From the NCBI RefSeq assembly GCF_018350175.1, contig NC_058368.1, forward strand, positions 22,260,001 to 22,324,000: a DNA stretch of 64,000 nt, written 5' to 3'. The DNA is from Felis catus. Its lineage: Eukaryota. How positions within the stretch are numbered: the first letter of the stretch is position 1; the number at the start of each line of letters is the position of its first letter. Shown here piece after piece: positions 1 to 64,000 of the stretch. Below the pieces are notes generated by a model. It saw only the letters and a program-made list of their open reading frames with translations, ran no database searches and was not told the origin of the DNA. Made by a program: the position numbers and the translations under genes.

Positions 1-513
1 TCAGCTGTACAATGGAGATACCACCTGTTTTGTCCATTTTACGGAACTGTACAGATACACAGAGAATACTTTTTAAAAAGTCACATAAAGCCAGAAATGC
101 TTAAAATATGTTATCTTTTCCTTAGGCAAAAAATGAATCACAATTAGTAGCCAAATAAAATAAATGCTGTATATAACCAGCCTCAAAAAACTTAATTATC
201 CAAAGTATTTCATCTAATAGTTTTGTTCTTACTCAACTTATTAAGTAAACCCTATTAGCATCACCTGAAAGGCAAACTTCAACCCAGCTAAAGTTCCGAG
301 TGTCACAAATTATAAATGGGGTTTGAAAATACTGAGATTCTATAATAACTATCATATATACAGACCTCTCTCTTATTTATCAATATAGGCTTATTAAAAA
401 CAGTAAAATTTGGAGTCACATGTTGAAAGCAAAACGGCTAACTAATGGGTGCAATTATGTATGTTCTGTGAACTACCACTGTGATTATAATTCAATCAGC
501 AGAGTCTTCCTAC

Positions 514-689
514 CCCCATTTTGTTAGCTGCATGCAGTCTGAAGCTATAAGTCTTTCCAGGAAGAAGGTTGCTCACTGTACATTCTACTTCAGAACCTTG
601 GTAAACTTCTCTGGGTTCATCTTTTTCTACAGGAGACATCTCCACACCATAGCAGAAAATGGGTGATCCACCATCAACCAGAGGGGGTC
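514..689 (-). CDS. FNDC3A: FNDC3A exon (176 nt) GPPLVDGGSPIFCYGVEMSPVEKDEPREVYQGSEVECTVSNLLPGKTYSFRLHAANKMG; gene continues beyond window start
   Basis: cctttag|GA CCC ... ATG GGG|gtagga; phase 1->0; follows an 87-nt intron. Confidence 0.96.
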
Positions 690-776
690 CTAAAGGTGGA
701 AAGATTTATGCAATTTAACAAAAGGAATATATTTAGTACTAACTCCATTATAATTTATTACCAAAATGAAAATTAC

Positions 777-882
777 CCCATCGTAACTGTATTTCTTTTG
801 CTTTGGGTCTACCCTGTAATCTGGGCGGGAGGCATGGGCCAGGAGGCACAGCTGGAGTCTGCACAAGTAAAGATTCAGATAC
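777..882 (-). CDS. FNDC3A: FNDC3A exon (106 nt) VSESLLVQTPAVPPGPCLPPRLQGRPKAKEIQLRW
   Basis: ttttggcag|GTA TCT ... TGG G|gtaatt; phase 0->1. Confidence 0.96.
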
Positions 883-1831
883 CTGCCAAAACAAAAGCAA
901 TAACAAAACAAAAATGCCCCAACCGGAATGCTTTTGTTAAAGAAAAATAACACGAACACAAAGACTGCATCAATAATTTGAAATTCTACTTGACTATCAA
1001 TTGAAAAGGAATAAAGTTCTAAATAAAATAAGAACCCAATTAAATCATTAAAACTCTGATTTTATATTAACAAATAAAGACACATATTATGTGACAACTA
1101 TATACAAAGAAAGTTACCAGAAAAAAAGAACAAAAAACTCTTCATCTTTCCATAATTGAAAAACAACAAAAAAATAACCTTCAGCAAAACCTACTGGACT
1201 AATAAAGATTATTTTTGATCTCATCCAAATGGATCCACAAATCTCTTCTAAGGATGTTTTCATATTCTGTAAATACTGTTTGCCATGTTTTCAGAAGGTA
1301 TGGACTATTTTGGTTACTTTAACTGTATATTGTATTTTTAACCTAAATATTAATATACATGTATGCATATAAAATCTTTCCTTTTTCTTTTCCACCTAAA
1401 AATAATTCAAAAATCAGGTTAACTTTTCCAAGTGCTTGGTATCTTTCCAGGTATTTGGTATTATCTTGGTTTCGATGTTATTTAAAAAATGTCTATCGTT
1501 TAGTTTTATTTTAAAAGACTTCTTTTACAAACACTGACATGCACTCAGTACCATATCCTTAACTGCACTGTATTAAGGTTTACACTTAATATTCTTTACA
1601 AACATAAATATTTGGTCATCACCTTATTTAGAAAGGTATCCTATATGAGAATGCTATATCACTGTATTAGAAAATTAGGGTTGTTTTTGGGGTGGGATCT
1701 GTTCTTTCTAATCCTGGAAGATGTTCTTATTAGATACAGTGAAGCAACTGGATCCCAAGCCTGTTGGGTAGGACTTGCATGCAGTTTCCTAATACTTCCA
1801 TTTTCAACAAAATGCTTATAAATTCATTTTT

Positions 1832-2034
1832 CAATGTTTATTTATTTTTGGAACAGAGAGAGACAGAGCATGAACGGGGGAGGGGCAGAGAGAGAGGGAG
1901 ACACAGAATCGGAAACAGGCTCCAGGCTCTGAGCCATCAGCCCAGAGCCTGACGCGGGGCTCGAACTCACGGACCGCGAGATCGTGACCTGGCTGAAGTC
2001 GGACGCTTAACCGACTGCGCCACCCAGGCGCCCC
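1832..2034 (-). mobile_element. Young felid CAN-SINE (SINEC_Fc-type)
   Basis: tRNA-derived head GGGGCGCCTGGGTGGCGCAGTCGGTTAAGCG, (CT)n region, A tail, CpGs intact; perfect 13-bp TSD taaattcattttt at 1819-1831 and 2035-2047. Confidence 0.95.
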
Positions 2035-2685
2035 TAAATTCATTTTTAAAAAAGGTAACTTCATTGCATTAAATTCCATTTGAAAAATGACAGTTATTAA
2101 TGCTCCACGAACCCATTCTTAAATTCATTAAAAAAATACCACTCCTATTAAAAAAATTACCTCTCTAGAACATTACAAATATCTCATATATAATCAATGG
2201 CACACTTTAAGTCCATTTAGGTTAGTGATAAATTCTCTAGTAATAAAAATAATTGCCAACTTTCCTGAAATAAGTAATTACTAGAATCTGTGTTTAAACA
2301 GTAAATGATTATGGTTTGTCCTGATACACATAATTTATAGAGCAATCAGTCTACAATTATTTTATTTTTATTTCTGTTAGGTATGGCTATTGAACATCAT
2401 CCTAAAATTTACCTTTATAAATTTTTCTGCAGTATTTTTGTATATCTGTTGTTGCAAAGCTAAACAACAACCAGACAATAGATATTCACTGAATACTGAT
2501 TATAAGCCATGTACTATTTTAGAATATTTTTATCACTATAAGTTACAGAATATTCTGATCACTATAAATTAATCACCTAAATTACAGAAATTACTTTGGA
2601 TACATTTCAATATTTGAGGTGGCATCTGGTGATTCCATCTTATTTGACCCAAACTTGAAAAAAAAAATCTAGATGTAAGTATTAC

Positions 2686-2804
2686 CGCACTCTGTCCTCC
2701 ATCACTGATGCAGTAAACTCGTAAACGATAGAAACAGCCTGGATTTAGTCGATCACAAAGATGTTCCCTAGTAGCTCCACTGTATATCATATCCCATTTG
2801 TTTC
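2686..2804 (-). CDS. FNDC3A: FNDC3A exon (119 nt) GNKWDMIYSGATREHLCDRLNPGCFYRLRVYCISDGGQSA
   Basis: ccttccag|GA AAC ... AGT GCG|gtaat; phase 1->0. Confidence 0.96.
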
Positions 2805-3620
2805 CTGGAAGGTGAAGAATTATGTTCAATCAGCTACGAGGTAATGTTTAACATTTGGGTATCATGGACACGGCAGGTATCCTAGCTTCACTAAGTAAGT
2901 GTTTATGTAATTTGTCAGAAACAAATTTTGAGTTTCCTGGAAATGACCTAATTTTCTTTATGTGTGCAGCTTCCTAGACGAATCTGCATGGCTTTATTGA
3001 AATGAAATATCTCTGTAACTCTGTTACAGACTTTGGCTTACATTGATAATTTGCTTTTAATTAAGCATTTTAAATGTGTTTACTGGTCCAGTAATAACAT
3101 TATAACACACAAAGAGTAGAAAGAACCAATACCACAGGAAGTTTAGTCTTAATTAAAAGACATTCTTATTATTTTGCAGGAAGCAGTTCAATTCACAGAA
3201 ATATGGATTGTTACATGTGTTATTCAAAAATTAAGTTCATGAGGCACAGAAAATATTACTAAAACTAGTATAATGTAAGTTAAATTTTAGAAATTAATTT
3301 TTCTCTGACATGTCTGGTTATAAATCTAACTGAAAGTTTAGAAAACTTTAGATATACTGGAACTGAGCAAGGCAAACTCATGAGAAAGAAATAAACTAAA
3401 AAAATAAAAGTAATAATATAGGTATACAGCATTCTTACATTTGATTCACTCTATTTCTAGAGATTAGAACTTTAAGTGGATCATAACAGGCAAAATTCTA
3501 ACTGGTATAAACAAAGGGAAAAAATTAAGAGTGAAAGAAAACAGATCATATAAAATGTACAGTCATGAAGAGTAGGGGCATACTGGTATAAAGCTATTAA
3601 TTTTTAATAGTTATTCTTAC

Positions 3621-3689
3621 CATTAGAACCTTCTGCCATCTCCACTACATACTTATTAATGGTTGCACCTCCATTGTCTTTTGGTGGGT
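3621..3689 (-). CDS. FNDC3A: FNDC3A exon (69 nt) DPPKDNGGATINKYVVEMAEGSN
   Basis: tctttggatag|AC CCA CCA ... AAT G|gtaaga; phase 1->1. Confidence 0.96.
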
Positions 3690-3889
3690 CTATCCAAAGA
3701 AGTAAAAGTGGTATTAGGCAAAATACATAGTTAAAAATGACAGAAAATCCTAGTAAGTGGAATACCAAACCTAAGATTGCTTAAAAAATAAAAAGAATCA
3801 CCCGCAGTGCTTTTTTTATTAATACCAGCATCTCATTAATCTATCGATTTTGCAACAAATAGTATATAAGGTGTTCAATAATAATTATT

Positions 3890-4001
3890 ATTTTTTCAAG
3901 TTTTACTTATTTAAGGTTAGGTTTTCTCCATACCTAACATGGGGCTTGAATTGACGACCCCAAGATGAAAAGTCACACGCTCTTCTGCCCGCCAGGCACC
4001 C
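3890..4001 (-). mobile_element. Short, older CAN-SINE
   Basis: Degenerate tRNA-like head (ggggcttgaa...ccaggcaccc on +) with a T-rich tail. Confidence 0.75.
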
Positions 4002-4351
4002 TAACAAATGTTTGTTTTAAATGAGTAAAAGTGATTTTCATTTCTCAGGAGAGCCAGGATGACTCAGGTGACTTTAGCTACAATTTCAGTAATCATTCAC
4101 TTCACACAGTGCTGTCTCTGCTCACAGTCCTACCACAGATTCCAAGTTCTTCTGTATCAAATATGAACTTTGTATTTGTGTGAGTGTAAAGTTTTCTACA
4201 AAAGAGATCCTCAAACAATGAATGATTCTCACATTTCCAATTAAACTTGCTTCAGCTAACAACTGTACTCAACTATCTTAAAAATTATCCTAATATTCAA
4301 ATCATTACAATCAAATATAACAGTAATGATGTACAAATACGCATATCTTAC

Positions 4352-4490
4352 CCCAAGTTATTTTAAAACTGTGTGAATGTATCTTTCCTTTAACTGATGG
4401 CTTCACAGGTACACCTGGTTTATCAGGGCATGTAGTAAATTCTACTACTTCACTTGGGTTACTTTTACCTTCTGAGTTGTAAGCAATAAC
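4352..4490 (-). CDS. FNDC3A: FNDC3A exon (139 nt) VIAYNSEGKSNPSEVVEFTTCPDKPG...SFKITW
   Basis: catcacag|GTT ATT ... TGG G|gtaaga; phase 0->1. Confidence 0.96.
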
Positions 4491-4809
4491 CTGTGATGAA
4501 AACACAAAGACATAAAATAATTGATATTTGATACCTAATGATATTGGCTTAATGAACAAAGTGATGACAGATAAGCTCAATCAAGTGATAAAGTAAAAGT
4601 TTTCAGACTGTGATGGCTTGTTTATATGAGAATGTCTACAACAGGGACTCAGCATATATGAAGAATATTCAGGTATAGTCAATCCCCTTTGAGAGCCAGT
4701 TCTGGGGATACAGGTGTAAGTCTGTAACAGTTTGATATTAAACGAGTCATTACAGGAACAAGCTATAATCTGATGATACTTGATGAGCTTGATTTACGTA
4801 TTCTTTTAC

Positions 4810-5230
4810 TATTCTTTGGGTTTTAAAAAGATGTCCACAAATTCTTCGAATTTCCTTTATTCAAAAGATAAAGGCTAATTCCTCTTCCCTTTGAATTGCA
4901 CTTAATGACTTGCCTCTAATACAATCTAGCAGAAATCACAGTGTGTAGCTTTGCTACAGAGAAGCCCATCTGGTGAGGAACTGAAGCCTCTGACCAACAG
5001 TCAGAGAGGAAATGAAGGCTACCAACACTTGAGTGAACTTGGGAGCAAATCCTCCAACCCCAGACAAACCTTCAAGTGACTGCAGCCCTAGCTGGCATCT
5101 TGACTGCAACCTCACATAAACCCTCTATCAGAACCACCCAGCTAAGCTGGTCTTGAATTCCTGACCCCCAGGAACTGTGAGAAAATAAATGCCTGTTTTT
5201 TCAAGTTACTAAATTGTACAGCAATATAAT
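4810..5230 (+). mobile_element. MaLR LTR (MLT1-like)
   Basis: gactgcagcccta...cttgactgcaacctca...aattcctgacccccaggaactgtgagaaaataaatg, typical of an MLT1 3' half. Confidence 0.75.
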
Positions 5231-5339
5231 TCATAAGTATTTTTATATTTGACTTTAGAACTGTTAAGGTCTTTATAATTGGTAAATTATTAAAATTCTT
5301 AGAATTCTACTATCATGTAACACACACACAAAACCAAAT

Positions 5340-6095
5340 TACATTCATACATACATATAGTTCCTAGCTCTGTCCATTGAGAGGACGCCCAGGAGTAGCA
5401 AAACCGTATAGCATTAAGTATACTTAGTACTCAGATATTGGCTTCTAAATACCACGGTCCACTAAAGGGACCCAGGTGCTTTGAGAAATGACCAATCCTG
5501 ACATTGAAGGATTGGAGACTGGAATATCATGTGCCAGAAAGGAAAGGCTCAAAAGAATGATGGGGGGGGGGGGGGGGGGGAGGGCACATTTCAAAAGAAT
5601 CTGAAAGGCAGCTCAAAGGAGCTCCCAAATTTGAAACAATGTGAGCCTCATAAATGATAATCATAGTAACAAAATATAACTCACTCAATTAACAGGAATT
5701 CATGAGTTCATACTGACATATATGATAAGAGAAAGCTTTTCTTTATAGTATGATGCCAACTGATAGATGTAGAAGGAATGATAAAATTAAAATCACCACT
5801 TGGCAACCATTAATCATAGTAATAACTGATTCAGGCAAAAATTATCAATGGGTGTTAAAGCTAGTAGATGAAAGTGATGAAAAACAAAGTGTTCACACAG
5901 TATTTACAAAATACTTGTTAATTACAAAGGGAAAAAGAACAGCTTTACAGTGAAGAAACACAGTAGATGTAATCTTTGACTACCAGTAACAGGACAAATG
6001 GAAACTGTGCACCGCTTGATATAATGTACCAAGAAAATAATAGCATTACTTTTTCTGATATCCCCTGACAAAAAAGCATATTTTGAATGTTTAAC
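5340..6095 (+). mobile_element. Old L1 (L1MC/L1MD-like) 3' UTR fragment containing a G19 run at 5562-5580
   Basis: Resembles L1M 3' UTR (ttcctagctctgtccattgagagg...atacttgttaattacaaaggg). Confidence 0.65.
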
Positions 6096-6107
6096 AACAT
6101 CCACATT

Positions 6108-6138
6108 AAAAAAATTTTTTTTAATGTTTATTTTTGAA

Positions 6139-6169
<31 letters not shown>

Positions 6170-6368
6170 AAAAGAGAGAGGACAGAGAAAGGGGAGGGGC
6201 AGAGAGAGAAGGAGACACAGGGGCAGAGACGGAGACACAGAATCTGAAGCAGGCTCCAGGCTCTGAGATGTCAGCACAGAGCCCGATGTAAGGTTCGAAC
6301 TCACGAGCTGTAAGATCATGACCTGAACCAGAGTTAGATGCTTAACCAACTGAGCCAAGCAGGTGCCC
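6108..6368 (-). mobile_element. CAN-SINE
   Basis: Head, (GA)n and tail present; TSD aacatccacatt at 6096-6107 and 6369-6380. Confidence 0.92.
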
Positions 6369-6604
6369 AACATCCACATTTAGATGTTTGTTCCCATTAT
6401 ACAAATAAAAGTCCCATAAAACATTAAAATTGTTTTAAATTTAAATATATATACAGTTTGATAACCAATGTTACATAGTAAGAAAGTAAAGCAGTGATGC
6501 TCATTATTTTAGATTTAAAACCAAAGGAGTGAGGTATGTACTTGGCTTTAGAACAATAGGAACAATAAGAACAAACAAATATTTTAAGGGCTTTCAAAGC
6601 TTAC

Positions 6605-6691
6605 CTTAAATTTATACTTTGTACTACGTCTGAGATTCTTCACTGTGTAAGCAAGATCTTCTCCATCATATTTAGGCTTAAAACCATATCC
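6605..6691 (-). CDS. FNDC3A: FNDC3A exon (87 nt) GYGFKPKYDGEDLAYTVKNLRRSTKYKFK
   Basis: ccctttccag|GGA TAT ... TTT AAG|gtaagc; phase 0->0. Confidence 0.96.
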
Positions 6692-7184
6692 CTGGAAAGG
6701 GAAAATAAGCCTCCCTTAGATATCTAACAGCAGAAATATGGGGAATAACAAACATGTAAAAAGATCTAGGTCTTCTTCATCTTCTGTTTACAATGTGATT
6801 AACACTCTGTTAAGTGTATTCCTCACTTTGGTACTTTTATCTTCAATGGACAAATCCAGAAATGCTAGTGAATGTTTGTAGCATGAAGGAGACCTCATTT
6901 CGAGTAAATACAGTAACCAAGAGACAATCTTCATGCTGAGGGTAAAGTCAGAGCCAATGGTGACTTCACCATAAGTAAGCATATGCCTAGAACTAACAGA
7001 ATTTCCTAGACAGATGTTGCAAGAGCTAAAAAGAACTATATTTAAACTTGACCTAAACACATAGGTGTGTTTAAGTAAATAAATGAATGGTTGGTTGTGC
7101 TGGCAGGTAGGGATGTCACTTAGGTTTTGGAATGCTATTTATCGCTTCAGTAACAATCCCTTACTACTTTCCCAATGTTATTTG

Positions 7185-7697
7185 AAATTTTTTAAGTTGA
7201 TATATAGTTCACATGCTATAAAATTCCCATTTTGAAGTATGAAATTCAATCATTTATAGTATATTCACAAGGTTGTGCAACCATCATTAAATTCTTAATC
7301 CCACAATAAAGCCTGCACTTTATTTATTGGTTAGCAGTCACTTCCCTTCTTTTCTCACCCATTAGTATATTTTCTGTCTCTATGGATTTGCCTATATCCA
7401 TAATAAATGGAATCACACAATATATGGTCTTTGTGACTAGGTTCTTTTACTTAACATAATGTTTTCAAGGTTCATTCATGTGTGGCATGTGTCAGTACTC
7501 CATTCCTTTATATGGCTAATTGATATTCCATTGTATGGATATATCACATTTCTGCTTATCCATTCATCAGTTGATAGACATTTGGGTTGTTTCCACTTTT
7601 TGGCTATTATGAATAATGCTGCTGTGAACATTCATGTACAAATTTCTGTATAAACACTTGTTTCAATTCTCTTGGGTATATAGCTGGGAGTGGATCA
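7185..7697 (-). mobile_element. Old L1M (L1MB-like) 3' end
   Basis: ccattcatcagttgatagacatttgggttgtttccactttttggctattatgaataatgctgctgtgaacattc, the antisense L1 ORF2-end signature. Confidence 0.85.
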
Positions 7698-8261
7698 ATG
7701 CTATTTTTGACTCATACTGCTTTAAAGTAGCTCTGAAAAGCTACGAAACTATGTAGAACTAATAGAAGACATCCTAACTCATGTTCAGCTTTGTTCTAGC
7801 TCATAAGAGACAAATCACTGGAAACTACATTCTGGCTGCACTATATAATCTTATAATCTCTCTTCAAATCTTCTCTGGCATTTGGGAAAGCAATGTATGA
7901 AAACAGCTGGAAAAGATGGACACGTTATTTCCTTATTTTTTAGAGCTGCTTAGGCTAAAAGGCTGTGGTGATCTTTTCCTCTATTTTCCCTAAACATATA
8001 TATTTAAAATGTAGTCTATGCTGTTCCTAGGCACAAACGTACATACAAACGTACATAAAAAACAAAACTCGCTCCTATACATCAAGAAAACAAAAGACTG
8101 AATTCTTCCTCACTCCTCAATATTCCTCAACAATAACCAACCAAGGATTCAAAGGATTTAGAGAAAGATCGAACTATTGTGGCACTATTTACTTACAAGT
8201 ATTAATGCCACACTGAAATATGTTTTAAACACTCTTACTTAAAATACATATTCGTACTTAC

Positions 8262-8436
8262 TGAAGTTTCTTCTTCCATCTCTAAAATGTAAGAAATTCC
8301 TTCATCTGATGGTGTTCCTGAGGGCTTACTCCATTGTAAGGATAACCAAGTAACACCAGCCTTAGTTAATACAGGACTTGCTGGCATAGAAGGGGCACAG
8401 CCTGAAGTGTAATAGAAGACTTCTTCACTAAAACCA
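8262..8436 (-). CDS. FNDC3A: FNDC3A exon (175 nt) GFSEEVFYYTSGCAPSMPASPVLTKAG...EMEEETS
   Basis: tttcaacag|T GGT TTT ... ACT TCA|gtaagt; phase 2->0. Confidence 0.96.
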
Positions 8437-8802
8437 CTGTTGAAACAAATGGTTTTTAAAAATGAATGAATAAAAGTTTTTATAGCTAAAGAACTCATTT
8501 CTGATAAATGGAATTTTTTTTTGAAAGTGACAGTTTTTGATAACTAATTATAATCCAAGTAATATATCTTAGATCTGATAATATTTTTATGGTAACCAGA
8601 TCAGATACCTAAAAGGTGAGTTAACATTCTTTTAAAACTGCAATTTATGTAACTAACATATTCTCTTACAGCTTTTGCTAAGCTAGTAACAGATCTTTAC
8701 CAAGAGTGATAAACTAAAGCATAATTTTTAGTGGATAATTTGGACTCCGAATAATTTATGTAAGTTGACTAAATAATATATTTACATTAAAATGTATCTT
8801 AC

Positions 8803-8927
8803 CTTGTGCCATATTCATTTTTGGCTGACAGTCTAAATTTACAACCCATTGCTGGTGACAGTTTAGTAATTTTAAATTGCTTCTGTAAGCCCATGTAACA
8901 TTGACAAAATTCTCCATTTCCTTTTCC
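8803..8927 (-). CDS. FNDC3A: FNDC3A exon (125 nt) GKGNGEFCQCYMGLQKQFKITKLSPAMGCKFRLSAKNEYGTS
   Basis: T17-ag|GGA AAA ... ACA AG|gtaaga; phase 0->2. Confidence 0.96.
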
Positions 8928-9590
8928 CTAAAAAAAAAAAAAAAAAGGCTGATTATTATATATTTAAAAAATGGCTGGTTATTATATATCATGTATATTA
9001 TTGTAAAAAGACAAATTCACATCAATTTGTCCTTGATGGACAGTAACATCAGCTAGTGTACATGATAAATCATCTTTGTTACATGACCATCATGGATCTC
9101 AAGAGAAAGTTGAGATAACACACATCTTTTTTTAATAACTTTTTTTTTTTTTTTTTTTTAATTTTAGAGAGAGCGAAAGCATGAATGGGAGAGAGGAAAG
9201 TATGCAGCTCAGGACAACTACAGAGTTTCAGAAATTTAGGATGCTACATAAAATGGACAAATTTCTTATTCTCTAACCATTTTTCTTCATTGTGTTGGTA
9301 GATTTAAAGGGTGGTTTTAGGGTGACTTCTGCTTCAAGAAAACCTTCAGTCTGTATTTGGCTGCTTTACTACACTCTCCTGTTTTAATGGTGTATAGTTG
9401 ATTCTATTAAGCTGTCTAAATAGAAAATTGTACCATCTGTAAATAATGATAATTTTGCCCCCCCCCCAGCCCTGCCACTACATGGCTGTACTTCTTGTTT
9501 TAGTTCTAAATCATACTGCATTAATACTAAATAAAGGAGGGAACCAGCAACTTTTGACTTGTTTCTGCTTTGACTGAAATGCTTAAAAAA

Positions 9591-9806
9591 ATTTTTTTTT
9601 AAATGTCTATTTTAGAGAGAGAAAGAGTGTGCGTGCGAGCATGAGCGGGGGTGGGGCAGAGACAGAGGGAACCACAGAATCAGAAGCAGGCTCCAGGATC
9701 TGAGCTGTCAGCACAGAGCCTGGCATGGGGCTCAAACTCATGAACCATGAGTCCATGACCTGAGCCAAAATCAGATGTTCAACTGACTGAGCCACACAGG
9801 TGCCCC
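9591..9806 (-). mobile_element. CAN-SINE
   Basis: TSD tgaaatgctt at 9575-9584 and 9807-9816. Confidence 0.9.
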
Positions 9807-10083
9807 TGAAATGCTTTTATTGTTTAGTGGTGGTATTTCACTTGATACAAAAATAATTGTCAGTTAAGGAATTATCTTTCTATTCCTAATTTGAGTTTTA
9901 ACTGAGGTAAGTGCTAAATTTTATCAAATACCTTTTCATAATTTATCAACATATGTATTTTCTTCTAAATTACTATGATGCAGTAATAGATTTCCTAATT
10001 CTAAATTCTTTTAAAACTTCTGGAATAAAAAACCTTTAAAATGTAAAAATAAAACTTGTTTGTGCCTCATTACTCTTATAATA

Positions 10084-11747
10084 TAGGCATATTATTTTAG
10101 TGCACCTCACTTTATTGAGCTTCACAGATACTGTTTTTTTACAAAATCTGGCTTGTGGCAACCCTGCATCCAACAAGTCTATTGGTGTCATTTTTCTAAT
10201 AGCACTTGCTCACTTTGTGTCTCTGTGTCACATTTTGGTAATTCTTATATTTCAAATTTTCTCATTATTATTTGTTATAGTGATTTAAAGGAAGAAGTCC
10301 AACTATAGACACTGACAGGAGTTCGGCAGAAGTTGATCCCAACCCTCGTGGACGACTTTGAGGTTTTAAGACTTCAGTGGAGGAAGTAACAGTAGGTGTG
10401 GTGGAAGCAGCAAGAGAACGAGAATTAGAAGCATGGAGCCTGAAGATGTGACTCAACTGCTGCAATCTCATGATAAAACTTGAGCAGATGAAGTGTTACT
10501 TTGTATGGATGAGCAAAGTAAGTAGTTTCTTGAGATATAATGTACTCCTGGTGAAGATGCTGTGAAGATTGTTGAAATGACAACAAAGGATTTAGAATCT
10601 TACATAAACTTAGTTGATAGAGCAGCAACAGGGTTTGAAGGGACTGACTCCAGTTGTGAAAGTTTTAGTGTTGGTAAAATGTTATCAAATGGCATCACAT
10701 GCTATAGAGAAATCATTCATGAAAGGAAGGGTCAATCTTTGCAGCAAAACACATTGTTGTCTTTTTTTTTTTTTTAAAGAAATTGTGAAGGCCACCCTAA
10801 CCTTTAGCAACCACTACTCTGATCAGTCGGGAGCCATCGACATGGGGGCAAGACCCTCCAGCAGCAAACAGACTGACTCACTGAAAGCTCAGATGACAGT
10901 TAGCAATTTTTAGCAATAGAGTTCATTTATTTATTTGAGAGTGAGTGAGCACATGAGTGATAGAGGGAGAGAGAGAATCTTAAGCAGGCTCAATACCCAG
11001 TGCCAGAGCCCAATCCAGGGTTTTATCTCATGACTCTAAGATCATGATGGGAGGTGAAATCAAGAGTCGAACACTTAACCTACTGAGCCATCCAGGTGCC
11101 CCAGCAATAAAGTATTTTTACTTTTTTAGTTTATTTATTGTGAGAGACAGAGCGTGTGTGAGCAAGGGAGGGGCAGAGAGAGAGAGAGGGGGGAGAGAGA
11201 GAATCCCAAGCAGGCTCTGTGCTCTCAGTGGAGAGCCTGATGTGGGGCTCAATCCCATGAACTGTGAGATATGACCTGAGCCTAAACCAAGAGTCAGTTT
11301 AACCAACTGAGCCACCCAGGCGCCCCTTTAAATTATGTGTATTGTTTTTAAAAGACATAATGCCACTGCACATTTAATAGACTACAATATAGTGTATGTA
11401 TAACTTAAAAAAATTTTTTTTTAATGTTTATTTATTTTTGAGACAGAGAGAGACAGAGCACGAACAGGGGAGGAGCAGAGAGAGAGGGAGACACAGAATC
11501 TGAAACAGGCTCCAGGCTCTGAGCTGTCAGCACAGAGCCCGATGCGGGGCTCGAACTCACGGACCGTGAGATCATGACCTGAGCCGAAGTCGGATGCTTA
11601 ACCGACCAAGCCACCCAGGCGCCCCTTGTATATATAACTTTTATATACACTAGAAAACCAAAAAATTCATGTGACTTGCTTTATTGAGATATTTGCTTTA
11701 TTGTGGTTGGCTGGAACCAAACCTGCAATATCTCCAAGGTATACCTG
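10084..11747 (+). mobile_element. Internally deleted Tigger1 (TcMar-Tigger) interrupted by three CAN-SINEs
   Basis: TA|TAGGCATA left end and ...AAGGTATACCTG|TA right end; jumps from the 5' region to the transposase 3' region near 10285; homologous to 41543-44284. Confidence 0.9.
10922..11625 (-). mobile_element. Three CAN-SINEs (10922-11102, 11120-11326, 11414-11625) nested in Tigger1
   Basis: Each has a head and tail; imperfect TSDs agcaata(g/a)agt and tgtat(g/a)tataactt. Confidence 0.9.
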
Positions 11748-11890
11748 TATACTGCTGAAAATACCAAATTATCAATGAAATTTCTTCTATTCCCTCTGGC
11801 CACTCAGCTGCAGAAAAGCAGCAGGGCAAGAGAGAACATGATAAATGACAGTAAAACAAAATACTAAATAATAAAGCTCAGTATGTTTGC

Positions 11891-12394
11891 TGTGGTAGGC
11901 TGAATAATGGCCTCCCAAAATATCCAGGTCCTAAACCCTGGAACCTATGAATGTTCAGGGACTGTACAGATGTTATTTAGTTAAAACTCTTGAGATAGAA
12001 AGATCATCCTGGATCATCTAGGTGGACTCTAAATGGAATTACAAGTGTCTTTTTTAGAGGGAAAAGGCCATGTGATAATGGCAGCAGGGGTAGAAAAGGC
12101 TATCTATCAGATGTAGCCATGGATTCATGGTAATGACCCAGTAATGAAGAGAGTCTCCAGAAGCTGGTAAAGTCAAGAAAATGGATTCTTCTCTAGAATT
12201 CCTGGAAGAAGCATGGCTATAGTGACATTTTAATCTCAGAGATTTTAATCTCAGAGAGAGCCATTTTTGATTTTAATCTCAGAGAGAGCCGTTTTGGATT
12301 TCTGGCTTCCAGAATCATAAGAGAATAAATATATTTTGTTTTAAACCCTTGGGTTTGTGGTAATTTGTTAAACTAGTCACAGTAAATGAGTACA
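11891..12394 (+). mobile_element. MaLR solo LTR (MLT1D-like) with a small internal tandem duplication at ~12226-12300
   Basis: TG...CA ends (tgtggtaggctgaataatggcc ... gagtaca); 5-bp TSD tttgc/cttgc; aataaa signal. Confidence 0.85.
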
Positions 12395-12674
12395 CTTGCC
12401 TGTAAGGCTGATGTGAAAAAAAAAATATTCCTTCGTCAAGGTAATTACCCAATTGACAACTTTGAGGGGTTTGAGTCAAAAACAAAAAACAAAATAAAAC
12501 ATGGGGGGGGGGTTCCAGTCAGTAATGTTGTCTAAGAACACCATTAATTCAGTCATGTACTACCCAAATCATTCATAATGTTTTAAAAGAGGAAAAAACT
12601 ATTGTAACAAATTATTTCTGCTTGAGGATATACACATAATTTTCACCTAATTTAAAAAGATTCAATTTACTCAC

Positions 12675-12728
12675 CTCATCCCATTCTAAAATAAAGCTTT
12701 GGATTTTAGAACCATTGTCACTAGGTGC
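12675..12728 (-). CDS. FNDC3A: FNDC3A exon (54 nt) APSDNGSKIQSFILEWDE
   Basis: tcttttag|GCA CCT ... GAT GAG|gtgagt; phase 0->0. Confidence 0.96.
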
Positions 12729-13477
12729 CTAAAAGAAACACCAAAAAACAAAATGAGTACAAATTAGTACATTTGTAAAAGATACTGTGATGATCTAATC
12801 TGAGGAACTGATTGTGTTACAGATGTTCTCTGTGACTTAACTCCAGAAAAACTGCACAGAGAATAGATACATATGTATTTATAACCTCACAATCCTTTTA
12901 AATACAAGGAAAGAAAACAAAGCAAGAGGCTACTCAAGTTTTTCTGAACGGCAAACAATCTCTTGTAGCAAGAACGAGCTTAACTTTTATGATCCATTAT
13001 AAAAAAAAAAAAATCACTTTGCCTTTTATCAGAAGGTTTTTATCAGCTTTAAGTTCCTAGGATTGATCCTGTCATTTTCATTAAAACTCATTTTACAATC
13101 TAAAAGTATACTATGTAATACACCAGAGTGAAAGAACCAGGGTGCAGGGAAGAACTCCAAGGGGCACACTGTCTGGATCTTTGCTTCTAGACACAATGTG
13201 CCGTTACCTAAGATAAGACTGCTCATTCATCAATCTGCTAATCTTCAGTGGTGAAAATTTCAGTCTCCCTTAGCATTTTATTCTAGTATTTAATCACTCT
13301 AGAACTCAAGAGTTTCAACCTTGTTTCTACTTGAATTTTCTTTCTACAATTTCAACTTGTTTCCTCTCTTTAGTCCTCACTTTAGATGCAGAACAACCGA
13401 TCACTACTCTCCTTATAACTTCATTCATTTGAAGACAAGTGACTCTAAAACTCCTGTTATAAAAATTAAAAAACCTT

Positions 13478-14082
13478 AGTTTTAAAAAAATGTTTATTTA
13501 TTTATTTTGAGAGAGAGAGAAGGGCAGATGGGGGGGGGGGGGTGGGGAGAGAAAATCCCAAACAGGCTCCTCATTGTTGGCACAGAGCCCAACACAGGGG
13601 GTTGATCTCACAAACCTGTGAGACCATAACCTGAGCTGGTATCAAGAGTTGGATGCCTAAGTGATGGAACTACCCAGGTACCCCAAATAAGCTTGACTTT
13701 TCAAAAAGTTCTCCAGAGAACTGTAATTCTCTGGACTCTATCTAGTTTTTATATAATATTGGCAACCATGTTAATAGCAATCAAAGATGGTCAAATTTTT
13801 AATGAAGAGTCTTTTCTAACATGGAGGTCCCAATTATCTGTGAAACATCAATACAGATCTTATGTTTCAAAATTAAACAATTTTTTTAATGTTTATTTAT
13901 TTTTGAGAGAGAGAATGAAAGCAGGGAAGGGGCAGAAAGAGAGGGAGACACAGAATCTGAAGCAGGCTCCAGGCTCTGAGCTGTCAGCACAGAGCCTGAG
14001 GCGGGGCTTGAACTCACGAGCAGTGAGATCATGACCTGAGCCGAAGTTGGACGCTTAACCGACTGAGCCACCCAGGTGCCCC
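13478..14082 (-). mobile_element. Two CAN-SINEs (13478-13684, 13880-14082)
   Basis: Heads and tails present; the second has TSD ttatgtttcaaaatt. Confidence 0.9.
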
Positions 14083-15172
14083 TTATGTTTCAAAATTTCA
14101 AAAAACTGTATAATTTTTAACTGGTTAACATGACCAGAATTTGCTACGTAAGTTACAGGAGTAGCTCACTGATTGGCACAGCAATGGCACTTATAAATGA
14201 CTACAGCAGGGATGGGGCAGAACTGAAACCCTGGGAAATTCAACTCTTACACAGCAGAGGAAGAGAATCCCAAGATAAAGACTGCAAGTCTCAAAAACAA
14301 GTGTGTGATATAAAAATATACTTCCCCAGAGTTAATGCCTCCAGATTGTTCTAGTCTGTTGCACACTTATTTTCCTTAATTTCTTCTACTTTATTTTGTG
14401 AAGCTTTTCAAGTCAAGGAAATGGATTCTCCTTGAGTCCTTGGGAGAAGCATGCCTATAGTAACACCTTGAATAACCTGTGACCATTTCTCCAAGATAGA
14501 GGGGAATCTATTAAGTGTAAAGTGTTTTACATTATCTCATTTAATCCTTATATCAGCTCTTTACAACAGTTATCCAAACTATACAGAAGAGGAAATGGAG
14601 GTTTTAAACAACCGAAATAAGTAGCCCCAACCATGCTGATTACCATGTATATATAGGGCCATTTCTGAAGAGTACAAGCCTGGGTAACCTGTGTGGGCCA
14701 CAAAGAGGTAGCACTGTTTATATCCTACACAGACCTGCTAGGATACTGTTAAAGACAAATTTCAAAATTCAATTTTATCTTTAGAATAAAGAGCAGTGCC
14801 CTACAGAAATCCCAACCTACATGAAGGTCACTGGGCTGCTACCCTAACTATCCTACCAAAAGGAAAGAACCTTAGCATACTGACAAACAAAATGCTACTC
14901 TGACATGAAATAAAATTAGTCATACTTAATCACACATGAAAATGTATGTAGAACATACTTGTCTGATTTATGTGTGCTAACAGCACTTGAGTACTTCTTC
15001 CTACATAAAGCATCTAATATCCTCAAAAGAACTAAGGACTAACAAGCCCCAAACAAGTAGTACGCTCCAAATTTTCAAAATCTTTCAGAAAGAAAGCTAT
15101 CCCTGAGTTTTACTCTTTGGGTATAAGCAGATAATTAAATAAAGACTAGCAGTTATTTTTCTCTTTGCAAAT

Positions 15173-15837
15173 CAATGGTTGCTATGGTATTCCCTTCTGG
15201 GGGATGTTTATACATTTTGTTGGGGGTGTTTCTGACTATCACAATAAGGGCAGAGGGAGGAAAGGCTGACTTTTAGGACTGGGGATCAAGGATGCTAATG
15301 GTTCTGCACAGCATGGGGCAATACACACAATGAAAAATTGTTCTCTTTCTCTAGGACTTCTCTGAATGTCTTCCTGGACATCCACGTAGGTGAAATATCT
15401 GTTTATAATTATCAGAGCCTAGAACCTAATTTCATTTTACAAGGTATTTTTTTTCTATAGTTTTAAGTTACTGGATTTTGCCAAAATATAACTACTCTGC
15501 AATTTGAGAAAGACTGTACTTAATTTTGTTCAAAAATTTACTAACACTCGTGTATCATTTCAGCAAATCATGTCTCCAATGACAATGCTATATGTGGTAT
15601 TTGAGTTACCAGTTCTATCTGTGGTATATGTTTACTTCATTATATCTCCTTGTGCAGGTGGACCTAAACATTTATATGTTAACATATATATTATTCTATT
15701 AAAATGCAGAGTATTTAATGGAATATTCCTTTAAGCCATCATATTGATATTTTTAAAACTCTGAATCTAGTTATTATAAACCCCATTTTAGGATAAAATT
15801 CAGGATAAAGACATTGGGATGAGCTTGAGAAGCACTG
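15173..15837 (+). mobile_element. hAT-Charlie non-autonomous relic (MER20B-like)
   Basis: caatggttgct... left end and ...cttgagaagcactg right end; MER20-like internal motifs. Confidence 0.5.
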
Positions 15838-16119
15838 CTGAGACTCTTAATGTTATCCCATGTCCAGTACAATAAGGACTGATAATTATATATGAATCTT
15901 TTCTGCTATATTTACATATAGTGAAGAAAAGCCATTAGGAGTATTACTTAAAGATACAACAAATGCCCATTTACTATATGTAAAGAAGAGGAGCAAGTTA
16001 GCTTAGAGTTCTTTTTGTATCAAAAAAAAAAAAAAAAAACAACAACAACTGACATTTAATATTAGTGGGGGTGGGAGGAGTAAACGTCCAGTTGGAAATA
16101 CTCTAAAGAATATTGTTAC

Positions 16120-16258
16120 CTTCCATTGCAAAGTGAGCGAATTTTTGGTCCGATTGGCTATCCTTGGTGGATTAGGTACATCAGGTTCACAGCTTAAGGT
16201 GGTAAAGCTTTCAGCTTCTGAAGGAGTTCCCTTTATAGAATTATATTCTGCCTGGACT
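16120..16258 (-). CDS. FNDC3A: FNDC3A exon (139 nt) VQAEYNSIKGTPSEAESFTTLSCEPDVPNPPRIANRTKNSLTLQWK
   Basis: caccatag|A GTC CAG ... TGG AAG|gtaac; phase 2->0. Confidence 0.96.
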
Positions 16259-16382
16259 CTATGGTGATAAAATATATAGTTTTAACCAGCAGAATCACAG
16301 TATCCTACTTTCAACAGCCATCAACCTTTAAGTACTTGGAAATTAGTAAGGTGCCCTCTAAATATTCTATCAAGAAAACATG

Positions 16383-16722
16383 GGTGGAGTTTCTGGCCGG
16401 CTCAGTTGGTAGCTTGATCTTGGTGGTTTTGAGTTTAGGCCCCATGTTGGGTATAGAGATTACTTTTTTTTTTTTTTGATTTTTTAATGTTTATTTATTT
16501 TTGAGAGACAGACAGACACAGAGCATGAGCAGGGGAGGGGCAGAGAGAGGGAGACACAGAATCTGAAACAGGCTCCAGGCTCTGAGCTGTCAGCACAGAG
16601 CCCAATGCGGGGCTTGAACTCACAAACCGTGAGATCATGACCTGAGCTGAAGTCAGTGCTTAACCGACAGAGCCACCCAGGAGCCCCTTTAATTTTTTTT
16701 TTTAATGTTTGTTTATCTTTGA

Positions 16723-16769
<47 letters not shown>

Positions 16770-16965
16770 TGTGAGCAGGGAAGGGGCAGAGAGAGAGGGA
16801 GACACAGAATCCAAGGCAGGCTCCAGGCTGAGTTGCCAGCACAGAGCCTGATGTGGGGCTCAAACCCATGAATGGTGAGATCATAACCTGAGCTGAAGTT
16901 GGATGCTTAACCAACTCAGCCACCCACACGCCCTGAGATTACTTAAATAAAGTCTTTAAAAAAAA
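16383..16965. mobile_element. Nested SINE cluster: a short + strand SINE interrupted by two - strand CAN-SINEs (16466-16688, 16689-16934)
   Basis: TSD gagattactt at 16456-16465 and 16935-16944 brackets both inner SINEs; (CA)n at ~16724-16766. Confidence 0.9.
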
Positions 16966-17505
16966 AGAAAACACATGCATTAGAAGTAAAGGATGGCCCT
17001 TAAAAAAAAGAAAGATAGGATAGACCCTTGGCTTTCATCTTTTTTTTAATGCAACCCAAAGTAAGAAACACATTTTAAATTGTGACAAAACTGTATGTGT
17101 GATTATGTACTTTCTCATACACATACTTGAAAGGAAAGAGTCCTGAAACAATATCCCTAAGGGTAATATACAGATACTTTCCATTCTATTTGATTATTTC
17201 TTTTAAATAATGCTGAATCTAATCCACAAAATTTCATGATTCAATATGGGTTGCAATCTACAGTTTGAAAAGTACTCAGATGGACAATACTTAGGGTTCA
17301 CCCACAGAAAGTCTAATTAAAGATTTAATTTTATAGTTTAATAGGAATAATCCTAACCACAAATACTTTTTTTTTTAAAACAGAGGTGACTAACCAAGTA
17401 CACATTAATGACTCACAGCTGGGAAGGCTGAAAATGTTGGTAATTTATAATAGAACTACGCAGAATAAAACAGTATTTAAGTTACTTCTTAGTTAAATGT
17501 TGTGA

Positions 17506-17618
17506 ATTTTTTTTTTTTTTAAGATTTTAAGTAATCTCTATACCCAACGCAAGGCTCGAACAACCCCTCCATCAAGAGTCACACACTCCACTCACTGACT
17601 GAGCCAATCAGGCGCCCC
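17506..17618 (-). mobile_element. Short CAN-SINE
   Basis: TSD taaatgttgtgaa on both sides. Confidence 0.85.
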
Positions 17619-18046
17619 TAAATGTTGTGAAATTTTAAGAGTTTTAATATCCCAAACTCTTTCTGGAACAGGATGTAGTAAAAATACATTAAGTACAAGC
17701 CAAATATTATTTATGTTTCTGTTCAGTAAAAATTTCAAAAGCTGGGAGTTTTCCATGTGATAAATTAGATATGTAGACATATTATTATCTATATATTCAT
17801 TCCAATCCAAAAATCTTACAAACAGGATGATTAACCCTTCAATATAACATTCCAATGCAATGTTTTTGGTTTTTGTTTTTTTTTGGAATGTATTAATACT
17901 TGTACCAAAAGAAAAACCAAAGCCAACATATTCCATGTTTTAAATCCAAAATTAGTACTTAAATTATATGCTACGCTTTTAATGAAATCATTTTAAAAAA
18001 CTACCTATACGATATCATATTAGAGCAATACACAGGAGTTCCTTAC

Positions 18047-18106
18047 TTTGCATGGTAATCTGTAGCTGGCTTGAGATCATTTAAAGTGACACTGGTTTCT
18101 TCTCCT
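18047..18106 (-). CDS. FNDC3A: FNDC3A exon (60 nt) GEETSVTLNDLKPATDYHAK
   Basis: tttttcccccag|A GGA GAA ... GCA AA|gtaagg; phase 2->2; FN3 L-x-P-x-T-x-Y motif. Confidence 0.96.
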
Positions 18107-19993
18107 CTGGGGGAAAAAAAGGAACATTTCACTGTCTGATAAATAAGCATTTCCAGAAGATTTACATTATGTGCTACCATTTGTGGTAGTTTATGAAATT
18201 ATACAGCTTTTTACTTTACCAACTATAACCATGTTCAGATTCCACTAGTACAGAATTTGTGTAATAAGGATATGTGCCAAACTTATGTATTTGCATATCA
18301 CTTTAAAACAAAAAGGTGTCCTAGGCAAATCAATTGTGTAAGCCAGACTTTTTTTTTTGAAGTGTAGTCAGGAAAGATATTTAGTTTATTAAAAAAATTA
18401 AAATCAGTACAGTTTCAATTATTTAAAAATCCATTTTGCCCAATTAAAATGTGAAATACCACGTGTGCTCCTGAAAGCAAAACCACCAAATTTTTACAAG
18501 GAGTGTGCCACTACTGCATTTTATTAGAATGTAACATGGAACCTTATTTAAAATTTTATAGTTTAATGAGATTAGAAAAAAGGTGAATAATCTGAAGTAT
18601 AGCATTTTACTCATGGCCACTATTACACTTTCAGGTTTTCAAACTTAATGGCACACATCTTTTTAAAATAATCATTTGATACGATTACTTGTATATGTGG
18701 TCAAAAACCCAGACCATTTTCCATCTTTTTTTTAAAAATCACTATTCTCTGTTCCATTTCCTTCAGCCAAATTTCTCTCCTCTCATTTTATGACACCTCC
18801 TCCATCTTTTCTCAAATCAAAACCAGGAAATATGAGAAAGAAAACCTTTCCCATTGAGGGAAGAACACTTAATGAATTGGGCAGTTTCAGTAGAATCTTC
18901 GGAGAGAGACCTTAATTGGTGCAGAGTAAAGAAGGTGACTAATGTCCCTCTTCTGCTCTCTGATCAGGCTGCAAATGGAAATAAATGCTTCATCTTAGCA
19001 GACAGCTATAACTAACTAGAAGCAGCCATTAACATAAAAAGAAACCTTGATGTTAATGGTCTTTTATCTCTTATTTACCCCATAGGTAACTCTGTCTCCT
19101 TTAAGACATATGAATAGAATAAACACAAGTAAGTCTCAATAGAGAGAAGGAGACAGGACATTTTTCTAACCCTACGTTACTAGATGATAGATACTGGAGC
19201 AGTTTCACTTTCCTTTCTTCCTTACATTAGCTATTTTTTGAAAAGATACCAAGAAGGCTATGTGTCCAGTGTTCTATGTTAATTATCATCATTCAAATGA
19301 CTAACCCTTTTGCAATCTTCCCAGTGCTTAAATTATAATAATCAACTTCACTCTTTACTTTTCCATTAGAATAAGCAATATAAACCATTTCTATTTGACA
19401 AACGGAAATAACTATTTTACAACTGTCAGTCATAAATGTCACATTTTTAGCCAATGACTCTAAGGCTTCTTGGTGTGTAATAAAACTTTTGACCCAAGGA
19501 AATAAAACTTTTGAACCAATCAAAATATGATTATTAACATACCAACATACAAATAAGGAACAATGATACTAACTTCATTTTACAATAGGGCATTAGCTTG
19601 ACATATAAGAATTAAAGCCAACTCCTTGGAGGACAATTACCTGATTTCACAAGTTCACAATCTAAGAGTTCTCCATTTCTGATCTGGGCTTCTACTACTA
19701 CAATTTATACTTTTATCTCAGGAATATGTGAACAGTGAAACATTTATTAGGGAGTCTACTGAAAACTACTAAAGCTGAATGTGGCCAATGAAAGCAATTA
19801 TTCCAAGGGAGTGTAGACAGATGTGTACCAGCTGGCATCTGGATTACATACACTGAAATCAGTATCAATTATCAATTAATAGATTCAAAATGAAAGCATC
19901 AAGAGAGAAAAACAGAACAAAATTAGTATTAAGCTCTTTATATAAACCCCTGGCTTATATAATGGGAGGGAGTAAAACATAACAAATACTTAC

Positions 19994-20151
19994 GCATATA
20001 CACTTTTATATTTCCCATCTTTCCCAGTACTTGAGACCAGAATATCATAACTATAGAGCTCTGGCACAGTAGTCTCATCTGTTTCACCATTTATGAAGCT
20101 GGAAGGAGGTGACCAGGTTAGTACTACTGTCCTTGACTGGATGTCTGAGGC
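19994..20151 (-). CDS. FNDC3A: FNDC3A exon (158 nt) ASDIQSRTVVLTWSPPS...GKYKSVYA (FN3 repeat 1)
   Basis: tttttgcag|GCC TCA ... TAT GC|gtaagt; phase 0->2. Confidence 0.96.
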
Positions 20152-20473
20152 CTGCAAAAACATAATATTTAGAGCTGTCTGAAACAACTGTAATGAGCAC
20201 AAGGAACAATGAAAATCTAATGAGGTTTCAAGATTAAACAAAATATATCTGTATCTACTTATACAAATGGCTCACAAACAGAAGCCTATCCACTTGTAGA
20301 AGAGATATAATTTATTGTGAAAGGGCAAATGGGTTCAATAAAAAAATCCAAGGACCATTATGGGCCATTTAAAACTATTAGTGTAAACACCATACACAAA
20401 AAAGAATGGGGGAAAAAGTCCACTTATAACGTATTTGAAAAGGTTCATTTCCTCAATTTAGAAAGTATCTTAT

Positions 20474-20680
20474 GGGGTACCTGTTTCAGTCTAGTGTCTA
20501 ACTCTTGATTGTGGCTCAGATCATGATCCCAGGGTAGTGGGACTTAGTCTTGTGTCAGGCTCTGTGTGAGCATGGAACTTGAGATCTCTTTCTCTCTCTC
20601 TCCCCCCTGGCCTCCCCCTCTCCCTTTCTGCCCCTCTCCTCTGCTTGTGCTCCCAGCTTTTAATTAAAAAAAAATAAAAA
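20474..20680 (+). mobile_element. CAN-SINE (antisense to FNDC3A)
   Basis: ggggtacctg head, CT-rich region, A tail. Confidence 0.85.
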
Positions 20681-20893
20681 TGAAGTGTCTTACAGTAAGA
20701 AAACAACTCGAGGAAAATGAGCAAAGGATATAAACTGACTAAAGAAATATAATTTGATAATCTAACAAATGATGTGTAAATGCAGTCACAATTAAATAAA
20801 TGTAAATTAAAACAAGATACCACTTTTCATCCAACAGACTAGGAAGATTAAAAAGTTAGTAATATGTCCACTGTGTTAAGGTTTATAGAAATG

Positions 20894-21934
20894 GGTTGAA
20901 GTATATATACAACGTTGTATTAGTTTCAGGTGTACAATACAGTGAGACTGAACAATTCTATACATTTCTTAGTGCTCACCATGGTAAGTGTATACTTTTC
21001 TTTTTTTTTTAAGATTTTATTTTTAAGTAAACTCTAAACCCATTGTGGGGCTTGAATTCACAACCCCAAGATCAAGAGTCACATGCTCCACTGAACTGAG
21101 CCAGCCAAGCACCCCTGATAAATGTATTCTTAATCCCCTTTATCTTTTTCACCCATCCCCACATTAATTTCCCCTCTGGCAACCACCAGTTTGTTCTATG
21201 TATTTAAGAGTCTATTTTTTGGTCTCTTTTCTTGTTTGTTCATCTGTTTTGCCTCTTAAATTCCACATAGGAGTGAAATCATATGATATTTGTCTTTCTC
21301 TGACTCATTTCACTTAGCATTATACTCTCTAGGTCCATCCATGTTGTTGCAAATGGTGAGATTTCATTCTTTTTTATGGCTGAGTAATATTCCATTGTAT
21401 ATATGTTACCTATATACCACGTCTTTATTCATTCATCTATGAATGGATGCTTAGGATTGCTTCCATACTTAGCTATTGTAAGTAATGCTGTAACATAAGA
21501 GTGCATAGGTCTTTTTGAATTAGTGTTGAATTAGTGTTTTTGTTTTCTTTGGGTAAAAACCCAGTAATCGAATTACTGGATCATATAATAGTTATGTTTT
21601 TCATTTTTTGAAGAACCTCCATATTGTTTTTCATAGTGGCTACACCAATTTGCATTCCCACTAAAGTGTATGAGGGTTCCTTTTTCTCCACATCCTTGCC
21701 AACATTTGTTATATTCTTTTTGATTTTAGCCATTCTGACAGGTGTAAAGTGGTATCTCATACTGGTGTAGTCCCAATAGTTTAATTTTGCTTTTGTTTCC
21801 TTGCCTAAGGAGACATATATAGAAAAATGTTCTATGGCCGATGTCAAACAAATTGTTGCCCATGTTTTCTTCTAGGAGTTTTATGTTTTCAGGTCTCAAA
21901 TTTAGACCTTTAATCCATTTTTAGTTTATTTTCA
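20894..21934 (-). mobile_element. 5'-truncated L1 (carnivore/L1MA-like) with a nested short SINE at ~20996-21115
   Basis: ORF2 C-terminal remnants (MRYHFTPVRMAKIK in ORF 21581..21847) and a carnivore-type 3' UTR; internal deletion near 21770. Confidence 0.9.
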
Positions 21935-22279
21935 TGTAATTGCATTCATAATTAAATAAATGCAAATTAAGACAAGGTACCAATTTTCTTCCAACACATT
22001 GGCAAGATTAAAAAGCTAGTAATAACCATTGTGTTAAGGGTTTGGAGAAATGCACACTCTCTTAAATGTAGGTAAGACTATATATTAGAGTATGTATTGG
22101 TATGATCTTTGTGTAGAGCTACTTGGGAACTATCATAAAAATTTGCTTTATAGTTCAAGAATTCCATTCCTGGTAACTTTTTTCAGTAAAATATCCTATG
22201 AACTTACATAAGTACATAAATATATGGAAATCATCTGAAATGAGTCTTCTATTTGTATGCTACTTTAGAGGTAAAATTT

Positions 22280-23420
22280 GCTTTTATATTCATCTCATTT
22301 GATTCTTGCAATTACCCTCTAAGACAAAAAAAGATACATTTTACAGAAGAAACGTATTCAGAAAGATTAGGTGACTTCTTTGAAGTCACTCAACTAGTAG
22401 TGACTAGGACCTGAATAAATCAGTTCTTTTCCCATTACACAATGCCTCCATACTGAACTCACTTCTAGGTAGTAGCTGTTTTCAGCTAAAACAGTAGTTA
22501 GGAAGCTACTGAAATGACAATCCCCTTGTATGGATACTGGGATCAGGAAGTGAGAGAATTATTCTGAAGATAACTCAAAGGTCGAGTCTAAGGAAACCTG
22601 GAGTCATCAGACGTTTCAGTGAACATTAAAAGGAAAAGGAGAGGGATAAAAATTCTGAAAGTAAAAAGGTACTGAATAAAAGGCAATCCATGTCTAATTT
22701 TAAGCATTATTAAAATAGGGGGTGGGAGGGAGGAAAAAAGAAAAAAAAAAGATGTCAGTAGATTTTGACAGAATGAGACTTAAAACAGTTTCAAAGAAGC
22801 CCAATAATAAAGACAAATACTTTCATCTATACAGTTAATTATTTCTAGCACGTGAGGAAATACAATACCATTATACTCCATTTTATGGAAGAAGTAGTTT
22901 CAGAAAGGTTAAGTGACTTGTAGGTCACTCAACCCCTGAATGTGTAGCTGAGGCTGAGATTAGCACCATGTTCTCCCCTACACGCTGCATCTGAGTCACA
23001 CTGAGTGAGCTTTTTTTTGGGGGGGGGGTTCTCAAATGTGCCATGTTCAGTATTTTTCAAACACTGGTCACTTTGCACTACTCTCCCCACACTAATTCCC
23101 ACCTCCACCCATAGCCCACAACATCCAATTACTACTTTTTCTTTAAATTTCAGTTCAATTATTCTTCCTTAGGGAAATTTATTTTCACACCCTGTCAAGG
23201 CCTAGCCCCCCTATTATTGTATTTTCTTGTAGCACTGTATCTCTTTGTTCTGGCACTTCACAGATAGAATTTTATATTTACTGCATGATTTATTCTACTA
23301 ACTGAAGCTCTGACGGCAGGGGCCATACCTATCCTTTGCTTTTCATCCTATCCCCAGCTTTTAGCACAGCATGTGGGATTTTATTACTGGTCAAATATTT
23401 ATGGAATGAGTAAGTGAAAA
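22280..23420. mobile_element. MIR fragments (~22280-22450, ~22870-22990) and an L2 3' fragment (~23040-23420)
   Basis: cattttacagaagaaac...aggttaagtgacttg MIR core; L2-like end aaatatttatggaatgagtaagtgaa. Confidence 0.6.
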
Positions 23421-23466
23421 CTCATTTAGCTTGATGCTCTAAATGAACCAGAGCATGTGAAAACAA

Positions 23467-23468
<2 letters not shown>

Positions 23469-23560
<92 letters not shown>
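23469..23560. repeat. Compound microsatellite (AC)n(TC)n
   Basis: Uninterrupted AC run followed directly by a TC run, about 92 bp in total. Confidence 0.98.
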
Positions 23561-23562
<2 letters not shown>

Positions 23563-24257
23563 GACCTACACCTCACAAGTAATTTAGTAAAGGAGTTATA
23601 GCTACCCAAACTATAAAAACAAACTAAAATAAAACAAAGCAAAACAAAACAATCAGCATTACTTTGTTTTATGACACAGGACTTATTTTACAAAATTACA
23701 TCTTCCTCATAATGCTGGGCAAGAAATTCTTTAAAAGAATTATTCCACAATTTATGGCCTGAAAAATTACACTTTTAATATTATATACTATAACAAGTAA
23801 ATACTGCTGGTATTAGCCAGTATGTCATTCAAATACCAATCCTATTAAGGCTTGCAAATTTCTTTTTTTAGTAAATCTAGTGATATACATAGATCTTGGA
23901 AGGACATTGACTGAATTTCAATACTACTTATTAAACCCGCTCTTGCTTCAGATTCCTCTTCTGTAAAATAGGGAAAATAGTACACAGAAGGTTGTTCTGG
24001 AATTAAAGAAAATAATGGATATGTTTTCGAAGTACTTTGAATAGAGTCTGACACTAGTAAACTTGCATTAGCTATTACTATGGAATAATTTTGCACATGT
24101 TTCTATAATTTACATGTATAAACTCAGTTCTGTTTGAGAGAGAGAGCAAGTGAGGAGAGGAGGGGCAGAGAGAGATGGAGACACAACAGATTCTGCACTG
24201 TCAGAGTGGAGCTCATTTTTTAATGGGCTTAAAAAATTCAATTTGTATGAGCATTTA

Positions 24258-24806
24258 TTTATCCAAGGGATACAGGAGTACTGATGCATAGGGGCATTTG
24301 TACCCCAATGTTCATAGCAGCACTCTCAACAATAGCCAAATTATGGAAAGAGCCTAAATGTCCATCAACTGATGAATGGATAAAGAAATTGTGGTTTATA
24401 TACACAATGGAATACTACGTGGCAATGAGAAAAAATGAAATATGGCCTTTTGTAGCAACGTGGATGGAACTGGAGAGTGTGATGCTAAGTGAAATAAGCC
24501 ATACAGAGAAAGCCAGATACCATATGGTTTCACTCTTATGTGGATCCTGAGAAACTTAACAGGAACCCATGGGGGAGGGGGAAAAAGAAAAAAAAAAAAA
24601 AAAAAAGAGGTTAGAGTGGGAGAGAGCCAAAGCATAAGAGACTGTTAAAAACTGAGAACAAACTGAGGGTTGATGGGGGGTGGGAGGGAGGAGAGGGTGG
24701 GTGATGGGTATTGAGGAGGGCACCTTTTGGGATGAGCACTGGGTGTTGTATGGAAACCAATTTGACAATAAATTTCATATATTAAAAAATAAATAAATAA
24801 ATAAAA
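24258..24806 (+). mobile_element. Young felid L1 3' end (ORF2 C-terminus, 3' UTR and poly-A), antisense to FNDC3A
   Basis: Uninterrupted ORF 24284..24550 CTPMFIAALSTIAKLWKEPKCPSTDEWIKKLW...; G-rich 3' UTR; aataaa followed by an A-rich tail. Confidence 0.95.
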
Positions 24807-25188
24807 TTAATCTTATGTCAAATCTGATGTAAATATATTTCCTATTAGGAATGATAGCCTTTACTTAGGCTATTTAAAAAACAAGCAGAAAATTTTACGT
24901 AGCCAGTTTTACTGCCATACCTTTTGCTGATTTTCTGATTTCTGCTGTTACATCTATACTTATAAGGGCTAGGGAATATTAACTTTCTTCTATAGTTTAA
25001 TTCTTTTTACATCTAGAGTTAACTGAATACATTTCACATGGAAATAGTATAAACAGATTTTTAGAAAACTGATGATCAGTGGTACTCACATTATTTATTA
25101 CATCCTTGTCTCTTCCAATGATTTTCAACGTCATTGCTTAATGACACATGAAGCATATATTAAATCCTAGTTTAAAAAATGAATTCTT

Positions 25189-25787
25189 GGGGGTGCCTGG
25201 GTGGCTTAGTCAGTTGAGGGTCCGACTTCGGCTCAGGTCGTGATCTCACGGTTGTCGTGAGTTTGAGCCCTGCACTGGGCTTGCTGGTGTCAGCCTGTCA
25301 GCAACAGAGCCTGCTTCGGATCCTCTCTCTGACCCTCCCCTGCTCACGCTCTCTCAAAAAATAAAAAAAAAACATAAAAGAAATGAATTCTTGACTGACT
25401 ATTCTGCTTCACTGATCAATAGATCTCTCCTTATATGAGATCTACACTAATCCATTATTGATATCACATTACTTATAATACAGCTTTTTAAAAAAAATTA
25501 TTTATTAAATTTATTTACTTATTTTTCAGAGATTGAGAGAGAGCGAGCAAGCAGGGGAGGGGCAGGAAGAGAGGGAGACAGAATCCCAGGCAGGGTCTGC
25601 ACTGTCTGCATGGAGCTGCATGTGGGGCTCGAACTCATGAACTGTGAGATCATGACCTGAGTCAAAACCAAGAGTCAGACGCTTAAGCAACTGAGCCACC
25701 CAGGCACCCTAAATTTTTATTTAAGTAATTTCTACACCCAATTTGGGGCTCGAACTCACGGCTCACGATCAAGAGTCACGTGTACCT
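25189..25787. mobile_element. CAN-SINEs: 25189-25380 (+), 25495-25710 (-) and a short one at 25713-25787 (-)
   Basis: The first has TSD aaatgaattctt; heads and tails are visible. Confidence 0.9.
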
Positions 25788-25884
25788 CTAATATGGTTTT
25801 AAGAAAGGACTTAATTAAAATATACCAAAATCCTATGTGAATAATACTAAATATAAATGTCAAGAAAATACATACAATACTTAC

Positions 25885-25943
25885 CACTGGTTTGACAATG
25901 TTGGAAAGAAGTGCTTCAAAAGCTTTAGTTTCTTCATCTTTCT
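25885..25943 (-). CDS. FNDC3A: FNDC3A exon (59 nt) EKDEETKAFEALLSNIVKPV
   Basis: T14-aag|AG AAA GAT ... CCA GTG|gtaagt; phase 1->0. Confidence 0.95.
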
Positions 25944-27078
25944 CTTAAAAAAAAAAAAAAGAATATTAAAAAATGAACTAAATACATTCATCCCTCTCCC
26001 TCCACAATGTGTCTTCTGAAACTATGTTTGTAATCTGAGATTTTTATTTCCTAGTTTTTACTTTAGTTCGTATTCAGCAGTTTGTGGCTCTTCAGGTTTC
26101 TTCACTTCAGTTTCTATTTCCATTTTAACTGCGATCACTAATTATAATACCATTATATATATATCTGAACCAGTCACTAAGTTTTTCTAATATAAAGTAT
26201 ATTGTTTTTCATAGTTAAAAAAAAAATACTCTCTGAAATTCTCATTTCCCAATCTCCTACCTCTTAACAGTTACAAGTTAACTATTTGTTTCTTAAAAGG
26301 TCTTAACTATGGTTCCCAAAATAAAAATATAAATGACTTGACCAGAACTTGTATTCATAACTGATATATCTGAAACTTTAGCTTAACTCTTCTGAAATAT
26401 CATTCATTCTGATTTCAGAATGATCAGAAGGTCTCAAATATATGGGGAAATATTTTTGTTAATATAACAGTTATGAGGTTGTTAAAGCATTAAAGTGTGT
26501 TTGTGAGGAACGGAAATCATAAAGAAAAGGAAGTAGTACTCAGAGTTCAAATAGTAGAAATTACTCACAAGCTGGGGAAGGTTCCTAGGGAAATATGGGG
26601 ATTTTAAGAGAAAAAAAACTTCTGAAGAAAGTAATGGAGACTACTCAATCCTAACTACAGAGTATATAGATAGACTGGTAAATGACACAATGAGTTGCTT
26701 TCAAGGACTTACATATAAAGAAGTTGGGAGAAATAAAAAACTAAAGTTGATAAAAACCAGAACAGCCATGTCAAAGGCACAGAAAGAGAGGAAAATGAAT
26801 CTGAATGAACCTTATTAGGGTTTTTCTTTCAGACAGAAATTTCTCTTGGCTAGTAAAATTTACAATATAAGTGAAATTACTAATTGAGCTTTCCCAAATT
26901 ATAAGAAGTACCCTAGCAACAATTTGGGTTCTAAAACTTTTTCTCACATTTAGAAGTGTTCTTAATCTACAGCTTATCTGAAGCATGATGAAATAACTGA
27001 AAGAATATACTTTTGGTTGATTAAATAATGATGAAAAGTACCAACAGGAATAGATAGATGAGTGTTTTAAACTGTTAC

Positions 27079-27348
27079 CTTCTATTTCTGTATCAATTTG
27101 TGCACCACCTTTCCCTTTCCCGGACTTGTTCTTTGTTGAACCTATGTTTACACCACTAGCATTTTGCCCTTTTATAAGCCCATTATGTTCATTTATGGGA
27201 GAAGGGCATTTCTGGGGTGATGATGGTGGACTGCTCATTTTATCCTTCTGTGTTCCTTGGCGATCCTTTAATTTTTTCTGCAAACGTTCATATGTTTTGC
27301 TAGATCTTTCATCTCTAAAGTTGGACCTTCCATGTGTAGAGTGAGCAT
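27079..27348 (-). CDS. FNDC3A: FNDC3A exon (270 nt) DAHSTHGRSNFRDERSSKTYERLQKKLKDRQ...DTEIE
   Basis: cttcttag|AT GCT CAC ... ATA GAA G|gtaac; phase 1->1; overlaps ORF 26771..27283. Confidence 0.97.
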
Positions 27349-28139
27349 CTAAGAAGAAATAAAATAGAAGGAATGGGAAATAAATTTATCATTACATTAT
27401 ATAAAAATTATTATGAAACATTTCAAAGAATAATTCTGCAAAACAAAGCTATTTCTATTTATCCATCAACTGACAGAACCAAACTTTTTGATTATAATTA
27501 CATATATCAAATAAATTTAGAGATATTTCTCTTCTTCATCTTTTCCCAATTAACTATTAATCTCCACAGAAGCAGCTTGGTGGTATGTTATGACAATCAT
27601 AGGTGGGGAATAAGATCTGAATTGAAATGTGTACAGTTCTTTTTTTCTTCTGCTCTTTTGTAGCCATCATTTTTAGCATCTCTTTCAACTTCAAACATAT
27701 AAAATAAGTAAACAGAAAACCACCACCTGCCTAAATTCCCTGACGACTAAAACAAAACAAAAAACAAAACACCACAAACCAAATCATCACTGAAAAAGTT
27801 TCAGGAGTTAAGGAAAAAAAGTGGGATTGTTTACTAACAACAGAATCCAGGTACAAAATACTGCATCTCTGTATATCATAAACTCAAGGGTGTGATTCAG
27901 AAGAACATATTTATTCTACTAAAAGTCACATAACACTATAATAAAATCAACAAACTCCAAAAATATTGTTAAATTAATTGTCTTCAGAGTTTTTTAGTTT
28001 CAATTTAAAATCTGTAATGAGAAAAACATTTTTTAAAAAGCCTCAAAAATCTTAGTAAAGTTTTCATTTATCAGTGTCTTAAGAAAATTAGTACAATACT
28101 CTTGAAATGAGTATTACAAGGATAGGTACATAAAACATT

Positions 28140-29120
28140 AGAATAAAAAAACATAGGCATTTGGTTATCTACATGTAAAAGAATGAGTCTGGACACCTAC
28201 CTCACACCATATACAAAAATTAAAATGAGTCAAAGACCTAAATGTAGGAAGTAAAACTATTAAACTCATAGAAGGAAACACAGCTGTAAATCTGTATGAC
28301 TTTGGGTTAGATAATAGTTTCTTTGATATGACACCAAAAGCACAAGCAATCCAAGAAAAATAAATCAGATTCACCAAAATTTTCTTTTCTGCATTAAAGG
28401 ATACCACTGAGAAAGTGAAAAGACAATATGGGAGAAAATACCTGCATATCATAAATCTGATAAGGACTTGTATCCAGAATACATCAAAACTATTACAGCT
28501 CAACAATAAAAAGACAAATAACCCAAATAAAAAAATGAGTGCAGGATTTGAACGGACATCTCTTGAAAGAAGATAAACAAATGGCCACTAAAGCAAATGA
28601 AAAGATGTTCAATATCAGTAATGAGACAAGCAAATGAAAACCACAATGAGACAAAAGTTCATACTTACCAGAATGGCTAGAATCAAGTTTTAACAAGGAT
28701 ATGGAGAAATTAGAACCCTCACACATTGCTGATAGAAACGTAAAATAGTGCAAACACTAAAGAAAAGTTTTGCAGCTTCTCAAGAAGTTAAACATAAAAT
28801 TACTATATAAGCCAGCAATTCCACTCTTAGATATATACCCAGAAGTGAAAACCTGTCTACTTGTTTACAACTGTCAAGGCATCATTATTCGTAATAGACA
28901 AAAAGTGGAAACAACTCAAATGCCCATCAGTTAATAAATGAGTAAACAATGTCATATCCACATAATGTAGTACTTTTCAGCCATAAGCAGGGAGTATCAT
29001 CATGCTACACTCTTGAACTAAGCCTTAAGTAGCCTAAATGAAAAAATGCTAGACATAAAAACAACATATTGATTGAACATTTATATCAAATATACATATT
29101 GTGCATATATTTATATGAAG
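28140..29120 (+). mobile_element. Old L1M ORF2 3' / 3' UTR fragment
   Basis: cctacctcacaccatatacaaaaattaa...ccagcaattccactcttagatatatacccag L1 signature; many stop codons. Confidence 0.9.
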
Positions 29121-29469
29121 GAGCTAGAATTTCCTTTTCACGGAGGCAGCTACTGGTTATAAAACTGTTATTTGGATCCAGTGGTAGATGCTTTGGCTTA
29201 TAATCTTAAATACAATACGACTCTTGTCTTCCATCACCGGGTAGCTAGTTTTTAAATTTGTACTCTTTAATGGGTTTGTATTTTTCACTTTCCTTCACAA
29301 CATTATGAATCATATCCATGTATTCTAATATCCCCTCTGAACAACAATGGGTTCTAACAATGCGAAATAGCAATAATTATCACATCTAGTTTTTTATTGT
29401 AATTTTCTCAAACACCTTTTTAAAAATAAGTCATAATAGAAGAATGAGACTGATTTGTAGTATAAACTC

Positions 29470-29605
29470 TTACTACTCAAGTTTTCACTGGACCACTGCA
29501 TGAGCCTTACCTGGGAGTTTGTTAGAGATGCAGAAACCCAAACTCCATCCAGACCCACAGAATCAATATGCATTACTTGGGCAACAGAAGTTAAGTTTGA
29601 AAAGT
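29470..29605 (+). mobile_element. MER5A-like hAT-Charlie MITE
   Basis: acctgggagtttgttagagatgcagaa...ccagacccacagaatca. Confidence 0.7.
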
Positions 29606-29699
29606 ATACATGATACATGACATAACATATAAGATACTGCTTATAGGCTATGCTGTGTATTTAAAGTTCTATATTTAGAGTTGTTTACTCTGTAAATTT

Positions 29700-30840
29700 A
29701 CTAAACATTAATGATAGATACTACTAAGTGCAGGTGACAAATAAAAAAGATTTAGTTCTCAGGGGGTTTACTGTCAAACAACGAAGACAGACATACAAAT
29801 TAAAACAAAATCAAATTGTGTTAAGTTCTGTGAAGGAAACAGGTTTCAGTGTGAGTGACTGATAAGACCACAGAGGGTCTCTATGAAAGCTGAAATCTAT
29901 CGGGAAAAAAACAGAGCCTTCTACAGAAAAGGGAAAAGAGCAATCCTGGCAGAGAGAACATGGTGTTCTCAAAAAGAGCTTGGAGGTTTTGAAAAGCTGA
30001 AGGGGGTGGGATGGGGACAAGTAGAAGAAAGCAGTCAGAGGCCACAGGGCAGGGCCTTATCCAGGCCAGTGGTTTGCAACCAAGGCCAATTTTGGCCCAT
30101 AGGGTTCATTCAGCAATGTGTGGAGATAATTTTAGTTGTCACAACTGGGTGAGGATAGGGGAGGGTGGGTTGATATGCTACTGTCATCTGGTAGGTAGAC
30201 AGCATGGCTTCTCCTGAATATCCTACAATGCAGTTTTGTGCTCCAAAACAAAGACTCATCCATTCCCAAATATCAAGAGTACAGAGGTTGAGAAATCCTG
30301 GTCTAAGGCAAGGTTCAGGATTTTATTCTAAATAAAATGAAATGTTTAAATAAAAATAGAAATCAGATTTATATTTTAAAATGATCACTCTGGCTGAGCT
30401 TGGATGGCTGGGGGCAAGAATGACAGCAGAGAACCAACTGGAAAACTGCTCTTGCAGTTGTTCTGACAAGAGCTGACAGTGGACTAGATTTGAGTAGAAG
30501 TGGGGAAAAAAGTAGATAAAACTGGGAAACTTCTGAAAGTAAAGCTGGTAACAATTGATGCAGGGGTTAAAGAAGTAACAATCAAATTTGACTATATGCC
30601 TTTCACTTGAGCAAACTGAGTGGCAGTGGTATCACGTATCAAGACAAAGACGACAGAGAAAAAGCAGGCTACATGATTGAGATTTATGTTTAGAAACAAT
30701 ATAACTGAGATGCATGAGACATTTAAGTGGAGGTATCAAGAAGAAATTAAGCCTTCTGAAGCTTAGAGGCCAGGTTTTGGCTGGAGATACAAATCTGAGA
30801 GGAATTAGTATATGGTATTTAAACCCATAAGAAAGAATAA
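29700..30840 (-). mobile_element. L2 fragments interrupted by MER20 (30067-30300)
   Basis: MER20 ends cagtggtttgcaacc ... ggttgagaaatcctg; flanks are purine-rich L2-like (aaaatgatcactctggctg). Confidence 0.7.
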
Positions 30841-31306
30841 GATTACTTCTTTGTGGATGTGTGTGTGGTTGTCTATTCTTCCCAATAATTTGTTAACTCC
30901 CTGGGGGCCAATGTTGTATCTTATTTTGTTTTTTCAATCCTTTACATAACCTAGCAACTTTGGTAAGTGGCATCACAGCTTTAAGGATTTAACAACAGTA
31001 TGATTACTCCTGGCTGAAAACTTTCCTCAGAGCCTAGTTGGCAAGACAGAGAAGAAAAGCTCTAGTTTGAACATATCCTCACTAAATATTGCTGCATGAT
31101 ATAAGTTATTTTACCTTTTTGATTTTGTTTACTTTTTGCTTTGAAGGGTGATCATGAGGATGAAATACTTAACACAGTGCTGGGGCAAGAGAACATAAGT
31201 ATGACACTAGGTTGGTCATTTCTTTTATATAACAGGATAGACAGCATCTGTTCTATCCAAGTAAAGAAGAACTAATTCCATAAAATAGGAATATTTTTTA
31301 TCTTAC

Positions 31307-31547
31307 CTACATCTCCATATACTTGAGAAGACTGATACTGTGGCATATACTGTGTTGCCATGTCTCCAGCTCCGGTCACTGGGGAGTACATATGGCGTGG
31401 TGGAGGGGGCATCATGGTTGGGACAGGAATGAAACCAGGCAGAGGAGGAGGATGTGGAGAACGGTGTAGAACTGTGTGACCACCAGGATGAAACTCTGGT
31501 GCCTGAGGAACCACAACAACTCTTCGAACACCATTGTCTTCGATAAC
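31307..31547 (-). CDS. FNDC3A: FNDC3A exon (241 nt) VIEDNGVRRVVVVPQAPEFHPGG...SSQVYGDV
   Basis: tttgtag|GTT ATC GAA ... GAT GTA G|gtaaga; phase 0->1; overlaps ORF 31272..31514. Confidence 0.97.
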
Positions 31548-32139
31548 CTACAAATTGAACATTAAACATTTCTTCCATAAGATATAAGCAATTCTTTTGT
31601 AAAAGGTTAGAGAAGGAATTTTTATAGCATTAGAAGTTCATTAGAAGTTCATATTAAATACACTAAGTACACATGAATTAGTAGTGAACAAGATGAGGTA
31701 GTTTTTATTATACAATGCAATATAAATCTTAAAACACTGATGAGATTAGCTAAATAATAATACAAATAATGAACTACAATATCAGGTATTTATTCCTATG
31801 TGTTATGTGCATTTAGTGATGCGTTAACAACAAAAGGAGACTCAAGGGAATTTTTGGGTTAAATAACAACAGGATTAGGAATTAATTTCCTTTTCCATAT
31901 TATGGGCAGGAATAAGCTGTGGAAAGAACACAAACTGTGAAATAGATATGGGGAAAAAAACTGGATCCAGATATCTAAAATCAACCATATATTGCATTTA
32001 GGTACAAAATTCTTATGACCATGACCAGGAGAATTTTAACAGTTGAGGATCTTTTCAAGGGAGACAAACACCTAATATATTATTAACTCCCAGTTAAGCG
32101 AAGTATCTGTGGCTTTCAGTTTTAGAAATTATATATTTT

Positions 32140-32578
32140 CTTAAAGTTTTTATTTTAATTCCAGTTGGTTAACATACAGTGTCAAATTAGATCCTGGTGT
32201 ACAATATAGTGAGTTAACACTTCCATACAACCCTGGATGCTCCTCACAAGTGCACTCCTTATTCTCCATCACCTATTTAACGCCAACTCCCCACACCCCA
32301 CCGCCCCCGCTCTTGTAACCATCTGTGTGTTATCTATAGTTAAGTGTCTATTTCTTGGTTTGCCTCTCTGCTCCTTTTTTTTTTTTTCCATCTGCTCGTT
32401 TGTTTTGTTTCTTAAAATTCCACATATGTGTGAAGTCATCTAGTATTTGTTTTTCTCTGACTTATTCTGCTTGGCATAATAAATACTCTCTAGCTTCATC
32501 TGTGTTGTTGCAAATGGCAAGATTTCATTCATTTTTATGGTTGAGTAATATTCCATTTTATATATACACCAAATCTTT
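32140..32578 (-). mobile_element. 5'-truncated carnivore L1 3' end
   Basis: T-rich tail, then gttaacatacagtgtc...gttgcaaatggcaagatttcattc...taatattccatt; homologous to 20894-21420. Confidence 0.9.
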
Positions 32579-32597
32579 TTTTCCCCTTAGATCTAGT

Positions 32598-32797
32598 ATT
32601 AGGGTTCGGTTTAGTGACAGAATAATGGTTAGAGTTAGGGTTAGGGACAGTGTGAGGGTATGTGCCTAACTCTAACCTCTAATCTTAACCCTGAAGTTAT
32701 CCTTCTGGAGAGGTCTCTGAAGTACTGGATAATAGGCACATATCCTCACACTGTCCCTAACCCTAACCATTATTCTGGCCCTAACCCATACCCTAAT
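32598..32797. repeat. Inverted repeat built from degenerate TTAGGG/CCCTAA hexamers plus unique spacer sequence
   Basis: Arm 32598-32668 is the near reverse complement of arm 32733-32797. Confidence 0.9.
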
Positions 32798-32964
32798 CTT
32801 AGAAATCATACCTTTTTGAAATGGGGTTTAAACTGTAGGAAAGGAGTTTTTAAAATAACAGATTTATTCCCTTTGAACCTCATTGGAGCTACAAGGAAAG
32901 CCTTCCGGATATAGGATTTTATCTCAAAATTAGGAATTCTTCTACCAAAACAGGGCCCCTACCT

Positions 32965-34628
32965 TTTTATTTTTATTTATTTTTTAATTGTTTTTAAACT
33001 TTTATTTAGAGCCTGACGCAGGGTCAAACCCACATACAGATCGTGACCTGAGCCGAAGTCTGATGCTTAACTGACTGAGCTACCCAGGTGCCCCAAGGGC
33101 CCTTACCTTTTTAGACTTACAAGATTACTATCAAGGTATAAGAAATCAACAATAATACTTTTCCCCTTCCTAAAGAAACAGAAAATTATTGAAATGCAAA
33201 GCGCTAACTTAAAGGCAAATTCTGATATTTTCAGGAAGAACAAGTTTTACTATTCTTTTTATTTATTTATTAAAAGCTTTTTTTTAAAGAAAATGTTTAT
33301 TTATTTTTGAGAGAGAGTGTGAGCGAGCACAAGTGGGGGAGAGGCAGAGAGAGGGAGACACAGAATCTGAAGCAGACTCCAGGCTGAGCTGTCAGCACAG
33401 AGCCCGACGCAAGGCTAGAATTTAGAAACTATGAGATCATGACCTGAGCCAAAGTCAGATGCTTAACCGACTGAGCCACCAAGGCACCCCAAGTTTTCTT
33501 AAGAATAGCAAATTTTGGGGGTGCGTGGTTGTCTCAATAGGAAAAGCATGCAACTCTTGACCCTGGGGTTATGAGTTTGAGCCCCATGCTGGGAGTAGAG
33601 ATTACATAAATAAACTTAAAAAAAAAAAAAAAGAATAGCAATTTTTGTATTATAAAAATATACATGCTTGGTAGATATATTAGAAAACACACTTGTTTAG
33701 GTATAGATAAGCTTAAATTACAAATAAATAATTATTGCTTTAGAAAAATTATAGTTACAATTAAAACAGCCTATTAAACTACCCTTACCTGTTGGAGTAG
33801 GAGAGGACTTGTTAACAGGACTAGAAGACCAAATGACTTCGCTGTTTTTTACATACTAACTCTAGAACTATAAATGCCTTGCTTCCAGCAAAATAAATGT
33901 CACATATCCTGATTTTCTCCCTGTTTTAACTCAGTTTTGAATTTAAAGCCTCAGACAAGTGTATGTAATTGGTAGAAATGAAATATCTGGATCCCTAGCT
34001 GGAGAATCTGGAAACCATAGCTTTTCAGCCTCTAACCCACAGGAAGGGACATTAGGAGTCTGGAGTGGATTTTGAATAAGCCAAACCAGTGTCTGTTGCA
34101 ATACACTACTTTCACCATTATCAACTCTCCAACTCACAAAGATTAAATGACTCCCATTGTTGATAGGATTACAGTCCATATTCTCTGACACTGTGTTCAG
34201 TCTTGCTCCAACCTACCTTCCTAGATGTATTTTTCTTCTACACCAAATCCTGAACCCTTAACTCCAGTCAGGCTGGTATAACTAAAAACCTATCTTCATA
34301 CAGACCTATACATTTCTGTATCTTGGACTTTTGTTTGTGCCATCTTTCTTCTACTCTTTGCTTCCCCTTAATCTATAACTACACAAATCCCATCCATCCT
34401 TCCATATCTAGCTCTAACTTTACCTTCTCCATTCATTTTAAAAGTATTTTTTAAAGTTTATTTATTTTTATTTTGAGAGAGAGCTTGAGCAGGGGGAGGG
34501 GCAGAGAGCGAGAGAGAGACAGAATCCCAAGCAGGCTCCGCACTGACAGCAGGGCTCGATCTCACAAACTGGGAGATCGTGACCTGAGCCAAAATCAAGA
34601 GCTGGATGCTTAACTGACCAGGCACCCC
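32965..34628. mobile_element. Four CAN-SINEs: 32965-33094 (-), 33278-33490 (-), 33517-33632 (+), 34447-34628 (-)
   Basis: Heads and tails; TSDs agggccc(c/t)taccttttt and aagaatagcaa. Confidence 0.88.
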
Positions 34629-34679
34629 TAAAAAATAATTTGTTTTTGACCACAACAAAGACATTGGTAATAATTAAGG

Positions 34680-36400
34680 CAAGAAACTAATGTGAGTAAT
34701 GTCTTTGTAGGGTCACATACACTAATAGGGATGATAAACACAAAAACAGAAGTAAATCATTTATATAATTTTGCAAGGTGAGAAATATTATGGGGGGGAA
34801 AAACAGGTAAGTGAGACCAGAAGTATCGTGGGAGTAGGACAGATTGCAGGTAAGATAGAGTGACTAGGATATGCCTTATTGGCAAAATGAAATTTGAACA
34901 GAACTGAAGGAATTAGCCATGGAGAAATCTGGAAGTGTGTTCTGGGCAGAGAAAACAGAACAAAGCCTCTAATAGATATAAGTAGCTTTAGTAGGAAGTC
35001 AGTGCAACTGGTTCAGTGTAAGAAGGAAGGGTAGAAGCAGGTAAGGTCAAAGAGTTAAAGGGAGTGGCCAGGTCAGGTAGGGCCATATGAGCTATTAAAT
35101 ACATGGACTTCAGTATTTACTCTCAGTGAAAGGGAAAACAATCACAAAGTTTTGGGCAGAAGGGTGATATAAGCCACTGGTGCCCAGCCAGAGGTGATTT
35201 GGCAGTATCTGGAGAAGGGCATTTGGCAGTATCTGGAGACATTTTTGGCTGTCACAACTGGGGGCAGATACTACCAGAATCTAGTAGGTAGAACGGTCAG
35301 AGATGCTGCTCAATACCCCAGAACACAGCAGACAATTCCCTATAACAAAAATTATTGGGCCTAATAAAATGTCTGTAGTGTCAAAGTTGAGAAATCTTGA
35401 TATAACCTTACAATTAATAGGATTACTCTCTGGCTACTGAGTTGAGAAAAGATTGTAGGGCAAGGGAAAAAAACAGGGAAACCAAGGAAAACAGGAAGCT
35501 ATTGCAGTATCTAGGCAAGAAATGGTGGTGGCTTGGAGCAGGTGGTAAAAAGACATCCGCATTCTGCATATATTTGAAGGCAGAACAACAAGATTAGCTG
35601 ATGACACCACTGGAGAAGTGAGAACAAGAAGTTATGGAAGGGTGGTGTTCCATCAACTGTGAAGGGGAAGACTGTAGGGTAGAATAAATTATTTTGGGGG
35701 GTAAGATTTGGAGTTTTAGGTTTTGGACACATGAATTTGCTTACGTCTATGAGACATCTAAGTGGAAATGTTGAGTATGTAGTTAGATATACTAGTCTGT
35801 AGTTCTGAAAAGACTGCAAAAGGGCAAGCAAGCAAGGTAGGAAGAGGACTGTGGTGTCTGGAAGTTTGGTGAAGTGTATCAAGGAGGAAAGATCAACTTT
35901 GCTGCTGAAAGGTCAAGTAAAATGAAGACTAAAAGCTGACCACTGGATTTGGCAATGTGAAAGTCACTGTGACTTGGATGAGGACAGTTTTGGTCCTCAT
36001 CCCCTAATCACAGGGGCAGACCCTGAATGGAGTGGGTAAGAGACAAAGTGGGGAGCAGAATTAGAGAGATAAAAGCCCAATTTTGGGAACTATTCCTGCA
36101 GAGGGGAACACAGAAATAGAGTGGTGGCTAGTAGTAGTAGAATCAAATACCTTAAAATTTGTTTTTAGGGAGAGCAATTACAACATGCCAATATACTAAT
36201 CAGAATGACCCATCAGAGAATAAGAAATTGATGATGTGGAAGAGAGAGAAGAAAATGCAGGCAAAAGGGAATGGGATCCAAGACTCCAATGGGGGCACTG
36301 GGTCTAGACAGGAGCAGGAAAGTCTGTCTCTGTTCTACGTGAAAAGGAAGAGTGTTAGTTGAGATGAGAGGGCAGAACATGTAACCCCAAATGTTGGTAG
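34680..36400 (-). mobile_element. L2 fragment with a nested MER20 (~35175-35400)
   Basis: ggagttttaggttttggacacatgaatttg..., gaccactggatttggcaa L2 motifs; MER20 core atctggagacatttttggctgtcacaactggggg. Confidence 0.8.
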
Positions 36401-36609
36401 ACATGCGGGGCTAGGGGTCTGCAGAAGGTTTATTTTGATTGATTTCCATGAACCCTATCCCGACACCGCAATCTCAATGACCTCTCCCTCTTATCATTTC
36501 TATTACATTTATTCTGTATCACTTGGTAGGTATTTATAACACTGTAGTGTTTGTAACTTTCCAAATGCATGTGTTTTATAACTTAACTGTAAGTTCCTCA
36601 AGGGACATG

Positions 36610-36790
36610 TATTAACTATTTAATGTTTGTAACAATATTACATAATAGGTACTATTATCTCCATTTTTCAGATGGGGAAACTGAGGCATACAGATGCTAA
36701 GTAACTCACTAAGATCACACAGGCAGTAAGTGGAGGAGCCAGTATTTGAACTCTTGCAATTTGGCTTTAATTCCATGTCATATCCATTTT
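36610..36790 (-). mobile_element. MIR
   Basis: ctattatctccatttttcagatggggaaactgaggcatacag core. Confidence 0.85.
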
Positions 36791-37142
36791 GTAGACACAG
36801 AATCCACAGGTACCTGTCCTCCAGGGTCTTTTTAAATTTCACAACACAAGTGAGGTATCTCACTGTTTAAATAGAAATGGCTAAATTACTTATGAAATTA
36901 AAAACCACTTTTCTTCTGAAAACGAACATTTAAAATACAAAGATAAGCTGTGGGAAAGAAGAATGGGAAGCTATTGTTTATTTGGTACAGTTTCAGTTCT
37001 GCAACTGAAGAGTTCAGAAACAGATGGTAGTGAAGGGAGTACAACACAGAATATACTTAACACCACTGAACTGTACATTTAAAGTTATAATGGTAAATTT
37101 TGTTATGTATATTTTAACACAATTTTAAAAAAGAAAGCTAAT

Positions 37143-37373
37143 GGGGCGCCTGGGTGGCACAGTCGGTTAAGCGTCCGACTTCAGCCAGGTCACGATCTCG
37201 CGGTCCGTGAGTTCGAGCCCCGCGTCGGGCTCTGGGCTGATGGCTCAGAGCCTGGAGCCTGTTTCCGATTCTGTGTCTCCCTCTCTCTCTGCCCCTCCCC
37301 CGTTCATGCTCTGTCTCTCTCTGTCCCAAAAATAAAAAAAATAAAAAAAAATAATAAAAAAAAATAAAAAAAT
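37143..37373 (+). mobile_element. Young felid CAN-SINE (antisense to FNDC3A)
   Basis: Near-identical to the copies at 1832 and 62604; long A-rich tail; TSD aaaaaagaaagc. Confidence 0.95.
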
Positions 37374-39963
37374 AAAAAAGAAAGCCTAGAAACAGGAAAA
37401 AAAAAAACCCAAAACATAAACACAACCAGGCAGACTAGGACCAAGAAAGTGTAGAGAACTGTTCCACTTCAAGTAACCATCTGAACAGCCAGTAGCTTTA
37501 GGGTGAGGCTGGGGGCACAAAACTATCTGCTAAGTCCAGCTGTTGACAAATAACCAACCATGTAGACACTGAATTTTATATTAACAGGGTACACCAATGG
37601 TGATGATTAAAATAAAATCAACAAATTGTGGGAAAAAAAAGATAAAATACAATACAAATTAGTCTTTGTTAAAAAAAATTAAAACAAAGATAAGACAATG
37701 AAATAGAATTAAATAGGGCTATCAGCATAGATCTGACCATCTAACCACATATGCCACACAATTTCTAGTGAGACAAAGCTCTGTTTTCCCCCCTTTATTG
37801 AACACAAACATAATTAAAAGGGGCTGCAGAAAAAGGAGGTTGTATTTACTATCTGTGTTCTCCATCAGAATATATGATAAATGACAAATCTGTTCTGCTT
37901 ACCATCTTCTTCCTAACACCTGGAACAAGTCCTAGATATGGCAGATGCTCAAAGAAATTTGCTGAATCAATGATATGATCAGAAATAATGTATTCCATTA
38001 GTTCTACTAGAATGCCACATTACCTTCTCCCCCCTCTTAACACCACCATGCTATTAGAATTCTGTAACTTCCTCAACTTTTACAACCTTTGCTTATGCTT
38101 AATTTTTAGCAACCTACTTCTATGGCTTCACCCTGAACCTAAAACTATTCCCACTTTAAGTTATTAAATAATAATATAGGTATTTCTGGCCACTCATTCA
38201 ACAGATATTTATTTTTATACTTAACTATACATACATACACAATAATGTCAGTAAGTAACCACAACCTTTCTCTCCAACTCCTATTATAACTCTTTATCCT
38301 CACCTAAACATCTTAAGCCCCACTACCTTGCAGTCCCTTACACTGCTGCTCATGGCTTTCAGCTGTTCTCCCAAGGAGAGACAGAGAAGACAGAGATCAG
38401 ACAGGTATGTAAAATCTTTGAAAAAAGTAGGCCTCACTGCTGTGTGCTGACATAAAAGCAAAGTGAAACCCCAAGTCCAGCTCAAAGGAGTAATCTGAAA
38501 ATTTTCCTGAAGTTGACACAGCCCCTTTCCCCACATTATGAGATCTACAATCCCCTTCCTGTTAGGTACTCTCTCATCACCATAACAACACACATTCCAT
38601 AAAAAAACAAGGGGGTCATTAAAGAAAGGCAGGAGAGAACTTTTGATGCGGCTTTTCAGGCATCCCATTCAGGTAGTCTATAATCTTTTCTTGATAAATC
38701 ATTAATTTCATCACTAAAATATCAAGTGTTATTCTGTGCTGCAATGCTCTTCAGGTCTCTAAGTTAGTATAATTTGCCAGTAAATTAAGTTCCTTCTACT
38801 CCTATCACCATCTGTTTTCTGTGTCTGAGTTTGCTTTGTGTTTTGAGTTTTATAGTTTTTGTTTCCCCATTTGATATCTTAGTTCAGTTGGCACATATTT
38901 CTGCTTCTGCTGAAGCAGGTCAGTCTCTCACAAGCTTCCCTTTCTTGTTAAACTATAAAGCTCATTAAGGTTATATCTAAAATTACGTTTGTAATTTTGT
39001 AGTTCATCAAAAGGCTAAAGGGAAATACATGTTTACAGAGTGTGACTCTAGGTTATAACATTCAGTGCAATTCTTTTTCCTGCCCTATTCTTACCCTTTC
39101 CAAGTTTTTTACATAATCATGATCAGAAAAATATATATTTAAAATATACAACTATACTTATGCATTATCACTGAATACATTTTCTATTTTCTATTAGCTT
39201 GTTCGTAAAATTAATGTTCCTTTATATTTAAGAATCTAGTGAACAATTTTTCTTTCTGCATATCATTTTAACTAGTTTTAGGTCTCTCATATTGGACAGT
39301 ATCTTATATAGTTTCATGGTTAATAAAAAATGCTTTTTAAAAAGTAATGATTTCTAAAAATGAGGATTCATTTTCTGACCCAACAATATAAGTTATGTAA
39401 CTAAAAATTAAGTGACTATTTTAAGAACTATTTTTGTTCACTAGTGGCAAAGGGGGAAAACTGTCTTTAGGAACTCTATGCCTCTCAAGGCAAGGGCATT
39501 TTACATTTTTATCATAGCAACCTTCTTTTCAAAACTTAAGGTAAACAGAATAAATGCAGGTTCCCATTACTTTTGAGTAGAATGCTGAAGTATAGAGCAA
39601 TAAAGTACAAAGATTATAAAATAAACAATAATATAGAAGTCTTGAATAAGATTACAGAGGAAGTACAGTACAATATTAGCAACTTTAACATTAATAGGTT
39701 TGGGTTTTGCAAATCTCAAATGAGAAAAACAGAACCAATTATTCCTTAAGTTACTGATACCCTGTCTAATGTTGTTAAAAATGAAGTTAAAATATATGTA
39801 TGAGTAAATGATGAGTTAGTATCTGAAGTGCTTCTAAACTTAATAGGGGCATGCCATTGGTGCAAACATCACAAATTTAAAGGCTGATATATCCTAGGTA
39901 AATCATAATTTCTTCGTATGTTTTTCCCGTAAGTAATTTTGTTTAATCTTGATCTTAATCTTG

Positions 39964-40780
39964 CGCAGCTCAGGCAGTTAAGCGTCTGAGACTTTGACTC
40001 AGGTCATGATCTCCTGGTTCGTGGGTTCGAACCTTGTGTTGGGCTCTGTGCTTAAAGCTCAGAGCCTGGAGCCTGCTTTGGATTCTGTTGTCCCCTCTCT
40101 GTCTGCCCCTCCCTTGCTTGTGCTCTCTCTCTCTCTCTCCCAAAAGTAAATATTAAAAAATTAAAAAAAAATCTTGATCTTAATCTTAAATTAAGATCTA
40201 TGTACCTTTGGGACCTTTTACTTTTCTGCCCCAATATGCTCTAAGGTATCTAATATTATTATTTCCTCAGCAAAAGAGCTAAACAATCCCAACACTGGAT
40301 TTTTATTTCTGTAGTCCTTACTTGCTTGACCTAACTTTTTAGGATGCATAAATTTGCTGAATCCTATTAGTATGTATTTTAATTACATGATAACACAGCA
40401 AACATACATTTTTGGCCCTCTTTAGATCACTGCCTTTCACCAAAAGATACACATACATATAGCAAGGATTAGAGACAATGAAACCTGTTGCAAAAAAAGA
40501 AGATAACTGCATAAAAGTCTAAAAGAAGGCCATAGATGACAAATATTAATGCATTTAAATTTAAAAAATTTATGTTTATTTATATTTATATTTATTTTTG
40601 AGACAGCGCGTGTGTGAGTAGGAGAGGGGCAGAAAGAGAGGAAGGCATAGAATAAGCAGGTTCCAGGCTCTGAGCTGTCAGCACAGAGCCCGATGCAGAG
40701 CACGAACCCAGGAACCATGAGATCATGACCTGAGTTGAAGCTGGACGTTTAACCAACTGAGCCACCCAGGTGAGGTGTTC
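39964..40780. mobile_element. CAN-SINEs 39964-40170 (+) and 40568-40780 (-)
   Basis: The first is flanked by TSD aatcttgatcttaatctt. Confidence 0.88.
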
Positions 40781-41542
40781 CAGGATTCACGCACTTAGCA
40801 TGTGTGCCATTTGGTTCCTGCTGAGCCACATGCAACCTATACTTATTATAGCTATTTATGTGTCTTAACATTTGGCTCAACTCCCAGGTTCCATATTTGC
40901 TAAGAAAATTATGTTTCCTTATGTGCCAAATTTTGGACAATTACTAAGTGCTTAGCTGTGCCCAGAACCTGGCTCTTAATAACTATTTTCTAACTTTAGA
41001 AATCGTGGATGCTAGGAAATGGGGGGTTATTTTGACAGTGATGTCAAAATGCTAGAATCCAGTTTTGCATAGTGAGTACTTAGATTATTTCCATAATGAT
41101 GAGATTATAGATTTTTGTCTCTTGATTAGCTCTGTGTACTTGAAAATGATACATTTCCTAGAGACAGTCTTAATCTTAAATTAAGGTAGATAACAGTAGC
41201 CGCACTAGCCTCACATAATCCTTCCAGTAAGATTATTGTTAAGTTTATTCACTTATTTGACAAATATTTATGAAATATCAACCGCATCTGAGTTATTCCT
41301 AGAACAAAAGTAGTTAAAAGGAAGCTCCTATCCTGAAGGAATGTAAAATCCCAAAAAATCCCACAATTATAATACTGGTGGCATGTAATATATAACTAAG
41401 AGGGGGTACAAATAATTTGACCTAGGTCCTCAAGGATGGGTAGATTTTCTATAGGCAGAAATGAGCAAATGAGTAGCATTCCTCAGACAATAGCTTTAAC
41501 AAAACCATGGAGAAAGGAAAATATCAGGTGAGCGTGTGAATA

Positions 41543-44284
41543 TAGGCATACCTTATTTTATTGTGCTGTGCTTTACTGAGCTTTGCAAATAAATACTGCA
41601 TTTTTTCAAAAACTGGAAGCCTGTGGCAACCATATGGCAAATAAGTCTATTGGTGCCATTCTTCCAACAGCATTTGCTCATTTGGAGTTTCTGTGTCACA
41701 TTTTGGTAATTCTCACAATATTTCAAACATTTTCTTTTCTTTTCTTTCTTTTAAAGTAGGCTCTACACCTGATGTGGAGCTTGAACTCATGACCTTAAGA
41801 ACAAGAGTTGCGTGCTCTACTGACAGAGACAGCCAGGCACCTCTTAAGCGTTTTCATTATTATTATATTTGCTAAGGTGATCAGTGATATTACTACTGTA
41901 TTGTCTGGGGTGCTATGAACTGCACTGCATCCACATATGGCAGATTTAACTAATAAATGTTGTTGTGAGTTCTGACTGCTCCATCAAACGGCTGTTCCCC
42001 CATCTGCTATCTCCATCTCCTCAGGTCTCCCTATTTCCCAAGACACAACAATATTGAAGTTAGGCCAATTATAACCCTAAAATGGCCTCTAAGTGTTCAA
42101 GTGAAAGGAAGAGTCACATGTTTCTCACTTTAAATAAAAAGATAGAAGCGATTAAGTTCAGGAAGGAAGTCCTGTTGAAAGCCAACCTAGGCCAAAAGTT
42201 AGGCCTCTTGTACTAAACGGTTAGCAAAGTTGTGAATGCAAAGGAAAAGTTCTTGAATGAAATTAAAAGTGCTACTGCAGTGAACACACGAATGGTAAGA
42301 AAGCGAACAGCCTTATTGCTGCTATGAAGAAGTTTTAGTGGTCTGAATAAAGGATCAGACTAGCCACGACATTTCCTTTAAGCCAAACTTAATCCAGGGT
42401 ACAGCTCTCTCTTCAATTCTAAGAAGGCTGAGAGGAATGAGGAAGCTGCAGAAGAAAAGTCTGAAGCTAGGAGAGGTTAGGTCATGTGGTTTAAGTAAAG
42501 AAGCCATCTCTATTACACAAAAGTACAAAGGGAAGCAGAAGTGCCATACAGAAGCTGCAAGTCATTCAGAGTATCTAGCTAAAGATAATTAATGAAGGTG
42601 GCTAATAAAACAACAGATTTTCAACATAGATGAAACAGCCATCTATTGGAAGAAAATGCCATCTAGGACTTCCACAGCTAGAGAGAAGTTGATGCCTGTC
42701 TTTAAGGCTTCAAAGGACAGGCTGACTCTCCTGTTGGGGGCTAATGCAGCTGGTGACTTTAAGTTGAAGCCAATGCTCATTGACCATTCCAAAAATCCTA
42801 GGGCTCTTAAGAATTACGCTAAATCTACTGTGCTCTATAAGTGGAACAATAAAGCCTGGATAATAGCACATCTGTTTACAACATGGTTTACTGAATTATT
42901 TTAAGTCCACTGTTGAGACCTTACTGCTCAGAAAAAATTCCTTTTAAAATATTACTGCCCACTGACAATGCACCTTGTCAGCCAAGAGCATTGATGGAGA
43001 TGTACAATGAGATTAATGTCGTTTTCACGTGTGCTAACACAACATCCATTCTGCAGCCCGTGGATCAAGGAGTAATTTTGACTTTCAAGTCTTATTATTT
43101 AAGAAATACTTTTTGTAAGGCTATAGCTGCCATAGATAGTGATTCCTCTAATGGATCTGGGCAAAGTAAATTGAAAACCTTCAGGAAAGGATTCACCATT
43201 CTAGATGCCATGAAGAATGTTCATGATTAAAAAAAAAAAGAACAACATTCATGATTCATGGGAAGAGGTCAAAATATCAACATTAACAGGAGTTTGGAAG
43301 AAGGTGATTTCAACCCTCATGGATGACTTTCAAGGGTTCAAGACATCAGTGGAGAAGTAACTGCAGAGGTGGGAGAAACAGCAGGAGAGCCACAACTAGA
43401 AGCAGAGCCTGAAGATGGGACTGAAATGCTGCAATCCCACAACAAAGTTTTAATGGACAAGGAGCTGCTTTCTATGGATGAACAAAAATAAGTGAGTTCT
43501 TGAGATGGAATCTACTCCTGATGAAGATGCTGTAAAGACTGTTAAAATGACAACAAAAGATTCAGAATTTTACATAAACGTAGTTTATGAAGCAAGCAGT
43601 GGTAGAGTTTAAGAGAAATGACTGATTTTGAAAGAAGTTCTACTGTGGGTAAAATATACTATCAAACAGCATCACATACTACAGACAAATTGTTAGTGGA
43701 AAAAAAAAGAGTCCATCAATGTGGTAAACTTCACTGTTGTCATATTTTAAGATTGCCATAGCCACCCCAACCTTCAGGAAGCAACACCCCGATCAGTTAG
43801 GAGCCATCAACATCAAGGCAAGACCCTCCACCAGCAAAATGATTACAACTGACTGAAAGCTCAGATGATAGTTAGCATTTTCTAACAAAATATTTTTAAA
43901 TAAAATTATGTACACTTTTTAAGACAAAATGCTATTGTGCACTTAACAGACTACAATATAGTGTAAACATACATATTTTTTTTTATTTTAGAAAGAGAGG
44001 TGAGGGGAGAGGGGCAAGAAGGAGGGAGGGAGGGAGGGAGGGAGAGAGAGAGAGAGAGAGAGAGAGGGAATATCTTAAGTAGGCTCCACCCTCAGTGCAG
44101 AGCATGAAGCAGGGCTCAATCCCATGAGCCTGGGCTCATGACCCGAGTGCAAATCAAGAGTCAAAGGTTCAAAACCTAGGCGCTCCATAAATGTAACTTT
44201 TATGTGCACTGGGAAATCAAACAATTCACTTGACTCCCTTTATTGCAATATTTGCTTTATTGGGGTGATCTGGATACTTGCCTG
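41543..44284 (+). mobile_element. Near full-length Tigger1 DNA transposon with a decayed transposase; SINEs nested at ~41730-41843 and ~43976-44186
   Basis: TA|TAGGCATACC left TIR and degenerate right end ...tacttgcctg; ORF pieces 42656..42904 and 42913..43230 carry pogo-family motifs (DETA just upstream, [30 protein letters not shown]). Confidence 0.95.
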
Positions 44285-44499
44285 CAAAAATGGATATGCA
44301 ATTAGACATACCAAGAAAGGGGTACAAACGCATACTAAAACAGAACTGTGTAAGACCTTATTTATGTCAAGAAATCTAGACTTCATTGAGTGAACAAGCT
44401 AACTAAAGGTACTTTATAGGTACAGAAATGAGAAGATAAAAGAAATAATACAAGAAAATTATTCTAGTGGCTCTTGGCCTAAATAAAGCTAAAGAACCT

Positions 44500-45070
44500 C
44501 AACTTGGATGATTATTTGATTGATTTACAAATATTTATTGGGTCCCTACTATACGACTGATGCTGTTCTCAGCATTGAGGAAATAAAGTTATGAGTCCTA
44601 TATGATTTGGTCCTGTTCCCTCCCTGACCTCATTACTTACTATACTACTTTGAGGACTCAGTAGTGCCAGAGTGGCCAGCTTGCCATTCCCAGGCATGTT
44701 CTCATCTTGGGCCATTTGCACTGGTTATTTCTCAGAATCCTCTTCTTCCACCCCACCAAAATACATGGCTAACTCCTACCTGTCCTTCAACACTTGGTTC
44801 AAATGTCACCTTTCCCATGATGCCTATTCTGACTACCCTATTTTAAAATGTAACCAGCTCTGTTTTCTTTCCTTGTCTAACCCCATCACTTACCAACAAA
44901 CACATGACATAATTTATCCATGTATTATGCTTATTGTTTTCTTCTCTCCACAAGAATGTTAACTACACAGAGACAGAGATCTGTGTCTCTTATTCATGGG
45001 TATTTCATAATTATGTAGAAGACTGCCTGACATATATGAGCACTCAATATATATTTGTTGAACACTGCTA
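44500..45070. mobile_element. L2 fragments
   Basis: ggccatttgcactggttatttc...tcaaatgtcacctttcc...actcaatatatatttgttgaa L2 3' end. Confidence 0.7.
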
Positions 45071-46579
45071 AGTACAGGAACTGTTAAGAGTTCATGATCT
45101 TCTCAGGAGAGAAAAATAATTAAGCAGTGTGAGAAATTCATCAAAAGAGGGATATACATAGTCTGCCATGAGAACCCAAAAGGAGAGGCACCTGGAAACA
45201 TTCAAGGAAATCTACTTTTAGAAGGTCATGATTAAATGAAATGACAAGGGTAGGAATTTGCCATAAAAATAAAAGGTATTGTTACTGGAGAGAACAGCAG
45301 GATACTCTTTAGTTGCACCAAAATAAATTGTCAGTAGCACCAAATACATCTTTATATCACTAGCACCAAATACGGAGCTTAGTACATGGTACATTCAATA
45401 CATGTTTGTTGAACTGAACTACACCAGAGAGAAAAGACCAGATATGGTCTTTATGTAAGTAGAGAAAGGTCTGAGAAGGAACAATTAGAAAAGCAGAAAG
45501 AATCAGGACAGCATTATGTCAAGGAAATCCAGGGTAAATCCTAACAATGGTGTCAAATGTTTAGGGGTCAAAGAGGATTATGTTGGAAAAAAGGCTTTGA
45601 GTTTGGTACGTATCAGAGAGCAGATTTAGCAGGATATTATAGACAGAATGCAGACTACAATAAATTAAAGAGTCAATATGTCAAACAAAAATAGAGACAG
45701 CTCCTGAAAAGCTTACAAATACTATTCAAATGTTATCTCATATATGTTATCATGTCATCTTACAGTTAGGGCACAGGGACTTCAGGAAGTTGATTTGTCT
45801 AAGGCTATGCAGCCAGCAAGGTCTGAAATAAGACATGGATCCAGCTTTTCTGACTCTAACTCTCATACTACTTCCATTCTCTTCACCAGAATTGTCTTCT
45901 TTTGCCATTCATAGTATGGGGCTTCACAGAAAGGACAGTGAATCCACCACAATATCCTACCAATATTCTGACATAATTAGGGAGGAAGTAAGAGAGGGCC
46001 TGAAGAAAATTTCAAGTGTAAATTCTAGTGCGAAAAAAAGAAACTGAGTATTTCCAAAAAGTATTTGAGACAATGAGTGCAGACTACACAGAATCTCAGG
46101 AGCAGAAGATACTGAACACCTGAGACCTTACAATTTAATTTGGTTTGCCTGTGCAAGTAAGTTAGCTGTATCTTATTCTTTAAGTCAGAGCTTCCCAAGT
46201 GATGCATACATAGGACAGGATTATTAGGTGTGTGATGATACTAATTCCCTTAGTCCTTACAGCTGTAGGTCTATAGGTCTAAATTTTCTTCTATGTACCA
46301 TAATGTGCCACGCAATTATGATGGGTGTCTGTGAGACATGAATAAGGATGGAACACTGTCTAGGATTACTTCTAAACAAGTGATTAATTTAAAACAATGT
46401 TAGTGTAGGCCCTTTAAACCTTAAGATATTACTTACATTATTCACATTTTCAGGGAAATAAAGTTCTAGAATTAATTTCCTATTATAATTCCACCAAAGA
46501 CAAGACCAAATGATGATGCTGTCAACTTAATTTTTCCTCTTGTCCAAATATACTAAACATACTAAAATACTTGAAATAC

Positions 46580-46800
46580 GAACACCTGGATGGTTCAGTG
46601 TGTTAAGTGTCTGACTCTTGATTTTGGCTCAGGTCACAATCTCAGTTCATGGGACTGAGCACCGTATCTGGCTCTGTGTTAACGGTGCAGAGCCTACTTG
46701 GCATTCTCTCTCTCCATCTCTTTCTGCCCCTACCTCTCATGCACTCTCTCTCTCAAAACTAAATAAATACATGTTAAAAAAAAAAAAGAAATATAAAAAA
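46580..46800 (+). mobile_element. CAN-SINE (antisense to FNDC3A), about 145 nt downstream of an exon donor
   Basis: TSD aaaatacttgaaata. Confidence 0.88.
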
Positions 46801-46944
46801 AAAATACTTGAAATAGGCTTACCAAAGATATACTGTACTGGGTTAAGCTTCAGTACTGAAATGGTATTTTTTATCTGAATTAAAGTCAAAACAATAACAT
46901 TATGATCCCTATTATGTAGATATAACAAGAACATAAAAATATAC

Positions 46945-47021
46945 CTGTGGGGCGTATCCAGGAGGCACATAAATAGGAGGCACAGAACCGTTTGGGGACA
47001 TCATTGGAACCTGAGCAGGAC
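46945..47021 (-). CDS. FNDC3A: FNDC3A exon (77 nt) GPAQVPMMSPNGSVPPIYVPPGYAPQ
   Basis: tcccttcag|GT...CCA CAG|gtata; phase 1->0; peptide matches the FNDC3A proline-rich N-terminus. Confidence 0.96.
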
Positions 47022-48239
47022 CTGAAGGGATCACAGAAATGATGTGTTAATCCAGGATTACTTAGCAAGCTAAAGTTGAAAACAATTTGAGTTAGACTTT
47101 GAATACTTCATCTAAACTAAACACTCAAATTAACAGTAACTGTGTTACTATGAAAAGAAATTCAGATGATTCACCTGCTATAAAACATAAAAGTTTATCC
47201 TGTAAAGTACAATGAGTATTATTTACCTGCAGTTGTATTTCTCAAACCCTTCTGGTGATCACAACAGCCACTTGGGGAGCTTTCTAAAACATCAATTTCC
47301 AGGTTCTTCTAGAGATTCCCATTTATTATACTTACAGTGGCGTCTTGAGTCAGTGTATTTACTCTACAAATATACCTAGTGAATCTTATGATTGTGCAAA
47401 TTCAGAAACACTGACCAGAATCAAACTAAACTGTGCATATAAATCAGTGAAAAATATAAAAAGCAATATTTTGAAAAACAATAGAAAAAAAAGTCAAGAG
47501 GGAAAAGCAGTAAAAGGAAGAAGATATTTGGGATTTGCTTTGTTAGTGTTCAAAGCCTCTTGTGTAATGTGTAAGTCAGGTCTGTGGAGGTTTGAGAACA
47601 GTTAGAAAAATCCTATACATGCATATTTAGCCAAGGAACAATTTTTGTTTCTTACAGTCAAAAGTTCTGGGGAAAAAAAAAAAAAGGAAAATTCAGCTTG
47701 TCCCATTCTATATTTTCTTTCATTTTTACTGTTACCCTTTCCAGATAACTTTCATAAAGATTATCTTATTTATCTCCTCTCTTAATGTTTGTGGGATAAA
47801 ACAGGCACATTTGTAAAATGTGTTTATTTTTTCTAGTAACTCAAATCTTGTTTTATGCGACTTTTTGAAAGAAGCATCTCACTTTCAGATCCTTTTCTCT
47901 TTGTAACTTTAGACTGCATTGTCCCCTCACCCACTAGTTTTTAATAACTTGAGATTAAACATTATCAAAGAGCCTCACTCATTTCTTAGGAATAAAGGTA
48001 CCCAAGAATCTAATGAAGAATGTAATGGGGGAAGAGTTCTTTTTATATGTGGAATTTCAACCTGCAGAGTACATATAATGGGTATCAATTATTTAAAAAA
48101 AAAAAAGGGAGAAAAAACTTAATCATAGGGCAGAAAAGAAATAAATTTCACTGGTAACATTACACATACTTCAGGAAAACAGAATGAAGAGCATGGAGGT
48201 TACAGCAAATCCAGATTACAGCCACTCTCCTCTCTTAGG

Positions 48240-48620
48240 CAAGGAGGGGAGTAACAACCAAACAACAAAGTGGTTCGTGGTGGGGACAGGGGAAAGGAAG
48301 TGAGTGGTAAGAAGGAAAGAGAAAAGAGAATGCAGGAAAAGGGGGGGGCGGTACATGAGGGTAAATGCTAAGGGGAGGGAGGAGAAAAGAAGGGATGGAG
48401 GAGAAATACAGGCATAAGAGGAGGGGAGGGGGCAAAGAAGGAAGAGATAACAGGAGAAAGGGAAGGGTAAAGAAGACAAGAGAGTGAAGAAAGCTCAAAT
48501 GGGGTGGGGGGGGGCGGGGAAAGAAAGAGGTGGAAGATGGAAGGGAGAGACAAAAGAAAGAAGAGGAAGGGAGAGAAAAGGTTAAAGACTCAAGTGGTTA
48601 GGAGGAAGTAAGGAGTGTAT
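48240..48620. repeat. GA-rich (polypurine/polypyrimidine) low-complexity tract
   Basis: About 380 bp almost entirely A/G on the + strand, with several G-runs. Confidence 0.9.
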
Positions 48621-49451
48621 AGGTACGTGCCTGTGCGGGGGGGCAGACTACCAAATTATGTTCTATATGACTATAAAAATAACTTTTTCAACAAAATAAT
48701 CTTCCCTTCCAAGACAAGCCCACCAAATATATGAAGTTGTTCAGAATATTTTCTTAGAATAGCTAATTATACATAGCTAACACTAATTTACTATGTGTTA
48801 GGTGTTTTTTGTTTTTTCTCCTCACAATCATTCTATTCCCATTTTCCAGATGTGGAAATTAAGGCAGAGAGGTTAAGCTTGCCCTAATGGTAGTATAAAG
48901 ATCAAAAACCAGGCAGTTTCATTTAAGGATATATCTCTACAACATATTTAGTGAACATTTAAATACTATGCATTAGTGCAACTGATGTAATTTGAGACTT
49001 AAGAACTACGCTCCAATGTTTCTAAGGAAAATTAAGTTCTTCATTATCTTAAAAAAATAAAGAGTAAGAAAGAACAGGATTTTCCTACATTTAAGCCAAA
49101 ATTAACCAATTAATTTACAAAATAAAACTTGTGAGGGGCTTTATACCTCTAGGCCAGAAAGGCTTCATCCAAAAGTTACCTTTTAACTTCTCTATGCTGG
49201 ACTCAACAGAAAATGAGAATAGTTTTAAGATAATGCTGGTTTACATCTATTGGCTAATTCATATAAAACTACAGTAAACTAGTTTTTTGAAACCTGAGTA
49301 CTGGCGTAGGTATTATTTATAGCATGTGAAATTTAGCTGGGAACTAGGACAATTCACTGAAAATTCTATTTGCAATTTTAGTAAAGGAAATTAGTATTTT
49401 TTGAGCTTCTACCAAATGTGCCAGGGGCTGTGGTTCCTTTCACATGTCAAA

Positions 49452-49915
49452 TTTAATTTTTTTTTAACGTTTATTCATTTTTTGAGAAAAAGAGAGAGCA
49501 CAAGTGGTGGTTGGCGGGGGGTGGGGGGGTGGCATAGAGAGAGGGATACACAGAATCTGAAGCAGGCTACAGGCTCTGAGCTGTCAGTAGAGCCCCACGC
49601 AGGGCTTGAACTCATGAACTGTGAGATCACGACCTGAACCAAAGCCAGATGCTTAACTGACTGAGCCATCCAGGAATCCCTGTCAAATTAATTCTTTAAA
49701 AAAAAATTTTTTTTTAATGTTTGTTTATTTTTGAGACAGAGAGAGACAGAGCATGAATGGGGAGGGTCAGAGAGAGGGAGACACAGAACCTGAAGCAGGC
49801 TCCAGGCTCCGAGCTGTCAGCACAGAGCCCGACGCAGGGCTGGAACTCACGGACTGTGAGATCATGACCTGAGCCGAAGTCAGATGCTTAACCAACTGAG
49901 CCACCCAGGAGGCCC
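49452..49915 (-). mobile_element. Two tandem CAN-SINEs (49452-49680, 49706-49915)
   Basis: Target sequence tcaaatt(t)aatt is present three times. Confidence 0.92.
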
Positions 49916-51318
49916 TCAAATTAATTCTTAAATCAAGTCATTAGAATAAGTTTTTGTTGCTGTTTTTTATCCCCCAGAGTAAAAAATAAGTTATTGCTGA
50001 TTACATTTAAAACTGCAAAACTACATAGTTGCTTTGGGTTGCCCTTTTTTACTAAAAATATTAATATATAAATACTACACAGTTACAGTTCAAACCATAT
50101 ACTTTGAAAACTACTTCATACTTATATTTTAGTAGTACAAAATTCTACTTTATTCTTTAATTATATTTAAGTCTGATACTGAACACAACAAAACAAACTG
50201 AACCTAAAATAAACCAGCAGAAAACACATTACTAGTTGCAGTCCAGGAATAATGATTAACTCATTTCTCTATGAAGTAATCATTTCACTCTAGCAAGTAA
50301 AGAATCTTATCCTGAGGCAGAAATGTTACATGGTTAATTTTTTTAAGACAATTCATGAATACCATATTTAGTATCTAAAATACTGGTGTGAAACAACATT
50401 CAACAATGAACACATTAAGTCCCATTATATAAACATAGTAAATATAAATTTAGAACTACAATATTTACAGCACCACTTCAGTTGCTATTCCTATCTACGG
50501 ACAGGAATATTCCTGTCTAAACCCCTAAAACCTTGCATGCTTACTAATGCAAATGTTTGTTTACCTCTTTAGTTTCAACAATACTTTTGAAAGAACTATT
50601 GGAAAAAAATATCGAAAGTACTAAAAGATTAACTACAAACCCTTATTAAATGCAGTGAGGGGGTATTCTGTTCCAATAAAGAAGCCAAGTCTGTTACAGA
50701 TTGTACCATTAAATGAACATCTGGTAGAAGAGAAGCTGTATCTGAACAACTGTAGATACACCCAGCAGCTCCTTAATAATCTATATGACCTAAGCAAAAT
50801 CTACCTCAAATCACAGAGCTATTAATCATTTTTAGGGGCATATTACCTATTCCAAAACCTAAAAGAGGAAACAATTCTATTCACCAATTGTCTTAAGAAA
50901 TTTGAGAAGCCCTCACCTCCATTTCTTAAAAAGTGCCATCAATGATTTAATAAAGGCGATATTTCATCTACTTCAAGTTTAATTCTTATTTTTTTATTAG
51001 CATACATTCACATTTAAGAGGGCTTTTTTTTTTTGATGAAACTGCAAATTTGAGCTTAAATTCTTAAAATGCAACGGGCTGCTGACGTGCTACACATTCT
51101 CTTTATAAAGAGCTTCCAAGCTTTCACAATGGCTTCCAAATAATCTGATGCCAATATTCAGATTTTAGCGGTAAAAAGAAAACCTAGTGAAATAAAGGCG
51201 CTGGAAAATAATATTCTGTGGAGTGCAAAATCATTCTATCTCCAAACAGAGTCTAATCTTTTTCTAACTACATGGCCACAATTTAAAATATTTGCACTGC
51301 GATACATTTGGCATCTAT

Positions 51319-51323
<5 letters not shown>

Positions 51324-51361
<38 letters not shown>
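51324..51361. repeat. (AC)19 microsatellite
   Basis: Direct reading of the sequence. Confidence 0.98.
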
Positions 51362-51363
<2 letters not shown>

Positions 51364-51440
51364 CATGACTTCAGATTAATGCAATGCTTTCTATGTTTAA
51401 AATGAAAGAAGAATGTTCAAAAACAGTCAGCAAATCTTAC

Positions 51441-51447
51441 CACTCAT
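51441..51447 (-). CDS. FNDC3A: Coding part of an alternative first exon of FNDC3A (Met-Ser-G|), short isoform
   Basis: Minus strand reads ctgtaaaaacaaaATG AGT G|gtaagat: A at -3 and a strong donor. The phase-1 end joins the exon at 47021 (G+GT=Gly) to give MSGPAQVPMM, which matches my recollection of the short human isoform. There is no upstream ATG for about 140 nt. Confidence 0.85.
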
Positions 51448-51725
51448 TTTGTTTTTACAGTAGCAGCAGAGAACAAGAAAATCCAACAAGGAAACAGCGT
51501 AGTACACGTTAACAGCTTTAATTGGAGAACGGTTCTGCTTTTTTTTTTCCCCCAAGCAGCGAGAGGAAAAGATCCTTTGACCGAGTCATGTGATACTCAT
51601 CACGTGACTTGCAGTGACCCGCGGAAAGGGAAGAGGAAGAAAAAAAAAAAAAAGCAAACATTCCTGCCGCCAGCGTTTGGGCTATAGTAAATGATTAAAT
51701 GGTTTTTACTGCTGCCACCTCGAAT
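51448..51725 (-). promoter_or_regulatory. FNDC3A: 5' UTR and internal promoter of the short FNDC3A isoform
   Basis: About 11 CpGs in ~230 bp against a CpG-depleted background. Paired E-boxes TCATGTGA and TCACGTGAC at 51584-51609, and an HNF1-like GTAAATGATTAAA at 51687-51699. Lies directly upstream of the ATG exon. The transcription start site cannot be determined from sequence. Confidence 0.7.
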
Positions 51726-51815
51726 TTGAGGATCTTTCAGACTTCCTCCTGAAGTAACTCAAAAGCTCATTAAAATACACATACAGAAATACATATCTGA
51801 TGTAAAACAGTACTC

Positions 51816-51886
51816 TGTTTTCATTTATCTCCTGTTAACATCACAGGCATTTGTTTTCATTTATCTCCTGTAACATCACAGGCATT
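51816..51886. repeat. Tandem duplication of a 36/35-bp unit
   Basis: tgttttcatttatctcctgt(t)aacatcacaggcatt occurs twice. Confidence 0.95.
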
Positions 51887-54397
51887 ATCTTCTAATTGTT
51901 TTTATTATCCAGACCGCTACCTCCATTTAGAAAGTTTAAGGTACATATAACATTTAGTAATTTAGCAGGTTTGCTCTGAAATGTCCTTCTGTAACTTGAT
52001 CCACTCTCCATGCTCAACCCTTAAAGAATGCCCACAGCACACAATGGTCTATAGAATATAGGCTTGATCAATGTGTTCCTCAAACATGGGATTCATGTTT
52101 CAGATTGGCATTTGCCTCTCAAGTTAATAAAGGGTATCACTTTAAGTGTTGGTTTCATTTTATTTCTGATTTTGTTTTGTTGTTTGTATGTTTATTTTAA
52201 GACTTAACCTGGACATTAATACAGATGCCTGGTGGATGGCATTGTCACTCATGTTGATGAAATCTTCAAAGACAGGCCATGATTCAGGCTCAGAACACCC
52301 TACCCAAGCTCCCATAGAGACCAAAGATGTTGTTACAAGAGAGGAGAAGACTGTAAGAACTTTTGGAGGTCTTTTCATTACTTACGGTACTATGTAAGCT
52401 AAGGAAATGTGTTAATAGTTAATATAAATGTGTAAGTAATGATAATGATTGCGATTTGTTTACAAGTTGCCCAGTGGAAAGAAAATATATTTTGGTAACA
52501 GAAGATTTAAGTTTTAATAAAAGCTTCAATATTTTTTAGCAAGGCAATTTATTGCTCTTCTAGTCTGTTTCCTTCCGTAAAAAGGTTAAAATTATCAACC
52601 TTGTAGCACTGTTGTGAGATTCAAATTAGGTGTATTTAAAGTACTGAGTACTTCTTTCTCATAACGATTTCTCTTTCCTCAACAAATGATAGCTATTATT
52701 TGTTTGTTATATTATTGTAAATAAAAGTATGATTACTACATGTTTTCAAAAACAATTATATATTGCAGAGTATGTGCCAGGTATCATTCAGAGTGTTTTA
52801 CATGTGTTAACTCAATCCTCATAATAACTGAAGTAGGCATCATTTATAGGTATGGAAACTGAAGCAGAATGCAGTTAAGTATCTTGCCAAGGGCACACAA
52901 TGAGGCAAAGTCAGGGTTATCTAATAAGAAGGCTATATTTAAAAAAATTATGTACACCACATTCAAAGCCTCCTCTCCCAAGAAGATGGAAAAGAACTAG
53001 CAAGGGGTTATTGGAGAAACAGGTTTCAATAAATACATGCCAGGGACTCCAGAGGAGATAAGATACTAACAGACTATTCTCAAAAGTGGCAAAGAGTAGT
53101 TGTTAATTTCAAAGTTCCTACTAAAAGGAAAGGCCGCCTTGAAGAACTAGGCCTGAGAGTAGAGAGTCCTGGTCTCAACAGAATCTGCTTGTAAATTAGC
53201 CTCTCAGCAAATCTAACCATACCTCTGATTTTCAGTCCTTAAACAAAAGGCAAGCCCCTCAGCCCACTTCCTCATTTTTGCTCATGTTCTCACACAGCTA
53301 TGTTTCCACTTCTTGACTTTTTCTTTGATTGATGATCTTTTCAGGTCTTTCCACTGTGTTCATTTGAACCTTCCCTCCCCCCCCCCATTATAAGTAAATT
53401 CCCCTTTATTCTCAACAATTTCACAGAACACCTATTAATGTGTTTCTTTGAAATGAAACCTGGCTCCCCCCAGGACAGCTTTGCCAGCAGTCCCTGGGAG
53501 TAGAGGCTTCCTATTCTCTCCTGAGGCAGTCTCCAGATACTCCAAGGCTGCTTCCCATTACCACTGTTGTTCCAGTTTCAGGCTCAAGTTTCTTCTTCCT
53601 TGAGATCATGTCATATAAATATAGGACATGAAGTTCTACCGCTTCTCCTTGCTGTTCTCATTTATTGAGAACTATGGCAGCACGATGTTCACAGTTTTTT
53701 CCCTTCTATCCTACTCTAGCCCATCAGCACAATGACTTTAATGTCCAAAAATCTTAGCCTCAAATTTTCATGAACTCTTCCATTCTGTTTTTAGTAACCC
53801 ATCTTCAAAGATACATCTTGGAACTTATCACTTAAAATTCTACAATCTCATCTTTGAAATCCCAACTTTCATGTTTCAGTATCTGGCCACCACATCTATC
53901 TTTCATCTCTCCAGTTTTCTCTTTGTTCTACAATATTTGTTCTTTCTCATAATGATTTCCCTTTCCTCCTGATTGAACACTATCTTCATTGCCTGATTTC
54001 CTTTCCCATCGATGTCTTTCTTTTACATCCCCTCCCTCCAAATCCCTAATTTTAATGAAATAATTAACTTCTCTTAGATCTGAACTGTAGAAATCAAATG
54101 ACATTCAGACTGTCATGTTTATAAACATAGTTATCTCCAACCTTAACTTAGCCATCAGCATCGCTCAGGAATCCTTTTAGGAATTTATCCCTGGTTAATC
54201 ACCTATCCTGTTTTTTAGAGTGATTATCAGAGATCTCCACCACCCTTTAAGGACTTCCCCCAACCTCACCTCAACCATGTATGTCAACATGAAATTGAAC
54301 TATTTCAATGTTACTTATAAACTTTTCTCACCTCTTTCTTCTATTTTCAGCAGAATCACTGTCCCTTCACGATGTCGAAGTTACCACTCCACTTCCA

Positions 54398-55862
54398 TTT
54401 TTTTTTAATTTAAAAGTTTTTAATGTTTATTTATTTTTGAGAGAGAGAGAGAGGGACAGAGAGAGAGCATGAGTGGAGTAGAGGCAGAGAGAGGGAGACA
54501 CAGAATCCAAAGCAGGCTCCAGGCTCTGAGCTGTCAGCACAGAGCCCCATGTGGGGCTTGAACTCATGAACTGGGAGATCATGACCTGAGCTGAAGTCGG
54601 ATGCTTAACCGACTGAGCCACCCAGGCGCCCCATCCACTGCTATTCTGGATCTAATTTCCATTCCATACTCCACTAGCTCTTTGCTGTACTGGTTATTTC
54701 TGTCCCGTTCAGTATTTTCAACTGTCTTCATTATTTCTAATGCTTCTAACAAGACTTAGCTCTCCATCTTAATTATTCTCAACTATCCGCACAGTTGCCA
54801 TAAAGTTTTAATGCCTAGGATTGATTAGTGGCATGGTCCATACTTTCAAGAACTTTACAGTTATAATAAGGACAATGCAAGATATACATATTTTATGTGT
54901 CCTAAATACCTTGTTAATTCATGAATGCGCACCAAACAATTTTCCTAGAGGAATAAACCAACAGGATGCATCAAGAACACTACAATTACAGGAATGCATT
55001 ATGCAGTGATGACCATATTCTTCATTTTCCCTTTCTTAGCTGATTATATGACAATTCCAGCAAATTTAAAATGCACCTTTTATTTTCAAAACACTCTCCA
55101 ACATTTTGCAGACGGTTCTCTTAAATCAATAGTATGACATGTCACAGCAATTGTTTGTACTTTTTGATAACGTTTTAACACATTAACTATTAGCATTCTT
55201 GTAGGGTTGTCAATACAAGCACTAGGTGACACGTGGATGACTTTGTTTATAAGCACTTATTAGGTACCAGGCACTGGTCTAAGTGCTTTACAGATATTAA
55301 CTCATTTAATCTGCATAATATCCATCTGATATGGAATAACTATTATTTCCATTTTATAGGTAAGGAAACTAAGATACAAAGAGATTAAGTAGCTTGCATG
55401 TATAGGATTTTTCTAACTGTTCTCAAACCTCCACAGACCTGACTTACACATTACACAAGAGGCTTTGAACACTAACAAAGCAAATCCCAAATATCTTCTT
55501 CCTTTTACTGCTTTTCCCTCTTGACTTTTTTTTCTATTGTTTTTCAAAATATTGCTTTTTATATTTTTCACTGATTTATATGCACAGTTTAGTTTGATTC
55601 TGGTCAGTGTTTCTGAATTTGCAGAATTTTTTAATTTTTTAATTAAAAAAAATTTTTTTTTAATGTTTATTTATTTTTGAGACAGAGAGACAGAGCATTA
55701 ACAGGGGAGGGTCAGAGAGAGAGGGAGACACAGAATCCGAAGCAGGTTCCAGGCTCTGAATTGTCAGCGCAGAGCCCGACGCGGGGCTTGAACTCACGGA
55801 CTGCGAGATCATGACCTGAGCTGAAGTTGGACGCTTAACCGACTGAGCCACCCAGGCGCCCC
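54398..55862 (-). mobile_element. CAN-SINEs 54398-54632 and 55628-55862, with a MIR fragment at ~55245-55400 between them
   Basis: Heads and tails present; MIR core ccattttataggtaaggaaactaag. Confidence 0.88.
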
Positions 55863-57357
55863 AACAGTGAATTACTTAATAGCCAAACCTGTTCCAAAAG
55901 TAATTTAAGGAGATTTAAGAGAAACAAAAACAAAAGCTAAAAACAAAAAACAAAAAACAAAACCCACTCAAAATAACAAAACAAAATTCAAAACAAAATA
56001 GCTGACAAACTGAAGAAAAGGGAAAATTTAGAAAAAAATAATATAAATAGGGAGTGAAGCTGGTCTTATGTCTTCCCTAGAGCTGGGCCATAAAATCTCT
56101 TTGGTTTGTATGAACTGAAATATGATTAAAATTAAGACACCAAGAACCACATTGTCAAGCTAGTTAATGCAGATAAAGCATGTCTCATACTGCCATAGAG
56201 CACAGCAATGATTTGGCTTGAAAAAACTAAAGTAGGTATAACCCCATGCTGACTTCTCTCATATATAAAATTCAGTAATGCATCAATAAATGTCTAACTT
56301 TAAACAATGTACCCTCAAAAATGGTTGCAAAATAAACAGCTAAGATAGCAAGACAGCTGAATCAGCGGACTTGCAGAAAGGGATTGCTAGTTATAAGGCA
56401 AATTAAAGTTGACTTTCATTTTATGAAATTTTTTCTGCCAACAAATAACCAAGATCAGGTGCTTATTAAGGCTGCTTTTAGACTGTAATATGTCTGGGTC
56501 ATTGCATGTTAGAAAACTTAAGAGCTAGACTCATTCAACCCAGTGGTTTCAAATCATTAAGACATTAATTTAAGAGTGGGGATGTGAGATATATCTCATT
56601 CTACTCTACGAATATATATCTAATCCTTCAAAAGACTGACTCTGACCATGACAGTAATCCTGATTCTTGTGGTAGTATTAAGGTACAGGTTCTCAATGAA
56701 CATCTAAATAATGTGTTAAACTCATGCAGCTTAGATTATAACTGATGCATGTCCATGCAGACAAGGAAACTAGGAAAGGTCAATGATATCTGCAACTAAT
56801 CAGGTCCTCTAGAGGAGGAGTCTCTTGCTCAGCAGTAACTGACAGTGACATATGCAAATAATCTCAGGAAGATAAGGGGGGCAAAGAATTAGAACCTGTA
56901 ACTTTACTCTTGGGCACAAGTCAAACTTTCTTTTAAATCTCTCTTATTTGCTTGTCCATATTTTTCCTCTTTCCCCTTTTAGGGGCCTTAGTCACCTTGC
57001 AGATCTGGCCACACAGTAGCATTTTCTTTCTCTAATAATTTCCCTCTTTATTTATATTAAATTAAGGTATCAATTTAATAAAAGTTTTACTTTACACAGT
57101 TCATGCCAATGGTAAGCAAATGTGAGGATCATCCAAAAACCAGGTATGTTTTGGATTGACTAGGGTTGAGGGCAGCTGGATGAAGTTAGGAGGCGAGATA
57201 TTAGACAAAGATTGATCAATAGAACAGAGATATCTATAGCTATATTTATGTTCTAATACAGTATTTCCCAAGTAGTTTGATTTATGTGCCAGTAAAATTT
57301 TAAAACAAATTCTGGGGACTCATTAAGGTAATTAGCTTTTAAAATTTTTAATTTTTA

Positions 57358-57644
57358 GGGCGACTGGGTGGCTCAGTTGGTTAAGTGTTCGATTTCAGCT
57401 CAGGTCATGATCTCTCCATTCCCGAGTTCGAGTCCCCGCATCAGCCTCTGTGCTGACAGCTCAGAGCCTGGAGGCTGTTTCAGATTCTGTCTCCCTCTCT
57501 CTCTCTCTTCCCCTTCCTCACTTGCACTCTGTCTCTCTCTCTCCCAAAAATAAACATTAAAAAATTTTTTAAAAATAAAATTTTTAATTTTTTATATTTT
57601 TACATTTGAGAGAGACAATAAGCGAGGAGGGGGCAGAGAAAGAG

Positions 57645-57691
<47 letters not shown>

Positions 57692-57805
57692 CTTAAGCAG
57701 GCTCCACGCTCAGCACAGAGCCCTACACGGAGCTCAAAGTCACTACATGACCTGAGCCAAAATTAAGAGTTGGATGCTTAACTGACCAAGCCACCCAGGT
57801 GCCCC
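57358..57805. mobile_element. Tail-to-tail inverted CAN-SINE pair: 57358-57575 (+) and 57581-57805 (-)
   Basis: A (CT)n/A-tail copy abuts a T-tail/(GA)n copy. Confidence 0.9.
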
Positions 57806-58132
57806 AGTAATCAGCTTTTTATTAAACCAAATTATGACCTTAAAAGGAAAGAAGAAAGAAATTAAGAACAGAAGGAAGTCTATTCTATATTACCACATCA
57901 TTCATAAAGAAAGTATGTTTTAACCTCAAAACTCAAGGGATTTAACTTCAATAAATTTAGTTTAATGAAAAACCACTATATTATCCTTATTTTTCCCATT
58001 TCTCAGACTGGTGAAATTTCCCCAAATCTATGGACAAGGATTTGGGAATAACTCTTAATAGTAAGAGAGATAAGGATTTGTTTTCGAGGCTGGCTAAGTT
58101 ATGGTAATGCAAGAGGGAGAATACAGTAGAGG

Positions 58133-59720
58133 TAGGATAACCGTATTATCATCATCCAAATGAGGACACTTCTGAAAGTGAAAGAGGGGCCTAAAAATTA
58201 TTAAAATTATGTAGCTCTTTATTGATTGACAAATTGCTTTTATTACACTGAAGGGCATGAAAAGCTCTATTAAAATGTTAAAAAATAAAATGCTTAATTA
58301 AAAACATGCAAGTACATTAAAGAATATTTTACAGACTTCTTTATATTGAATATCTGGATATTAAAATAGTGTTAGAACAGTTATTTTTAGTACATATCCA
58401 TGTAGTTTAGTAAATCTGTTAGCTATATGTGTCTCTAATTCCATATCCCTGGTCTTTAACAGAAAAATTTTTTTTCAGTATAGTCTCATTTTTAATTTTT
58501 TCATAAAACTGCCTGCAAGTATTATATTTTATAGTTAATAACTTTGAAACTGTTGACACATTTAATTGACTCTTTTCCATAATATTTTAATTTAAGACTA
58601 CAATATTTATATTCTGGGAATACTCTTGATTCTTAGGTGCCATCTGGTAAGATCTGAGCAAATTCTGCTAAATAGATGCTATTCATAATTCTATTTTTTT
58701 CTTATTGAAATGTGTAAATATCTCAGTCCAATTATTTTCACTGGACCACAATTACCTCCAAATTTCAACAAAACTCATTGAATTGCCTCCATTTATTGTT
58801 CTTTTAAATATTTAACCAAATTTAGATTTTTTTTTTTAGCTCACTGTTGCTGAAAGGGTTTACTTCAAAATAAAAAAAAAAGCACTGCCAATAATAAGTA
58901 GTTATAGATTTATACAATAAATGACAAAACCATTCAGACTTTTTTCCATATATATATATTCAGTGGCAGGGAGATTTAGATTTTATTTCCTGCACGTACT
59001 TTACATTCATCTAACCTATACACTTCCCAATGGTTACCTCATGACGCCAAGTGGCCAGTAGGGGCAGCAGCATCACATACTTCTTCAGCAGCCACCACTA
59101 TGAGGAGACTGAAAGGAGTCAGCTGACCCTAGCCCTCTAGATTTAAGTACTTTGCTTTACTTCTAAGTACCTTAACTGCTGTCCTTGACTTGCTTCTGGT
59201 AAGGGTTAGAAAAAAAGAAACAATTTACTCTAGTTGCCTTTAAGATTTAATCATAGGTTAAAGTGAAAACAAGAGATGGATATACTGCTTACTAGAGGGG
59301 GTCACGGCAGAAGCCAGAAATACAAAATGGTAGGTGACCAGATGCATTACAGATTTTTTTTAAGTTTATTTTTATTTATTTTGAGAGAGAGAGAGGGAGA
59401 AAGAGGCAGAAGGGGAGGGGCAGAGACAGGGAGAGAGAATTCCAAGCAGGCTCTGTGCTGTCAGCACAGAGCCTGATGTGGGGCTCGAACTCATGAACAC
59501 TGTGAGATCATGACCTGAGCAGAAACCAGAAGTCATACTCTTAACCGACTGAGCCACCCAGGGATCCCGCATTACAGTTTATTTTAATGAAACACTAAAT
59601 TATACTCTGTTAAACAATGAAAACCCTGGAGCAAATGTTGAGCTGGTTGGACACCAAGATGAGAGTTATATATATACTGGAACTGTCCTAGACGAACTGG
59701 GACCAAATAAAATCACCCTA
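58133..59720. mobile_element. hAT-Blackjack-like DNA transposon relic with a nested CAN-SINE (59355-59568, -)
   Basis: Ends taggataacc...atccaaatgaggacacttctgaaagtgaaagagggg and ...actgtcctagacgaactgggacc...tcacccta resemble MER81/MER94/BLACKJACK termini; minus-strand LAEFAQILP remnant near 58645-58672 resembles the hAT dimerisation domain; SINE TSD gcattacag. Confidence 0.65.
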
Positions 59721-62049
59721 TTAATAGTAGATGCTTATTTGATAAGTCTACAAAACACTTGGCAACATTCACTCACTTGAGGCAGGCAATTAGCACAGGC
59801 CTTGAGTCCAGGAATTTAATAAGTTGGTGATTATAATTTGGGAACAGTAATGCTGAGAGTTACAGAAGAAAAAGAAAAGATTAAGGTCATTATTCACTGT
59901 TTAGATGTTTAAGGGCTTTTTCCTTGAAAATACATTATTCTTTTTCAAGGTTAGATAAAATGGATTGCTTAAATTAGGGGTCTGAGTATGATCCAGAATT
60001 ATGGGTAATTTCATATATCTGTGTACAGCTAATTAAAAATTTATATAATTAGATTTGCTAGTAAGCATTTAGATTTATCAGTGATAAGCACACTAAGTAG
60101 AAAAAAGTTTGAAGGACTATCATATCGTGGGTACAATTTAGTTAGCACTAAATTGAACTGTATATAGATAAAAAACTTGAAGTAGGAGATGTATTTGTCA
60201 AGTACCTGTTTCTAAAGAAGTTATTTTTAATGTTCTTGTTTAGAAAGCAACAAAGGCTGTGATATTAACATGCATGGATGCAGCAGGTTGTGAACACTAC
60301 TATTTTTAGTATCAGTCTAATGTGAACAATGATGAATCATTCTTTGTTATTCTAGTAGGAAATAGTGCTTGAGATTTTACTGCAGCACATTAGATTAACT
60401 ATCTCTCAGTAACTGCACACCCACATGCTGACATCACACTGGCAGTGATATGGATCAGTGACGCAAATCCTGTCAGGATCAAACATTAAGGCCACAGAGG
60501 TTGAAAAAAAAGTGCCTACATAACAGGGCAGACCAGTCATTCAACATGCACAGACTGCATTAAATCACTACTGCTAATGTTAAAAAGGGTTATGATATTC
60601 TTTTTACATAATAGCTGAGCTTTATACTTTTAATTACAGATTTCCCACATAACCCACTCTATATATTTATCTTTAAATTTCCTTACATCTTCTGTGCTTT
60701 AAGGTCTAGATCTTTTAAAACCTGTCTTAAGGTTCTACCAGCCACTGCGTTATCCGGAAAATGGCTTCTGTAGCCACACTGTAGACAGATCTTTTGAAGA
60801 ATATGCCACATTTATTTTTTTATATAAAATGCTGTGCCTGACAAATAACATTTACATTGAGATTTGGAGCACTACATTCCATGGCCTCACAATTCATAGC
60901 TACCTCAGAGTCTTTTTTCCACTACCATTTTCTTCTTTGGGCTTTCCCTATTTTTAGTTTTATTGACATGAAAATACTGATTTTTTTTATAGTTACAGAT
61001 GGATTGGAGAAGATGGTTTACCACGAGTAACTATATGGAAGTTTTCAAAATATCTTCGCCCTGAATTAACCCTCTTAGAATTAGAGATCTTCGCTTCCCT
61101 AACAGAACAGAACCTATCTCTGGAGGCTTGCCACAGAATGTTCACATTCTCCTTGTAGGGTCTTCTGAGAACAAATTAGGTGTCTACACTTAAACATTAA
61201 CATTCCTTTCCTCAAAGACTATCACTTCCCAGGAGAACTGGAAAGCTGATGGGAGATGAGAGCTGACGGTAAATTTAACAACCTTTTTGTTCTATCATCA
61301 TTAATCTGACATAATCAGACTAACTTGAAAATATGCCAAGGATCCTTTCCCATGCTCTCAGGCATTTACTTTCATGTTATTTCCTATGAGAAATTGTTTT
61401 TAAAAAAAGAGAGGAAAAGTAAGGGCTCTCCTTCATTCTAAGGTGGTGGTGGTTGTTGTTTTTTTAAAACTAGTAATCATCTGAAAGAAACATTTGGAAG
61501 ACATAAAAATTACTGAGATAGTTGTGTTTCTGGTTCTTTTTGAAGGGTAATCTTTAAATCTAGATTTTTCACAGTAGGAACCAAATGCTATTTCACAATT
61601 GAAAACATTGTTATACTTTTCCACTACACATGAACTTTCATCAGGAGAAGGCTGGACTATAAGCTCTTATTTTTCTGTCATGATTTATGTATTCTGATCA
61701 TTTGCCGTTGGCCACTATTATATCCTCCTCATCCCATCCTTCTCAGGGCAAGTCCTTACCAGCTAACATGATCTTAAATGGAAAAAAGGAGATTAAAAAC
61801 TCACTGTGTTGATGGCTTGCTAAAGACTATGAAGGGAAGAAAAACCTCCCACAAAAGGAAAGACACAGATAGAGGCTTCATATCCCTTTCATTCTCTTCA
61901 AACATTACCAGACTGGGAAATACAGAGTAGATCATTTATGATGAGATTAAGGTGAGAAAGGGAGGAGGCGTGGCTCTTCCCAGGCTCTTTGCTTGTGGCC
62001 ATAAAACACTTTGGAAATATTTAGATTGCAAGTTTGAGATTCCTTTTCA

Positions 62050-63050
62050 ACCTTGTTCCCCAACCATACAGTTTGTCTCCCAAAGCAACCATTCTTTGCT
62101 TCTTGTAAAGCTTTTCAGAGATATTCTATGCATGTAAAAGCAATTATATGTATATTCTTTTAAAAATACAAATGATAATATACTATACACACTGTTCTGC
62201 ACCTAATGATAGAGCTTGGAGATCTTTCCAAATGGTACATGTAGGGCTGCTTCACTTAATAGCTGCACAGTATTTCACTGTTACAATGTATCATAATTTA
62301 TTTAACTACTCCCCTATTGATAGACATTCAAGTTATTTTCAACCTTTTACTATTACAAACAATGCTGCAATGAACATCTCTGTACAAACATCATTTCATA
62401 AATGTGTAAGTGTATCTGTAGGATAAATTATTAGAAGTGGAATTGCTTCAGAGAAATTTACATTTTTTGACATTACCAGATATCAGTTTATACTAATGTA
62501 TTTCTCATTAACACACCCTTCCCAGTAGTTACCACACTTTTTGATATTTGCCAATCTGAAAGGTGAAGACAGCATCTCGATATAGTTTATTGTGCATTTT
62601 CTTTTTTTTTTTTTTTTTTAAATTTTTTTTTCAACGTTTTTCATTTATTTTTGGGACAGAGAGAGACAGAGCATGAACGGGGGAGGGGCAGAGAGAGAGG
62701 GAGACACAGAATCGGAAACAGGCTCCAGGCTCTGAGCCATCAGCCCAGAGCCCGACGCGGGGCTCGAACTCCCGGACCGCGAGATCGTGACCTGGCTGAA
62801 GTCGGACGCTTAACCGACTGCGCCACCCAGGCGCCCCTTATTGTGCATTTTCTTATGAGTAAGGTTGAATATCCATATTAAACTTTTAAGAAAGAACTAT
62901 TTATTTTTCCTTTTCTGTGATCGGTCTGCTCCTAGCCTTTGCCTATTTCTCTACTGGATTTTCAAGGGCTCCTTATACATTTAAGAAGTTAGCTCTTTTT
63001 GATAGGCTGCAAATATTTCTATTTCTTTGTCTTTTACCTCTCTTTATGTT
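62050..63050 (-). mobile_element. Old L1M fragment interrupted by a young SINE
   Basis: tcccctattgatagacattc...acaaacaatgctgcaatgaacatc antisense L1 signature. Confidence 0.8.
62604..62837 (-). mobile_element. Young felid CAN-SINE
   Basis: Perfect 17-bp TSD ttattgtgcattttctt at 62587-62603 and 62838-62854; CpGs intact. Confidence 0.96.
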
Positions 63051-63197
63051 GTTTCCCTCCCCTCCCAAGAGGGTGGGTTAGGGTGGCACTGGGGATGAGT
63101 ATCCAAACATTAGAAGTTGAAAGCCGAAGCTTAGAGTTTGCTCAAAGAGAGGGTTTCTGAAATGTGATTCTACAAAATCTGGTTTCATAAGGTACTT

Positions 63198-63495
63198 ATT
63201 TTTTTTTAATTTTTAAAATTTGTTTATTTTTTTAATGTTTGTTTATTTTTGAGAGAAAGCACGAGAACGAGTAGGGGAGGGGTAGCGAAAGAGAGAGAGA
63301 ATCCCAAGCAGGCTCCCCGCCGTCAGCACAGAGCCCAACACAGGCTCAATCCCAGGACCAGTGAGATCATATGACCTGAACCAAAATCAGTCAGATCATA
63401 TGACCTGAACCAAAATTAACTTACTGAGGCATCCAGGTGCCCTTATTTTTTTTCATTTTAGAGAAATAAAGTGCAAGCGGGGGAGGAGGCATTGG

Positions 63496-63556
<61 letters not shown>

Positions 63557-63678
63557 TCTCAAGCAGGCTCCATGCTCAGAGTGGAGTAGGATACAGGGGT
63601 CAATCCCACAATCCCAAGACCATGACCTGAGTCAAAATCAAGTCAGAAGCTCAATTGACTGAGCCACCCAGGCGCCCC
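63198..63678 (-). mobile_element. Two tandem CAN-SINEs within a single TSD
   Basis: TSD cataaggtactt at 63186-63197 and 63679-63690; long (GA)n; internal ~25-bp duplication near 63363-63416. Confidence 0.9.
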
Positions 63679-64000
63679 CATAAGGTACTTCTAAAAAAGG
63701 ATTCTATTGTCAAAAGAGTTTAGAAGATGCTACAAATGACAAACACATCTTGAAAATTGATGATGAATGGCCTGTTAAAGGTGTTCGTAAGGTCTACAGC
63801 AAATCAATTTTATTTTCTTAAACAACTCAAATGTACTGGCTTTTTTTTACCTCCTATAATACTTACTAACAATCTTACAGTACCTGTTATACTGCTCTAA
63901 CCTTGAAGGGAATAGATAGAAGAGACCTGTAGTATGTTTCTTTGTATGTTACCTTATTCATTCTTTTTTACCAATCCCATAAATGTTACAGGTCTCTCAT

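Follow-up and report, generated by a model that had tools for sequence, protein, structure and literature searches.

The locus analyzed here raises the question of how a palindrome of telomere-like DNA came to lie against the broken end of an L1 element, with one short direct repeat around the two, in an intron of FNDC3A. The first-pass annotation proposed a single chimeric retrotransposition, in which L1 reverse transcriptase switched onto a telomeric or satellite RNA, or such DNA was captured at the junction.

The L1 fragment, its target site and the hairpin

The host gene of the window, the whole 64-kb stretch of cat DNA that was analyzed, is FNDC3A on the minus strand. It was named through two of its later exons, at 16006-16281 and 499-705, which match solved FNDC3A/KIAA0970 domains with E values of 5.9e-18 and 2.9e-34, respectively. 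The next exon downstream of the insertion in the pre-mRNA, for which the ESM Atlas gave no name, lies on the minus strand at 31307-31547 as an open frame between AG and GT. Its acceptor AG (31548) is the nearest to the hairpin, 1.04 kb downstream in the FNDC3A pre-mRNA, which fits the earlier placement of the hairpin about 1 kb upstream of an exon. Read from left to right on the plus strand, the insertion comprises an 18-bp repeat copy, a decayed T tail, about 445 bp of L1, 218 bp of non-L1 DNA, which we call the cargo (32586-32803), and the second 18-bp copy. A short SINE (32952-33113) sits 150 bp to the right of the hairpin, with a target duplication of 17/18 (32952-32969 and 33096-33113); we take the SINEs of the window to be of the carnivore type. 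The window also contains near-perfect two-copy tandem duplications at 51816-51886 (36 bp), 63359-63416 (29 bp), 12241-12301 (28 bp) and 2521-2571 (26 bp).

The L1 part (32140-32585) is a 5'-truncated 3' end on the minus strand, sense to FNDC3A, and aligns to three other L1 fragments in the window (near 21171, 24378-24755 and 7501); presumably it represents a carnivore L1 3' UTR. Its poly(A) tail is a decayed T-rich stretch at about 32140-32160 and its 5' break falls at about 32584-32590. The flanking direct repeat, a probable target-site duplication on the plus strand, consists of a left copy at 32122-32139, which ends in TTTT beside the decayed poly(T), and a right copy at 32799-32816, whose first five bases, TTAGA (32799-32803), are also the end of the right arm of the palindrome. 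The two copies agree at 15/18 positions, the best diagonal in the scan. For a chance estimate, the left copy was kept fixed at the tail and a right copy was sought at random sites: the score was equalled at 14/392 sites in a wide search space and at 13/1479 in a narrow one, and at 3/1479 when an endonuclease-like motif had to accompany it. Such a motif, the nick site TTTTT/GAAA (TC/AAAA on the minus strand), spans 32813-32821 and runs past the right copy; the consensus of the L1 endonuclease is TT/AAAA (PMC13174262). Judged by these frequencies, the direct repeat is probably a real L1 target duplication, of modest strength. The locus thus shows the 3' end, poly(A) tail, 5' truncation, duplication and endonuclease motif of target-primed L1 insertion. 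Three elements of the first-pass annotation come through these comparisons: the truncated minus-strand L1, which it ended at 32578 and whose homology runs slightly further, to about 32584; the imperfect 18-bp repeat bracketing L1 and palindrome; and the endonuclease-like site at the target.

The cargo contains an inverted repeat. Its left arm (32592-32668, plus strand) is a G-rich inverted duplicate of the right arm (32733-32803), from which it differs by eight substitutions in 71 columns (63/71 agree) and by one extra hexamer at 32628-32633; the arms are separated by 64 nt. An inverted repeat differing by few substitutions and exactly one hexamer had already been described, on shorter arms in which we count six substitutions in 65 columns and one 6-nt indel (GTTAGA, 32628-32633); the arms in fact reach further, to 32592 and 32803. 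The stable hairpin expected of it was recovered by folding, at -113.5 kcal/mol on the plus strand (z -11.6; 0/200 shuffles as good) and -111.9 kcal/mol on the pre-mRNA strand (z -11.6; 100 shuffles). The small inner stem seen earlier in the loop is also found, as 6 bp joining 32697-32702 with 32727-32732, though it varies among relatives of the cargo, A at 32732 being replaced by C in 5/7 contigs of the public read set X1 described below.

Short homology is observed at every joint. On the L1 side, CTTAGA at the L1/cargo junction (32586-32591) is identical to 32798-32803, the same six bases thereby flanking the telomere-like DNA on both sides; they may be donor sequence or the first bases of the target duplication. 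At the strand switch, the four nucleotides CCTA (32665-32668) end the inverted arm and begin a direct piece (32665-32803), about 140 nt of C-rich strand that comprises the 64-nt loop and the right arm and was recognized from related contigs and reads. At the right target copy, the homology is the TTAGA already mentioned.

Each arm carries one TTAGGGTTAGGG, at 32635-32646 and 32755-32766, which we take to be a putative minimal shelterin site. A search of Rfam gave nothing at gathering score, the best entry being mir-744 with 20.9 bits where 87 are needed. The insertion is most likely a neutral scar with no function, predicted from its folding to be able to form a hairpin in the intron RNA.

The repeat family behind the cargo

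The cargo is the window's richest 210-bp stretch in near-telomeric hexamers, with 15 of them against a mean of 1.7 and a next best value of 7, and no second copy of it was found within the 64-kb window. Seven degenerate hexamers stand in register in the right arm (32755-32796), matching a CCCTAA array at 34/42 positions, and telomere-like reads map here; over eight units the match is 38/48. Only two perfect telomeric units occur in a row in each arm.

Public reads were matched to 32555-32960 at 80% likeness in 4 of the 24 runs found, two of them as contigs (X1 and X20) and two as raw reads (X21 and X24). The depths are lower bounds, as the filter removes records: about 2.5 reads of the locus itself were expected per raw run and 0 were seen. 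The flanks of the cargo received no depth, and all 56 raw reads were partial matches, none of them at 95% or above; everything matched therefore belongs to other places in the genome. At 80% likeness, the relatives are confined to about 32589-32810, edges that are inferred from bin means. The core at 32704-32768 is represented by seven X1 contigs (summed depth 276, most of the listed ones near 39) and four X20 contigs; at about 0.8-fold sampling, its raw depth is 6 in X21 and 14 in X24. From these values we put the donor family at roughly 7-18 members for 80% likeness, which the read filter makes a lower bound. Two X1 contigs span 32689-32798 and 32698-32802, with 19 differences each. Most loose ends of the relatives, among those listed (18 of 41), consist of spacer or of TAACCC runs in degenerate form, and CTTAGATC and CCTAGATC motifs, similar to the CTTAGA at 32586-32591, occur among them.

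Several observations indicate that the donor family is linear. Records that match the left arm leave it at 32667-32668, and beyond this point their sequence is that of 32704-32733 in reverse complement (X21 and X20 loose ends), depth is near zero over 32669-32694, and among the matches listed (16 of 43) there is no palindromic relative, no piece across both arms and no joint record. We conclude that 32586-32668 is a local inverted duplicate and not part of a MITE. A palindromic multicopy MITE was rejected as the source, with no record across both arms and relatives that run on linearly at 32667; a match to such an element, which the first-pass annotation had named as a sign of independent insertions, did not appear among the matches listed. 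The two arms are sister copies of one donor, since both have A at 32750 and T at 32754, positions at which most of the X1 contig depth (218.8 and 257.2 of 270.1) carries other letters; at 32743, the family letter is kept in the left arm and changed in the right. To judge from the matched records, the repeat family from which 32665-32803 derives as one piece is diverged, TAACCC-rich and low in copy number.

In the left arm, 32625-32666 is the sole part matched by a few X1 contigs whose summed depth is very high (to about 2,700), while raw depth there is at most 5; these contigs may represent a higher-copy relative or telomere variants. Pattern scans for relatives of the cargo returned 0 viral contigs, 0 GTDB genomes and, with one pattern, 0 metagenomes. 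A second pattern hit two metagenome sequences (L001:1920-2226 and L002:1916-2379) with 22/23 bases of the loop and no telomeric hexamer, which we took as chance; in both, the match lies in a spaced repeat unit with copies about 130-180 bp apart.

The cat satellite FA-SAT, a 483-bp monomer of 64% G+C that makes up about 2% of the genome (PMC5714208), had been put forward as a possible source. Like the cargo, it is rich in telomeric motifs, and it has dispersed, diverged copies often next to L1 (PMC5714208). Unlike FA-SAT, the cargo (32586-32803) has 42.7% G+C, with 1 CpG, and its raw depth reaches at most about 20 where 23,000-80,000 would be expected, assuming that the reads are from cat and that the filter keeps the satellite. 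Four of the 13 published FA-SAT primer rows were tried and no primer site was matched: the best agreements were 11/20, 13/20, 12/21 and 11/16, equalled by 67%, 5%, 41% and 7% of window blocks, respectively. On G+C, depth and primer matches no better than 13/20, mainstream FA-SAT was rejected; the cargo may be distantly tied to diverged or ancestral FA-SAT-like units. As for the broader proposal of a telomeric or subtelomeric source, the part that stands is a TAACCC-rich repeat family with members outside this locus. The idea that pure hexamers, of telomere or TERRA, were the sole source is not supported, since the core at 32704-32755 is non-telomeric and has genomic relatives.

The cargo may be called subtelomeric-type on its composition, the related contigs being unplaced; SUBTEL_sa is the RepeatMasker name for a subtelomeric satellite. 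By synteny, the window may lie on cat A1. Table S2 of PMC5714208 places a diverged FA-SAT monomer run (about 78-88%) on A1 of felis_catus_8.0, at 22,195,106-22,215,406 and 22,254,323-22,255,034. If the window is indeed on A1, this diverged array lies near FNDC3A and may be a candidate local donor; no part of it falls inside the 64-kb window, and the accessible part of PMC5935720 gives no gene coordinate that places the locus relative to it. The same table reports weak FA-SAT matches at the tips of two chromosomes, A1 (26.7 kb; 66.2 and 66.5 kb, 314 apart) and B3 (4.3-4.5 kb), with 77-84% over monomer positions 2-108 or 18-153 (PMC5714208). These suggest an older subtelomeric relative of FA-SAT, which could be the donor family.

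One integration or several steps

The simplest account, to which we give an even chance, is a single L1 integration that went wrong, its 5' junction being closed by template switches guided by microhomology. Several elements of this reading are directly supported: the donor family, its non-palindromic members, the sister arms, and a repeat and nick motif beyond chance. The L1 endonuclease would have nicked the target at TTTT/GA, and reverse transcription would have produced about 445 nt of L1 cDNA. From the open 5' junction, synthesis would have jumped by microhomology onto a diverged member of the TAACCC-rich (subtelomeric-type) family and copied about 80 nt of this donor as the G-rich strand; it would then have switched strands at CCTA, 64 nt further along the donor, and run back over about 140 nt to give the C-rich strand. 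Joining to the other target end at TTAGA would have left the 18-bp target duplication around L1 and cargo, and the inner 35 bp of the palindrome may have been re-perfected later by arm-to-arm template switching. As the relatives are linear and non-palindromic, the palindrome would be a local by-product and not a property of the donor. We infer both the single event and the order of its steps, and the template was probably DNA rather than RNA. Against a single event stand the CTTAGA on both sides of the cargo and, as set out below, the low divergence of the inner arm and the clustering of the arm mismatches; in addition, up to 12 bases of the right repeat copy would be donor-like if one read reaches about 32810, a position given by a bin mean.

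The divergence of the different parts was compared. For the L1, we counted private substitutions relative to two other L1 fragments in the window, a measure that depends on subfamily relations, and obtained 15/143 in the core block and 7/43 in a second block; an untrimmed count of 22/168 includes indel-rich junction columns that are possibly not L1, and trimming gives the 15/143. Per-branch values are 3/36 for the target repeat, 8/142 for the whole arms, 7/72 for the outer arm and 1/70 for the inner arm. Compared with the L1 core block by Fisher's test, neither the repeat nor the outer arm differs (p 1.0 each), the whole arm gives p 0.19 and the inner arm p 0.024; the whole arm gives p 0.049 against the second L1 block and p 0.033 against the untrimmed count. 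Seven of the eight arm mismatches cluster in 22 columns next to the L1 (32592-32617; p 0.013), five are transversions, and three oppose T in the left arm to G in the right on the G-rich strand. With p ranging from 0.024 to 1.0 according to the part of the arm, dating leaves one event and two steps unseparated. Two accounts fit these values. The stem may be of the same age as the L1, with later restoration of its inner part by template switching, a process that perfects hairpin stems without selection (PMC5453318). Alternatively, an error-prone formation produced the outer mismatches, which would make the hairpin far younger than the L1.

A history in two steps, the main rival, is possible, if rather doubtful, and accounts for the sequence just as well. 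The truncated L1 would have inserted ahead of the cargo, 32587 (TTAGA...) being the first base of its right target copy; a later break there would have been repaired from the TAACCC-rich family with a fold-back that duplicated CTTAGA, and the old target duplication would bracket L1 and cargo without any common event. The presence of CTTAGA at both 32586-32591 and 32798-32803 allows for such a history with the same end result, the five bases that open the target repeat directly adjoin the L1 5' end, and the nearly undiverged inner arm and the clustering of mismatches also speak for it. There is a precedent in the horse, where telomeric insertions at breaks come with duplicated targets, with head-to-head repeats and with inverted duplications, 38 and 53 bp long (PMC7215372). 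However, a second break would have been needed within a few bases of the L1 5' junction, the bases at 32586-32596 can be explained as donor (one read begins at about 32589, and loose ends carry CTAGATC-type motifs), and the outer arm is as diverged as the L1. We find it distinctly unlikely that the left arm was copied in place, that is, that a linear piece entered first, with or without the L1, and was later folded back by a short-range template switch during replication. Sister arms with an almost identical inner part are what this would produce, and the geometry fits the four-point model, in which hairpins are made in one step and kept perfect without selection (PMC5453318); but the left arm appears to match relatives about 3 bases further than the right arm reaches, one read starting at about 32589, and these bases could not be supplied in place, and 71 bp exceeds the few tens of bases treated as short range (PMC5453318). 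It is highly improbable that a palindromic MITE-like element or a telomerase-added interstitial telomere simply lies beside the L1, with the 18-bp repeat there by chance. The size is MITE-like, the shape is a hairpin with a 6-bp flank repeat, and the chance level of the 18-bp repeat (0.9-3.6%) is not negligible after selection by a reader. Against this, no matched relative, among those listed, is palindromic or has both ends, and the published rule for short interstitial telomeres is at least four TTAGGG units with fewer than one mismatch per unit (PMC2246262), whereas the hexamer runs of the cargo contain 8 mismatches over seven units and 10 over eight. A telomerase-made interstitial telomere was rejected on these counts and on the non-telomeric core with its genomic relatives: degenerate units and core together point to captured repeat DNA and not to a telomerase product.

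Within the single integration that we prefer, an RNA template is an unlikely variant. L1 reverse transcriptase, active in the germ line of an ancestral cat, would have copied a TAACCC-rich (TERRA/ARRET-like) transcript and L1 RNA in one event, writing the head-to-head palindrome by twin priming or by a template switch on the repeat-family transcript; the latter could have been a free TERRA/ARRET-like RNA, or could have started in a repeat array and read through into an L1 embedded there. The target duplication, the nick motif and homologies of five and four nucleotides, TTAGA (32799-32803) and CCTA (32665-32668), follow the twin-priming pattern (PMC11702581, PMC13174262), and satellites of the FA-SAT type give rise to transcripts and most often have L1 as their neighbour (PMC5714208). 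The 71-bp overlap at the inversion is at odds with this route, the reported overlaps being 1-10 bp (10/32 inversions with duplication; PMC11702581). A-to-G change on the L1-sense strand would fit only 1/8 arm mismatches, 5/8 being transversions, and nothing therefore marks an RNA hairpin intermediate; moreover, no record among the matched reads bridges the donor-L1 junction, though the filter may hide one. Were the template RNA after all, the locus would be a fossil of the L1-driven spread of a telomere-like satellite. That L1 disperses FA-SAT has been proposed from counts of flanking sequences (PMC5714208), and the locus would then offer direct evidence for the dispersal of telomere-like satellites by L1 in carnivore genomes, as well as a telomerase-free route to interstitial telomere-like sites.

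Relation to known systems

On the likeliest reading, a single L1 integration, the interest of the locus would lie in a telomere-like cargo of traceable origin, a linear donor turned into a hairpin on arrival. In our literature search, with most subscription journals outside its reach, we did not encounter an L1 insertion described as carrying a telomere-like satellite, and a recent catalogue that lists L1 chimeras has 0 occurrences each of satellite, telomer and TERRA in its main text (PMC13174262). The chimeras described there join LINE-1 to U6, 5S, tRNA, 28S, Alu or mRNA sequences. Like them, the FNDC3A insertion combines non-L1 sequence and L1 in one target duplication with an endonuclease motif; unlike them, it has a cargo without an RNA hallmark.

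Two further kinds of event share some of its features. Interstitial telomeres inserted at breaks (PMC7215372, PMC2246262) likewise show facing hexamers, G-rich then C-rich, with a duplicated flank in ordinary chromosomal DNA, but the FNDC3A units are too degenerate for this class and enclose a 50-bp non-telomeric core from a repeat family. Short-range template-switch mutations (PMC5453318) also turn an inverted nearby copy into a hairpin in one step, the stem being perfected later; the FNDC3A copy is longer and lies at a retrotransposon junction.

The closest parallel is with the complex insertions observed in L1-expressing cells, some with extra templated genomic DNA, some with inversions at the reciprocal end and some with two RNA templates (PMC11702581). 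A truncated L1, a target duplication, a nick motif, inverted templated pieces and microhomology at each joint are common to these and to the FNDC3A insertion. The latter differs in its telomere-like cargo, absent elsewhere in the 64-kb window, and in an overlap well beyond the range quoted above; it is also an old, apparently fixed germ-line copy, whereas the insertions of PMC11702581 come from cell culture. The event is thus a known kind of accident, a complex L1 junction, with an unusual cargo.
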